Assembly: GCA_963833425.1 (NCBI GenBank)
Contig: CAWHXP010000015.1
Coordinates: 1-64,000 of the forward strand
Reading direction: 5' to 3'
DNA from: an uncultured Methanosarcinaceae archaeon
GTDB lineage: Archaea; Halobacteriota; Methanosarcinia; Methanosarcinales; Methanosarcinaceae
DNA: 64,000 nt
In this document: positions 1-64,000 of the stretch, in pieces
Position numbering within the stretch: position 1 is the first letter of the stretch
How the letters are laid out: each line of letters opens with the position of its first letter
The notes under the pieces: generated by a model
The model's database searches: none
What the model saw: only the letters and a program-made list of their open reading frames with translations
Told to the model about the DNA's origin: nothing
Program-made: the position numbers and the translations under genes

Positions 1-236
1 AACACTACCTCGTCTTGAAGGTTTGTACCTTTGATCCAATTGAGATCAACAAATTTCTGAAAGATAGAAATGTCGGGACTGTTGTGCTCAGGGCGGGGGT
101 ATACCCTAAAGATTATTGGAAAATCCGAAAAAAATTAGAAAAAGGTCTGTACGGAAAAAAGACAATTCACCTATTTGTAAAAGAAGGGGCCGCAATTCTT
201 TGTGAATTGCTCTTTAGTGACAGAAAGAGTAAATAA
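1..236 (+). CDS. C-terminal part of a conserved archaeal protein, possibly a SAM-dependent methyltransferase-domain protein (5' end outside window)
   Basis: Frame is open from the window start to TAA at 234-236 and converges on alaS. The product call rests on loose family recall only. Confidence 0.45.
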   Translation, partial: HYLVLKVCTFDPIEINKFLKDRNVGTVVLRAGVYPKDYWKIRKKLEKGLYGKKTIHLFVKEGAAILCELLFSDRKSK

Positions 237-377
237 AAAAAATTCAGTGATGGATAACCAAAAAATAAAAAATAAAAATCAAAACCCAAAATTCAAACCT
301 AGCGAACATGCAGTAAAAAAACAGATAGTTTGAAATCCGGCATCACTTTTTTACTTTTTCACGTTATCCGGATTGGC

Positions 378-3164
378 TCATTTTTGTCGGGTTTCTTTAA
401 ACTTCTCTTTCACGAGTTTAAGTCCACTAGCAAGAGCATCCTGAATCCTTGTAGAATCAGTTCCACCCCCCATAGCGAGAGCAGGTTTTCCGCCTCCTCC
501 ACCACCAACTACTTTGGACACTTCCCTGACAAGGGTATTAGCACTGATTCCACATTTCAGGGCTTTATCTCCAACGGCTGCTACTATCTTGACTCCTTCA
601 ACGTCGCTGACAAGTAGAGCCACCACTTCTTCGTGCTTCAGGAATTCAGCGGCTATTTTTTGGAGCTCAAGGATGTCGGCTCCGGGAATTAATTTCACAA
701 TAACCTTGAGATCTGCAACCTCAAGAGAGTCTTTCAGTAGTTTGTAGGCTCTGGAATAGGCAAGTTCTTCCTTAAGTCTTTCATTTTCCTTATTTAGGTC
801 TTTCCACTCCCCAAAAAAGCGCTCAACACTTATAGGAAGGTGTTCAGGAGGCACGCTTAGGATTTTTGCAGAATCTGTAAGGATAGATTCTATTTTTTGC
901 ATGGCGAGCACGGCTGCGGTTCCGGCTGCAAATTCAATTCTTTCCACACCGTCCTGGATTCTTTCGCTTTTCAGTATCTTGATCGGGCCGATAAGCCCTG
1001 TGCTAACGCAGTGAGTGCCCCCACAGGCCTCTACATCATCTCCTACCTTTACAATCCTTATTTTCTCTCCTGTAGGCACTCCACCCTGATATAGCCCAAA
1101 TCCGTATTCTTGTTCAGCTTCAGTTCTTGTGATCCATTCCGTAATCACTCTATTGTTCTCCATAACCATGAGGTTGGCCAGAAGCTCAATCTGCCTTAAT
1201 TCTTCAGGAGAAGTATGCTTGTAATGCGAAATGTCGAGCCTTGAACGATCTTCAAATTTCTGAGCACCCGTCTGCCAGATATGTTTTCCAAGAATTTTTC
1301 TGGCTGCATCGTTTATGATGTGGGTTGCTGTATGGTGCCTGGAAAGAGCCATCCTTCGTTTTTCATCTACCTGGCCTGTTATAATGTCTCCTTTCCCAAT
1401 CTCAAGATGTCCATCTGGACATTCCACTGTATGAACGATTACGCCATCGTAGTCCTGGACATCCACTACCCGGTAAACAGCAGAATCGGCAGTTATTGTT
1501 CCTATATCTGAAAGTTGCCCTCCGCCTTCTGCATAGAAGAAAGTGTTATCCAATACGATATGATTAGTAAAGACATCCAGGACAACAGCTTCGAATTCCA
1601 GACGTGTAGGTTCGTCATAGAAGCGAAGCTTTGTTTTTGGAAGGTGCTTAAGTCTATCAGCAAAGGGAATAACATCTACTTCTTTTTCTTCTGCCTTGTT
1701 ATGCATTTCTCCAATAATAGAATAGAAGTTATCAGGAAATTCTACTCTCACTCCTATTTCCGACGCTACTTCCTTTGCCATCTCTGGCGGGATTCCATGG
1801 GAATCATAGAGTTCAGTTAAATGGGAAAGGGGAATCTTTTTTCCACTTTTTTTAATGTGAGATGCCAGTTTCTGAATGATCCTACGTCCTTTTGCCATAG
1901 TTGAAGTAAATTTTTCCTCTTCCAATTCCAGTATATCCTGCATGAGCGGAAAGTTTTCTCTAAACTCAGGATACTCGGGCATATTCTTTATGTGCATTTC
2001 TACAATTTCGGAGAGCGGGGTCCTGACGCCAAGATCACTCATCATGCGCAAAGTTCTTCTGAGGACAAGACGAGCCAAGTAGCCGGCCTTGGCATTTGAG
2101 GGAATAACCCCGTCTCCGAGCATGAAAGTCAGACAGCGTGTGTGATCAGTTATTGAGTAAACCTTTTCTACAGGCTCCATGATCGCTGAAAGTTTATCCA
2201 CTGTCATCCCGATGCTTGAGGCGACAGTTTTCCGAAGTTCCAACAGATTTGCCTTCTCACTGATGTCCATAGATCCTGAAAGTCGTGCATTCTGGGCCAA
2301 AATATTAGCATAACCAGAATCATCTAGTTCATGTTCAAGTCCCGCAAGACCCATTAGCTCTTTCACTATAGTCGGGAAAAGTGCATCATAGATTGTAGGG
2401 GAACCTTTTGAAGCCCAAACGAAACGCTCGAGCCCGTATCCTGTGTCCACAATATAATTGTCCATCTTTGAATAGTTCTCTCCCTTGATCAGGATATCTC
2501 CTTTTTTATCGGTCTTCAAATCCATGAAAACAAGGGTTGCAAGCTCGAGTCCATTCATAATGACTTCCACGCAGGGTCCTGCATTGCCTCCACCTGCCCA
2601 GGGTTCTTCCTTGTAGGTTACAGCAAAGGGATCTACTTTTAGCGAATTTAGGATCTCGTCACAGAGTTCAATAGTGTGTTCCTTCCAGTAGATTTCGTGA
2701 TCTCTTTTATTAAAAGCATGATGCGCCATCATCTCAAAGTTTGTAAGATGGCGTCCACTCCTGCCTACAGAATCTAGATCATTGAGGCGAATGCATGGCT
2801 GAGAAATCGTGAGCGGGTTTGCAGGAGGGGGAACTTGTCCAGATGTTACAAATGGTTGGAAGTCTGCAATGGATGCAATTGTAAGATAAATGTCGTCTCT
2901 CCAGCGTGCAATTACAGGATATCGATCAATTCTTTTATGCCCCCTGGCCTGAAAGAAGGAGAGATAATACTCACGCATCTGTGATATATCGAATTCCTTC
3001 GAAAATATAGGACTTCCTATAAAGGAATAAGGATCACAGGGAGCATCTCCACAAGTATTTCGATCGAGGTCCCGTGTCCAGAAGAATTTGCCGCATGTGT
3101 GGCAATGCTTCCGGATAAATCCATTATTTTTAAAAAAATCGAGTTGATATTCATTTTCAAGCAT
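378..3164 (-). CDS. alaS: Alanine--tRNA ligase (archaeal type)
   Basis: N-terminal CxxC...CGDAPC zinc motif, TIASIADFQP, DTGYGLER, editing-domain HTATH and EACGGTH, C-terminal DHHA1 GGGGGKP. ATG at 3164 follows GAGTGA. Confidence 0.97.
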   Translation of the reverse strand: MLENEYQLDFFKNNGFIRKHCHTCGKFFWTRDLDRNTCGDAPCDPYSFIGSPIFSKEFDISQMREYYLSFFQARGHKRIDRYPVIARWRDDIYLTIASIADFQPFVTSGQVPPPANPLTISQPCIRLNDLDSVGRSGRHLTNFEMMAHHAFNKRDHEIYWKEHTIELCDEILNSLKVDPFAVTYKEEPWAGGGNAGPCVEVIMNGLELATLVFMDLKTDKKGDILIKGENYSKMDNYIVDTGYGLERFVWASKGSPTIYDALFPTIVKELMGLAGLEHELDDSGYANILAQNARLSGSMDISEKANLLELRKTVASSIGMTVDKLSAIMEPVEKVYSITDHTRCLTFMLGDGVIPSNAKAGYLARLVLRRTLRMMSDLGVRTPLSEIVEMHIKNMPEYPEFRENFPLMQDILELEEEKFTSTMAKGRRIIQKLASHIKKSGKKIPLSHLTELYDSHGIPPEMAKEVASEIGVRVEFPDNFYSIIGEMHNKAEEKEVDVIPFADRLKHLPKTKLRFYDEPTRLEFEAVVLDVFTNHIVLDNTFFYAEGGGQLSDIGTITADSAVYRVVDVQDYDGVIVHTVECPDGHLEIGKGDIITGQVDEKRRMALSRHHTATHIINDAARKILGKHIWQTGAQKFEDRSRLDISHYKHTSPEELRQIELLANLMVMENNRVITEWITRTEAEQEYGFGLYQGGVPTGEKIRIVKVGDDVEACGGTHCVSTGLIGPIKILKSERIQDGVERIEFAAGTAAVLAMQKIESILTDSAKILSVPPEHLPISVERFFGEWKDLNKENERLKEELAYSRAYKLLKDSLEVADLKVIVKLIPGADILELQKIAAEFLKHEEVVALLVSDVEGVKIVAAVGDKALKCGISANTLVREVSKVVGGGGGGKPALAMGGGTDSTRIQDALASGLKLVKEKFKETRQK

Positions 3165-3455
3165 AATAATCACTCAGGATGGTTGAGATTTGTTCTGCCT
3201 CGCTGTAGATGGATGCAAAAGGAAGGCAAAAATATCCCAACTCAATAATTTTGAAGAATATTAAGGCTCTAAATTGTGTATAATCATTAATACGTTTAGC
3301 TACCAACTTTATTCGAAGTATAAGAGAGAATTAAACTGGAATAGTTAAATGACCATAACTGATGTACGAATTAACTCTTGCAACTCGAAATTGCTTTTGT
3401 ATCATTAGCAATTTGTCTAACATTAGGGAAGAATATAATAATGTTGCCTTAAAGT

Positions 3456-3475
3456 AGATCCATAATTATGGATCT
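3456..3475. promoter_or_regulatory. Perfect 20-bp palindrome AGATCCATAATTATGGATCT upstream of alaS
   Basis: The sequence equals its own reverse complement. Function unknown. Confidence 0.35.
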
Positions 3476-3773
3476 TAACTTATAGAGGCAATTCTATAGA
3501 AAAACTTTATTCTTTATTTTAAAAGATAGAAAGTTATGGTATTCTCTAATATCTAGTTGATTTCATTTCAAAAATGTACTTAGTATTATTATTCTGTTTT
3601 TTGTCCTGCAATTCATTGATATTATTTAGAGTAGATATACTTCAATGCATGAAAAATGTATAAATTTGTTGTGCTTGAACTTAATAATAAAAAAATCCAT
3701 CGATTAATGAAGAAAGTCCTAAATAAAGAGCTTCTTAAAATATCCATGGTCTAATGATAACGAATCTGAATTT

Positions 3774-3864
3774 AGAGAAATTCAATAAATCTCTGATTTT
3801 TCACGAATAATCTATATACTATTTATAAGATGTTAAGAAATTTGGAAGTTTATTGAAATCATCT
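3774..3864. mobile_element. ~91-bp MITE with IS5-type terminal inverted repeats
   Basis: Ends AGAGAAATTCAATAAATCTC / GAAGTTTATTGAAATCATCT match the IRs of the IS at 4133-5266. Interior is homologous to 8380-8470. Confidence 0.75.
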
Positions 3865-4037
3865 TTATTTTATTTTGAAGTAAGTGACAGACTTTTTATT
3901 CATAAAGCCAATTATTGATTAGATTTTCTATTATTTTGCAGCTAACTAAATGCAGGCAGAAAGGAACAAAATATCTCTGTCATTTTTCGGAGCTGCCCCA
4001 GATAACCATTATTGATGAACTGATTTATTGTATCTGC

Positions 4038-4118
4038 GATAGATTTCTGATTTTCACGAATAATTTAGACACTATTTATAGACATTTTATAAAATTCGAA
4101 GACTTATAAAATATTCTT
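4038..4118. mobile_element. Degenerate copy of the 91-bp IS5-type MITE
   Basis: Core TCTGATTTTCACGAATAAT...ACTATTTATAGACAT is shared with 3774-3864 and 8380-8470. Ends are eroded. Confidence 0.55.
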
Positions 4119-4132
4119 ATATTTCAAACTAA

Positions 4133-5266
4133 AGAGAATTTCGATAAACTCCATGCTCTTGAGCATGGTTGACTTTAAATTTGTCAATATTTATGTATAT
4201 TCATGAAAACTCTTACTGATTTTGCTCTTAAAGAAGTGTATAAACGTCTTGAATTTGTTGGAGATAAGATTGCTGAAATTGATTCCTTAATTGATTGGAA
4301 AACGTTTCGTATTATTCTTGAGTCTATGTATATCAACAAAACCGTTTCAGGAGGGAGACCTGAAACTGATGTCATTGTGGTGTTCAAAATGCTTTTTTTA
4401 AAACAATGGCACATGCTCTCTGATTTTGAACTTGAGAAACAGTGTATAGATCGAATTTTTTTTAGGAAATTCCTTGTATTTCCGGAATACATACCTTACA
4501 GTACTATTGTCTGGCTATTTGGGGAGAGAATTATCGAGAATTTCAAAGAAAATATGGGAAAAGTTGCAAAGCCAACTTGATGCTCTGGGTTTACAGATAA
4601 AGCAGGGAATGATCCAGGATGCTACTTTTATCCATTCAGATCCAGGACATGCAAAAGCAGAGAGATGAGGCAAAAACAAGAAGAAGCAGAGACGGGACAT
4701 GGACAAAGAAGGAGGTAAGTCTCACTTTGGATATAAGCATCATAATATAATAGACAGAGATTATGAGCTGATCAGAAGATTCAAAACAACAACTGAGTCA
4801 GTACATATTCGTATGTAGATGTGACAGAGGAAAATGAAGTGGTTTATAGGGACAGAGGATACTTTGGAACAAAAACTAATGGGTATAATGCATCAATGAA
4901 AAGAGCAGTCAAAGGACATACGCTGGGAATAAAGGATATATTAAGAAATAAGATCATTAGCTCAAAAAGAGTCCAAGGGGAAAGAGTTTATTCAGTAACG
5001 AATGAAATTTTCAAAGCAGGAAGAGTTTTTGTTACTACTGTTAAAAGAGTAAATCTAAAAATGTTGTGTACGGCTTTTTGTTATAATCTCTATCAATTGA
5101 GGAAATTGAAAATAAAAAAAGTATATTGAAGATAGCGGAAGCTATCCTTAAAATCAAAGAATTGAGAATAAGTAAAGCCAAAAAGAGGAATTAAATAGAG
5201 AAATTGAGGGGAAGATATGAGAAATCCCTGCTAAGAAATAAAATCCGAAGTTTATCGAAATCTTCC
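4133..5266 (+). mobile_element. IS5-family insertion sequence with fragmented transposase (pieces 4203-4580, 4474-4668, 4821-5129)
   Basis: IRs AGAGAATTTCGATAAACTCC and GAAGTTTATCGAAATCTTCC. Transposase motifs LIDWKTFR, QDATFIHSDPG and YRDRGYFG are split by frameshifts. Confidence 0.9.
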
Positions 5267-6632
5267 ATAATATCATAGTGCGGCAAAAAGCGATATCTGG
5301 GATCGTTAATCTCTCTCTATCTTTTTAGGTTTTTCCTACTGCAGCATATCCTGTTTAATGGTAGCATGTGAAGCACAAAGGACCACGTAGAGAGGAATAG
5401 AACCCCAATTTTTCGATCTGCAATGGAAAAGACCCGTATCAAAGCAAACACCAAATCATCGAAAGGATCGACATGAAGAACAAGATAAAACCGGTTGATG
5501 CTCTTGGGCCAAAATGTCATGGGATCCGACTATCCGTGGTGTTGGAATCGGGTAACGATTTCATAGTTGGTGTTCGAAACATGGAACTATTTTTTATGTC
5601 CGAAATAAATAGTATAATAGAAATGAAAATTCCTTAAACGATGATCAGTGAATTATTCTTAATTTTCTTCGGTTTATCTTCCGATTACAATATACGGATA
5701 TTCTATCTAAATCTCTGCATAAATGTTTAAAAAAAGTAGAAAATTTCCTTAAATTTGGAAATAAAACTGAGGAAATATATAGATTTTTTTGTGTTAAAAC
5801 ATGTGCATTTAGCAATTATACATTAATAGAACTCAGAAGATCAAACTAAGGAACTGAATCGTTCTACCTAAAATTATATAATAATTTTAAATTGTATAAC
5901 AACGATCTAAAATAAAACTGTCTATTACACCTGATTTTTGATTTCAAGTGCTTAAGCTTCAAAATTAAAAGCATGGAAAAGTATGAAAATCTGCATCCTT
6001 TTACTATAGTCTTTATGTTTATAATTAACATAGAATTCTTTGAACTTGCTAACTGCTGTTGGTATCACTACTACTGAAGCTGTCAATATTGTTATAACCA
6101 CGGAAAACAAAATAATAAATATCTTTTGAATTCGTTTTTCATAGCCATTAATTTCGTAATTCTAACTTTTGAAAGAAGAAGGTGTACAGATAATTAACCT
6201 TTGATGGATGAATTAATCAATAGCAATACTCATCTTAAAAAAAATTAGCTTTCGAAGGCTACTTGAATGGTTACAGAATTTGCTATTTGAGATAATTTGT
6301 ACAGGACCTAAATTCTATTATCATTTTCGATTGAATTTATTTTCATTGTTTGAGCATTGCCTGAACTTTTCGGATATCAGCTAAAGTTTCATTTTTTTAG
6401 TTCGATTCTCTTTTCCATTTTACATATTTTCATTTTTAAAATTTTTATGAAATTGTCAGTTCTAATTACTGTAATTTCTTTCTTTGTTCGGCAGTCAGAA
6501 GTTCCCATATCTCAGCCCTAGCTGTCTCTATTATCAAACACCTTTCCACATGGAAATTTCTTCGCACGTGTTTAAATATCTCCTTCATTGATAATATTTT
6601 TTGAATTTACACTTCAAGAATGTACAAAAACA

Positions 6633-6722
6633 TTAGTATATTTTAATCACTGATTTCAACGAATTGTATATCTAAGTTTTATAAACAACCAACTTAATAT
6701 TAACGTTTATTGAAATTTTCTA
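6633..6722. mobile_element. Diverged IS5-type MITE ending ~20 bp before the methyltransferase start
   Basis: TGATTTCAACGAATTG...AACAACCA...GTTTATTGAAATTTTCT, homologous to 11581-11671. Confidence 0.5.
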
Positions 6723-6741
6723 TAAAAAGATCAGGGATGCT

Positions 6742-7608
6742 ATGAAGAACTTAAATAAGATTTGTGCTACGGCAGACTGGAGCGACCCAGAGTTGTCAGA
6801 GATGATGCAGGAAATTCTTCAACCTGGCATCAAAAAAGCAGCCGATATTGTAGGTAGGCATCGGAAACACTGGGAATGGGCTATTGGGATGCTCGCGCTG
6901 AAAAAAGCTGGAAAGATGGATAATAATTGCACTTTCTTGGGTATAGGAAGTGGAACTGAAGCACCCGTTTTTTATCTGACTAACCATGCAAAGTACGTTT
7001 TCTGTACTGATCTCTACACGATAACGTCCGAAACGTGGAAAGAAGCAAATAAAAGTATGTTAGCGAATCCAGAGCTTTTTGCTCCCGGTCAATTCAACCG
7101 TAAACGACTCGGTGTGCAGATCATGAGCGGCACTGACATTCATTTTGAAGACAATACTTTCGATGCAATTTTTAGCTACTCTTCTATCGAGCACTTTGGG
7201 ACAAGAAAAGCAGTTTTGGAGTGTATGAAAGAGATAGAGAGAGTTTTGAAGCCTGGGGGCGTCGCTAGTATCGCAACTGAGATCTTCGTAAGTGCAGAAT
7301 CGGAAAAATTGTATAGATATCGAAAGAAAGACAGCCAATTTCCTTACAATTTGTTGCGCGGGCATTACAAAATATTTTCAGAAATCTTCACTCGCGATGA
7401 ACTTGAAAGATACCTTTTATCATCTACTAACATGAAGCTTCTGTATCCCATAGATTTCAGCATCGATGTGAATGATCTAGCAGGAGCTGTGAAATTTCCT
7501 GTGACCAAAGAGTATAATTATGATCAGAATATTACACACATTTTTCTTGACATGAATGGCATGCTATGGGGGTCTATACATATCTCTTTGATTAAACAAT
7601 TAACTTGA
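6742..7608 (+). CDS. Class I SAM-dependent methyltransferase
   Basis: FLGIGSG motif I, FEDNTFDAIFSYSSIEHFG, ERVLKPGG. Confidence 0.85.
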   Translation: MKNLNKICATADWSDPELSEMMQEILQPGIKKAADIVGRHRKHWEWAIGMLALKKAGKMDNNCTFLGIGSGTEAPVFYLTNHAKYVFCTDLYTITSETWKEANKSMLANPELFAPGQFNRKRLGVQIMSGTDIHFEDNTFDAIFSYSSIEHFGTRKAVLECMKEIERVLKPGGVASIATEIFVSAESEKLYRYRKKDSQFPYNLLRGHYKIFSEIFTRDELERYLLSSTNMKLLYPIDFSIDVNDLAGAVKFPVTKEYNYDQNITHIFLDMNGMLWGSIHISLIKQLT

Positions 7609-8099
7609 AATATTTAGTTCCAAAACGAACATGAAATTCTTCGAATAACAAGCATAAATGTTTGGCAGGTGTTATCTATATCTATGTACGAAACCAAAGT
7701 CGAAGTTAACGCTTACCTCCTCTAGGCTGAAGACATTGGAATTTTATTCTTAGTTCTAAAAAAAATATGTGATTCGAAATTAAATTTAAATATATGATGT
7801 AATTATTTTGCCTGGAAAAACAATATCAATTGCTTTATTTACTAAAATTAAATTAGCAACTTTCAGTGGGTTGATTTTATTTACTGGGGTTAATGATTCT
7901 GTTTTTATTTTTCTCATCAGTTTGTAATTAGGCGTGTCTATTATGTCGAAACAGATATCATCCACCTGATCTCAGAAAGATGGGATGGTTACAAAAAAGA
8001 AGAAAATAAAGTCAACTTCAGAAATTAGCGGGAAAGATTTGAGCAGAATTCCCATGTAGAGAAGAAATACTGGACAAATAAAAATTCATTGGATGTGTT

Positions 8100-8210
8100 C
8101 TTATTATTTTTTTAAGACCAAAATCTTTAAGAGTTTTTGGAGTAAAAATTAATTTTAAGAGATTTAAACTCTTCAACCTTCAAATTCGTAGTTGTTTATC
8201 AAAATTCTTC
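8100..8210 (-). mobile_element. IS5 left-end remnant
   Basis: Reverse complement reads GAAGAATTTTGATAAAC...GAGTTTAAATCTCTTAAAAT...AAAACTCTTAAAGATTTTGGTCTTAAA, which resembles the IS5 left end and transposase start. Confidence 0.6.
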
Positions 8211-8379
8211 TTATTCCGAAAAGATAGATTTTGTTTGGTATTTTGTATCCATGATATCGATGAACATCATAAAACCAAAAATGATCATATTAATGATATG
8301 CTTTCTAAATTTAAAAGAACGTGATTTTAGGCATAAATTAGTCATTTTTGATACACTGTGGCGAGTGTGAGGAGTCTCA

Positions 8380-8470
8380 AGAAGATTTTGATAAATCTCT
8401 GATTATCACGAATCATCTATATTCATTATATAGGCATATTACAAAACTTATGAGTTTATCGAAATTCTCT
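8380..8470. mobile_element. ~91-bp IS5-type MITE
   Basis: AGAAGATTTTGATAAATCTC ... GAGTTTATCGAAATTCTCT; homologous to 3774-3864. Confidence 0.8.
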
Positions 8471-9008
8471 TGAGGATAGTTCCAACAAACAAAGAAATAC
8501 AATCATTGGTCACAAATGTACTGAATATGGCTGAATACAAGAGAAAAGATCTAATTAACAAATCTTGTAAAATTGAAGGATACTAGAGAGGAATAAAAAC
8601 AGTTATTTGGTGCGGAAGAGTGTTAGACAAGAAAAAAAGTTCCCGAGAGCATATATTATGCTTTAATTGAAAGCTTTTCTAAGGCTGGAGTTGTAATGAA
8701 CCACGAAACGAGACATGTTGGTTCGAAAGTAAAACTAAATTTTACAGAGTGAGCAAAAGTACATTTAAAACAGATCAAGATATAAAGCAAATTTATTGCG
8801 ATATTAAATAAGGAAAAACAATATTTAAAGCCCGTTACTGCGTAAGTTCTAAGAGTTATGCATCTGGACTTACGCACTTGAAATACTGAATGAGGTATAT
8901 ATGCATTATTTCTTAAAGTTTGACTTTATATAGCTAAAAATATAATTCTATTCGTTTCTCGTTCAACCGCATAAATCCTGTACGAAACAGAACAAGTCGG
9001 TAATAACA

Positions 9009-10028
9009 ATGGTTTTTAAAGTTACTATTATAATTCTCAATTGGAATGGTTGGGAAGATACAATAGAATGTTTGGAATCTGTTTATCAGATCAAATACCC
9101 AAATTACGATGTTGTTGTTGTAGATAACGGCTCACAAGATCAATCAGTTGAAAGAATAAAAACATATGCTTCTGGAAGTCTCAGGGTAGAATCAAGCTTT
9201 TTTAAGTATGATTCGGATAATAAACCCCTACGCTTAATAGAATATTCTCAAGAAGAACATAGATTTGGCGACAGCATAAAAAAAAATATAGACAACTTGC
9301 CATCAGAAAAAAAACTTACTCTAATTAAAAACAATCAGAACTATGGATTTGCTGAAGGAAACAACATTGCAATAAGATATGCATTGGAAAAACTGAAACC
9401 AGATTATATTCTTTTGTTAAATAATGATACTGTTGTAGATCGTTGTTTTCTGGATGAATTAATTAAGATCGCGGAAAAAGACCCAGATATAGGGATACTT
9501 GGACCCACTATTCTTGACTATAACCTTCCACGCAGTATTCAATCAGCAGGCTTGAAAATTCGATGGAATAAAGGAGATGCTATCAGCCTCGTATTTGAGG
9601 GTGATTTCTCCGTAGCTGTGCAGAGAGTTGATGCTGTAACTGGTTGTGCCCTGCTTGCAAAATGTGAGCTATTAAACAAAGTTGGCCTTTTAAATAAGAA
9701 GTATTTTGCCTATTTGGAAGAGGTCGAATTGTGTGTGCGTGCACGAAGGGCATTTTATGAAATAGTATATGTTCCAAAGGGGAGGGTCTGGCATAAAGTA
9801 AGTTCCACAAGCAATAAGATCAGGGGATTCGCTTTGTATCAGTATACGAGAAATCGATTCTGGTTCATGAAACGATATGCTTCATGTAAGCAATATCGAT
9901 TATTTCTTGCATATTTCTTTGGATTCAAGTTCTTCTCTTTTGTTGGATGGGCTTTGCTTCACAAAGATAAACCGTTACTCGTATCTTTTCTCAGAGGCAT
10001 TAAAGATGGATTTTTGGCAAACGAGTGA
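9009..10028 (+). CDS. Glycosyltransferase family 2
   Basis: IIILNWNG, VVVDNGS, NYGFAEGNN, LLLNNDT, YLEEVELC. Confidence 0.92.
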   Translation: MVFKVTIIILNWNGWEDTIECLESVYQIKYPNYDVVVVDNGSQDQSVERIKTYASGSLRVESSFFKYDSDNKPLRLIEYSQEEHRFGDSIKKNIDNLPSEKKLTLIKNNQNYGFAEGNNIAIRYALEKLKPDYILLLNNDTVVDRCFLDELIKIAEKDPDIGILGPTILDYNLPRSIQSAGLKIRWNKGDAISLVFEGDFSVAVQRVDAVTGCALLAKCELLNKVGLLNKKYFAYLEEVELCVRARRAFYEIVYVPKGRVWHKVSSTSNKIRGFALYQYTRNRFWFMKRYASCKQYRLFLAYFFGFKFFSFVGWALLHKDKPLLVSFLRGIKDGFLANE

Positions 10029-10086
10029 AAACTGTGTCAAACTTTGGTATTTGTGCATAGTGATTGAAATTTCGAAATTAGGATCT

Positions 10087-11157
10087 TTAAATGAGATTTG
10101 AGTTTAGCTGTTCATATACTCTACGCATTTTTTCAGCTGATTTTTCCCAGTTAAATAACTGGGCTCTTTTGAGCCCTTTGATGATCATTGTTTCCCTTAA
10201 TTTTTCATCCGTTAAAACATCGTACATTGCGTTTACAAATGCATCGATGTCTTGTGGGTCTATTGTAATGGCAGAATCTGCTACTACTTCAGGCAATGAT
10301 GTTACGTTGGAGGTTACTACCGGTGTTCCACATGCCATAGCTTCCAGTGGGGGCATTCCGAATCCCTCATATAACGAGGGATATACAAAAAGGTCTGCAG
10401 CATTATAGTACTTTGTAATATCATTCTCTGAAACGTATCCTACAAATATTACTTCTTCCTGCAAGCCTAGTATTTCAACCAATTCTAGAAGCTTCTCACG
10501 TGCACCAGGAACCTGTGAAGTTCCAATTTTAAGAAGTTTTATTTCTGGAATTTTCTTTTTCAGCTGGTTAACTGCTTCTAATAAAAAGGGGATGTTCTTT
10601 CTAGGCTGTTCAGAGCCAACGTATAAAACTACTTTGCTATTATCCAGAATACCCAATTTCTTTATGATTTCTCTATCCCTTTTCACGTAGTAGATATCGT
10701 GGTCAACTGCCGGATATACTATGCTGATTTTATTTTCTGGATATCCAACATGTCGTATAATATCTTTTTTTGAGTATTCTGAAATTGTGATCATCCGATC
10801 TGCTTCCTTTAATCCCTTTATTTTCAGTTTAGAAGTCGGTAGTTGGTCATTGTCATATACCCATGGGATGATGTCAAAGCAGGTAACAATTGTCTTTTCT
10901 AATTTTATCAATTTCAGAATGTAAGCTAGATCCTGGCTTGTTATGTGTTTTATGTTGTTTTTTCTTACTCGTCTATTTATAATAAACGGATATATCAAAT
11001 ATTTAACTGCGTCATTTATGATTCTTTTTTTTGAGATCTTAGGATATTCTATGGGATTTAGTTTTATGTCTATTATCCTTTCATGTATCTTTTTCTGGTA
11101 TTTTGACATCCCAAATATTTCATCAGTTTGCAGGCCGTTTATGTAATCAATTTCCAT
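10087..11157 (-). CDS. Glycosyltransferase family 4 (GT-B)
   Basis: [31 protein letters not shown]. Confidence 0.93.
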
Positions 11158-11580
11158 ATCCTAATTCCCCAAAATCTCAAATCTTTTTCATTTTTGTCGA
11201 ATATTCCGCAGCTTGTTGCGGGAATGGAAACTTTCCCAAAAACTGTTATTAACTAACTAAGTTATATTTTTCGCTACCTTTGCACACTATTAAATGAAAA
11301 TATGTAATGTAAATAATTGTATCTAGCAAATAAGATCTCGCATAGTTTTTTTGTATGAAGTATCGTAACGAATTTATTTTAGACAATAGCATCATCAACT
11401 ATTTGAATTATATCTGCTTTGAGATTGGTAAAAACTAATTTGTATAAATTTGGTTCAACATCTAATGATGATTATAATTTTACATATTTTCGTTGATACT
11501 GAATCAAAATATTCTCCTTCAAAAGTGATGCAGATTATAACACGTCTCACAGAAAGAAAAATCTTCATATTATATTCTTA

Positions 11581-11671
11581 AGAAAATTTCTATGAAACCT
11601 GTGATTTCAACAAATTGCTTATACAGGTCTTATGAACAACCAGCTAAAAATTGAGGCTTCTCGGTATTCTC
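11581..11671. mobile_element. Diverged ~91-bp IS5-type MITE
   Basis: AGAAAATTTCTATGAAAC ... GCTTCTCGGTATTCTCT. Same length and layout as 3774-3864; closest to 6633-6722. Confidence 0.55.
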
Positions 11672-12022
11672 TAAAGATAATCAAATCATATAAATACTTT
11701 TTATTTTTTAAAAAATTATGAATTAGTTAGATATAAGTAATCCAAACACATTATATATTTTTATAATATTGAATTTATTCTTAAGCACTGGTGTTTAACT
11801 TACTTATTCTATACTTTCGTTAAATGCTACGGTTTTGAATCAAAAATAAATGAATAAATTGGAAAATAATAAATTTCGTGGTTATAGTCACTCTACTAGT
11901 TAATTTGATATCAAAAACAGACGATGTTACATCACTAAGAAGCAGATTGGAAAATATTTTCTACAGAACAAAATACATAATATTTTTTTTGATAATATGT
12001 ATGTGGAAACGGGGGAAAATGC

Positions 12023-12147
12023 ATGGTAAATAAAAAAAGTTGTATTCGATAGCCTTAGTTTTAATAGCTGTGATTTTAGTGCTAATAAATATCGCAAGTG
12101 CAATGCCATATGCATATATTACAAACTATGGCATCAACAGTGAATAA
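12023..12147 (+). pseudogene. 5' remnant of a YVTN beta-propeller surface protein gene
   Basis: With one frameshift it reads MVNKK(L)YSIALVLIAVILVLINIASAMPYAYITNYG, i.e. a signal peptide plus the typical PYAYITN start. Confidence 0.6.
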
Positions 12148-12523
12148 CTGAAACGTTATGATTATAAGTGATTTATACAAAAATACATCTTATAAGTTGT
12201 GGGTAAGATATTTTATCTATTGAAGAGATATTTTTTAATTTTTTTATTTTGGAAACATAACTATACTCCTACATTCAAAAATTTCATTCTTGGATCTGTT
12301 CAATAGCGCATTTATGGATCCTTATATAATTGAATGTAATATGATGTGTATTTTTTACATATTTACTATATAGTAATTTTTTAACTACATGGTGAACAAT
12401 ATGCGTAATCCAGACCACAAGGACCATGGCAGCAACTTTTTGGATGATAGATTATTATTTTCAATAATACCTATATATAAAAAACATAAATAGCATAGTA
12501 AAACTTATTAAAAAGTTATTTTA

Positions 12524-12642
12524 TATTGAAAGTAAAAATGGAAAAATTTGTTAGCAATTTATTAAATGGAATTCTGTATTATTGAAAGTAAAAAGATGGA
12601 AAAATTTGTTAGCAATTTATTAAATGGAATTCTGTATTGAAA
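12524..12642. repeat. Tandem duplication of a ~56-58 bp unit
   Basis: TATTGAAAGTAAAAA(GA)TGGAAAAATTTGTTAGCAATTTATTAAATGGAATTCTGTAT occurs twice back to back. Confidence 0.9.
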
Positions 12643-12695
12643 AATTGAGTTTCTAATTCAATTAATTCATATTTTCAGTTTTGTTTCGAACATTA

Positions 12696-12870
12696 TATAA
12701 TTATTTTTTCAAATTTTTCCTTTTATGATTGTGGTTTAGATAATTAGTTCCCAATGTTTCCTGAGTTCCATATGCTCTATGAGTCTCATAAGCTTCGAGA
12801 ATCGTAGATTATCAATAATCTCTCATTCTGGATTGACTTCAGAAATTCAGAGATTTTATCACAAAAAACT
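12696..12870 (+). repeat. Dispersed element with 9-bp unit array, copy A (6 units)
   Basis: TAATTAG TTCCCAATG TTTCCTGAG TTCCATATG CTCTATGAG TCTCATAAG CTTCGAGAA ... AGAAATTCAGAGATTTTATCACAAAAAACT. Confidence 0.8.
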
Positions 12871-13026
12871 GGGCATTTTGAGCTTAAAATATTTTATGTT
12901 GGAGTAACTTTTTTCCCGACATTATTTTTTGCATAATTAATTTAAAATATTAACTATAGCAATTAAATACAATGCAATTATCGATAATAGATCACAGGGA
13001 AAAAATTTTGGATACAAGTGGGTAAC

Positions 13027-13503
13027 ATGGGACTAATGAGTGAGTTTGAGGAATTTCTTGTTGAATACAAAGTAATTCCACTAGCAATTGCTCTTATCAT
13101 GGGTATAGCATCCACAGCTTTCATAAAGTCTTTTGTTGATAACATAGTAATGCCAATTATTACACCTTTTATTCCAGGTGGAGCTTGGAGGACTGCGACT
13201 TTTGGAATTGGGCCTATATTAATAAGTTGGGGTGCTTTTCTAGGAGAATTGATAAACTTTATCATTATCGCATTTGTGGTTTTTATCATAGCAAAAAAGT
13301 TTTTAAAGGAAGAAAAAGTGGAAAAAAATAACTTAAAAAATTATGAGGCTTTAATTTTTTTTACTTCAGTCAAATACCACATCTTACTTATGGATGGAAA
13401 CTTCTCAATAATTTGTATTAAATATATGGATTTATTATTCAAAGGGATTACACGATTAAACAATAAATCTGCAGGTTTGAAATTTCAAGTGTTCGGAAAG
13501 TAA
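13027..13503 (+). CDS. mscL: Large-conductance mechanosensitive channel MscL family protein, apparently read past its normal stop
   Basis: EFEEFLVEYKVIPLAIALIMG...SFVDNIVMPIITP...WGAFLGELINFIIIAFVVF. An A-run at ~13322-13328 puts a TAA out of frame after KEEKVEK. Confidence 0.85.
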   Translation: MGLMSEFEEFLVEYKVIPLAIALIMGIASTAFIKSFVDNIVMPIITPFIPGGAWRTATFGIGPILISWGAFLGELINFIIIAFVVFIIAKKFLKEEKVEKNNLKNYEALIFFTSVKYHILLMDGNFSIICIKYMDLLFKGITRLNNKSAGLKFQVFGK

Positions 13504-14521
13504 ATTCAATCACAATTCACACTATATCAAAATCCATTTATTGGGGATAAGTCTTAAAGTTTTGAAAGTTTATCTTATTCGCTGCTTATTTTTTGGAAGC
13601 CAGATTGTTCCGTGTCATAAGCATCTACAATTTTTCACTGATTTATCCCTTTTAAATTCAAACAAGTATTAAAAATATAATAAAATTGAATGAATTTTAT
13701 TGCTATCGATTTTAATTTAAATTAATCTAAGATAAATATTTTATAAAAATTTCTTTTTAATCGCATGTTTGTATATGTTCCTTTAATGCTAATTAACAGT
13801 TTCGAGTTTTACCTAAATATCTCTAATACTCTACTTTTTTGAAAAATCCAATTAATTTATCGACATTACATGTAATTTTATAACGGTTAGCAGATTTTCC
13901 CATTGCCATCGCATGAGAACCTAACCTTGAACTTATAGTATCTAGCCCTTGTTTACATTTACAATTATAAGAAGGGGATCCATATTTTATCCTTCGATGG
14001 CAATTCAATTATTAATTTTTGGACGTTTTTGAAAACCAAAATTAGAACAAACTTTTTGCCCAAAATAAAGATGCAATCAATGTTCAAAAAAAGAATTATG
14101 TGATTCATACTTTCATTTTATCCGAGCCTATTATTCGAAGAATTTCATATTTGTTTTTAAGCTACTGCAATATTGAGGAAATAACTGACATTCTTGTGCA
14201 CATCTGCAGAATGTTAGTTGTAGAAGTAAAAAAGTATATTTTAAATGAATGCTCCTTTTTATACTCTTAACTCTGGATCGTTGGTTACGTGTTCAAAAAG
14301 AATTGATAGAATAGGTCGTAACATTAAATAAAATATTGAAAAAAAAATCCTTAATGGACATAATTTACTTCATCAGGTGAAATTATTATATCAACGATAA
14401 TACATAATTTAGAGAAGAGTCTTCTAAAACATTTTGATTACTCATGCTAAACTAATAACTTACTAGGAGATAAACTATTAAGGTACCTATATCTGACTTT
14501 CAAAAGCAAATCAATTTACTG

Positions 14522-16027
14522 ATGAGAAAAGAACTAAGAAGCACGATAGCCGTTCCAAGAGCTGTCTCTCGCCAACTGAGGGAAAAAGTAGCTGAAATCA
14601 TAACTTCAGAGATTCTTTTTGGCCATCCCTATGAGATAAAGGATCCTGAAAGATTTATCACGATTTTTGGATTCTTTTATCCGATCTTTTTCGCCCTTAA
14701 AAATTCAAAATCTTGGCCTAAATTCCAAAAAATCGCAAAAAGAAGTAGAGGAGCTGGAATTACAGGATTGAAAATTCTTCTTCCTTTAATATTTGATATA
14801 ATGGAGCTTTTTTTAGAACCTTCAACCTGCGTTTCAAGAGGAAAATACATTAAAGAACTCGAAACTGAGATGGATACCATCCTGACAGAGTTTGAAAAGA
14901 GTTTAAAAGAAACTCTTATTATGTGGAGAAATAACTCCCCTAATGAAGACAACAACTATCCAGGGATAAGAAATCCTGAAGATCTTGCTTTTCAGGAATA
15001 TGTCCTCGAATTTATGCAGAAGAACAATCATCGGATATTTATGGAAGGAATAATGGAGGGAATTTACAAGATAATGAATGAATTTATCGCAGAAATGGAC
15101 GAGAATCTGGAGCTTTTTGATACTCTTGCACTCCTTTTTCCAGGACGAAATTGGAACTATTCCATAAAAGAACTCCAAAAAGAACCTTTTTATCCGCAGT
15201 TTAAGACACTGAAAAGCTGTTCAACCTTTTTCGAAAGAAATCCTGATCTGATAAAAATTGTAGATTTCATCGGCAGGCAGGAATTCAATCCACAGAGTGA
15301 TCATATATGCCTATCTATCTTCGGTAAAAACAGAATACAGACTGTGAATTTCTCAGATTCTATCAATAACCTCCTCCCCATGGAAGCCGCAAAGCTCCTG
15401 AACCCTGCTCTGAAGCGGAAGTTCTATGCGGATATGCTTGAAGGAAAACTTCTGAGTTACCAGTTACTTGGAAAACACTATACAAGCCCTCCCAGTATAA
15501 AACCCAAAGGACCCATAATCGTTCTTGTGGATACCTCTGGCTCCATGCATGGAGCTCCTCAGACCCTGGCAAAGTCTGTGGTGCTGGCTATAGCAAAGCT
15601 AATGCTCTCTCAAAAGAGGGATATGAAAGTCATTTTTTTTGCGTCTACCAGCCAACACCTGGAAATAGAACTAAGCAGCAGGAAAAAGATGTCTGAAAAA
15701 TTTCTGAATTTCCTACTTTATACCTTCGGTGGGGGGACGGATTTCAACACTGCCCTTGCATCAGGTCTTAAATCACTTAAGGAAAACGATTTTCAGGGTG
15801 CAGATCTGGTTTTCATCACCGATGGAAAGTCAGAGATATCTGACGAGTTGTTACTTGCACGTTGGGAAGAGACGAAAAAGAAGTATAAAGCAAAAGTTTA
15901 CTCGTTGATTATAGGCGGCAGTGGAGCAGGCGGGCTTTCTAATATTTCGGACTATACCTACCTTGTAGATATTGAACTGGATTCAGAGGGTACTGGTAGA
16001 GTTGTGAGCCTGACGGAATACAAATGA
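14522..16027 (+). CDS. vWA-domain protein (ViaA-like)
   Basis: MIDAS residues VDTSGSM, GGGTDF and FITDG, preceded by LLPMEAAKL...FYADMLEGKLLSYQ. Possible upstream in-frame ATA at 14489. Confidence 0.85.
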   Translation: MRKELRSTIAVPRAVSRQLREKVAEIITSEILFGHPYEIKDPERFITIFGFFYPIFFALKNSKSWPKFQKIAKRSRGAGITGLKILLPLIFDIMELFLEPSTCVSRGKYIKELETEMDTILTEFEKSLKETLIMWRNNSPNEDNNYPGIRNPEDLAFQEYVLEFMQKNNHRIFMEGIMEGIYKIMNEFIAEMDENLELFDTLALLFPGRNWNYSIKELQKEPFYPQFKTLKSCSTFFERNPDLIKIVDFIGRQEFNPQSDHICLSIFGKNRIQTVNFSDSINNLLPMEAAKLLNPALKRKFYADMLEGKLLSYQLLGKHYTSPPSIKPKGPIIVLVDTSGSMHGAPQTLAKSVVLAIAKLMLSQKRDMKVIFFASTSQHLEIELSSRKKMSEKFLNFLLYTFGGGTDFNTALASGLKSLKENDFQGADLVFITDGKSEISDELLLARWEETKKKYKAKVYSLIIGGSGAGGLSNISDYTYLVDIELDSEGTGRVVSLTEYK

Positions 16028-16353
16028 AGAAAATAGATCTCCTAAAGGGTCTAATCTTAATTTGCTCTTATATAATACAATTGTAACTATTCAGCCCACA
16101 TAAAAAAATTAGTTGGATGATATCTTTTTGGATAAAAATAGATATTTTTGATTACTAATTGATGAAAAAGATGAAAAATAAGATAAAGGCGGACAATTGA
16201 ATAAAATAAATTAATCGAAAACTCTGGAATGAAATTATTTTAGTTAATATGAACGGAAAGCTGTACATAATCACTATCATACCGATTGCATTAAGCCAAA
16301 AAAGGTATCTTTTACCAATTTCAAAGCGTATATATTTCAAAGTTAGGATTTAT

Positions 16354-17207
16354 GGTTCCGTTGCAAAAACTTCAATAAAATATGTAAATCTATAAGTAAT
16401 TAATAAAAATCGAAATATTCAAGGAAAATGTACTAACATTATAAAGCTGTACCAAATAATTGATTAATGTATTTGACTTCATTAAGAGCAGAGTAATTTA
16501 GATCGATTACTTGTCCTTTTTTGATCATATTTATAGCTTCAATTCCTTTTAAAATCTTATTAGCAGATCGAAAAGACTGAAATCCTAACATTGGATTAAC
16601 GATTCGCTTTATAGATCTGTGATCTTGTTCTATAATATTATTCAAATACTTGATTTGTCGAATGCCTAAGTTTTTAGGTAGTATTTTATCAATTTTTAGT
16701 TTATCGATAGCAGGTGGATAAGCTGGATTCTTATCAACGGTTATTAATCTTGGAATTTGATTATGATTAAAACTTAAAGCTTTCTTAAAGAATCTCTTCG
16801 CTGCTTTTCTATTTAGTTTTGAACTTAACATGAAATCAATTGTATCTCCATTTAAGTCAACTGCTCGATAAAAATAGTCCCATTTACCTTTTACTTTGAT
16901 ATAGGTTTCATCAACTCTCCACGAATAGTTTGTTAGCCTTAAATGTCTTCTTATCTTCTTTTCTATTTCAGGTGAATATTGATGTACCCATCTCATGATT
17001 GTTGTATGGTAGACTTTTACTCCCCTTTCTGCCATCATTTCCTTTAAATTTCTATAGCTTAATGGATATTTTAAGTACCATCTTACATTTAATAGGATAA
17101 TTTCCCCTTCATAATGCTTCCATTTAAAGGAATTAGATAGCATATTACTGTCTTTGGTTTTCGTTTTATTCTATTGTATCATTAGAAAGTATTTTTGCAA
17201 CGGAACC
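16354..17207 (-). mobile_element. Complete IS6-family insertion sequence
   Basis: IRs GGTTCCGTTGCAAAAA at both ends around an intact transposase. Confidence 0.95.
16439..17143 (-). CDS. IS6-family DDE transposase (intact, 234 aa)
   Basis: FKWKHY, WRVDETYIKVKG, ITVDKNPAY, NNIIEQDHR. Confidence 0.95.
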   Translation of the reverse strand: MLSNSFKWKHYEGEIILLNVRWYLKYPLSYRNLKEMMAERGVKVYHTTIMRWVHQYSPEIEKKIRRHLRLTNYSWRVDETYIKVKGKWDYFYRAVDLNGDTIDFMLSSKLNRKAAKRFFKKALSFNHNQIPRLITVDKNPAYPPAIDKLKIDKILPKNLGIRQIKYLNNIIEQDHRSIKRIVNPMLGFQSFRSANKILKGIEAINMIKKGQVIDLNYSALNEVKYINQLFGTAL

Positions 17208-17807
17208 GCTTATGTAATTTATAGAGCGTCTGAAGCTCTTGGAACATTTGAAATTAATTAAGCTGAAACATAGTAATAAATAAAGAGTTCAAAATAAAGA
17301 ATTTAAAATTAAATGTATATGATATACCTTGCAAACAAATAGCCATATGATGTGCGCCACAAAATGTATACTAGTGTACTCGCGTAATGGAATGCACAAT
17401 ATTTTTTTCTTGTAGATTGGCACTCTCTAAATTAATTTTTCAATTATAAAATGATCATTAATATGATATTAATATGTAAACTTTGCTATAAGATCTACAC
17501 GCATTCTTGACTTATATTTTCCAGGATTTCTAATTCACTAAGATCTTATATAACTTTGTAAAAATAAATATAAATGTGAATTAAATAAATTAAAGTAATA
17601 TGAATAATATTTAAAAAATGATTACAAACTTAGAAAGTTAAAGTGAACATCACATACAAAAGTTCTAGTGAATTTATGAGAGTGAAAAATAAACTAGATC
17701 TTAAGGCCGATTACAATTTTGCCAATAGTATGTTTTTTTCAATTTAACTGCGCAAATCCTAACAGAATTAAATTTGCACCGAACTTAACAAAGAAGAAGT
17801 GAAATAA

Positions 17808-18605
17808 ATGTTGAAACAAGCATCTAGTAAAATGAAAAAGGTACTGCCTATTTTGCTGGCAATCCTTTTTGTAGTATCATTAACAGTTGTATCAGTTAGT
17901 GCTTTCGCCGGTCGGCATCATGGCCATTTGGGCCATAGCGGCTGGGGTCCTGGCTGGAGTGACTGTCTTGGTGTAGGTTATGGCTCTCCATACTTAGGCT
18001 ATTCTTATGCAGCTACGTATGTAGCTCCCGTACCAGTTTCTGTTCCTGCAGTTCAAGAAGTCTCTGTACCTGCTACGTATGTAGCCCCCGTACCAGTTTT
18101 TGTTCCTGCAGTTGAAGAAGTCTCTATGCCCGCTACGTATGTAGCCCCCGCACAAGTTTCTGTTCCTGCAGTTGAAGAAGTCTCCGTGCCTGCTGTTACT
18201 TGCTATCCAGCCACAGCTTCATCTCAAACAGTCAGTCCAGAATCCACAGTCGTTAAGGATCAGAAAAAAACCATATCTAAAGCAGTAAGTACAAAACCTA
18301 CTGTAGTTAAAGAGAAGAAAAAAGTCACTTCTGAAGCAGTAAGTTCCGAACAAGTTGCAGTCACTGAAATTGCAGTACCACCCATGATTACCGCGTCTGC
18401 ACCCGCTGTAACCACATCAACTGTAGCGGTCTCACCTGTTGCAATGACTTCTGAGCCAGCTATTTTAACAGCACCTTTCGCGATTGGTCTTGAATCTTGT
18501 CCTGTATACGGCTATGGTCTTGGGTACCCTGGCTTTGGCTGGGGCGGCTTCGGCGGTTGGGACCACAGCGGTCACCACGGCGGTCATCGTGGCTGGCATC
18601 GCTAA
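17808..18605 (+). CDS. Secreted low-complexity protein: Gly/His/Trp/Tyr-rich ends, Val/Pro/Ala-rich repeat core
   Basis: Signal-like MKKVLPILLAILFVVSLTVVSVSA, then GRHHGHLGHSGWGPGW, 20-aa repeats, and C-terminal GWGGFGGWDHSGHHGGHRGWHR. Confidence 0.75.
   Translation: MLKQASSKMKKVLPILLAILFVVSLTVVSVSAFAGRHHGHLGHSGWGPGWSDCLGVGYGSPYLGYSYAATYVAPVPVSVPAVQEVSVPATYVAPVPVFVPAVEEVSMPATYVAPAQVSVPAVEEVSVPAVTCYPATASSQTVSPESTVVKDQKKTISKAVSTKPTVVKEKKKVTSEAVSSEQVAVTEIAVPPMITASAPAVTTSTVAVSPVAMTSEPAILTAPFAIGLESCPVYGYGLGYPGFGWGGFGGWDHSGHHGGHRGWHR
18012..18195 (+). repeat. Three 60-bp tandem repeats coding ATYVAPVPVSVPAVEEVSVP
   Basis: GCTACGTATGTAGC(T/C)CCCG recurs at 18012, 18072 and 18132. Confidence 0.9.
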
Positions 18606-19333
18606 TAAAAAAAAGATCTAAGTCTGGAAAATAAAAATAAAAACTGTAAAAAAATAGAAATTATAAGTAAAGTATAGTTAAGAGTCTCACTAGCTATTTT
18701 AATACTATGCTAGATTATACAAAAATACAGGCTGTTATGCTCTATAGAATTGAGTCCAATATACTCAGCCTATCATTTTTTTATTTTAAACAGTTAAATC
18801 TTTAATTTATTTTAGTTAAATTGCTCTAGGTATTACCGTGGTATCAGAAGCTGCATAATCTCAAGGAAGCAAATTTTACATAACTTTTGGTGAGCTGTTT
18901 GTAGAAAACTGGCATGTCTCATTTTGAAAATGTCACCGTTGATACTATGAATAAAAATTTTAATGATTTTAACCAAGAATCATATCATAAATATATCAAA
19001 GAGATTTATGCCAGACATTTACAAGATATCTCTGATAACAGTATCTTTTTATATTTATGGATAATGTTGTAAAGTTTGTGATGAGATCTTCAACTTAAAC
19101 ATTATGATCTTTGGAAGAATCAAAATGAATTTGACCATACGTTAGTCCATCTAATAGCTAGGTGGGTTAAAGATAATATCAAAAATAGAAATTTAACTCA
19201 TCTTAGCCAAAAAAATAGCATAAGAGATCACTAATCAACTCTTTTCTTGTGTTAAATTTGAAGAAGAATCATCCACGAATTCTGATAATGATAATTAAAT
19301 TGTTATGCGAAGTAATCAATTAGTAGTGGAACA

Positions 19334-19530
19334 GGATTCTGTTGCAAAAATAATATTTCTGCCTTTTGCTACCATAATTATGGTTCTGTTGCAAAAAATT
19401 TGGTTATTTTACAAAACCAGTGAAAAACATTACAAATGGGATATTTATATACTATATACAGGTCAATAATGATACAAAAAGCAATAGTTATAGCATAAAA
19501 AGGCAGTAAAATTATTTTTGCAACGGAACC
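19334..19530. mobile_element. 149-bp IS6-type MITE (19382-19530) next to an inverted partial copy (19334-19380)
   Basis: GGTTCTGTTGCAAAAA ... TTTTTGCAACGGAACC. Interior is close to 54791-54939. Confidence 0.85.
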
Positions 19531-19854
19531 TAGTCGTACATATCGTAAGGAATATGCCTATAACAGGCTTAGGATATGGTCTCCATACGATTAAAGAAAC
19601 TGGATTTCTCATTTCCATTGATGCAGAGTTTTTGTGATTAAACCTATTTATTAATAACTTAGCTTAGCTACAATTGCTTTAATTATACAGTTAATTTCTT
19701 CGCATTTAGATCCAAGTAAGCTATATCATCAGGCAAACCGAATAGGAGTGTATTAATCTAATATAACAGGCAAAATAAATTTAGTTCCCCTAACTTTTGC
19801 TTCGTCGCTTGCTGTAGACAGTTAATAATATTTATGACTTAGTCGTTATTGACT

Positions 19855-20756
19855 TTACATTTTATAATTTAATACATTGTCAATCGTATCTACATATTCA
19901 GTTCTGATTCCCACATTCTTTTCTATATACTCTTTAGAATTCATGATTTCAGGTGCTCTCTCAACAAAAGTAAAATCACTAAATTTTCTTTCTACGTATT
20001 TATATGTAACAAGCTCGCTGTTTTCCCTGGGAATTAGGAATAGGGGTTTCCCTTCAGCTTTTGCTGCCTTGGCTTTTTCGAGCACTCCACCTATCACGCC
20101 AATATTGCCTTTGCTATCAATAGTACCTGTAGAGTAATGTTGTTATTGAGCGTAATATTGCTGTCAATTGCGGAAATCGTAATAAGTGTCATGAGAGCAC
20201 CTGCACTGGGACCTTCAACACTTGGAATTTGATTTTTAGCATTAATACTGAATATAACATCATTCCTTGAAAGTGATTTTCCAGTTTTGTTCTCAGCTAC
20301 TAAGACTGCGGTGTTTCCTGCATCCTGAAAAAGTACACCCATCAGCGGAGTTGTCTGGAAGAGCACACGGCCTTCTCCTGGTTGAATCTCAACAGAAACA
20401 TCAACCATAGCACCTTCTTCAGCTACTTTCGAATCTGGTTGTACGGCTTGAAAGACAGCAGGTCCCTGGAGAGTAGCGAATCCCTTTATGCCTGTTGGAC
20501 GGGATTTAAAGCCATTTTCGAGTTCGAATATTTTTTTCCGATAGGATTCAAATTGGGAACCATAAAATTGAAGCATCTTATTATCTTGATTTATTTGCGC
20601 CCGAATGTCTTCGTTTTCCTTTTGAAGATTATTTATACGGGTCTGCATTTTCTGGACTTGTTTTCTTTCAACGGATGGCTGTTCTTCAAATAAGACAAAA
20701 TAAGCATTTGCAACAAGCGAAAGGATCAATAGGAAGACTAGAAGTTTAGATTTCAT
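19855..20756 (-). pseudogene. Membrane-anchored S16 (Lon-type proteolytic domain) serine protease, frameshifted near 20130
   Basis: N-terminal TM segment and coiled coil, VEGPSAG catalytic Ser. TGTIDSKGNIGVIGGVLEKAKAA continues in another frame. Confidence 0.85.
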
Positions 20757-21303
20757 ATGCCAGCCATCATTAGTTTGCTTTAGTGATACTTATCCTTTCT
20801 TTTTGAAAATTTTGTGTAATTTTAGATTGATGGACAATTTCATAGATTCGAAGCTAGCTGAAAAATTTTAATCCTGTTCTTACGGTTTATATAATCCTAC
20901 TTTGAGTTGTACAAAAAAAGTTATGTAGGATGCTTCATTAAAATAAGAGTAAGACCTTTAATTTTATTAATTTTACATCGTAGTTGACCATAAGTTATGT
21001 AAAATCTGATTGTCTCTGTATCTATTTATGATATTTCTGCGGGATCAGAGAGTACAGAATCAAGAGTGACAGCAATCTTTCAAATAAAAACGTGCCTTAA
21101 AATTAAATCAACTTTTACAAATGTAGATGAGCAAGCTTGAATTTAAATGCAGATAAGAAATTATTCCAATTTGCATACAGGGATTGCTATCATTCATATT
21201 CTAGTAAAGGTATTCCATATACTTTATTTACAATTTTATCTTTTGCGGTTTTTGTTTTCATTGAGATGCTATTCCCATATGACCATGTGACATATTTTCA
21301 TAT

Positions 21304-21549
21304 TCAAATATACGGGTACCTGTATGTGGGACAAACTAATGCACCGTTTACAATATAGCATCCAGAACCATAGTTCCAGCCACCATAACCCCAGCCGCAA
21401 TAGCCACCGTAGAGTCCATGACCACCATAATGCCCGTGACCACCATAATGTCCATGGCTACCATTACGATATTCTCGAGCACTTGCAGTCATCCCTGTCA
21501 ACGATACTACAAACAGGGCTACCAGCAAAAAAGCTAGTACCTTTCTCAT
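21304..21549 (-). CDS. Small secreted Gly/His/Tyr-rich protein with (G/S)HGxYG repeats
   Basis: Signal-like MRKVLAFLLVALFVVSLTGMTASA, then SHGHYGGHGHYGGHGLYGGYCGWGYGGW. Upstream DNA resembles that of 17808. Confidence 0.75.
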   Translation of the reverse strand: MRKVLAFLLVALFVVSLTGMTASAREYRNGSHGHYGGHGHYGGHGLYGGYCGWGYGGWNYGSGCYIVNGALVCPTYRYPYI

Positions 21550-21807
21550 TCCAGTAGATGATTGATTTCACTCCATTTATGTTGTTCAAATTACGAACAT
21601 GTTAAATTATAGAAAATTTCAACAAGTTTCTGATGTCAATAAGTTGCTTATTGTGATATTCATGGTGGCATAAGCAGATCGGCTTTTGTAAGTTTTCTAT
21701 GTGGATATCATTGAAGACCACTAAAAACATTTTAGAGACTTTTGTTTGTTTTTTTGAGCAGTGTTTCTGCTTTAGCTATCCATGATACATGTTAGATCTT
21801 TGCCGAT

Positions 21808-22156
21808 TTAGCTATTCATAGGCATATTGTTGCTAGTTCCAGTTTTCATAGGCATTTTGTTACCAATTCCGGTTTTGATAGGTATTTTATTGCCAGTTTC
21901 GGTTTTCAAGGCCATTTTTTACCTTTTCTACCACTCTTATTTGTGTTTTTGTGGTGGTGGTGGTGCCACTTGTGGTGGTTGCTATGCAACTTGTGTTGAT
22001 GCTTGAAGAAATTAGTCTTCACATCTTTCAGGATTATAATGGCTGTTTTTTATCCTTAACCACAACAGGTCCTACGCTTACTGCTGCAGCTGTCACGGAC
22101 ATTAAAAAACAAACTGCTAGCAAAATACCCAGTGTCTTTTTCATTTGTTTTAACAT
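21808..22156 (-). pseudogene. Frameshifted paralog of the same secreted family (His-rich, 10-aa repeats)
   Basis: MLKQMKKTLGILLAVCFLMSVTAAAVS; after shifts HQHKLHSNHHKWHHHH and MALKTETGNK-IPIKTGIGNK-MPMKTGTSNN. Confidence 0.6.
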
Positions 22157-22628
22157 CTTTCTATCTCCTTATTTTTATTTTAAAGAATTTTTCTACAAAA
22201 CACTTATGTAAGATTATCTAACTGCATCAAATCTGACTACGTTGATAATAATACATTATTTTTTATTTATTTTTTTTATATGTTATATTGTTTTTAAAAT
22301 CACTAAAGGTGTTTTTTGTGATTTGCAGTGCTTAAATCAATTGGCTTTAATAAATAGTTACTTTTTAAAATTGAAAAAATTAAATAAAAATAGACTTTAA
22401 AAAATAAAGGTATTTGAGCTTCTAATTTTACAATTAAACTTGTATAACGTGATTAACAGTTCTTTTGATTGCTATCAAGTTGTTTGGTTAAAAATTTGGC
22501 TAATAAGTGCTTATATCGGTAAAAAAATAGAAATAAACTTCAGTTTTAATAAATATAGTTATTTAAGCTTTTATTCTCAAAATAAAACATAAATAACTCG
22601 ATTAAGGCTTTTTAGTACTATTATCAAG

Positions 22629-23426
22629 TTATTTTTCAGCAAGAGCGAACAAATCGTAATAAACGCTTTCTATGCCTTTTGGAGTCTGGTATTTATTCAG
22701 CTCTACCATGATTTCAGCCTTTATTTTTTCACATACGGATACCGGAATGTTGCTCATAAAATTCCCAAAGGAACTCGCTTCGACGTATTCAAGACATTTA
22801 GCAGGGGTCTCGAAATATCGTGTGTCTCTTTTTAGCTTTATTTCTATTACCCTAAAACCCGATTTTCTTAACAGTGAATCCAGTTCTACTTTATTTACTG
22901 GAGCGCTGAAATCTACACCTTCATCAATAATTCCAGCTCTCTTAAGTACTTTTTTTGCGATTATCTTTACCGTGAACGGATGATCCTTATCACCGGTACA
23001 TATACCGAGTTTTCCACCGGGCTTTAGTACCTGGTAGATATTATCTAAAGCTTCTTCTTTATCGTTTATCCAGTGAAAAACTGCGTTCATGTATACGACG
23101 TCGAATACGTCTTCACCGTAGCGGCCGATATCATCGCTGCTTCCCAGTTCAAACTTTATGTTCCCAGGATTCATTCTAGTAAGTTTCCGATGGGCTACTT
23201 CGATTCTTTGGGGAGAAGGATCAATACCAGTAATATAGTCAACCTTACTTGCTAGTTTTAATGTGAGACGCCCCGTTCCACAGCCCACGTCCAACACCTT
23301 ATGTCTAGTTGAAATATTTAACGTCTCTACTAAATCCATCCCGTTAATGTATTGATATTTGCTTATTTTGTCATACTTTTCTGCTAGTGATTCACTATCA
23401 TGGTTCACGCCGATCATTAACATCAT
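22629..23426 (-). CDS. Class I SAM-dependent methyltransferase
   Basis: VLDVGCGTG, GIDPS, FDVVYMNAVFHW, LKPGG. Confidence 0.9.
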   Translation of the reverse strand: MMLMIGVNHDSESLAEKYDKISKYQYINGMDLVETLNISTRHKVLDVGCGTGRLTLKLASKVDYITGIDPSPQRIEVAHRKLTRMNPGNIKFELGSSDDIGRYGEDVFDVVYMNAVFHWINDKEEALDNIYQVLKPGGKLGICTGDKDHPFTVKIIAKKVLKRAGIIDEGVDFSAPVNKVELDSLLRKSGFRVIEIKLKRDTRYFETPAKCLEYVEASSFGNFMSNIPVSVCEKIKAEIMVELNKYQTPKGIESVYYDLFALAEK

Positions 23427-24347
23427 TCTCTAGGATTTATTTGTGATTTATATCTAAAATTGTTGGTTATTTAAGAATCAATTTTGATGAAAACGGAAAA
23501 TAGGTACTGTTTTAGCGAATAAAAAGAATATATATAAGCAAAGAATCCAATAAAAAACAGTTAAATATTAAAAATTATAGGCTGTTGATAGCTTTTACAC
23601 GAGTAGTTACGTTCTCATCTGAAAAATAATTGAAGTTCAGAATGTACAATCCGACATAAAAGAGATTTGATATTGGAACCACTAGTTTGTATTTTATGAT
23701 TTTATCTCTGTATTCTATGGGGTAAACTTTTGTGAAGTATTGAATAGGTGAGTTTTTTGGGATAGATTGTTGCTATGTAAAGCAGATGAGAACGCAATTT
23801 ATACTAAGTTTTTAACGTATTTATTATTTTTAAAGTATAGGATTATTCTATATTTATATTCATCCCAAATAATCATTGTTTATCTAACTTGATTACTTAA
23901 AGAATTAATTATATCATTTGCTGAATAAATCGGTGTCTGGCCATTTGTTGGCGAAAGTACTCCCCTGTCTATTTTATCTTTTACCTAGCTGATAAAGTAC
24001 CTGAGTTCAGCAGGTTCTGCAAATGGATTTTTACATAGATCAAGAAGGAACGATACATATACATTATACAGAAGAAGAAATTCGTGAGCAAGAGCAAATT
24101 AAGAAATAATCAAAGAATAGTAATAGACCATTATAACTTCACAAGTAATAAAAAATAATAAATAATATATTTTTGTTTTTTGACTACGAAAAATCTTATG
24201 CGGGCTTATTTTTTGTTTAGAAGCAAATTTTCATAGAATTAATATTAAATAACCATGCAGATAATTGCGTATTTTACCGTCGTATCACACACAAACAGAC
24301 CTAAAAGAGTGAGAAATAAGCGGCATAATGGGATAAGACAGCATAGT

Positions 24348-24460
24348 AGAATCACTTGGAAGATGTTGGTCTTACTTCGAAGTAAATATACTTGCTAGGG
24401 GTATATATTTGAAGTAACTGTATATGGGTAACAGTAGACACAACTCTTCCAAGATATTCT
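24348..24460. other. Nested inverted-repeat structure (~110 bp)
   Basis: Outer arms CTTGGAAGATGTTGGTCT / AGACACAACTCTTCCAAG; inner TTACTTCGAAGTAAATATAC / GTATATATTTGAAGTAA. Confidence 0.5.
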
Positions 24461-24479
24461 TCCTTCTTTTTCTAAATTA

Positions 24480-25260
24480 GCTAATAATTCTCTTTTCTAC
24501 CCTAATTAGAACTTCAATACATTTGACTATCTCCTGTTAGTTGGTGTAAATGGACCTTTAATGTCTGAGCATCTGTGTTTGAGATATTTTTGATTGTGAG
24601 TTGCAGACAAACATTCAAGGCACTTAAATCGTTGCATCTAGCTGAGTACTGTTCAATGCTGTTCCATAGATTGTGCTGATAGGATTGCTATATATAATGG
24701 TAGGAGTCGCATGTGTTACATTAATCAAAACATTTGCTGATGCTGTAGTGTAGTTTGCAGAATTATTTGGTGTGAAGATAGTATTCAATGTCTGCTGCTT
24801 ATCTGCATTTAATACAGTTCCTAAGGGTGGAGTATAGACAAATTGCCCAGGTACAGAAGCCTTTGCATTTATTTGAATGCTGCTTAATGCTATTCCATAG
24901 TTTATGTTAGCAGTTACTTTAGGTAATTTTAGGTTTCATTTGAATATTACCCATAAACTGCCCAAATGCTATATGCCATGCTCCCACAGGCACGATGGCT
25001 ATAACTCTATTTTTTGCGGTGTTAATTACAGAAATAGTATTGCTCTGACTGTTTGCTACATATACCTTTTTTTCATCCGGTGTAACTGTAACTCCCCTGG
25101 GAACGAATCCTACAGACATATTTGTAACAGTATTAGTTTTTGTGTTAATTACAGAGACATTGTCATCATCAGAGTTTGCCACATATACACTAGTTCCATC
25201 CGGAGTGACTGCAACTCCACTAGGACCTGTTCCTACAAGCACCGTATCTGTAACAGTATT
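24480..25260 (-). pseudogene. Remnant of a YVTN beta-propeller / Ig-like repeat cell-surface protein
   Basis: GVAVTPDGTSVYVAN and GVTVTPDEKKVYVAN repeats, then broken YGIALSSIQINAKASVPGQFVYTPPLGTVL and YGTALNSTQLDAT modules. Confidence 0.8.
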
Positions 25261-25457
25261 AGTTTTTGTGATTAAATCTATGAATTTCCTAAATACCATC
25301 AGTAATAAAGAAAACATTGTTGATTTCGGACTCTTGGAGCTTCTGGAACCATTGGAGCTTATGGGACTCATAGAACATATAGAGTTCATGGAACAGTTGG
25401 AACTAATTAACCAAAGCTACAATCATAAATAGAAAAATTAGGAAAAAAATAATTATA
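25261..25457 (-). repeat. Dispersed element with 9-bp unit array, copy B (8 units), fused to the YVTN remnant
   Basis: Minus strand: GGTTAATTAG TTCCAACTG TTCCATGAA CTCTATATG TTCTATGAG TCCCATAAG CTCCAATGG TTCCAGAAG CTCCAAGAG ... TTAGGAAATTCATAGATTTAATCACAAAAACT. Confidence 0.85.
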
Positions 25458-25892
25458 CAGATCTAGCAGTGTATCTTCCCAATGAGAAACAGAAATTGCT
25501 CAGTCTGCAAGCAGAACGAGTTAAACAGTTAGGGAAAAATAGGCTTTAAAGCATCAGATTGATTATCTCACTAATTATACACTAAATATATTATCATTGT
25601 TAACTCCATGTTGATAGATGTAATCTCCATGGATAATTTAAATGGGTTAGTCGACTAATTTCCAGGGCAATAATGGAATTTCTGATTGTAATCAGTATTG
25701 TCCTATTTTTTTGAACTATTATTCAGAATAATTTATTCTATCAATTATATAATTTATTTAATCATATTTGATAGTGGAATAAACCGTTATAGATATATGC
25801 GCAGGAAGTTTGTGGTTGGGTTTCCTGCACATATACGATAGATTAAAATTTTGTTTATTTCATCTCCTTCTCTTTCACTACAAAAAAGGATT

Positions 25893-26350
25893 GGTTCCGT
25901 TGCAAAAACTTCAGAATAAGCATGTAAATATATAAGTAATGAATAAAAATCAAAATATTCAAGGAAAATGTACTAACATTATAAAGCTATACCAAATAAT
26001 TGATTAATGTATTTGACTTCATTAAGAGCAGAGTAATTTAGATTATTGACTTGTCTTTGTTCAACCATATTCATAGCTTCAATTCCCTTTAAAGTCTTAC
26101 TAGCAGATCGAAAAGACTGAAATCCTAACATTGGATTAACGATTCGCTTTATAGATCTATGATCTTGTTCTATAATGTTATTCAAATACTTGATTTGTCG
26201 AATGCCTACTTTTTTAGGTAGTATTTTATCAATTTTTAGTTTATCTATAGCAGGTGGATAAGCTGGATGATTCCGTTGCAAAAAATCTTTTCTAAGGATA
26301 TAATAAAACAAAAAGGAAATCAAAAGTAGGGTTCAGTTGCAAAAAATTCA
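25893..26350 (-). mobile_element. IS6 3' fragment interrupted by further IS6-type ends
   Basis: Right IR at 25893 and transposase C-terminus (PAYPPAIDKLK...EQDHR), then GATTCCGTTGCAAAAAA at ~26268 and GGTTCAGTTGCAAAAAA at ~26330. Confidence 0.85.
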
Positions 26351-26539
26351 AAATAAATTCAAATTTGTTTTTTATTATGCTTACTTTTTGTGCCGGATTC
26401 AATGCATAAAAACATGCATTAAGTCTCCGGCCTTCAGACTCTCTAAAAAAACTATCATCTTATTGATAACAGATAGTGTAGTTCTTAAATTACGCGATAC
26501 AGCTATTCACTCTTTTTTCTTGATGTAGAGGTTAATGAA

Positions 26540-28889
26540 TTAGAGTCCAGCAGTCAGAACCAAGGCAAAATCCTGCTTCATATTGTCAGTGCTTTCTGTT
26601 GGGATATTTAAGCCTGTTACACGAACTGTGTAGGTACCTAGCTGCGATACGTTAAAGACGACTTGTTGAACATTGTTATTCGTAGGACCTCCCTGAGTTG
26701 TTGTCCCGTCGGGTGCAGTAACTGACAAGCTCAGTTGGTTGACGAGACCCCCGCTCGCTGGAGTACTTGGGTAATCTGTCCAGACAAGAGTTGTGCGGAA
26801 TGGGACTGAATTATTCACCACATTGAAAGTGTAGTTCCTCTGATCTCTATGTCCAACTGCATCTTCGGCTGAGTCGCGAAATTCAATCTTCGATGGAGTA
26901 GGTGGGAACAGAGACTGTTCAAGGTTAATACGACCCCAGCCCTCGTCGTTGTTTGGCACTGTACCGACTTCAGGCGGTACATATTGACCTTTCATCGGCA
27001 CAGCACCGTGGATAAGTACGGCTTTGATGAGAGCTGCTGATGGCTTCGGGAATAATTCCTTTTGTAGATACTGTCGTATGAGAGCAACGGCCCCAGCAGT
27101 AATCGGAGTTGCCATGCTGGTCCCTCCATCAAATATATAGTAATCCAGCCGTGCATCTCCCTGTGGTAGCGGTCCCCATGAATCTTTGAGTGCGTTCTTC
27201 GCAACACTAGAACGCACAGAGAGAATGTTGGTTCCGGGAGCTACTACATCGGGCTTGACCCTACCATCGGCTGTAGGTCCTCGACTGCTGAATGCAGCCA
27301 TTCCATCCGGATTATCGGACACGTGATCCATGCTGATAGGTGGAACTTGGAAAGGTGGAGGCTGAGACTCTATTTGTGGAGGAAAAGATCCATAAGTGCC
27401 ATCTACACCAATGGGAGTGGAGCCAGGTGGTCTGTTATTTTCGGATGCTCCAACTGTGATGCAATTCTTAGCAGTTGCCTGCGCAGCGAGGGACATGGCG
27501 TCTATAATACCGTCTCTATCTGAATCTATTCCATCGTTTCCAGCAGCGAACAAAATGACTGCATCCTTATGGTTCCATGTGAATTCATCAATGGCCTGGC
27601 TTTCCGTAGTGTATGAGTCATCGCCACCACCCCAGCTTTGGCTGAAGATTTCTAGCTCCATCGTCGTAAGACTTCTGAAAGAGGATCTTAAGGTCGTTTG
27701 GAATACTATAAAGCTGATACCCACCTCGGAGAGAAGACTGCTGAAATTCAGGTTTTATTTTATAAAATTGTTCCACTGCTTGGAAGATAAGAAGTGCTTT
27801 ATATGCCATGCCGCGAATTTCGCCATTTGACCGCGCACCGCTGCCTAACACCGACCCTGCAACATGGGTCCCATGACCACTATCAATGTCTGCAGGGCCG
27901 TCATCCCAACTATTGTTATCCAAGTAGGGTTTCAGTTCTTCAGGGATAGGCCAACTGTGAATAGAAATAATCCTGCCTATAAAATCAGCGTGCATGGTTG
28001 CATCATTAACGCCTTTGTCCAAGCCTGTATCTGCTACAGCTACTATCTGTCCTTCACCGTCAAGACCGTGGTTATTCCAGATAGGCTGTACACCAATGAT
28101 GCCAGCGGCAATATCGTTGAACAGTTTCGAAACAACATATGGCTCAATAAATTGCACATTCGAGAGCCCTGCAAGTTCTACAATATGTACAGGATCTAGG
28201 GATATGCGCATTCCTTTCTTATCGGTTGCTATGATAGTACCACCGAGACTCTCGACCTTCTGCCTAACTGCTTCCGTATCATTTTCCTTATGTAGCAGCA
28301 CGCGTAAGTTACCAATCGGCTTAGGTTTGAAAGCTTCCGCTGAAATCGTCGCGTTGCTAAAAGCGTCATGTGTTGCTTTACCGCGAACGCCCATTAGAGA
28401 CGAGCTAATTTTGTAGGCAGGCTCGTAGCGACCAACCCAACGCACGAATTCAAGCTTAGAAATCTGGTCTTTTATTCCAAGGGTCATCTGCACCAGAAAA
28501 GCGTTTTCAGGGATATAATCACCGACTTTACCCCCTAACTTTTTGACTGTGTCAACCCATTCAGGCTTAACTGGGCCTACAAACTGAACAATTCAGTAAG
28601 TTTCTTCAGTCGGACTCAGTTCCATTAAGGAAAATTCCATTGATCTTGGAGCAGCTGGGATTCTAATTGTTGGATCGAATTCGATCGACTGGAGCTTAAT
28701 AATCGTCCCGCCAGTAACTGGCTCTAGGTGAAATCCTTCACTTTTGAGTTGTTCAGCTTGCGTTTCAGTCACTTCGGCGGTTATGCTGCCAGGGTAGGTC
28801 GCTAGTACACGAGAAACGGAAGCTTCGACCTTACGTCTTTTATCTTGCTCGCTTTCATCAACGAAGATCATTACTTGTTTAGTACTCAT
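26540..28889 (-). pseudogene. S8 subtilisin-like (Kp43-type) serine protease with one nonsense codon and one frameshift
   Basis: VADTGLD, GHGTHVAGS, AAGNDG and GGTSMATP motifs. In-frame TGA at 28593-28595 and an extra A near 27650. Confidence 0.9.
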
Positions 28890-29968
28890 TTAATTCCTCC
28901 TAACCTAATTTTTCGGATGTGTTCCTTGGTGAATACAGTTCAATGGACACAAATGACACCAAATTAACATCACTATTACAAATATTTTAAATAAATAATT
29001 AATATAAATGTATCCGATTAAAATTTCTTCAACTATAAAATTTTTTTATATAGAATGATCTCAATCTAAAAAAAATAGATTCTGATAAAAATTTCAGCTC
29101 ATAGCAAATATTTTAAAAGTTAACAATAATTTGATATTAATACTTAAATATAATTCTTTTTCTGAATGAAATTTATGTTTTCAAATTTTCATTAATGCAT
29201 AGTTTTTATAGCAAAACATATGCATAATCCAGAGATTAACATTCAAAAATTGATCCAGGAGAACAGAAGGTTAAATATTAAGTTACTTCCTGAAAATCCA
29301 AAAATAAAAAAGCCCTAGTGAAAGTTTTGGTAATTAACATTAAATTTTTCCATATTTTTTATGCGCTTGTTCAGCGATCAGAATATCAAAATGTACACTT
29401 ATTTCCGTTTGTATTTATATTACGAAAAATGGATTCAAGCTATAGGAAAGCATGTCCAAAAGGGCTCAACTACTTGTTTAGTATCTGGATTTGTGGCAGG
29501 GAAGCATATTGGATATATTATAAGAAACTGGGTTTGATATTGTGCCTATTTGAAAGAGAGTATATGGAAGGAAAACGAAGTGAACCCTTCCATGACACTT
29601 GGTATTTTGTTTTAAAAATCTGAAACTTTCTACCTATTTTCACTAATTCCACCACCACAGGGAATTCCAGCACAATAGGTTCGATGAATAGATTTCAGAC
29701 CGTCTTATTTTTCTAGAGCTTTTGAATAGCCATATGAATGTATGACAAACTCATATTTATTATTTTTCTTTATTTTTTTCATATTTTATGATATTATAGT
29801 TAATAATAATATTACTTATCAAATTTCCATCAAAAATAGTAATGAAGAATTTAAATTGAGAATGTATTTAGGTTTTCACACAAAATCTATGTATTTTAGG
29901 GTTATAGATAATTCAAACTTTTGGACTGAAATATACCTTTGTTCATCATCTTGACTCATTCCTTGTCT

Positions 29969-31028
29969 ATGGTACCTATATTTAATAATCAAATCACAAC
30001 TTATTTCAATCAAATTAATTATTTTATCCAATTATTGGTGATAGAGATCGGTCTTCCTATAGCTATATCTGATGTAATCGCTATTTATCAAAAAATTAAA
30101 GATAGAGACAGAACAAACAAAACCAAAAAGGCAGCGAGATATTTCCACGATTTTGGCTATCAAATGTTAGATTGTAGAAAACTTGGGTCTGCGAAGGAAG
30201 CATTTGATAAAGCTCTCACTTTAGATTCTACAAATTCAGAAACAGTTAAGGGACTTTTTAAAGCTACCATCTTCGAGCCTATATTTGCAAACAACCCTAT
30301 ATATTATGATGTAGAACTAACTTTAAAAAGAATAGACTATATTTAAAAGATAATCCAAATTACAGGCATGCTTTCTATTTTTTGGGAGAAATATATCGTG
30401 ATAGTGATCCTAAAAAATCATCGATTTATTTCAATAAAGTTATTGATTTATATCCTGATTCTTATCTAGCAGGTCTTTCTTATAACTCGCTTGCTTATAA
30501 AGCAGCTAGTGATAAAAACAATGATTTCGCATTTGACTTAATGAAAAAAGCCGCATTTTTATGTGAAAACAATTTAACAATTTTAAATAATTTAAGTTAT
30601 CAATACTCAATAAGAGGATATTATGAAACATCCATCGATACACTTACAAGAATTATAAAAAACGAGCCCTACAGAATAGTCGCATTATGGAATATAATTA
30701 ATTCATTAAGATCACTTGGTGAATTTCAAGAATCATATGATTACAACTGTAAATTAATCGAATGCATCGAGGATGAAAATTCATTAAATTATGTAACGAA
30801 TTTAGCATCGTTTTTCTTTCAAACCGATTCTAATGGCAATGGAGTATTTTTCGAGACTATGCATCAAAAAAAATGTTATAGTTATTATAACATGGCTTTA
30901 AGTTGCAGTCTTCTAAATAAAAATGAAGAAGCTAATCGATTTCTAGAAAAAGCTCAAATTTTTGATGATATCTATAAAACTTCACCAATAAAATTCCTTC
31001 ATTACAATATTGAATGCATACAAAAAAA
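29969..31028 (+). pseudogene. TPR-repeat membrane protein, frameshifted (~30340) and truncated by IS6
   Basis: TPR-like helices (AKEAFDKALTLD, IYFNKVIDLYP). The IS6 left IR begins at 31029. Confidence 0.7.
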
Positions 31029-31310
31029 GATCCCGTTGCAAAAAATCCTTTTTAATGATACAATAGAATAAAAAGAAAACCAAAGATAGTAATATGCTAT
31101 CTAATTCCTTTAAATGGAAGCATTATGAAGGAGAAATTATCCTATTGAATGTCAGATGGTACTTAAAATATGTATTAAGTTATAGAAATTAAAAAAAAAA
31201 TGATTGCAGAAAGGAGAGTAAAAGTCGAACATACAACAATCATGAAATGGGTACATCAATATTCCCTGAAATAGAAAAGAAGATATGAAGACATTTAAGA
31301 TCAACAAATT
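31029..31310 (+). mobile_element. IS6 5' fragment
   Basis: GATCCCGTTGCAAAAAA followed by ATGCTATCTAATTCCTTTAAATGGAAGCAT (MLSNSFKWKH), then decays. Confidence 0.85.
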
Positions 31311-31535
31311 ATTAAGTTGGTACTTTACTATTTTTAAAAATGTAAATTATTATGAAATCGAAGTACTCATAGAACTTATTACAGGTTGCAAATTTTCATA
31401 TTCCCCGTGTAGCTCGGTCTCCTGCCTTATCTGCTTCTTTCTGATAAACATAAGCACCGCTCTTGGTGTTTCCATTCGACGATTTATTATGTAAATTATA
31501 GAAAAATTAAAATAGTGTTTTTATTATAGGAATGC

Positions 31536-32123
31536 ATGATTGGTGATATTTTAGATTCTATTATAAGTATTATATTTTGGATAATAATAATAGTAGGTGC
31601 AGTGGCAATTTCAATAAAAGTATTGGGAATTATATTTTTGATAATAGATAGAATAGTACATGAAATATTTGGTGGCATTGGTGACAGTATCGAGTTGAGC
31701 CTGAAATTAGGAAGAATTGTACTAACGGTAATATTTACATTTATAATTCTAATAGGAGTTCTTTGGTTTATTGCTCCTAGTAGCTTTTATTTAAAACTGA
31801 ATACCAATAATCATGATTTCGAAGTCGGTATGCCTGTTATAGCAGTCCCTGGAACTTATGTCGATACTGACAATGGTTATATAATTAGACCGACTTTTGG
31901 GCTTCCAGTTCCTGTTATTCCTGGATTTCAAATCCAAAAAAGGGATAAATCGCATATAAATCTAACTTTAATTCCATTTGTTAATACACAATTTGTGAAT
32001 ACACAATTTGATAAAAATATAAAACATCCCCATAACCAAAACGGAGTTATTATATTTGTGCCTGATAGAGGGTACAATATCAGTAATTTTAGTAATTTCG
32101 GCCACAATTATAGCACAGGATAA
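31536..32123 (+). CDS. Hypothetical membrane protein (two N-terminal hydrophobic segments)
   Basis: 195-codon ORF in AT-rich DNA; no family recognised. Confidence 0.5.
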   Translation: MIGDILDSIISIIFWIIIIVGAVAISIKVLGIIFLIIDRIVHEIFGGIGDSIELSLKLGRIVLTVIFTFIILIGVLWFIAPSSFYLKLNTNNHDFEVGMPVIAVPGTYVDTDNGYIIRPTFGLPVPVIPGFQIQKRDKSHINLTLIPFVNTQFVNTQFDKNIKHPHNQNGVIIFVPDRGYNISNFSNFGHNYSTG

Positions 32124-32441
32124 AGTGAAACTAAAAATAGTATAATGTATATAAATGAACTTTTTATTAAAAAATTTAAAAAATTAGTAATTCGTTTTGT
32201 TCTCCAACCAGCGAAAGTTTGTCCATAATTTTTTACCTTAGTATATCAACGTCTTTGACGATTATATCAACATTCTCATTCTGGTTCGCGGAAACAACAT
32301 TCATTTTACGATATGAAAGTAAAGAAATCATATTTAAGAAGCAGAGTGGTTTTGGTATCCTTTAACTAGAAACCAGTATTTAGAGTGACAGTCTCAATAA
32401 TTAGTGGTATAATTGAAGACTGAATAACAGAAAAACAAGTA

Positions 32442-32592
32442 GGTTAATTAATTTCAATTGTTCCATGAGCTCCATATGCTCTAACAGTCATCTAGGCTTC
32501 ATGAGTTCCATAAGCTCCAGGAGTCATAGATCAATAACCTTTTCTTATTTCGTATGGAGCTTAGGAAATGCATAGATTTTGATACAAAAACT
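32442..32592 (+). repeat. Dispersed element with 9-bp unit array, copy C (8 units)
   Basis: GGTTAATTAA TTTCAATTG TTCCATGAG CTCCATATG CTCTAACAG TCATCTAGG CTTCATGAG TTCCATAAG CTCCAGGAG ... TTAGGAAATGCATAGATTTTGATACAAAAACT. Confidence 0.85.
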
Positions 32593-32778
32593 GTGTATGA
32601 ATCCTGATGAAAATCTAATAAAATAATGACTGTATCTTTTTAGATAAAACAGAGAAACGAGAAATAAAGCGGTGTTGCAAATTTGCTATAACTTCAAAGT
32701 TAAGTTTTTTGTATAATGTGTGTTTTGAATATACAAACTCTTCAATTTATGAAAAAAATAGCAAAAGGGGATATTTAA

Positions 32779-33711
32779 ATAAAAGAGAAGCAAGCTAGCC
32801 TTACTGCAATGATGGTAGCCTATATGCGTGCTTATCATGCTATACACGCTACAGATAAAATTTTTGATGACTTCCTAGCCTATGATTTGATACCAGAAGA
32901 TAAACGAAAACTAATCGAGCAATATTTAACAGAATTATGTTTGACATGTGACAAAGAGTTCAATGATTCTGAAAATACTGCATCGCTCTCTGATAGGATC
33001 ACTACCTCAGAGTTACTAATGCAAGCAATTAGTAATGTTATCAGTCGTACTAGATATGCAGAGGACACCCTGAAGAAAGCTTTCAGGCAAGGAGTGAGGC
33101 AGTGTGTAATTCTTGGAGCAGGAATGGATACATTTGCGTTTCGACACCCTGAAATGATGAAAGAGTTGGAAGTGTTTGAGGTTGATCACCCAGCTACGCA
33201 AGAATTTAAGCTTCATCGACTTGCTGAGTTAGAATGGGAACATCCAACAAAATTACATTTTATTCCTGTAGATTTCACAAAGGAGAGTTTAGTCACATTA
33301 CTCACTCGCTCATCATCTTATGACCCAAATGTTAAAAGTTTATTTAGTTGGCTTGGTGTCGTATCGTACTTATCCCAAGAAGATATTTTTGCAACACTGC
33401 GTTCTATCGCTGTGGTTGCTTCTGTGGGTAGCATAGTTGTTTTTAATTATGCAGATACCAATACATTTATCCCTGAAAAATTATCTCCACAAATGAAAGA
33501 ATTTTTAAAACTGTTGCGGAAGATAGGTGAACCAATGAAAATGAGTGGCTTCAATCCTTCAAGGTTAGCTGAAGATCTCAAAAGTTTAGGATTCCGTCTT
33601 CAAGAGGATTTGAGTCCAGTAAACATCGAAGAACGTTATTTCAAAGGACGTACTGATGGACTTCATGCATATGAGTACGGGCACTTTGCATGTGCAATTG
33701 TTGAACAATAA
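32779..33711 (+). CDS. SAM-dependent methyltransferase, LCM / TIGR00027-like
   Basis: AYMRAYH, FDDFLA, QCVILGAGMDT, VFEVDHPATQEFK, SWLGVVSYL. Probable start ATA at 32779; first ATG at 32809. Confidence 0.88.
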   Translation: MKEKQASLTAMMVAYMRAYHAIHATDKIFDDFLAYDLIPEDKRKLIEQYLTELCLTCDKEFNDSENTASLSDRITTSELLMQAISNVISRTRYAEDTLKKAFRQGVRQCVILGAGMDTFAFRHPEMMKELEVFEVDHPATQEFKLHRLAELEWEHPTKLHFIPVDFTKESLVTLLTRSSSYDPNVKSLFSWLGVVSYLSQEDIFATLRSIAVVASVGSIVVFNYADTNTFIPEKLSPQMKEFLKLLRKIGEPMKMSGFNPSRLAEDLKSLGFRLQEDLSPVNIEERYFKGRTDGLHAYEYGHFACAIVEQ

Positions 33712-33750
33712 AGCATATGATATATTCCGATGAAGATTTTGATTCACTTC

Positions 33751-33893
33751 CTATTTTTTTCTTATCTATTCTATTTATGCTTGTAGTTTAGTTTAATTAG
33801 TTTCAGGTGTTCCATAAGCTCCAGGAGTCATAAATCAGAACCTTTTCTTATTTGGAATGGAATTTAGGAAATTCAGAGCTTTTGGCGCAAAAT
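33751..33893 (+). repeat. Dispersed element with 9-bp unit array, copy D (3 units)
   Basis: CTATTTATGCTTGTAGTTTAGTTTAATTAG TTTCAGGTG TTCCATAAG CTCCAGGAG TCATAAATCAGAACCTTTTCTTATTT...TTAGGAAATTCAGAGCTTTT. Confidence 0.85.
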
Positions 33894-33954
33894 ATCTGTA
33901 TCATTATTAAAACCATTTTATGCAGGACCACTCTCTATTAAGGAGGAATCTATT

Positions 33955-34509
33955 ATAAAAATCGTTAAATTAGTTGCAGGAATGCGATTCTTTGGGTTGA
34001 TTCCGGTTATCGGTTTGGCAATTGCGGCTTGTATTCTGTTCATTAAAGGTGGATTTGATCTAGTTAATTTACTACTAGAAGTGATTGCCGAAATAGAAAA
34101 GACAGGTACAAAAGGCGTTATTATTGTTGGATTTGTGGAGATTGTTCATTTTTTTTTAATTGGTACAATACTTTTCCTCACTTCACTTGGTTTCTACCAA
34201 TTGTTTTTCCAGGTGCTTCCGTTACCTGAGTGGTTGAAGATGGATAATATTGAGGAGATGGAATTGAGTTTAATAGGACTTACTATAGTTGTGCTTGGGG
34301 TTAATTTCTTGAGCGTGATCTTTGAACAGCAAGAAATCAATTTGGCAGTCTATGGAATCGGCTACTCTTTACCTATAATAGCATTGTCTTATTTTATGAA
34401 AGTGCGCTCTGAATTAAAAAATAATAATAGTAAGCATCCGATGGTAATCGAGGAGGTATTCTCTCTAGATAGTGAATCTACTCAATTATTGGACAGAAAA
34501 AAAGGTTGA
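33955..34509 (+). CDS. YqhA / UPF0114 family membrane protein
   Basis: VEIVHFFLIGTILFLTSLGFYQLF...LPEWLKMDNIEEME. AAGGAGG lies 8 nt before an in-frame ATA; first ATG at 33982. Confidence 0.8.
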   Translation: MKIVKLVAGMRFFGLIPVIGLAIAACILFIKGGFDLVNLLLEVIAEIEKTGTKGVIIVGFVEIVHFFLIGTILFLTSLGFYQLFFQVLPLPEWLKMDNIEEMELSLIGLTIVVLGVNFLSVIFEQQEINLAVYGIGYSLPIIALSYFMKVRSELKNNNSKHPMVIEEVFSLDSESTQLLDRKKG

Positions 34510-34600
34510 AAAGGGAATAATTATATTTTTTGCTAAAGTAAAAACGGGAAATTTGGATACATACGCTTTGTTTTCCTAAATCTATGATAGTTCTATGTAT

Positions 34601-34728
34601 GGTTCTGGTGCAAAAATAATGTTTCCTCAGTTTGAGACTACAATTATTGCCTTTGTGTGCTATTTTATTCCGAATGAAACTAATTAAATCTCCTTATTGT
34701 GAATGTTTACATTGATTTTGCAACAAAG
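34601..34728 (-). mobile_element. Diverged inverted copy of the IS6-type MITE; another IS6 IR ends at 34873
   Basis: GGTTCTGGTGCAAAAATAAT...; the reverse complement aligns to 54791-54939. Confidence 0.55.
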
Positions 34729-34958
34729 CCATATCTTAAGTACCATATTACTGTTTGCAGAATGATTTCGCCTACAAAGTGTTTCCATTTAAAAGCATTT
34801 AATGGCATATTATATACTCTTAAATTCCTATTTATTTATAGTATCAAGCTCATATTTTTTTTGCAACGGAACCTAATCACTACAGAAAAGGGGGGAATTG
34901 GCTAAAAAAATATATTTGTAATTTTCCTTGCCTAAATAGTTAATAGCTCCCCATGCTT

Positions 34959-36876
34959 TTATTCTACCACAGCAATACGATTTCTGGGTCCAGGATCCAT
35001 TGCCTTGGAGTGAGAGAAGTAATTGGCTGTGACATTCACATCATCCAGAGCTGTAACATTCATACCATCCAGAGATGATTCATTAATCCTATTGCCAGCC
35101 TCCAGGATAGATAAATTCTTGACTCTCTCAGCCATGAAGCTGTCCATTGTTACGCGGTAAGGGTTGTTTGGATCGATAGAAGTCCCATTGATCTTTATGC
35201 CGGAGATATTGACCCTCTCACTAACTGGGGCGCTCTTGTTCCAGGTATAATCGAAGCCTTTTGAGACTTGGAGTGTGCTGCTCTTGTTGCCACTAATAGT
35301 GTAACTGATTCTCCAGCAAATCTTTTATTTGAGTTCCATTCAAGGTCATTGTGACTAACTTGTCTCCAAAGGGCTGGATGCTGAAAATCTGACCATACGT
35401 AACATTACTTTGGCGCTCACTTCCACTCAAATTTAAGTCAGAGCGAATGCCTTCCGGATTCGTGAAAGCTACATCAGCACCGCCATAACTTGGATTATGT
35501 GTGTAATAGAGTTGGGCATCAGCTATAAGATCTCCCAGAGTGGATTCGCCTGCCTCATTAGGTTCTGCCGTAAAATTACCCTTGATGCTGCCAATTACCT
35601 TGTCTGCAATGGGTGCAACTAGAAATTTGTACCTCATAACCAACCCAGCTACTCTGGAATCTTTAGGAACATCACTTGACACTAGAATGTTTCTGGCCTT
35701 TTTCTCGATCACGTCATGAGTCTCGTTGCTAATCACCATATCGATATCTGTGAGTACATTACCATATGCATAAGCTTCTGTCACATTGCGGTCGTCAAAA
35801 AGTTCATTGTAGGCCTGATGGGTATGGCCGGTGATAAATACAACTACTGAACGATCGGTGTTTTTAACAACATCTAAAATGTGCATGCTATTGCTATCAT
35901 TCTGATCCAGTTGCGTGTTGTTTAATGTCTGATTTTGTGAATATCCTCCATTGTGTATGAGCACCACTATGGTTTTTACTCCCTTATCATCCTTCAGCTC
36001 CTTGACGTATTTGTTAATGGTCTCAGTTTCATTTAGGAACTTAAGCCCTTTTACAGCGAATTTACTAACTGTCGTTGGTGTACTCTCCAGTGCTATTCCA
36101 ATGAATCCTATAGGTACTCCCTGAACATAGGTGACAGCATAAGCAGGGAATACTAGGGCGTTAGTGCTGTTATTGACTATGTTAGCAGCCAGATACTGGA
36201 AGTGTGTTCCTTCAAAGGACGAGTTCTCAAGACAGTCATCTGGATGGCAACCACCATATTGAATTCGCATGAGCTCATCTAGTCCTTTATCCAGCTCGTG
36301 ATTGCCTACTGTAGAAAAATCAAATCCCATCATGTTAAGAGCCTTTATTGTTGGTTCATCATGGAAGTGGGCTGAGATCAGTGGGCTAGCACCTATATTG
36401 TCTCCAGCCGAAACCACAATTGTATTTGGGTTCTCTGATTTGAATCTCTTTATGTAAGTGGCTAGGTATTCGGCACCTACTGCATCTTTGGATGTCTCCA
36501 GATGGCCGTGGAAATCATTAATAGACAGGATGTGAACGGATATATTGCCTGTTTTATCGATAGGAGAACAAAAAAATGCATGATTATACAGAGTAGGTGA
36601 ATTCTGCGAGTTAATTTCAATTGCTTTGTCATACGCACTTATTGCTTTATCAAATTTACTAAAATTAAATACATTGTTATTGCCGGGAATTTGAATCTCA
36701 AATTTATTAGAATTAAATGCATTGTTACTGCCGGAATTTTTAATATCTTCAGATGAAGCCACGCTTGCGATATTCACCAGAATTAAAAACATCACCATAG
36801 TGATGCTTAAAGCCATTATGTAAGTATGCTTTCTACTTGCTTTATCACATAACACTTTTTTCATGCTAAACCTCAT
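34959..36876 (-). pseudogene. Secreted bifunctional UDP-sugar hydrolase / 5'-nucleotidase, frameshifted near 35303
   Basis: INDFHGHL, SAGDNIG, VGNHELD, ITGHTH, GESTLGDLIADA. The C-terminus (LQVSKGFDYTW...PYRVTMDSFMA) is in another frame. Confidence 0.88.
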
Positions 36877-37020
36877 TATATGGATTTAAATATTGATTCT
36901 AAAGAACGGTTGCGAGATTGGAAGCAGTAAACAAAAACTTAACTCCCAGTTTACAAAAAATTTGTGACATTGTTTTCTATATTTTTGACTGGATCTTACA
37001 ATTAAGGTCATCTGGATTGC

Positions 37021-38093
37021 TTATAAATTCCCTTCATTTTTTCGATATAGGTTAAGCTTTGTACAGATGACTACGGAAACCCAGATTGTAAATACAGGAA
37101 TGAAAGTTTTCAAGAAATCCGTTAATATGAATCCGTGACAATTAATTTCGGGACAATTAATCTCTCCGGCTGCACAAAACAAAAGCTCCAAAATGTTTTT
37201 GGACACCATAAATAGCAGAAGTGCAATAAATGCCCTTGTAATCCGCTGCTCTGCAGTTCCGGTGTCTTCTGGTATTCCTTTTCTTATGATAAGGATATAT
37301 GCAACATTCATGCCAAAGAAATATCCTACTGATTCAAAATTTAAAGGATTATAATGAACTAGGGATAATGCAACGAGGAAAATAGGAATAATGAACATAA
37401 AACAGTACAAAAATAGATTCGGATACCTCAAAGCAAATTCAAAGCTCTCTTTTTTAAAAAAATCCTCTTTTAACGAACTTTTAAGAAAATGTTCAAAAAA
37501 GACTAGGGAAATTAACCCCACAACAGCTCCACCAAACACGTCTCCTATGAAATGTTTCCCGAGGTATATTCTTGAAAAAGCCATCAATACCACCGCGAAA
37601 GGAGTTAATCTTTTGATTAGCTGATTGTTGAAAATAATTGCAGTTCCTCCCCATAGCGCAGTTGTAAGCGATACGTGCCCTGAAGGAAAGCCAAGACTAG
37701 CAAGGTCATAAATGTGTTGAAATGAAAGGCTGTAAGAATGTCATCGCTAGGAAGAGCTAAAAAGCCTTTTGCTCCATTCCCAGTAAAATTAGACGTACTT
37801 GTCATATTAGTACAGTTTTCTAGGTTAAGAACCTTGTTATCTATATAATAAGGCCTTGGATATCCAAATAATAGTTTTAGAATATCGGTGAGCAGATCTG
37901 TCCAGATAAATATCTGAAGTAAAAGGAACCCTTTTTTAAAATTGATACCAAAAATGGCTATAATTATGATGGGCACAATTAAAGAGGGATATCCCATATT
38001 AGTTATCGGAATCACGGATTGATGCGCAAAACATTGGGTTGTATTGTTTCCAAGGACATGTTGTAAGGAGACTATGTGGTCAGTCTGGAACAT
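37021..38093 (-). pseudogene. PAP2-family membrane phosphatase, frameshifted near 37710
   Basis: LKLLFGYPRP, a GFPSGH-like segment across the shift, SRIYLGKHFIGDV. Confidence 0.85.
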
Positions 38094-38838
38094 GTAGTAT
38101 CAATCCTTCAAAAAGTTTCAATGTTATCGTTTTATGTGGCAATTATTATAAAGATATTCCACTTTAAATTTCGATCGTGAAGATGTACTCAAAGTATATG
38201 GGTGATATGTCGAGTTCTATTTTCTTTTGTTCTTATAGGGCTTCCAAAAACTTTGAAGTGATTTTTAAAGGCAAGATATTTTAGTTGATTATGTGCTCAA
38301 AATTCAAAAATGAGATTTCTTTTGTTTTATTAGCTTAGATATCCGGTTGGTCTAATATCTCAAAAATTTGATCTCTTGAGCTGCAGGTGGTGAACCGTTT
38401 GAAGCCTTCTAGAAATCTATTTCAAGGTACGGGGATATATGTAACTTATAAAAGATTTAATTTATTATATATTTTTTGTATGTATACTAAATACTACTAA
38501 TAGGTTCCATTGCAAAAATATTCGAGTCATTTGAATTTACTTTATTTCGTATGCACAGATTTTATAGCAAAATCTCTGCATTGACGTAACCACGAAATCT
38601 CATTTTATAATGGTAGAAACAATGAAAAACAGTAGTTTTTACTAAATTTTTAGCATACAGTTCTGTAATGAATTAAAAACGCAGAAAAGAGTATAAAATT
38701 TTTTATTTTAAGAAAACTGTGCTATAGTCAATCAGATAATTTTATTCAGGGAAAGCTAGAAGTATACAATGATCAATTAGCAAAATATTTATCTGTAATC
38801 AAAATGGTAATTGAATTTTTGGTCGTGAGAAGATTAGC

Positions 38839-39423
38839 CTGGATTGGAATGAAGCATACAAGGGTACACCACCATGGGATATCAGTCACCCCCAGTCAGT
38901 TTTCGAAGCTCTTATAAAGGATGGAGAAATTACGCCTGGAAGAGCTCTGGATATTGGATGTGGCCGGGGTGATAATGCAATAATGTTAACCATAAATGGA
39001 TGTAATGTCACAGGTATAGACATTGTTGAAGATGCTATCACAGATGCAAAAGCAAAAGCTATAAAGCATCATGTTAAGGTAAATTTTGTAGTCGGAAATG
39101 TGTTACAGATGGACCGACTTTTCACAGAGGCTGAATTCGATATCGTTATTGATTCGGGTTTGTTTCATGTGATGACGGATGAGGAAAGGCCAGTTTTTGC
39201 ATGGCAGATACATAGAGTGCTAAAACCAGGCGGCAAATATTTCATGCTTTGTTTCTCGGATAAAGAGCCCGGAGACTACGGGCCCAGGAGGATTTCAAAA
39301 GCTGAAATAGAGCGTACTTTCACGTCACTTTTTAATATTATATATATAAAAGACTCGGCTTTAGATACTGGAGTTAGGGCAAGTAGCATTAAAGCTTACC
39401 TGTTGTTAGCGACAAGGAGTTAA
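38839..39423 (+). CDS. Class I SAM-dependent methyltransferase (TPMT/TehB-like)
   Basis: The frame upstream of ATG 38983 encodes DWNEAYKGTPPWDISHPQ...RALDIGCGRGDNA, so the start must be near CTG 38839. FDIVIDSGLFH follows. Confidence 0.85.
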   Translation: MDWNEAYKGTPPWDISHPQSVFEALIKDGEITPGRALDIGCGRGDNAIMLTINGCNVTGIDIVEDAITDAKAKAIKHHVKVNFVVGNVLQMDRLFTEAEFDIVIDSGLFHVMTDEERPVFAWQIHRVLKPGGKYFMLCFSDKEPGDYGPRRISKAEIERTFTSLFNIIYIKDSALDTGVRASSIKAYLLLATRS

Positions 39424-39756
39424 TTAGATCAATCAGAGATTTGATGCTCCATCTACGAAGTTCCATAAAATCTTGGATAGGCTTTTTATTGGCAGTTAGG
39501 ATGTAGGAGATCTAATATCCCCTTCATTATTTTTCAATCAATTTTTTATAGGTCTCTTTTCATTCAGCATTTATTAGGGATCTCTTAGTCGTGTATGGTT
39601 TTTAAGTCTTATGATTAATCAATTTACTCGATATAATAATTATTTTATCTTTCGAATAGGCTTTTGGTCAGTCAACATAAGGAACCCTTAAACTTTAATC
39701 ATCCAACCTCCAGAATTTATATAAAATTCGGACGGCATAGAACTAGATAGATTAAA

Positions 39757-39951
39757 ATGAAAGTGCGTGAGGTTATCAAGCTACTTGAAGCCGATGGTTG
39801 GTATCTGGTTGCCACAAAAGGAAGCCCTCGGCAATATAAACACCCGATTAAATCAGGCCGAGTAACGATTGCGGGTCATAGTGGAGATGATCTTGCTCCA
39901 GGTACTTTAAGTAGCATAGTAAAGCAAGCGCGATTGAAAATGGAGAGTTAA
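39757..39951 (+). CDS. hicA: HicA-family toxin (GSH motif altered to GSP)
   Basis: MKVREVIKLLEADGW...KGSPRQYKHP...GRVTIAGH...DLAPGTL. Confidence 0.9.
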   Translation: MKVREVIKLLEADGWYLVATKGSPRQYKHPIKSGRVTIAGHSGDDLAPGTLSSIVKQARLKMES

Positions 39952-39953
39952 AA

Positions 39954-40196
39954 ATGTACCGTTTTCTTGTTGTAATAGAAAAAGCAAGCAATAACTATTC
40001 AGCATATTCTCCTGACTTGCCAGGTTGTATAGCTACTGGCTCAACCAGGGCCGAAGCGGAGAAGAATATCTATGAAGCTATCGAAATGCATGTTCAAGGA
40101 TTGTTGGATGATAATTTACCGATTCCGGAATCAGAATCATTTGCAGAATATGTAGTTATTGCTGAAAAGTCATCGACTAGGTTTGAAGTTATGTAA
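39954..40196 (+). CDS. hicB: HicB-family antitoxin (short form)
   Basis: YSAYSPDLPGCIATG...EAIEMHVQGL...LPIPES; 2 bp after hicA. Confidence 0.9.
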   Translation: MYRFLVVIEKASNNYSAYSPDLPGCIATGSTRAEAEKNIYEAIEMHVQGLLDDNLPIPESESFAEYVVIAEKSSTRFEVM

Positions 40197-40428
40197 ATTA
40201 TATTTCATATATATCGCCTTATAACATTTTTTTCGTTAAAATTTCACCTGAAAGTTCTTGTGTTCTACCTATGTTTTTGCTAACTGGATCATTCCATTAC
40301 ATATAAGAATATCCAAGTTTCTATCGATTACATGCCATTAAATGCAAAAAAATAGTAAGAAAAACACAGGCAAATTCTACCACATCCTTAAGATATCGAT
40401 TTTAAATTAAGAAAAGTATACCAAATAC

Positions 40429-41283
40429 GGTTCCGTTGCAAAAACTTCAAAAAAATATGTAAATCTATAAGTAATTAATAAAAATCAAAATATTTAAGGA
40501 AAATGTACTAACATTATAAAGCTATACCAAATAATTGATTAATGTATTTGACTTTATTAAGAGCAGAGTAGTTTAGATCGATTACTTGTCCTTTTTTGAT
40601 CATATTTATAGCTTCAATTCCTTTTAAAGTCTTATTAGCAGATTGAAAAGACTGAAATCCTAACATTGGATTAACAATTCTCTTTATAGATCTGTGATCT
40701 TGTTCTATAATATTATTCAAATAGTTGATTTGTCTAATTTCAACATTTTTAGACAATTTCTTTTCATTTTTCAGTTAATCTCTAGCAGGTGGATAAGCTG
40801 GATTCTTATCAACGGTTATTAATCTTGGAATTTGATTATGATTAAAACTTAAAGCTTTCTTAAAGAATCTCTTCGCTGCTTTTCTATTTAGTTTTGAACT
40901 TAACATGAAATCAATTGTATCTCCATTTGAGTCAACTGCTCGATAAAAATAGTCCCATTTACCTTTTACTTTGATATAGGTTTCATCAACTCTCCACGAA
41001 TAGTTTGTTAGCCTTAAATGTCTTCTTATCTTCTTTTCTATTTCAGGTGAATATTGATGTACCCATCTCATGATTGTTGTATGGTAGACTTTTACTCCCC
41101 TTTCTGCCATCATTTCCTTTAAATTTCTATAGCTTAATGGATATTTTAAGTACCATCTTACATTTAATAGGATAATTTCCCTTTCATAATGCTTCCATTT
41201 AAAGGAATTAGATAGCATGTTACTATCTTTGATTTTCTTTTTATTCTATTGTATCATTAAAAAGGATTTTTTGCAACGGAACC
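40429..41283 (-). mobile_element. Full-length IS6 with an in-frame TAA in the transposase
   Basis: Both IRs present; PPARD-TAA-LKNEKKL at 40775-40777. Confidence 0.93.
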
Positions 41284-41285
41284 TA

Positions 41286-41670
41286 TCATTTCTAGTCTAT
41301 GTAAATCAGTGCATGCCGATTGTTTGTCTGGCACGAGAGTAAACTAAAAACCAAGAGCAGAAGCTGTATTAGATCTCACAGATAAGTCTTCATCGGTAGT
41401 CGGTCTATGTAAGTCATTCCATGCACGTTGTTTATCTGGTACGTGAGAAAACGCAGAACCAAGAGCAGAAGTGCATTAAATTTCATCAAATTGTCTTCAT
41501 AAAGGATCAGGCCAACTAAATAGTTCCACACCTGGTGTTTATCTGGTACGTGAGCAATGCAGAACCAAAAGCCTAGGCTGCACCAAATCTCATAGTACTG
41601 CTTTCATCATTGGCCAGTCATGTAATCGTACCATGCCTGTTGTTTATCTGACATACAAGAACATCATTGT
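41286..41670 (-). pseudogene. Degenerate HEAT-repeat protein remnant (Methanosarcina type)
   Basis: Repeated, broken units SALGSAFSHVPDKQRAWNDLHR..TDEDLSVRS with ~115-bp periodicity (CCAGATAAACA / CTTGGTTCTGC). Confidence 0.7.
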
Positions 41671-41834
41671 TTCTCCAATCTGTCACAGATATTTTCCCGT
41701 TCAGAAACCAAGTTCAATGCCCGTTTGCAGCAAATCGGACCAGAGGCGCAGTGGACACCCCAAAAACTAGCATTAAAGCTTCATCATGCGCAAATACAAG
41801 CCTAATCCAGATTTTGTCGAAGATGTTCGCAAAA

Positions 41835-43118
41835 TCAAACGCGTTCAAGATCTCCACAACCTAGGGCATCGAGCGCCCGTTCAATAGAGCCAACTATAAA
41901 GTTCAAATCGTCTTTTGAAATGCAATAAGGCGGCAACAGATAGATTGTTTGCCCAATAGGACGCAACAACACACCCTGCGCCAGAAAATAGCGATAAAGC
42001 TTCGGCGCGACATCGGACAAATACCCTTGTCGAACATCGCATACATCAAGTGCCATAATCATGCCAATATGCCGCACATTTTCGACATCCTTGCGCGCCG
42101 CCAATCGCGGCAGCAATGCGGCTTGATGATCATGCAGCATCTTTATGCGCTCCATCACGTTATTTTTTTCCCATATATCTATCGAAGCGCAAGCTGCGGC
42201 GCAGGCCAGCGGATTTCCTGTAAAAGAAGTCGAATGGAAGAAAGTTTTGGCGCGGTCTGTGCTGTAAAATGTCTGATAAATATCTTCAGTCGCTAACGTC
42301 GCAGCCATAGGCAAACAACCGTTGGTAAGGCCTTTAGATAAACACACAATGTCCGGTTCTATATTCGCCTGTTCGCAGGCAAAGAGCGTCCCTGTGCGTC
42401 CCCATCCAGTCATGACCTCATCGGCAATGAAAATCACGCCGTAGCTTCGGCATAAAGCGTGCAGCGCGCGCAACGTTGCAGCACTGTAAATTCGCATTCC
42501 GGCAGCCCCAAGAACAAGTGGTTCGACAATCAATGCAGCGATATCGTTAGCTTGCGTTTTGAGCAGCTTCTCGAAGACCTCTACAGTCAAATGTTCGCGG
42601 CCAGTTTCAGGAAAAGGCAGACGATGCACATCGAACAGAAAATTTTCGTAGGGCGCGCTGAAAATGCCGCGCGAACCCACCGACATTGCACCGAACGTAT
42701 CGCCGTGGTACGCATTTTCAAGCGCTACAACGCCCCGCCGAGGTTTGTCTTTGTGCACCCAGTATCCCAACGCCATTTTCAAGGCAACTTCAACAGAAGT
42801 CGAACCGCTGTCGGAATAAAACACACGCGTCAAATTTGGCGGCGTGAGTCCCACCAATTTTTCCGCCAATCTTTCGGCGGGTTCATGTGTGAATCCGGCA
42901 AAGATAATCTGGTCGAGCTTTGTGGCCTGTTCCTGTACAGCCGCAACTATCTTTGGATGATTATGCCCGTGAATATTGACCCACCATGAAGAAATAGCGT
43001 CGATAATTCGACGTCCATCCTTGGCGTAAAGATAAGCACCCTCGGCGCGGTCAATAAAAACGGAATCCGGTAATAATGCATGTTGAGTAAAGGGATGCCA
43101 AATGGGGGAATGGATCAT
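41835..43118 (-). CDS. bioA: Adenosylmethionine--8-amino-7-oxononanoate transaminase
   Basis: PIWHPFTQH, DAISSWWV, DSGSTSVEVALKMA, YHGDTFGAMS, IADEVMTG, LSKGLT. Confidence 0.96.
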   Translation of the reverse strand: MIHSPIWHPFTQHALLPDSVFIDRAEGAYLYAKDGRRIIDAISSWWVNIHGHNHPKIVAAVQEQATKLDQIIFAGFTHEPAERLAEKLVGLTPPNLTRVFYSDSGSTSVEVALKMALGYWVHKDKPRRGVVALENAYHGDTFGAMSVGSRGIFSAPYENFLFDVHRLPFPETGREHLTVEVFEKLLKTQANDIAALIVEPLVLGAAGMRIYSAATLRALHALCRSYGVIFIADEVMTGWGRTGTLFACEQANIEPDIVCLSKGLTNGCLPMAATLATEDIYQTFYSTDRAKTFFHSTSFTGNPLACAAACASIDIWEKNNVMERIKMLHDHQAALLPRLAARKDVENVRHIGMIMALDVCDVRQGYLSDVAPKLYRYFLAQGVLLRPIGQTIYLLPPYCISKDDLNFIVGSIERALDALGCGDLERV

Positions 43119-43735
43119 GCAAAATCCTCTTTCCGAAATCTCTGAGCAAAAACGCCCATCAATGAGGCACGGTCGATAACATCCAGATGTGGCACATGAC
43201 CGAGAACAAGCGCTCCGGAGAAATCTGCGATCGTGCGCATAGTATCGGGATTATCCTCACCGATAAAAATCAACCCGTGCAAAGTCATGTAGCGTTGGCG
43301 CAAGGCCTCAACGGATAACAACGTATGATTGATCGTTCCCAACCCGGTCCGCGCACATAAAATAACCGGTGCAGCCCACGCCTTGAAAACGTCGACCTGT
43401 AATTTCCTTCGAGTCACCGGAACCATAAGCCCGCCAGCGCCTTCGACAATCAAAGTTCCGTCCGCCTTGGGCAAAGAGAGCGCGCCTATTTCAGCGCCAT
43501 CCAATTCGGCCGCAAGATGCGGCGAGAGCGGACGCGATAGAATATAGCGTTCCTGCAGAAATCGATCGTTGGACAATCCAGTCAAACCCTGTACGCGCTG
43601 TGTATCCGTGCCGTCTTCGATGCCGGATTGTATAGGTTTCCAGTAGTGAGCATCCAGGGCAACGGTCAGCATAGCGGCAACAGTAGTTTTGCCGATACCA
43701 GTATCTGTGCCGCTGATAATAAAGATCTTAGTCAT
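43115..43735 (-). CDS. bioD: Dethiobiotin synthase
   Basis: GTDTGIGKT, YWKPIQSG, SPHLAA, VEGAGG, LGTINHTLL. ATGA overlaps with both neighbours. Confidence 0.96.
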   Translation of the reverse strand: MTKIFIISGTDTGIGKTTVAAMLTVALDAHYWKPIQSGIEDGTDTQRVQGLTGLSNDRFLQERYILSRPLSPHLAAELDGAEIGALSLPKADGTLIVEGAGGLMVPVTRRKLQVDVFKAWAAPVILCARTGLGTINHTLLSVEALRQRYMTLHGLIFIGEDNPDTMRTIADFSGALVLGHVPHLDVIDRASLMGVFAQRFRKEDFA

Positions 43736-44844
43736 AGGCCGACACCAGATGGCAAAAGACTTTCCAAAGCCTGCGCAAAATTTTCGATATCTTGCGGCGT
43801 CAGCCCCACATTCAATGACAAGCGTAAACGAGCCGTACCTTCGGGAACGGCAGGGGGGCGTATTGCACGAATGTCGAATCCTTGCGCCTGTAGGTTCTTT
43901 GCCAGCTCGAAAGCTGCGGCATCTTCACCTATGATAATCGGTACAATCTGGCTTTTAACGGCAAGAGCTGAAATTCGTCGAGCCACAAGCGCTTTTAGCG
44001 CAGCAAGTCGTTTGCGCCGTTCAGGTTCATCGCGCACCAATTCTAACGCCCGTTTAACTAAAACAGCCTGCAAAGGCATTGGTGCAGTACTGTAGATAAA
44101 AGGTCGCGCTGCGTTGATGAGATAGTCGATGATATCCTCATTCGCACAAACAAGCGCGCCCGCTACTCCAAGGGCCTTACCGCAAGTATGCAGCGAAATC
44201 ATCCTGTCGTGTGAAAATCCTTCGGTTTCGCCGCGTCCAGTAGCACCGGAGACACCCGTCCCATGCGCTTCGTCAACGACCAGAATCGCATCATATTTTT
44301 CCGCAAGCATGAGAAGCTCGCGTACAGGTGCGATATCGCCGTCCATGCTATAAATAGATTCAACCAAAATCCATTTATTACATCCAGCTTCGACGGGCTT
44401 CTTAAGAGCATCTTCAAAAGCTTCTAGATTGTTATGAGAAATCTTGACCTTCATGCATTGCGCTGCATACAGCCCATCGCGCATACTTGCATGACACAAG
44501 GCATCGAAAATAGCAACATCGTGACGCGAGACTAGTGTTTTAATAAGTGCGTAATTTGCCTGAAATCCATTTGGAAAAAACAATGTGCGAGGGCATCCGT
44601 AATATGCGGCGGCAAAAAATTCAAGGTCTTCATGCGCTTGCCTGTTCCCACGTAAAAGCCTTGAGGCTGTCGCGCCGATTTCTATGCCGCCCTGCAACGC
44701 TTCAATTGCAGCCTGTCGTAAAGCTGGATGCTTAGAAAGGCCGAGATAATCATTAGACGAAAAATCAATTCCCTCAGGGAAGGAGAGCGAACGATAACGT
44801 CCCATGGCCTTCAGCCTGTCGAGATCAGGCGCGAAGTTTTTCAC
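43732..44844 (-). CDS. bioF: 8-amino-7-oxononanoate synthase
   Basis: DFSSNDYLGL, ASRLLRG, ESIYSMDGD, VDEAHGTG, HTCGKALG, AIRPPAVP. GTG at 44844 follows GAGGGG. Confidence 0.95.
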   Translation of the reverse strand: MKNFAPDLDRLKAMGRYRSLSFPEGIDFSSNDYLGLSKHPALRQAAIEALQGGIEIGATASRLLRGNRQAHEDLEFFAAAYYGCPRTLFFPNGFQANYALIKTLVSRHDVAIFDALCHASMRDGLYAAQCMKVKISHNNLEAFEDALKKPVEAGCNKWILVESIYSMDGDIAPVRELLMLAEKYDAILVVDEAHGTGVSGATGRGETEGFSHDRMISLHTCGKALGVAGALVCANEDIIDYLINAARPFIYSTAPMPLQAVLVKRALELVRDEPERRKRLAALKALVARRISALAVKSQIVPIIIGEDAAAFELAKNLQAQGFDIRAIRPPAVPEGTARLRLSLNVGLTPQDIENFAQALESLLPSGVGL

Positions 44845-45154
44845 AACGACACCCCTCGTCACAATTTTTATCCATCTCAGAAGCCTTCAATCTCAGATAC
44901 GCCATTAAACAAAGATCTTCATTGGTACCGGGATTAGGCATGGTCAGTAGCTTGTCGCCGGTAAAAATAGAATTGGCTCCCTTGATCAGAAACTCCACAG
45001 CTGTTAGGGTCTTTCTTAAACCTGCATTTCCATATACAAGTGTGATACGACCCTTTGGCAGGACATCATCAGTGATGTCATCAAAACCAGTAATACCAAT
45101 TGGATATTTTTCCAGATGTTTTTCTTTTAAAGTTGGGCTCTTTTGTTTAGTCAT
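44825..45154 (-). pseudogene. In-frame chimera: KaiC-like ATPase N-terminus fused to biotin synthase (BioB) C-terminus
   Basis: LEKYPIGITGFDDITDDVLPKGRITLVYGNAGLRKTLTAVEFLIKGA (KaiC-like, degenerate Walker A) runs directly into GANSIFTGDKLLTMPNPGTNED (BioB C-terminal motif). Confidence 0.85.
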
Positions 45155-45979
45155 CAAATACACCTTTTTAAATCTAGTAAGAAGCAGTAGTTTAAATAAG
45201 TATAAATTATCCAATTTATTTTGATCTCTTTAGCCCTTATTTTAGATCTTAATTAATATATTTGTTCTAATATTTTAAAAATATATATTTTTTGAACTGA
45301 TTATCGGAATACTCAATCAAGTCAATCCTTAACAGAAGCGACAATCAAAAGCGTTAATCTGTCCTTGACTCAGTAGTGAGTACCAATAACACTACAGATA
45401 AATCGATCTATTAGAGCTGTAAGAAGCCAGGATAAGAAAGCAGTAACATCGGATCAATGTCAAATATGACCAAATAGACATCAAAAATAACAATGAACTC
45501 CAACAGGCCAAAATAGACGATCTGAAAAATCAGATCCAAGCACTCTACTGCCATATAACATTAAGGACGAGAGATAGAAAAGCTAAATAAGAATATGCAC
45601 AAACCGCGTATTCAAAGTTCAATCCAGAAAAATAGCAGGCTAAATATTAAGCCGCTTGCGGATAATGTAGAAAAAAGTAATGTCAAGAGGATAGTATTTA
45701 GTGCCCTTCCCAGCTTTGATATATGTATAAGCATGTATAAAATCTAGATAATCGTTAATATAATCTGGAGTAAATTCCTTTAATTCTTTGTCTCCACAAC
45801 ATTCTATGAATGGTATAAGAGTGGTTCCCAAAGTTGCGATTGTTACTTCTATCAGTCCATCTCTCGGCACTTATTTAAATAATTTTTTAAAATTTTTGAA
45901 TTACTCATACTAACCTTAAAAGAATTAAATTCTAGATAAACAATATAGGTTTTTATGTTAGTTTACAATTGACTGAAGG

Positions 45980-46093
45980 AGTTTATATTTTCCTTTAAAG
46001 CAAAATCAGTAAAATATTTCATGAGTAAAAATTGATTTTAAGAGATTTAAACTCCCCAATTCTCAAATGCATGCAGATTTATAGAAATTCTCT
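45980..46093 (-). mobile_element. IS5 left-end remnant directly after the pscS stop
   Basis: Reverse complement AGAGAATTTCTATAAATC...ATGAAATATTTTACTGATTTTGCTTTAAAG (MKYFTDFALK). Confidence 0.75.
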
Positions 46094-46095
46094 AA

Positions 46096-47484
46096 TTATT
46101 TGCTGTCATTAAAATGAGATTTCCTATTCACCTGAATTTTATATTTCTCAGCGACTTCCTGGAAAATATCTACCATATAGTGAACTTTTTCCCAGGAAAG
46201 GCCGTATGTATTCAATTTCCACATGCGTGTAGCCCCCGCAAATTCTCCGACGATTCCCTTGCTTGAGAGTTCGTCTGAAAGGAAAAAACCTTTGCGCTTA
46301 TGGCCATGTGCCACGATATCGAAGTTACCACTTGTATCTATTTTTGAGAGTGTATGCTTGCGTGGGTACTCCGATGAAACCCTACTTCCTTCTATGGCAA
46401 GTAAACCATCAATCAGATAGTTTGACTTTTTCACCTCATCTCCCCAATTATGTACTCTCTTTCTTACAGTAGGAAAAGAAGCCATCATACCCATTAATGT
46501 CGAACCCATTAGTGTACAGCCGAGCATCTCAACTTCTTTGACGCCAAACTTACGTAGAGTAACATCCCCCACCATCTGAGTTGTACGAAATACCTTTGGA
46601 GCCCATTCATTGGTTGTTGCCAGCACTCCCGAAGGTGCGGGCGATGCCATGCTTTTGTGGCCGGAGCCTACGACAAAATCCGCGCCAATTTCCTTTCCAT
46701 TCACTGGCATGACACCAACAGTGTATGCACCATTATATAGGAAAGGAATATCATACTGATGTGCAACTTTTGCTATGTCTTTTACATCATGTTCGTTGGC
46801 ATACTGGTAATCAAAGTGGTCAATTATCACCAGTACAGGCAATTTACCTGTTTCCAGTTTGACTGCCTCAATTTTCTCGGCAGTGAGATCTGCAGTTACA
46901 ATATTGTGCTCGTTTACAGGCACTTCCTTAACTATCCCTCCGGCCTCTTCAACTGCCAAAAACTCTGTATAGTGGGCTAAAGCTGAAACTATGACAGAAT
47001 CATTTTTATTGACAATAGTAGATGCCACTGCCTGAAAACCGCGCCTTGCTCCAGGAACTACACGCGCAACATCCATGTTAAGGAAGCTAGCGAGTTGTTC
47101 ATGGAACGGGCCAATTGGCGGAGTTCTGATTGTGTCTAACCTAAAGGGCTTGCTGCAGGCATCACAGACAGAATATCCATCACCATATGCTATGAGTGCT
47201 TTTCGTGCTTCTGGGGTAAGCCTTCCAGCTGCCTGAATTGGCTGTATGTTGATGTACATTTCTTCTCTGGATCTAATGTTAATATTACCAGCTATCTTTC
47301 TAACTTGCGGAGTTCCAGTACTGTTTTCGATATCATCCAAAATTTTTCTTACCTTGTTTACACCTTCCTTAATAGAGTTTTCTTCTTCCGGACTAGTGAC
47401 ATTTGGAAGTGATTGTCTAAAGATCTCTCGAACATCTTCAAGTGCAAAAAGAGCCTCAAAAGTCTTTTGAATTCTTATATCCAT
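46096..47484 (-). CDS. pscS: O-phosphoseryl-tRNA:Cys-tRNA synthase (SepCysS), long form with ~70-aa N-terminal extension
   Basis: INIQPIQAAGRLT, YGDGYSVCDAC, AHYT, NGAYTVG, GSGHKSMA (PLP Lys), MLGCT. Confidence 0.93.
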   Translation of the reverse strand: MDIRIQKTFEALFALEDVREIFRQSLPNVTSPEEENSIKEGVNKVRKILDDIENSTGTPQVRKIAGNINIRSREEMYINIQPIQAAGRLTPEARKALIAYGDGYSVCDACSKPFRLDTIRTPPIGPFHEQLASFLNMDVARVVPGARRGFQAVASTIVNKNDSVIVSALAHYTEFLAVEEAGGIVKEVPVNEHNIVTADLTAEKIEAVKLETGKLPVLVIIDHFDYQYANEHDVKDIAKVAHQYDIPFLYNGAYTVGVMPVNGKEIGADFVVGSGHKSMASPAPSGVLATTNEWAPKVFRTTQMVGDVTLRKFGVKEVEMLGCTLMGSTLMGMMASFPTVRKRVHNWGDEVKKSNYLIDGLLAIEGSRVSSEYPRKHTLSKIDTSGNFDIVAHGHKRKGFFLSDELSSKGIVGEFAGATRMWKLNTYGLSWEKVHYMVDIFQEVAEKYKIQVNRKSHFNDSK

Positions 47485-48124
47485 GGAATTACCTCAAAGC
47501 TTAGACACGGAACAGAACCTAAGTGAAATGGGTATGCAGTTCATCGAGTAGTTTTTCCACCATCTAAGCATTCATCTCTACATTCCTATAATTTTGAGTC
47601 ATTTTATTCTGCAAAATACACAATTTTAGCATCTATTTGCCGATTTGTTCAATGTATATCAATGAACATGGAGTTAGTTTTTAGCTATTGACATATCGAG
47701 AAAAAGCTGGCATTTGTGTACTTGTGCAGGAAGTGAGTTTTAGGATTGATTTTGTATCTACTTATCTATGACTGACCTTTATATCCGTGAATCAGATCAC
47801 TATACTCAGTGATTTAAGTCTATACAAAGTGAGCGAGTTATACTAGGTGATTGAAATCATATTTTAATTGGTAACGCATAATTCACATTAGTGATCTTAG
47901 GATTTGCTATTGAAGCTTACTTATATTTGAACCTTCTTTTTAGAATAAATATCGCCTCAAAGATTTTATTTGTATCCGTAAAAAAATTTTCAATCTCCAA
48001 AATGGAATAGAACAATGTGAAATGGATGTGCTGTCCATTGCGTAGCTTCTCTGCCACCTCAAAAATAATTTTTGTTCATAATTGTGAACAGAGATCACAT
48101 AATGATTATGCCAGCTTATATACA

Positions 48125-48346
48125 CATTTTGAAACTATTTTGTAAAAATATATCGATTCAAAAATGATAAGAAAAGGTTTCAATAAATTAAAGAATTAAT
48201 CTCAACAAGTTAGTCTCAACTGGCTGGAGAAGACTGCATTCTTCTTAAAGAGCAAAATAAGTAAGAGTTTATCATGAGTAAAAACTATTACTAAGAGATT
48301 TAAACTCATCAATACTCAAATGCATAGGAGCTTATCGAAATTCTCT
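48125..48346 (-). mobile_element. IS5 5' remnant
   Basis: Reverse complement starts AGAGAATTTCGATAAGCTCC and continues with decayed transposase N-terminal codons. Confidence 0.7.
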
Positions 48347-49142
48347 TTAATCAAAAATTAATATATCAGAACTTACACACTTGAAGTATATAACCAAGTA
48401 GAATATTCATTATGGTCAAATAAATTATTTAAATAGTTGAAGATTTAATGCTATTGACTATACCTAAATGCATAAATCCTATACTTAGCAGCTATCGTAA
48501 TTATTATTCTTTATCTATAACTAAAAAAGTAAAAGCTCAATAATAAAAAAAACATTTTCTGAATAAAAAACACATATCATGAAAAATTCTGAAATTTTAA
48601 AGCAGTGTAGCGAATTTGCTAAAATTCAAAGTTAAATTTCTGCATATTTTATGTTAGTAGATTCTTCCGATGTGCATTTTCCGTTCTAATAATTTTCTGA
48701 AATTTGTTATTCTAAGCAAAATTGGCACATGAGATTTTTTTTATATATATCTATGGAGATCTTAAAAAATAACCATTAATTTCACTAATAATTGAATGCA
48801 ATCAATCAAAAAACAGAAAAGAATAGAAAATCTAAAAATTCAGTACATCCTCAAATTCGAGAAAAAAATTTCCTAACAGAAAAATATGCAACAATTTATA
48901 GCACGGTAACGAATCTAACGCGTTTTCGGATTAATTTTTTCAAAAAGTGAATAAATTTTTAAATATTCAGCAAAATCTAAAATTTACTTCTTTCGTACAA
49001 TTTGACGAAGATACGGAGATTTCACATACATAAATGGGGTAATAATATAATCAAAAAGGATATAATAACCATAATAAATCCGAGAGATACACTCTAAATT
49101 AAAAAAAATCAAAAATAAAAATATTTCCCCAATTAAGGTGAT

Positions 49143-50426
49143 ATTATCGTTCCCATAATTCAGGTTGCACTTGACCTCCTGGAATTGGACCGCTCGATAG
49201 AGATTGCAAGAGATGCGGTCGCAGGTGGTGTGGATTGGATCGAAATAGGAACACCCCTGATAAAAAGCGAGGGAATGAACGCAATTCGCAAGATGAGAAA
49301 AGCTTTTCCTGATCTAACGATCCTGGCGGATATGAAAACCATAGATGCAGGAGCCATGGAAATCGAGATGGCAGCAAAAGCAGGGGCAGATGTAGTTATT
49401 GTACTAGGAAGTGCTGATGACTCTACAGTACTCGATGCACTACGTTCAGCTCACAAATATGGGGTCAGGTTAATGGCAGATCTTATTTCGGTCCTTGATC
49501 CAGTGAAAAGAGCTGTAGAACTTGAAGCTATGGGAATAGACTACGTAAATGTGCACATAGGTATAGACCAACAGATGATAGGAAAAAACCCTGTATCGAT
49601 CCTCAAGAAAATTTCAGAAAAAGTTAGAGTACAGCTTGCAGTTGCTGGAGGGCTCGATGCAGAAAGTGCTGCCCAAGCAGTTAAGACCGGAGCCAGTATT
49701 GTAATTGTCGGAGGAAATATCACCCATTCTGAAAACGTTACAGAAGCTGCCAGAAAAATTCGGCAGAGTGTGAACTCCCCTGAAGCTGTGGTTATTCGGG
49801 GTACAAGAACAGTAGATCAGGAAATCAGAAAAATCCTTCGAGAAGTATCAACCTCAAATATTTCGGATGCTATGCACAGAAAAGGAGCAATGAAAGACAT
49901 TCATCCTGTGGTGAGAGGGAAGATGGTAGGAACTGCAGTTACAGTGCAGGTTTTTGCTGGGGATTGGGCGAAGACTGTGGAAGCAATTGATATTGCCAAA
50001 GAAGGGGATGTAATCGTTATCTACAACGAGAGTAAAGACATCGCCTGCTGGGGAGGACTCGCAACCCTGAGCAGCCTGAATAAAAGAATCTCCGGCGTGG
50101 TAATAGAAGGTGCTGTGAGAGATATTGATGAAATAGAGGGTATGAAGCTTCCGATTTACACAAGTAATACGGTACCTAATGCTGGAGATCCCAAAGGTTT
50201 TGGTGAAATCAACGCCGAAATTACTTGCGGAGGTCAGACAGTAAAGCCAGGAGACTTCATAGTTGGCGATGAGAGTGGAGTTGTGGTAATTCCAAAGGAG
50301 AGAGCTTACGAACTGGCAAGAAGAGCAAAAGAAGTCAATAAAACTGAAAAGAGACTTTTTGATGAGATTCGGAGAGGAGGCACTCTGTCTGAAATTTTGA
50401 AAATCAAAAAATGGGAAAAACTTTGA
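49143..50426 (+). CDS. hxlA: Bifunctional 3-hexulose-6-phosphate synthase / RraA-like domain protein
   Basis: [35 protein letters not shown]; RraA-like [29 protein letters not shown]. The start appears to be ATT or ATC at 49143/49146. Confidence 0.92.
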
Positions 50427-50638
50427 ATCAATATTTCCGGATATTGAAATCGAAATTAAACCGAATTCCATAAATGCACACAGATACAGAATTTGCTTGC
50501 CTATTTTCTCAACTACTATTCATAGAAAGATAGATTAATTTTTAAGCTCAGTCTGAGAAGATATATGTTATTCTTGTGTAGATATACGAAAGATGAGATT
50601 AAAAGAAATTTAGGATTATTTAAATAAAGGAACTTTAT

Positions 50639-53296
50639 TCACGGTCTTAAGATTGAGTAGCAGATTTTGGACAGAAGAAGAGCTCTGATAAACTTAAATT
50701 CTTCTTCCTGGCATTTTTCACCTATATTAGTTCGAATCATCGAATCCAGTTCAGTTTCTAACATTTCAAGTACAGCTTTAATCTGTCTTTGCCTTTCAGG
50801 AGGCAAAAGTCCCCCCATATCCCTGACCTTTCCTGTAAGGATAAGATGTTCAAATTGCCTGAAAACAGCTTCTATACTCATGCCCTGAACTTCAGCAATT
50901 CGATTGATCTCCAGGCCATGAATAAAAAGGAAATAAGTCCTTTGCAAAGAATCTTTTTCAAGAATGTTTGTTTCAAACTGCTCCGTCTTATAAGATTCCT
51001 CTCCAATAGATCTTATATCCAAATATCTTGCTTTTTTTGCTGGAAATCTGAAAACCTCTGAGTTTTTCATTTTATCAGATTCAAGAATAGGTACTTTAAT
51101 TCCAGATACCTCTATTTCATCTTCCAGTTCAGAGTTTTCATTCTTTTGAACTATGTTTTTTGTGATTACCCTCCCATTGTCAGAATTTGTATCTTCAGCT
51201 TCTGAACTTTCTACCTTTCCTACAGATACCAAACCATAGTCCTTACAGTAATGTTCAATTTCCGTGAGAAAAATATCCCCATATTTCCGCAGTTTATGGT
51301 CTCCAACTCCTGTAATGGAATGAAACTCTTCAGAGCTGTGCGGAAATTTTGTAGCCATTTCCTTAAGGGTTGTATCGGAGAAAATAATATAAGGTGGAAG
51401 ATTTTTCTTTAGAGCTATTTCCTTTCTCAGGGCTTTTAACCGCTCAAAAAGGATCGCATCATGCTCTTTTCCGGATTTTAAGACTGTCTTAACTTTGGAT
51501 GCATTCAGGATATCAGCAGCTACTGAAAGTTCTTCTGTCAAACATCCTTCTGTTGAGGACTCTTCTTCCGAATACTTCTCTGTTGGAAACTCTCCTGTTG
51601 GAAGTCCTTCTATCTGGAACTGTATGCCATTTTTTACTTTATTACTCTTTGTGACTCCCATTGAAAAAATTAGGCTACCTTCAGAATTTGCCACAAAACC
51701 TTCCGGGCAGATAAGTTCTATTCGCTCTAAGCCTTTCAGAATTCTTCTGCTCATAGAATTCAGTTTCAAAACAGGATATTGCGCTCCACTCACTTCAAGA
51801 AGACCTGTACCTGTAATTTCGGAAACTAATGATCTCCATTGTTCTTTTGTGAATTCCCGGCCACTGCCATGACTTTTCAACTTCTCATGGCGATTTTGCC
51901 TAATTTTTTTATTTTTTGAACCTAAAAGGATGTCAATAACATAGGTAGCGCCAAAGCGTTGATTCAGTTCCTGAACACAGGTCATTAGTTTCCTAGCGGT
52001 TTCAGTTCCTTCGAAGGTACCTTTTGGACTGAGGCAAGAGTCACAATTTCCGCAGAATTGTGGGAGTTCCTCACCAAAGTATTTCATTAGTTTCTGACGC
52101 CTACATTTATTCCCCTCGCAATAAGCTACCATCTCCCTTAATTGCACAAGAGAGAGATCCTTTTCATGTTCATTTGTTTTCTGAGAAATAAAGTAGTCAA
52201 ACTTGAAGCGATCCCCCCTACTGAAAAAAAGGATGCACTCACAAACTCCCCCATCCCTTCCCCCCCTTCCGGTTTCCTGGTAGTAACTTTCAAGATTTCG
52301 TGGGAGATCATAATGTATCACAAAACGCACGTTGGACTTATCTATTCCCATCCCAAAAGCAATTGTTGCAACTATTATATCCACGTCGTCCTTTATGAAC
52401 AATTCCTGATTTTTAGCCCGTTCGGTATCTGAAAGGCCCGCATGGTAGGGTAGAACTCTAAAACCTGCAAGATTTAACTTTTTTGTAAGGGCTTCGACTT
52501 TGTTTCTGCTTTGACAATAGATAATACCAGCTTCATCGCTATGCCTGCGTAGGTAATCAATAATCTCAGAAAAGGTCTCTTTCTTTGGTCTGACCTCATA
52601 GTAGAGATTTTTACGATTAAAACTGGCCAAATATGGACCTTTTTCCGGAGATATCGACAGACTTAGCTGTGATACGATATCCTTTCGAACCCTTTCAGTA
52701 GCAGTAGCCGTAAGTGCGATAATTGGTATATCAGGAAAGCCTGTATTTGGATCTCTTAAAAGTTTAAGGTTTCCGTACTCAGGCCGAAAATCATGTCCCC
52801 ACTCAGAAATACAATGTGCCTCGTCGATTGCAAAGAGGCTTACTTTTCCTTTTTTTAAAAAAGCAAAAGTTCCGGGCATCATGAGCCTTTCTGGAGCAAC
52901 ATAAAGAATTTTCAACCTGTTTTCAAGAAAAGCTGTTCTCACATCACTGGATTCTCTGGGACTCTGGGTGCTGTTCAAAAGAGCTGCATTAATTCCATTT
53001 GTATCTAGGCCGTCCACCTGGTCTTTCATGAGGGAAATTAGAGGAGAAACCACGACTGCAACACCTTTCATCAGAAGAGCGGGCAACTGATAGCATATAG
53101 ATTTCCCCCCTCCCGTAGGCATTATCACAAAAACATCTTTCTTCTCCAGAACATCCCTGATAATTTCTTCCTGTAAAGGCCGAAAAGAAGTGTAGCCAAA
53201 ATACTGGTGTAGAGCGGAATGCATTATGTCTGATATAGAAGTCTTTGACTCAAGTTCATCTTTACTCGAACTTAAGAGATCATAATCAGTACTCGT
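50639..53296 (-). CDS. recQ: ATP-dependent DNA helicase RecQ (helicase, RQC, HRDC)
   Basis: MPTGGGKS, DEAHCISEWGHDFRPEY, ATIAFGMGID, YYQETGRGGRDG, HRDC LPPYIIFSD. Probable ACG start at 53296; first ATG at 53224. Confidence 0.95.
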   Translation of the reverse strand, partial: TSTDYDLLSSSKDELESKTSISDIMHSALHQYFGYTSFRPLQEEIIRDVLEKKDVFVIMPTGGGKSICYQLPALLMKGVAVVVSPLISLMKDQVDGLDTNGINAALLNSTQSPRESSDVRTAFLENRLKILYVAPERLMMPGTFAFLKKGKVSLFAIDEAHCISEWGHDFRPEYGNLKLLRDPNTGFPDIPIIALTATATERVRKDIVSQLSLSISPEKGPYLASFNRKNLYYEVRPKKETFSEIIDYLRRHSDEAGIIYCQSRNKVEALTKKLNLAGFRVLPYHAGLSDTERAKNQELFIKDDVDIIVATIAFGMGIDKSNVRFVIHYDLPRNLESYYQETGRGGRDGGVCECILFFSRGDRFKFDYFISQKTNEHEKDLSLVQLREMVAYCEGNKCRRQKLMKYFGEELPQFCGNCDSCLSPKGTFEGTETARKLMTCVQELNQRFGATYVIDILLGSKNKKIRQNRHEKLKSHGSGREFTKEQWRSLVSEITGTGLLEVSGAQYPVLKLNSMSRRILKGLERIELICPEGFVANSEGSLIFSMGVTKSNKVKNGIQFQIEGLPTGEFPTEKYSEEESSTEGCLTEELSVAADILNASKVKTVLKSGKEHDAILFERLKALRKEIALKKNLPPYIIFSDTTLKEMATKFPHSSEEFHSITGVGDHKLRKYGDIFLTEIEHYCKDYGLVSVGKVESSEAEDTNSDNGRVITKNIVQKNENSELEDEIEVSGIKVPILESDKMKNSEVFRFPAKKARYLDIRSIGEESYKTEQFETNILEKDSLQRTYFLFIHGLEINRIAEVQGMSIEAVFRQFEHLILTGKVRDMGGLLPPERQRQIKAVLEMLETELDSMIRTNIGEKCQEEEFKFIRALLLSKICYSILRP

Positions 53297-53904
53297 TTTC
53301 TAATCCTCCTGGTCTGCAGAGTATTGCTATTACGCTAGAATAGAAAATCTCGAAAAAATATAATGAAATTAAATATGTGTATATGCTTTCATACAAAATA
53401 TTGTTCCCAATTCTGTGTTTTATATTGATTATAATATTTAATAATATATACTTGGGTTTGGAATCAGCAACTGTTGGTGTTTCAAGCTTATCATATTTAA
53501 GTTACATATGTGCGTAATGAAAGTATTTAGTAGTAAGCTCTCGATACATTATCCTCGATACTTCTTGGTATAGCAGGACTTAGAAAAAAGTAGAATCTTT
53601 AAAGACATTTTTTGTAATCTATTCTTTTTTCTACTTAAATATCCTTGGATCATAATTCTCAAAAAATCTATAATCTTCAATTTGAGAGACCTCCCTTACT
53701 TGAGATAATTTATTAATTAGTACAGCCTTTTTTATGAAAAAAGAATTTGATTGAGGATAATCAAAAAAAACCTACGTAGAGCTGGATTAAGTTGTCTTGA
53801 GATCAAAAGAAAAAAAGGATTATCATCATATAAGCCAGTAAAATTAAGTAAAACAAAATTCATCTAGGTATTCGGGGATATAATCTGCCAATATTATTTT
53901 TTAA

Positions 53905-54758
53905 GGTTCCGTTGCAAAAATTTCGAAATAAGCATGTAAATCTATAAGTGATTAATAAAAATCAAAATATTCAAGGAAAATGTACTAACATTATAAAACT
54001 ATATCAAACAATTGATTAATGTATTTGACTTCATTAAGAACAGAGTAATTTAGATCATTTACTTGTCCTTTTTTGATCATATTTATAGCTTCAATTCCTT
54101 TTAAAGTCTTATTAGCAGATCGAAAAGACTGAAATCCTAACATTGGATTAACGATTCTCTTTATAGATCTGTGATCTTGTTCTATAATGTTATTCAAATA
54201 CTTGACTTGTCTAATGCCTACTTTTTTAGACAATTTCTTTTCATTTTTCAGTTAATCTCTAGCAGGTGGATAAGCTGGATTCTTATCAACGGTTATTAAT
54301 CTTGGAATTTGATTATGATTAAAACTTAAAGCTTTCTTAAAGAATCTCTTCGCTGCTTTTCTATTTCGTTTTGAACTTAACATGAAATCAATTGTATCTC
54401 CATTTGAGTCAACTGCTCGATAAAAATAGTCCCATTTACCTTTTACTTTGATATAGGTTTCATCAACTCTCCACGAATAGTTTGTTAGCCTTAAATGTCT
54501 TCTTATCTTCTTTTCTATTTCAGGTGAATATTGATGTACCGATCTCATGATTGTCGTATGGTAGACTTTTACTCCCCTTTCTATCATCATTTCCTTTAAA
54601 TTTCTATAGCTTAATGGATATTTTAAGTACCATCTTACATTTAATAGGATAATTTCCCCTTCATAATGCTTCCATTTAAAGGAATTAGATAGCAGTTACT
54701 ATCTTTGATTTTCTTTTTATTCTATTTATCATTAGAAAGGATTTTTTGCAACGGAACT
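53905..54758 (-). mobile_element. Full-length IS6 with the same in-frame TAA and a lost start codon
   Basis: Both IRs present; PPARD-TAA at 54252-54254. Confidence 0.92.
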
Positions 54759-54790
54759 CTAAAACTGTGCATCAACGAGACACTAAATAC

Positions 54791-54939
54791 GGTTCCGTTG
54801 CAAAAAATCTGCCTATTTTACAAAACCAGTGAAAAACATCACAAGTGGGATTTTTATATGCCATAAACATGTCAAGAATTATACAAAAAGCAATAGTTAT
54901 AGCCTAAAAAGGTAGTAAAATTATTTTTGCAACAGAACC
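54791..54939. mobile_element. 149-bp IS6-type MITE
   Basis: GGTTCCGTTGCAAAAAA ... TTTTTGCAACAGAACC; homologous to 19382-19530. Confidence 0.88.
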
Positions 54940-55120
54940 AAAAAAAGATACTGGCTATTTTGCTGGTAGTTCTTTTCGTATTATCAGTAACTTCATCAAT
55001 AGTTAGTGCTGTACCACTTCACAATTGTGGTGTTGACTGCTTTCACCGTGGCTATCGCGCTGGGGGCACGGCCACTGAGACGACTATTATGGCTGGGGCA
55101 ACCGCCATTAGTACCCCTTA
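54940..55120 (+). pseudogene. Broken member of the secreted Gly/His/Tyr/Trp-rich family; start removed by the MITE
   Basis: KKILAILLVVLFVLSVTSSIVSA-VPLHNCGVDCFHRGYR, then after a shift WGHGH*DDYYGWGNRH*. Confidence 0.65.
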
Positions 55121-55174
55121 CAGGATACAACTTGGATGTAAATACGGCACAGTATTTCTCTACACAGAAGAAGA

Positions 55175-55783
55175 TCACGTCCATGAGTTTGTTTTAGTTT
55201 CATAATTAAAAGAAGGCAGATTTTGGTCAGATGTCCGACAATATTTTATAATTTCTAATGCAAGTTTGAAACAATCTAGTTTTGAATAATCAGTCCCAAG
55301 TACTGCACCACTGTGTTTCAAATTATCTTCTAAGTCCATTGCACACTTTGTAAGCTCACGGTTTATTTTAATATAATCACAAATCTCTTCATCTGAGATT
55401 CCAGTTATAGAGACATCATAGTCAAATTTATCATTAGGTAATTCTCTACCCAAAGCGTGATGAAGGAGATGGTCTACAAGATTTTTTATTCTATGTGCAA
55501 TTTTTATTCTCTGTGCAAACTGAATTGAACCTTCTAAGGCTGAAATAACAGTAATTATAGCAATAACATCAAGACTCCCTTCACGAAAAGAGATTACTTT
55601 TGACATAATTTGTATACCTAATTCCTTTTTTGCGTAATCAGGTAATTCATGCTCAATTACTATCCTTACAATTCTAACAAGTTCCCAATCCAGCTCTTTA
55701 TTTTTATTAGAAAAATTTTTTTTATCATCGTCAATGCGATTAATTTTGATATCTAATTTTATCCGATTATAATTCCAACTCAT
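55175..55783 (-). CDS. Hypothetical protein (202 aa) between inverted IS6 copies
   Basis: Long ORF in AT-rich DNA with GGTGA upstream of the ATG; no family recognised. Confidence 0.55.
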   Translation of the reverse strand: MSWNYNRIKLDIKINRIDDDKKNFSNKNKELDWELVRIVRIVIEHELPDYAKKELGIQIMSKVISFREGSLDVIAIITVISALEGSIQFAQRIKIAHRIKNLVDHLLHHALGRELPNDKFDYDVSITGISDEEICDYIKINRELTKCAMDLEDNLKHSGAVLGTDYSKLDCFKLALEIIKYCRTSDQNLPSFNYETKTNSWT

Positions 55784-55887
55784 TTTGTAATCACCACTTT
55801 ATTTTAGTTATTTCCTAGAGCTGTTAATATTAATTTTGATTTAGTTTTTTATTATTCAGTGATTTAAGCAAAATCGTTCTGCAAACA

Positions 55888-56621
55888 GTAAGATGGTACT
55901 TAAAATATCCATTGAGCCATAGAAATTTAAAGGAAATGATGGCAGAAAGAGGAATAAAAGTCAACCATACAACAATCATAGGATAGGTACATCAATATTT
56001 CCCTGAAATAGAAAAGAAGATAAGAAGACATTTAAGGCTAACAAACTATTCGTGGAGAGTTGATGAAATCTATATCAAAGTAAAAGGTAAATGGGACTAT
56101 TTTTATCGAGCAGTTGACTCAAATGGAGATACAATTGATTTCATGTTAAGTTCAAAACGAAATAGAAAAGCAGCGAAGAGATTCTTTAAGAAAGCTTTAA
56201 GTTTTAATCATAATCAAATTCCAAGATTAATAACCGTTGATAAGAATCCAGCTTATCCACCTGCTAGAGATTAACTGAAAAATGAAAAGAAATTGTCTAA
56301 AAAAGTAGGCATTAGACAAGTCAAGTATTTGAATAACATTATAGAACAAGATCACAGATCTATAAAGAGAATCGTTAATCCAATGTTAGGATTTCAGTCT
56401 TTTCGATCTGCTAATAAGACTTTAAAAGGAATTGAAGCTATAAATATGATCAAAAAAGGACAAGTAAATGATCTAAATTACTCTGTTCTTAATGAAGTCA
56501 AATACATTAATCAATTGTTTGATATAGTTTTATAATGTTAGTACATTTTCCTTGAATATTTTGATTTTTATTAATCACTTATAGATTTACATGCTTATTT
56601 CGAAATTTTTGCAACGGAACC
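55888..56621 (+). mobile_element. 5'-truncated IS6, inverted near-twin of 53905-54758, same in-frame TAA
   Basis: Starts at VRWYLKYP codons; GCTAGAGATTAACTGAAA at ~56263-56280; right IR ends at 56621. Confidence 0.92.
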
Positions 56622-56652
56622 AAAAAAAGTATATTAAACTAAAATAGGTAAG

Positions 56653-56724
56653 AGTCGCCGGAGGGACTCGAACCCTCGCCCTGCTGATTACGAATCAGCC
56701 GCTATACCACTAAGCCACGACGAC
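56653..56724 (-). tRNA. tRNA-Thr, anticodon CGU, no intron, CCA not encoded
   Basis: GTCGTCG TG GCTTAGTGGTATAGC G GCTGA TTCGTAA TCAGC AGGGC GAGGG TTCGAGT CCCTC CGGCGAC T folds into a cloverleaf. Confidence 0.95.
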
Positions 56725-56811
56725 ATATGGAGAAGAGAGAATCGGCAAGCTTAAAATAACAATTAAGAATTTAACTATTTCGCTCTGTAGAATCATTTTA
56801 TACTCATGACC

Positions 56812-57819
56812 TCAATTTATTTTGACTTCAATGCATATATTATACTGATGAGGAGCATAAGAACGGACCACTCTTTTATCCAGAATCTTTACGCATCTTC
56901 CTGTTCTCTCAGCTGCTACGCTTATGAGTTTAATATAGCCTTCGAAAAGATCATCTTCTGGAGCTATTCCGTAGTAATGTATAATTCCTCCAGGTTTTGT
57001 AAGGAGAATGGCAGAGTCAAGAAACTCGTGGGCACTGTGGGGGAGATTCATGATCACTTGGTCTGCAGTGCTTGCAAATTTTTTTGCTTCTTCCCTTGAA
57101 TCCCCTTCTATTGCTTCGATATTTTTCGCCGAATTGAGGGTTATATTTTCTTTCAGGTAGTACACGGCGTCAGGATTTTTATCAATCGCCATCACATTTA
57201 AAGGTTTTTTACTTTTTGCGAGAAGGATGCTGTAAGGGCCTACACCAGCAAACATGTCTATAACGATATCACCTTCCTGAATCCATGATAGAATTCTAGA
57301 GCGCTCGGTAGACAGGCGTGGAGTGAAATAAGCTTTTTCAAGGTCCACTTTGTAGCTACATCCGTATTCCCTATGTATGGTTTCTGTTTTTGGTTCGCCT
57401 GCTATAATTCCGAATTTCCGGAGCCTGAATTCCCCGATTACAGGGGTTAGGGGCTTGAGCACGGTTTTTATATTAGGTAGGGTCCGGATGAGAAAGTTTG
57501 CGATTCTTGAAGCTTTCTGATGATCAAGGTTTTCTTCCAGAAGGGCAATATCTCCTATGACTTCATATGAGGGGCTGAAATCCAAGAGGTCTTTAAGAAC
57601 AGGTTTTTTTTTCTGGAACTCAAAATAGAAATCAATAAGTTCCGTTTTTTCAGGAAGCCTTTTCAATTCACCAGTTGTAGGTTCTCTAAAAATGGGAATA
57701 TAAAGAAATGCCCCATCCCCGGCTATCTTTAGTGAATTATCAAGGATTTCAAGATCAAGTAGTATTTTCCTCACAGATTCTCCTTTTTTTTTGTGGATCT
57801 TTATGCAGTTCCGTTTCAT
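56812..57819 (-). CDS. trm5: tRNA (guanine37-N1)-methyltransferase, Trm5 family
   Basis: SYEVIGDIA, AYFTPRLSTER, DMFAGVGPY, IDKNPDA, VIMNLP; adjacent to a tRNA gene. Confidence 0.88.
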   Translation of the reverse strand: MKRNCIKIHKKKGESVRKILLDLEILDNSLKIAGDGAFLYIPIFREPTTGELKRLPEKTELIDFYFEFQKKKPVLKDLLDFSPSYEVIGDIALLEENLDHQKASRIANFLIRTLPNIKTVLKPLTPVIGEFRLRKFGIIAGEPKTETIHREYGCSYKVDLEKAYFTPRLSTERSRILSWIQEGDIVIDMFAGVGPYSILLAKSKKPLNVMAIDKNPDAVYYLKENITLNSAKNIEAIEGDSREEAKKFASTADQVIMNLPHSAHEFLDSAILLTKPGGIIHYYGIAPEDDLFEGYIKLISVAAERTGRCVKILDKRVVRSYAPHQYNICIEVKIN

Positions 57820-58385
57820 GAGAATTTACCTTCCGGAATTCTGAAGTTACCTTTTGTTATTAAGCTTTCAAATTATACATTTGAATTGAAAAACCAATAT
57901 ATTAAACTCTAAATTGTATAAAAAATAACTTTAAAAACCATATAATCCATTTTAATTGATCTTGGATCTCATGTGCGTAAGTCTTAAAGGTATTTCAGAT
58001 TTTGCTAATACTTCTTGCGAAAATATCAAACTATCTAAAATTATGTTAATTATTTCCCTAGTTTTTGAATACACTAGAAAGCTGAGAATTAATCAGGGTA
58101 TTTATGCTGAAAAACAAGTTTAGATTCCGAAAGAATGTGTCTACTCAGGATAGTATAATAGAATTAATATAATTAATAATGAAATGAAAACCGAGAACTA
58201 TTTTACATGCTCTGGACACATAACGAATTTGCAGGTTAATTTTTTGAGGAGTTAGGACTTCTAACTGCTGACTTGCCCGGCTACGGATGTAAGCTAGCTA
58301 AGATGTGCTGTCCAATTTCCGTGGATTGAAGGTACTGTGATAATAATTCATACTTCATATTCACATGCATAAGGGCAAAATCTCC

Positions 58386-59515
58386 AGATAATTTCTATAA
58401 GTTTCTATGAATCGAGTATTGGATAGTTAAAATATCTTAACAATAGTTTTTATTCATCCAAAATTTTACTGGTTTTGCTCTTAAAGAGGAATGTAAGCGT
58501 CTTCAACCCGTTGAAGATAAACTTGCTGAAATTGATTCTTAATAGATTGCAAATCTTTTCGTATCATTTTTGAGTCCATATAGTTTCACAAAACAGTTTT
58601 CTGAGGAAAACCCGAAACTGACGTAATCTTTAAGTCAAAATGCTTATTTTACTTCAATATTACGGATCTTTCAGACTCTGAATTTGGGAAACAGGGTATT
58701 GGTCGAATTTCTTTCAGGAAATTTCTCAATTTTTCTTAGTCATGCTAGACGGTTCCACGGTCTAATCATTCAGAAAAGAATTATTGATAACTGAAATAAG
58801 AAGAAATATGACACCAGTTGAAAGTTAATCTAATTGTTTCGTTTTGGAAAAAGAAGACCATTCAGGATGCTACTTTTGTCCATTCAGATCCAGGACATAC
58901 AAAAGCAGAGAGATGAGGCAAAAACAAGGGGAAGCAGATATGGAACCTTGATTAAAAAAGGGTGATAAGTCGCACTTTGAATATAAACTTCATAGAATTA
59001 ATATATGGGGATTCTGAGCTGATCAAAAATTCAAAATAATGATTGTAGTACTTCATAATTCTCAGGTAAATTTATCAGAACAAAAAAGAAATGTTTGCAG
59101 GGAGAGAGGATACTTTGGAGCAAAACCAAAACTCATGATGCAACTATGAAAAGAGCAGTATGAGAACATCTATGGGAATTAGTGATATCTCAAGAAGCAA
59201 GAGAATAAGTTCAAAAAGATCTCAATAGTAATGAGTTTATACAGTAACTAAAAAGATATTCAAAGCAGGAAAATTTTTCTCACTACCGTTTGCAAATCTG
59301 AAGATTCTGTGTAAAGCTTTTGTTATAAATCTGTCTAATGAACCAGAAAAGAAAAAAATTGATTCAAATACTGAAATCAACGAGCAAAATTTTGATAGGG
59401 TTCGCGATAAGAAAAAAATTAGAGGTAAATCGGAATTCTATCCCGATTTTCACTAGCAACATACATATACAATTTAGAAATATTGACGAAATTTAGGAGT
59501 TAATCAAAATTTTCC
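58386..59515 (+). mobile_element. Heavily decayed full-length IS5 copy
   Basis: Eroded IRs; TGFALKEECKRL..DKLAEIDS and CAGGATGCTACTTTTGTCCATTCAGATCCAGGACAT segments match 4133-5266. Confidence 0.85.
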
Positions 59516-59706
59516 AAAAGAACATCTTTTGAAATTTCTATTAGTAACATCATTGATCAAATAGTTTGCAGAAATATTTTTAAAGTCTTTCTAAATATCC
59601 GCTGATGGATCAAAAAACAAAAGCAACTTTAAAAATAAGTATTTTCTACCCTGCAAATATAGAGACGAACCGAAACAGAGTTGGAGCAAGGGAAATAAGA
59701 AAAATT

Positions 59707-60720
59707 TTAGAGGATAATTTCAATATCTAGCTCCTCTGCAAGTTCTTTGTATCTATTCCTGATGGTGACTTCAGTAACTCCGGCAACGTCTGCGACTTCA
59801 CGCTGAGTCCTCCGTTCACCGCATAGTATGGATGCAATATATATTGCAGCCGCTGCAACTCCTGTAGGGCCTCTGCCGCTTGTCAGTTCTTTTTCTGAGG
59901 CCTGTCTCAGGATCTCAACGCTTTTGGACTGGACTTCTCCTTTCAGATTTAGGCCAGAACAGAACCTTGGGACATAATCGATAGGAGAAGTTGGCATGAG
60001 CTTTAATGCAAGTTCCCTGGAAATGAAGCGATAGGTTCTTCCGATTTCTTTTCTACTGACTCTGGACACTTCTTCAATCTCATCAAGAGTTCTTGGGACA
60101 CTGCACTGACGACAAGCAGCATAAAGAGCTGCTGCAGCCACACCCTCAATGCTTCGTCCCCGTATCAGATTTTTATCCACAGCTTTCCTGTAGACGACAG
60201 CTGCTGTTTCTCTTACAGTTCTAGGGAGTCCCAAAGCAGAAGCCATTCTGTCCAGTTCTGAAAGGGCAAAAGCTAGGTTTCTTTCAGTCGCGTTGCTTAC
60301 GCGGATTCTGCGCTGCCATTTTCTTAAACGATAGAGCTGAGCACGGTTTTTGGAGGAGATTGATTTTCCGTAGGAATCACGATTTCTCCAGTCTATCATT
60401 GTGGAAAGTCCTTTGTCATGGATTGTATAAGTCATAGGCGCGCCCACACGAGAGCGTTTCATCCGTTGATCGTGATCGAAAGCTCGCCATTCTGGTCCTT
60501 CATCCACAAAATCAGCATCTATGACAAGGCCGCAGTCGCCGCACACTAGCTCAGCTCGCTCATAGTCGTGAACAAGGTTCCTGCTGCCGCATTCTGGACA
60601 CAAGGCCTTTTCGTTCTCAAAACTTTGCTCCTTTTGCTTTTCTTTACGAGCTTTGATCATGGAACGTATTTTTTCTCTTTCAAGAGTGTCCGAATAGCGA
60701 ACTCTTTCGACTTCTACCAT
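59707..60720 (-). CDS. tfb: Transcription initiation factor IIB
   Basis: CPECG zinc ribbon, GPEWRAF B-reader, two cyclin repeats, [13 protein letters not shown]. Confidence 0.97.
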
Positions 60721-60908
60721 ATCATATCACCTTACAAGTTAGCATGACATCTTTATGATTTTTCTGTAATTCAGAACCTGCACCAAACTAAATAATCTAT
60801 GTTAAAAAATAGGATAGGAAAACTCACGGATATTACTAGCAAAAAACATATATACCAGTTAGAGTTGAACCATGTCAATAGATTCATATATGTATCGAAT
60901 TAGAGTTC

Positions 60909-61169
60909 TCACCGAATATAGACCTTTTCATTGACCATAGTCCGAAACTCAGAATCAGGAATTCGTTTAAATCCCTTCACGAAAAAATAAGGTTGGTTTA
61001 TAGGTCCAAAGACACTGACAGTCGCACCAATCTGGTTCAGTGCCTTATCCACAACAATCGAATTCAATTTTGGAAGATTACCCGAGGTATTATCGGATTT
61101 GATCTCATCTCCTTTGACTATCAGATTTTTGACACCTGATCTTTGTAGCACTTTACCGAGTCGTCTCAT
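60909..61169 (-). CDS. gar1: H/ACA RNP subunit Gar1/Naf1
   Basis: MRRLGKVL...VVDKALNQIGATVSVFGPINQPYFFVK; gar1-tfb adjacency. Confidence 0.85.
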   Translation of the reverse strand: MRRLGKVLQRSGVKNLIVKGDEIKSDNTSGNLPKLNSIVVDKALNQIGATVSVFGPINQPYFFVKGFKRIPDSEFRTMVNEKVYIR

Positions 61170-61447
61170 ATCAACCATGAATAATTAATTGGATACTTCC
61201 AGCTCAGGGCAAAAATATCTTGGTTTTTAGCGGGTTAGATTTTCAGCTTTTTTAAGAAGATATATTGTAGACTGAAAAGCATATGTAGTCTATGCTTATA
61301 ATATATAAGGATATCGCAAGACCTATATTATACAAAACTTTGGGTAAAGCTCGAGCCAAAATGTAAAATAAATGGAATAATTAAACCATAGGCTTATATA
61401 TTTTATAAGTATCGTTGTCATTAATAAAACTAAGATTCTAACTATAT

Positions 61448-61608
61448 ACTAACTCCGATTACTGACATCTTTTCAGGAAGAATGGTCACTGTCTAAGTTC
61501 ATATTTTTTTGGAATGGGTGCAACGATAACTGATGGCAAAGTTGCATGAAAAATTTACTTAAATTAAGGATGCAAACCTTGTCGAGAGGCAAATCTCGGA
61601 GTCCCCGT
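61448..61608 (+). pseudogene. Degenerate duplicate of the ppdK leader and first ~40 codons
   Basis: Aligns with 62308-62467 from ACTAACTCCGATTACTGAC to GGCAAATCTCGGAGTCCCCGT. Confidence 0.85.
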
Positions 61609-62348
61609 ACTGCTATAACTTTATATATAAATTGAATTGTGCGTATCAATCAGCTGATTAGATATTTAATTTTCAGAAAAAGCGATTTAGAGCATATTTC
61701 TGAATTATTTTAATCAGTTGAGATATTTACGATAGCAAGTGATCTAGTCAAAACTTGCTGGCCTATATAGAGAGATAGCGGAACTAAGTTAAGAGATTTA
61801 ATTTTGATTAAATTATTAAAATTACTTGCCCCCTCTTTAGTAAGGACATTTAAGTTCAGTACTTCTATACGTGTTTTTTGATGTAAAACCTATCCATAAG
61901 TAAAAACAATAAATCCAATTTTTTGTGGTGAAGAAAAAAAAATTATGTGGTCAATCAAGATTTACTGAAATTTCTGTAAACTGCTTCTAAGCATCCTGAT
62001 TTAATTTTCTGAGAAGTTGTATAGCATTCAGTTGTATAGCATTCATTACTTGTTCCTCTTTTTTATGTTGGATTGTTTTATCTCAAGTAAGAGCTGCTAT
62101 TATATGGTCTGTAAATTTCCCTCCTAGATCTTCATATGATTATTTTGTATGTACTGTGTATCTAAAGACAAAAGGAAGTATAAATAAACAAGTAGAAAGG
62201 TACATAGTCGTATAGGAGTAATTATATATCATGATGTAACACGAAAAGAGGAAAAGTTAAATATATGGATCGGAAATCAGGTATGAGTGTTTTATTTCCA
62301 GTAATACACTAACTCCGATTACTGACCTCGTTCCAGGGAGGATAGTCA

Positions 62349-64000
62349 TTGTCTAAGTTTGTATATTTTTTTGGAAAAGATGTAACTGATGGCAAAAGTA
62401 GCATGAAAGATCTACTCGGAGGTAAGGGTGCAAACCTTGCCGAGATGGCAAATCTCGGAGTCCCCGTGCCTCCTGGATTTACAATCACAACTGAAGTATG
62501 TGTACTCTATCTGAAAAATAAAAACTATCCAAAAGAAGTAATCCAACAGATAGAAGGGGCTATCGACAAACTTGAGGCCTTAAACAACAAAAAATTAGGA
62601 GATACAGATGATCCATTGCTTGTCTCAGTGCGGTCTGGAGCCAGGGTATCCATGCCGGGGATGATGGATACAGTACTTAACCTTGGGCTCACAGACAATT
62701 CTGTGATTGAGCTTGCAAATAAGGTCAGTGATGAAAGGTTTGCTTACGATTGCTATCGCAGATTTATTTCTATGTTCGGGGATGTAGTGCTCGGAATTGA
62801 ATTTAAAAAGTTTGATTCCCTTATTGATGGTAAAAAAAAGGAACTGAGAGTCGAGTCAGATACAGATCTTGATGCAGAATCGTTGAAAGAACTAGCTAAT
62901 AGTTTTAAGGATGTAATCAAACTCGAAAAGGGATTTGAATTCCCCCAGGATCCGAAAGTTCAGCTATATATGGCAATTGATGCTGTTTTTGAATCTTGGA
63001 ATAATCCGAGAGCCATTACTTACAGGAAACTTAATGGAATTGATGATAGCTGGGGAACTGCCGTCAATGTACAGACGATGGTTTATGGGAACAGAGGGAG
63101 TAATTCTGGCACAGGAGTTGCTTTTACAAGGAACCCATCAACAGGGGAGAAAAAGTTTTTCGGAGAATACTTAATAAATGCACAGGGCGAAGATGTGGTC
63201 GCAGGCATTCGGACTCCGGATTTTATTGATACCCTTGAAGATAAAATTCCAGAGGCCTACAAACAACTTGTGGATATCTGTCATACGCTTGAAGCCCACT
63301 TCCAAGATATGCAGGACTTAGAGTTTACCATTCAAGAAGGAAAACTTTATATGTTGCAGACCCGCACAGGGAAACGTACAGCTGCTGCAGCCATGAAAAT
63401 TGCAACGGATATGGTTGCAGAAGGGCTTATAGATAAGGAAACTGCGATCACAAGAGTAAGAGCCGAACAAATAGACCTGCTCCTGCACCCAAGGATTGAT
63501 CCCAATGCAAAGTTAGAAGTAATTGCGAAGGGCCTCCCAGCATCTCCTGGAGCCGCTGTAGGAAAAGTTGTGTTTACTGCTGAAGCCGCAGAGGCAATGG
63601 CCGAATTAGGGGAGAAAACAATCCTCGTACGAACCGAAACCTCCCCTGAAGATATAGGAGGAATGGCCGCAGCACAGGGTTTCCTTACAGTGCGTGGTGG
63701 GATGACTTCTCATGCAGCAGTTGTTGGAAGAGGCATGGGTAAACCATGTGTTGTGGGCTGTGGATCGATCTCAATTGACATAAAACACGGTCTTTTTGTG
63801 GCAAACGGTCACACTATAAGGGAACATGAATATATTACCATTGACGGGAGCTCCGGGAGTGTAATTATTGGGAAGGTAGAACTGATTGATGCCGAAATTA
63901 ATAAAGATTTGAAACAGGTTCTCTTATGGGCTGACGAAATCAGGACTCTCGGTATAAGAACAAATGCAGATAATCCGGCAGATGCAGGCCTTGCTCGCGA
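62349..64000 (+). CDS. ppdK: Pyruvate, phosphate dikinase (runs off the window; absent from the ORF track)
   Basis: TTG start after GGGAGG; SKFVYFFG...LLGGKGANLAEM...PVPPGFTITT, PLLVSVRSGA..SMPGMMDT, GGMTSHAAVV phospho-His motif. Confidence 0.96.
   Translation, partial: MSKFVYFFGKDVTDGKSSMKDLLGGKGANLAEMANLGVPVPPGFTITTEVCVLYLKNKNYPKEVIQQIEGAIDKLEALNNKKLGDTDDPLLVSVRSGARVSMPGMMDTVLNLGLTDNSVIELANKVSDERFAYDCYRRFISMFGDVVLGIEFKKFDSLIDGKKKELRVESDTDLDAESLKELANSFKDVIKLEKGFEFPQDPKVQLYMAIDAVFESWNNPRAITYRKLNGIDDSWGTAVNVQTMVYGNRGSNSGTGVAFTRNPSTGEKKFFGEYLINAQGEDVVAGIRTPDFIDTLEDKIPEAYKQLVDICHTLEAHFQDMQDLEFTIQEGKLYMLQTRTGKRTAAAAMKIATDMVAEGLIDKETAITRVRAEQIDLLLHPRIDPNAKLEVIAKGLPASPGAAVGKVVFTAEAAEAMAELGEKTILVRTETSPEDIGGMAAAQGFLTVRGGMTSHAAVVGRGMGKPCVVGCGSISIDIKHGLFVANGHTIREHEYITIDGSSGSVIIGKVELIDAEINKDLKQVLLWADEIRTLGIRTNADNPADAGLAR

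Follow-up and report, generated by a model that had tools for sequence, protein, structure and literature searches.

An alphaproteobacterial-type bioFDA block with a bioB remnant in a Methanosarcina clade and its probable role in biotin supply

A block of three biotin genes, bioF, bioD and bioA, preceded by a remnant of bioB, is found in a stretch of 64,000 nucleotides (here called the window) from the genome of an uncultured archaeon of the Methanosarcinaceae. It probably goes back to an alphaproteobacterial bioBFDA segment that was gained by the ancestor of a Methanosarcina clade, in which bioFDA, together with a separately encoded BioB and with BirA, would now serve the organism's own biotin supply. 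The features are collected in Table 1, where G000 denotes the genome of the window.

Table 1. Features of the biotin block and its surroundings; positions are those of the window, except for the unlinked bioB.
Feature	Position	Strand	Remarks
IS6-family transposase, split in two ORFs	40514..41218	-	NF033587 200.5 bits; PF13610 halves
Stop-ridden, HEAT-repeat-like fragments, decayed host flank	41344..41713	-	stop-to-stop translations, by eye
Downstream block end	41822..41834		11-13 nt beyond the bioA stop; identical end in 6/6 genomes
bioA, adenosylmethionine-8-amino-7-oxononanoate transaminase	41835..43118	-	427 aa, intact
bioD, dethiobiotin synthase	43115..43735	-	206 aa, intact
bioF, 8-amino-7-oxononanoate synthase	43732..44862	-	376 aa, start GTG 44862
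bioB relic, last ~51 codons (GANSIFTGDKLLT...EKLRA and stop)	44825..44980	-	TIGR00433 positions 250-305, BATS domain
Upstream junction, microhomology ~20-27 nt	44975..45001		matches kaiC paralogue and bioB tail alike
kaiC-family 5' part, host gene, ATG 45154	44981..45154	-	PRK09302
SepCysS, methanogen marker, upstream flank	46096..47484	-	NF006810 620 bits
bioB, complete unlinked copy	G000:C5:238411-239370		319 aa; TIGR00433 390 bits (cut-off 225), CSENCKFC

As judged from family scores, conserved catalytic residues and ATGA overlaps, the genes of the block are bioF, bioD and bioA. One ATGA overlap joins the stop of bioF to the start of bioD and another the stop of bioD to the start of bioA, so that the intact, ATGA-coupled unit described in a first-pass annotation of this DNA is indeed there, as are the motifs LHTCGKALG and SPIWHPFTQHA that it had quoted; for bioF, an in-frame GTG at 44844, with GAGGGG just before it, is a second candidate start. 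BioA scores above both curated cut-offs (NF004624, 583.5 bits with a cut-off of 494; TIGR00508, 552.3 bits with a cut-off of 405), BioD reaches 118.6 bits on TIGR00347 (cut-off 83.3) and 198.9 bits on PF13500, and the top family of BioF is TIGR00858 with 350.1 bits, about 100 bits ahead of the next and below the cut-off of 426.45. As control BioF proteins from bio operons of Mesorhizobium (348.6 bits), Afipia (332.2 bits) and the metagenome contig L132 (367.3 bits) all score under it as well, this cut-off appears to leave out this whole BioF subtype; the E. coli BioF, taken as a further control, scores 496.7 bits. In a global alignment, BioA residues K262, D233, E199, Y137, W45 and R386 correspond to K274, D245, E211, Y144, W52 and R391 of the E. 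coli enzyme, of which K274 is presumably the PLP Schiff-base lysine and the others are taken to belong to the active site, and E. coli Y17 is replaced by F10. Likewise, BioF has H124, S172, D197, H200, T226 and K229 at the places of H133, S179, D204, H207, T233 and K236 in the E. coli protein, the last of which we take to be the PLP lysine and the others catalytic or active-site residues; in the BioF tree, the protein falls among BioFs that are encoded in bio operons. The signature motifs of BioD are the P-loop GTDTxxGKT, KPxxSG and xEGAGG, and the archaeal protein has GTDTGIGKT, KPIQSG and VEGAG.

By its relatives, its trees and its composition, the block is assigned to an inter-domain transfer from an alphaproteobacterium into Methanosarcina. 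Bacterial sequences make up 79 of the 80 best loci in genome_contigs (BioA identity 53-60%), and 70 of these 79 carry alphaproteobacterial names. A large protein search found closer relatives of BioA with 66-83% identity, among which the named ones come from an Alphaproteobacteria MAG (75%), a cluster that includes proteins of Xanthobacteraceae MAGs (75%) and Asticcacaulis (71% and 68%). For two BioA proteins that are 81-83% identical (P0007 and P0008), the bacterial source is read from amino-acid composition alone. The metagenome contigs L131, L132 and L134, with 62-63% G+C, carry bioF-bioD-bioA with 69-75% identity in all three proteins; bioB is absent directly upstream of bioF in the nearest sampled bacterial contigs, and in L134 it lies downstream on the opposite strand. 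In the trees of BioA, BioD and BioF, the Methanosarcina sequences are nested inside a group of bacterial contigs with 62% G+C, the named members of which are Alphaproteobacteria; the SH-aLRT support is 96-100 for the branches that enclose them and 90 for one inner branch of the BioF tree. The archaeal copies stand among bacteria and apart from the native archaeal homologues, and the first-pass view of alphaproteobacterial-type genes within a methanogen chromosome is borne out by the relatives, the trees, the AU test and the bridged junctions (see below). Among 250 further genomes that were sampled across the phylum, one has a true bioA, and a table in PMC6138646 gives bioF, bioA or bioD for none of 29 Methanosarcinales. 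The block is nested in the phylogeny of the donor group, patchy in the recipients and deviant in composition, as is expected of horizontally transferred genes.

The deviant composition had already been noticed: the G+C content of the block is 49.6% versus a genome mean of 35.8%, which places it between the 95th (42.4%) and the 99th percentile (50.9%) of 20,034 genome windows of 3146 nt (SD 4.2%) and makes it about the 17th highest distinct G+C region of the genome. The upstream flank is labelled as methanogen-type by SepCysS, which has 90% nucleotide identity to its counterpart in the related genome G019. As to the downstream boundary proposed by the first-pass annotation, the IS6 transposase was confirmed by profile, whereas the fragments behind the HEAT-like relics gave no Pfam match and were recognized by eye.

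Also the bioB tail and the kaiC-like fragment that had been reported in front of bioF were found again by profile. The tail matches TIGR00433 with an E-value of 2.1e-5 and 22-24 bits and terminates within the start of bioF; it is not of full length and has no radical-SAM CxxxCxxC core, and it is thus a relic and not a BioB. In the relatives G064 and G019 it is longer, up to 62 codons. An ORF at 45214..44825 on the minus strand joins the N-terminus of a host KaiC (PRK09302, E 1.3e-13, residues 30-82) in frame to this BioB C-terminus, and G065 has this fusion too, likewise with its reading frame open. Over 194 nt, the kaiC fragment shares 79% identity with a paralogue at G000:C5, and 5' ends of this type recur across many genomes of the genus. 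The homology to the paralogue extends to 44975, and the homology of the block begins at 45001 (G064, G055) or 44981 (G019, G067). In G000 and G065, a deletion at the microhomology of 20-27 nt probably fused the 5' end of the host kaiC in frame with the bioB stump. Judging from this arrangement, the kaiC fragment is likely the source of the promoter and the translation start of the block in the G000 lineage, and the KaiC-BioB fusion probably places bioF behind an archaeal promoter and a translated leader that extends into it.

Of the further biotin genes to which the first-pass annotation had pointed, bioB, birA and pycAB are intact in G000, bioY is a pseudogene, and bioW, bioZ and a convincing bioC were not found. 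It had been expected that the pathway would depend on a further enzyme for sulfur insertion or on a partner organism, and this is not supported, as a true and intact bioB is present, unlinked to the block. This gene is distinct from pylB, the product of which scores just 62 bits on TIGR00433; its nearest named relatives, with 64-73% identity, are all Bacillota, and a bioB of this type is present in all six block-bearing genomes, fragmentary in G055. The genes birA, pycB and pycA are adjacent in G000, and PycAB is the sole biotinyl protein found in the genome. The bioY gene has six stops and several indels in G000, and the organism therefore appears dependent on synthesis. Among the 59 genomes of the genus, bioY is stop-free in 53. 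In G064 and G065 an intact bioY stands beside an intact bio block, so that the two do not simply exclude each other. In the genome, which is 80% complete, bioW was not detected by a search that did detect the controls from B. subtilis and M. jannaschii, a BioZ homologue was not found, and BioC gave weak methyltransferase matches alone.

In the pairwise comparison, dN/dS is 0.095-0.176 for bioF, 0.134-0.244 for bioD and 0.112-0.128 for bioA, next to 0.103-0.217 for AlaRS, and the three genes are under purifying selection. The earlier statement that the genes stayed intact while their neighbours decayed has to be softened: although all three are intact in G000, three of the six block-bearing genomes, which are draft MAGs, have one or two of them interrupted by a stop or frameshift. 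In G067, codon 40 of bioD is TAA; in G019, both bioD and bioA are frameshifted; and in G055, bioF is broken. The genes are therefore either dispensable in some lineages, or these are sequencing errors of the MAGs. In two metatranscriptome runs there are contigs that include bioA, bioD and the larger part of bioF, which is a weak hint at expression, as such contigs cannot prove transcription.

It has to be considered whether the block is a decaying relic that may have been of use at one time but is neutral by now and being lost, the organisms living on imported biotin or dethiobiotin. Such lesions in half of the genomes, the loss of bioB from the block, a region full of IS copies and broken genes and the pimelate-forming gene that was not found would all agree with this. 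However, dN/dS values of 0.10-0.24 equal the level of AlaRS, the catalytic residues are all retained, the lesions differ in each of the three genomes, and G000 has three intact genes while it is the import gene bioY that has become a multi-lesion pseudogene, so that neutrality is rather unlikely.

The block is present in six of the 59 species genomes of the genus, with 87-90% nucleotide identity, namely in G000, G019, G055, G064, G065 and G067, and these are exactly the genomes with an AlaRS at least 92% identical to that of G000; in the 52 further genomes where AlaRS was matched, the identity is 81-87%. The members of this clade turn up mostly in runs that bear the label peat or soil. The dS of the bio genes between G000 and the others is 0.29-0.43, that of AlaRS is 0.26-0.33, and genome pairs rank broadly alike by both measures. 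GC3 is 0.44-0.54 in the block, 0.72-0.81 in the nearest bacterial relatives and 0.37-0.41 in the host. The block was thus already present in the ancestor of the six-species clade, and the transfer is not recent, contrary to what the first-pass annotation had assumed: the block predates the clade, its dS is like that of AlaRS, and its GC3 has mostly shifted towards the host.

A later spread among these Methanosarcina species, carried perhaps by IS6 elements, in place of one ancestral insertion, would explain why the flanks vary among the six genomes, with G065 alone having both junctions in common with G000 and the surroundings in G019, G064, G067 and G055 being different, and it would fit the sharp common end 11-13 nt past bioA and the IS6 copy 600 nt away. 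Such a spread is nevertheless improbable. The block matches the AlaRS-defined clade exactly (six of six inside, 0 of 53 outside), for each pair of genomes the bio genes have a dS equal to or above that of AlaRS, in broadly the same ranking with G000 as the most distant, repeats rearrange the host flanks heavily throughout the genome, and a reading of ORFs and sequence gave no terminal repeats or second IS6 around the block. Flanking host genes of G000 share 85-90% identity with those of G019.

That a bacterial fragment was misjoined to an archaeal contig during assembly or binning is refuted for practical purposes. There is suspicious bacterial-type DNA of 60-72% G+C at three contig ends of the assembly (C15:183-198.8 kb, C12:1-12 kb, C3:617-624 kb), of which the C15 piece is missing from five relatives, but the bio block lies inside its contig and is flanked by host DNA to the left and right, it occurs in six species genomes and within a 70.8-kb metagenome contig, and its composition is intermediate and not bacterial-like (62% G+C in the relatives). 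The junctions, on which the first-pass annotation had made its reading depend, are both bridged by an independent contig of 3547 nt from a public DNA run, which is about 95% identical and spans 41600-45093. Vertical inheritance of old archaeal bio genes that were lost by most Methanosarcina has hardly any probability either: bioF and bioD do occur in some other Methanosarcinales families (26 of 151 sampled genomes of the order exceed the bioD cut-off, G000 included), but these native genes are 32-37% identical and branch far from the block in the trees, a joint clade of Methanosarcina BioF and native archaeal BioF was rejected (AU test, p 0.0068, lnL difference 45), none of 47 other sampled genomes of the family reaches the bioD cut-off, the block is missing from 53 of the 59 genomes of the genus, and its G+C content is foreign to the host.

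With the alphaproteobacterial bioBFDA(Z) operon of, for example, Mesorhizobium, Agrobacterium and Brucella, as described in PMC7645780, where Sullivan et al. 2001 is cited, the archaeal block shares the gene order, the overlapping frames and a BioF subtype below the TIGR00858 cut-off. The order F-D-A is present in 73 of 79 related alphaproteobacterial-type loci and bioB-F-D-A in 47, in line with what the first-pass annotation had called typical of Alphaproteobacteria. Unlike that operon, the block sits in an archaeal chromosome, its bioB is a stump of about 50 codons fused to the head of kaiC, bioZ was not found in the host, and G+C and GC3 have drifted towards the host. According to PMC6138646, the bioW-bioF-bioA-bioD-bioB set of Methanococcales was the sole complete set of biotin genes among the archaea of the KEGG survey, and archaea are without a known acyl carrier protein, as a route of the BioZ type would need. 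Methanococcales and the present genome are alike in that methanogens encode the four late biotin steps, but bioW was not found in the Methanosarcina genome, and its genes are of bacterial ancestry from two donor groups and do not form a clustered archaeal set. The native bioF-bioD pairs of other Methanosarcinales (families f4, f6 and f2) come from the same taxonomic order and belong to the same two enzyme families, but they differ in identity and tree position as described above, and bioA was not found in their 1.5-kb flanks. Proteobacteria and Firmicutes are the most frequent donors to Methanosarcina according to Garushyants et al. 2015 (PMC4455057), and the present case agrees with this in the two donor groups and in concerning metabolic enzymes. 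The same paper concludes that complete operons tend not to be transferred together, whereas in this case three coupled genes and the stump of a fourth did arrive; the word 'biotin' is absent from its main text.

The preferred reading is thus that the ancestor of the six-species clade acquired a bioB-bioF-bioD-bioA segment from an alphaproteobacterium, that the imported bioB was then trimmed to its C-terminal stump, and that purifying selection has preserved bioF-bioD-bioA with their translational coupling. In the archaeal host, BioF would form KAPA from a pimeloyl thioester, BioA would convert it to DAPA, and BioD would close the ring to dethiobiotin, into which the separate Bacillota-type BioB would insert the sulfur, so that BirA could attach biotin to the pyruvate carboxylase PycAB and the organism would be prototrophic for biotin. 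The substrate is most likely pimeloyl-CoA, because archaea are not known to have an acyl carrier protein. The compound 2-oxosuberate is a precursor of coenzyme B, and it is a guess that pimeloyl-CoA arises from its oxidative decarboxylation, a route that was not found among the papers listed by the literature search. More tentatively, and with some doubt, it can be imagined that the clade went from importer to producer by combining the alphaproteobacterial bioFDA with a Bacillota bioB, by promoter wiring through KaiC'-'BioB, and by an archaeal pimeloyl-CoA that is independent of an acyl carrier protein.

As the enzymes are ordinary and transfer from bacteria to Methanosarcina is well known, this is a useful instance and not a new type of system; a published report of the transfer of this bio block was not found in the literature searched outside subscription journals. 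The block is a clean and datable case of a multi-gene operon crossing domains, with a pathway built from two bacterial donor groups and with an upstream junction resolved to the short microhomology that probably gave rise to the in-frame fusion of host and foreign DNA. It also sharpens the question of the pimeloyl source, given that there is no known archaeal acyl carrier protein and no bioW in the genome, and if the change from importer to producer were true, the bioY-less organism would offer itself for the discovery of an archaeal pimelate route. Methanogens of this family have been described as dependent on a biotin transporter (PMC11362671), and a clade with the late biotin pathway would alter predictions of vitamin dependence for methane-producing communities.

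The biotin genes embedded in this methanogen sequence were confirmed. The window, which comprises the initial 64 kb of contig C15 in an assembly of 4.07 Mb (21 contigs, 35.8% G+C, estimated completeness 80%), carries bioF, bioD and bioA with ATGA at both gene junctions, bioF/bioD and bioD/bioA. BioA exceeds the cut-off of both NF004624 (583.5 bits) and TIGR00508 (552.3 bits), and BioD reaches 118.6 bits versus a cut-off of 83.3. The top family of BioF is TIGR00858 with 350.1 bits, about 100 bits more than for glycine C-acetyltransferase, and the curated cut-off of 426 bits is not reached; as the BioF proteins of control bio operons likewise all remain below it (Mesorhizobium 348.6, Afipia 332.2, and the metagenome contig L132 367.3 bits), the shortfall appears to be a property of the BioF subtype. 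E. coli BioF, also used as a control, scores 496.7 bits on this model. Global alignment with the E. coli enzymes shows that BioF and BioA have kept the PLP lysines and the other active-site residues, and that BioD has retained its P-loop. The block has a G+C content of 49.6%, which is between the 95th and 99th percentiles of 20,034 same-length windows of the genome (mean 35.8%, SD 4.2%). A scan for sigma-70 promoters and terminators gave 4 promoter-like sites versus 7.2 expected and is uninformative for an archaeon.

Biotin genes of the window and high-G+C contig ends of the same assembly
Feature	Position	Strand	Product
bioF	44862..43732	-	376 aa
bioD	43735..43115	-	206 aa
bioA	43118..41835	-	427 aa
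high-G+C contig end L252	C15:183000-198816		
high-G+C contig end L253	C12:1-12000		
high-G+C contig end L254	C3:617000-624181		

The block is not an assembly artefact. A public DNA-run contig of 3547 nt covers positions 41600-45093 of the window and spans both junctions, and as it is about 95% identical, it stems from another strain or species than the window's. In a search of sequencing runs, no run contained half of the sampled words (best 0.21). Three contig ends of the assembly consist of 7-16 kb of DNA with 60-72% G+C, and the one at the end of C15, which is the one annotated in detail, encodes bacterial-type proteins (a sigma-54-dependent response regulator/activator, a TadA/CpaF-like ATPase, and a MinD/CpaE-like protein) and has, except for its first ~380 nt, no match in five relatives from the clade of block-bearing Methanosarcina species. 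Such ends are probably chimeric or contamination, strain-specific acquisitions being less likely, and the bio block is unlike them in every respect tested.

In a search of 5.8 billion proteins, the relatives of BioA with 90-94% identity are the clade itself, and one protein at 83% has a low-G+C-like composition. Relatives at 81-83% and 76-81% are unnamed and have a bacterial-like amino-acid composition, which is a weak criterion, and these are followed at 75% by an 'Alphaproteobacteria bacterium' MAG and a cluster containing 'Xanthobacteraceae bacterium' MAG proteins, and at 71% and 68% by Asticcacaulis, all taxon names being the record titles of MAGs and isolates. The three genes also occur together, at 69-75% identity, on three metagenome contigs of 62-63% G+C (L131, L132, L134). 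In the BioA tree, Methanosarcina is sister to two unnamed proteins from this search with 81-83% identity, P0007 and P0008 (support 99), within a 30-row clade (96) that holds named Alphaproteobacteria, and in the trees of BioD (99-100) and BioF (seven-row group 99, inner branch 90) it is nested in the three metagenome contigs; all trees come from 'quick' searches, and SH-aLRT is their sole measure of support. Other Methanosarcinales families have native bioF and bioD of 32-37% identity, which stand across the tree from the Methanosarcina sequences, and a joint clade of native archaeal and Methanosarcina BioF was rejected by an AU test (p 0.0068). With the nesting of all three proteins in a bacterial group and this rejection, the alphaproteobacterial-type bacterial origin claimed in the first-pass annotation holds. 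Among 250 other genomes in a sample of the phylum, true bioA was found in just one.

The gene order was seen in a scan with one genome per species, in which the best 80 loci comprised one of Methanosarcinaceae (91%) and 79 bacterial ones with 53-60% BioA identity, 70 of them with alphaproteobacterial names; of these 79 loci, 73 have bioF-bioD-bioA in colinear arrangement and 47 have a BioB tail immediately upstream. A first BioA tree, in which the archaeal sequences branch as sister to every alphaproteobacterial one sampled, is superseded by the nested trees, as this placement and the identities of only 53-60% are a sampling artefact arising from the peptide-pattern scan; the protein search yielded relatives at 66-83%. 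Native archaeal bioF-bioD pairs occur (loci L106-L115) in the Methanosarcinales families coded f4, f6 and f2, with no bioA in the 1.5-kb flanks; their bioD scores 159-189 bits, and bioD is above the cut-off in 26 of 151 sampled genomes, G000 (the genome of the window) included. The one genome of genus g4 in the phylum-wide sample has no bioA at the TIGR00508 level.

Within the genus, a DNA search found the block at 87-90% identity in six of 59 species genomes (G000, G019, G055, G064, G065, G067). The alanyl-tRNA synthetase (AlaRS) of the window, used as host marker, is 92-94% identical at the protein level in these six only, and 81-87% in 52 further genomes, one genome having no match; the block is thus present in 6/6 genomes inside this clade and 0/53 outside. 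In pairwise comparisons of G000 with the others, dS of bioF, bioD and bioA is 0.29-0.43 and that of AlaRS 0.26-0.33, and the bio genes order the genome pairs broadly like AlaRS does, with equal or somewhat higher values; between G000 and G019, host genes beside the block share 85-90% identity. The third-position G+C of the block is 0.44-0.54; host genes have 0.37-0.41, and the nearest bacterial contigs 0.72-0.81. The transfer is therefore older than the clade, and drift has removed most of the compositional difference between its DNA and the host, which speaks against the recent transfer that had been proposed.

At the upstream edge, the ORF 45214..44825 is an in-frame chimera, residues 30-82 of which are a KaiC-family N-terminus (E 1.3e-13) and the remainder a BioB C-terminus (GANSIFTGDKLLT...). 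The window is homologous to a kaiC paralogue at another site of the genome down to 44975, and block homology in other genomes starts at 45001 or 44981, so that the junction lies within 20-27 nt that resemble both genes, owing to a chance coincidence of KaiC ...EFL(I/V)KGA... with BioB ...AFLAGA... at this point. G065 has a fusion identical in kind, with an open frame, and G064 (locus L021) has about 15 additional BioB codons and an upstream flank unlike that of the window. Judged by anatomy alone, the kaiC' head probably supplies the G000/G065 lineage with a promoter and a leader for the block. The Walker A motif in this head (window 44981-45154) is degenerate, GNAGLRKT, and canonical in G065 (GSAGSGKT, locus L117); its decay fits a fragment kept as promoter and leader, not as an ATPase. 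SepCysS lies further upstream than the kaiC fragment. Downstream, similarity ends 11-13 nt past the bioA stop in all six genomes, followed in the window by stop-ridden fragments that are HEAT-repeat-like by eye only and then by a split IS6 transposase. No empty site was found in relatives, and the flanks of the window are dispersed over other contigs in G019 because of repeats. The clade genomes are heavily rearranged; window 58386-59328 and 48132-48346 have insertion-sequence-like copies of 70-80% identity on dozens of G019 contigs, and ends of G019 contigs match short repeats of 92-94% identity (window 53905-54137, 54565-54757, 56415-56622).

The dN/dS of bioF (0.095-0.176), bioD (0.134-0.244) and bioA (0.112-0.128), with 0.103-0.217 for AlaRS of the same genomes, argues for purifying selection through most of the clade's history. 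All three genes are intact only in G000, G064 and G065; the lesions in the other three, which may reflect true gene loss or errors in the MAGs, are a nonsense codon in bioD of G067, frameshifts in bioD and bioA of G019, and a break in bioF of G055. Two metatranscriptome runs contain contigs over bioA, bioD and most of bioF, and none over 44825-45106, a gap that carries no meaning; these contigs are only a hint of expression, because such libraries can contain DNA and a contig does not demonstrate a transcript.

The block had been thought to need another sulfur-insertion enzyme or a partner organism, but G000 has an intact full-length bioB on contig C5 (C5:238411-239370, L001; 390 bits versus a cut-off of 225, CxxxCxxC present, 37% G+C), so that the earlier interpretation holds for the origin and fails on the recency and on the lack of a biotin synthase. 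The nearest named relatives of this bioB are all Bacillota (64-73%; including Heliophilum, Sporomusa, Desulfonispora and Clostridium), and the sequence comparison suggests a second inter-domain acquisition. The C5 gene is not the head that the bioB of the block has lost, as the tail in the block aligns with it at only 35% over 43 residues and the relatives of the C5 gene are Bacillota. A second, decayed copy with many stops (C14:15716-16623, L002, L003) is not the alphaproteobacterial one either, being a diverged Bacillota-type copy with 56-63% identity. Eight of the 59 genomes of the genus have Bacillota-type bioB, among them every genome with the block, the G055 copy being a fragment; in the other two, G051 and G068, it directly adjoins bioY, there is no bioFDA, and AlaRS (83%) is no nearer to the clade than that of other species. 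birA is intact and adjoins pycB and pycA; no protein with a biotinyl domain other than pycB was found. In 53 of the 59 genomes bioY has no stops, and in G000 it is a pseudogene (C11:35346-35768, L211) with six stops and several indels, 83% identical to the intact gene of G065. Neither bioW nor a BioZ homologue was found in the G000 genome at its estimated completeness of 80%, and a search for BioC gave weak generic matches only.

In the text available from Chow et al. 2018, bioW, bioF, bioA and bioD are reported from none of 29 Methanosarcinales genomes and bioB from one (PMC6138646), and the corresponding text of a 2024 study on arthropod-gut Methanosarcinaceae describes biotin synthesis as absent and compensated by a transporter (PMC11362671). 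Garushyants et al. 2015, to the extent of its accessible main text, names Firmicutes and Proteobacteria as main donors to Methanosarcina, describes transfer of whole operons as rare, and does not contain the word 'biotin' (PMC4455057). No prior report of a bioFDA transfer to Methanosarcina was found in the literature searched. According to PMC6138646, archaea have no known acyl carrier protein. As bioZ has also not been kept, the BioF substrate would therefore be pimeloyl-CoA or another thioester. A candidate for the pimeloyl source is the 2-oxosuberate of coenzyme-B synthesis; 'ketosuberate' was absent from the papers listed for 2-oxosuberate together with biotin. The late biotin pathway of these methanogens is a mosaic, in which bioF, bioD and bioA derive from an alphaproteobacterium and bioB, as its closest named relatives indicate, from one of the Bacillota; the incoming alphaproteobacterial bioB either became redundant or disappeared through deletion.
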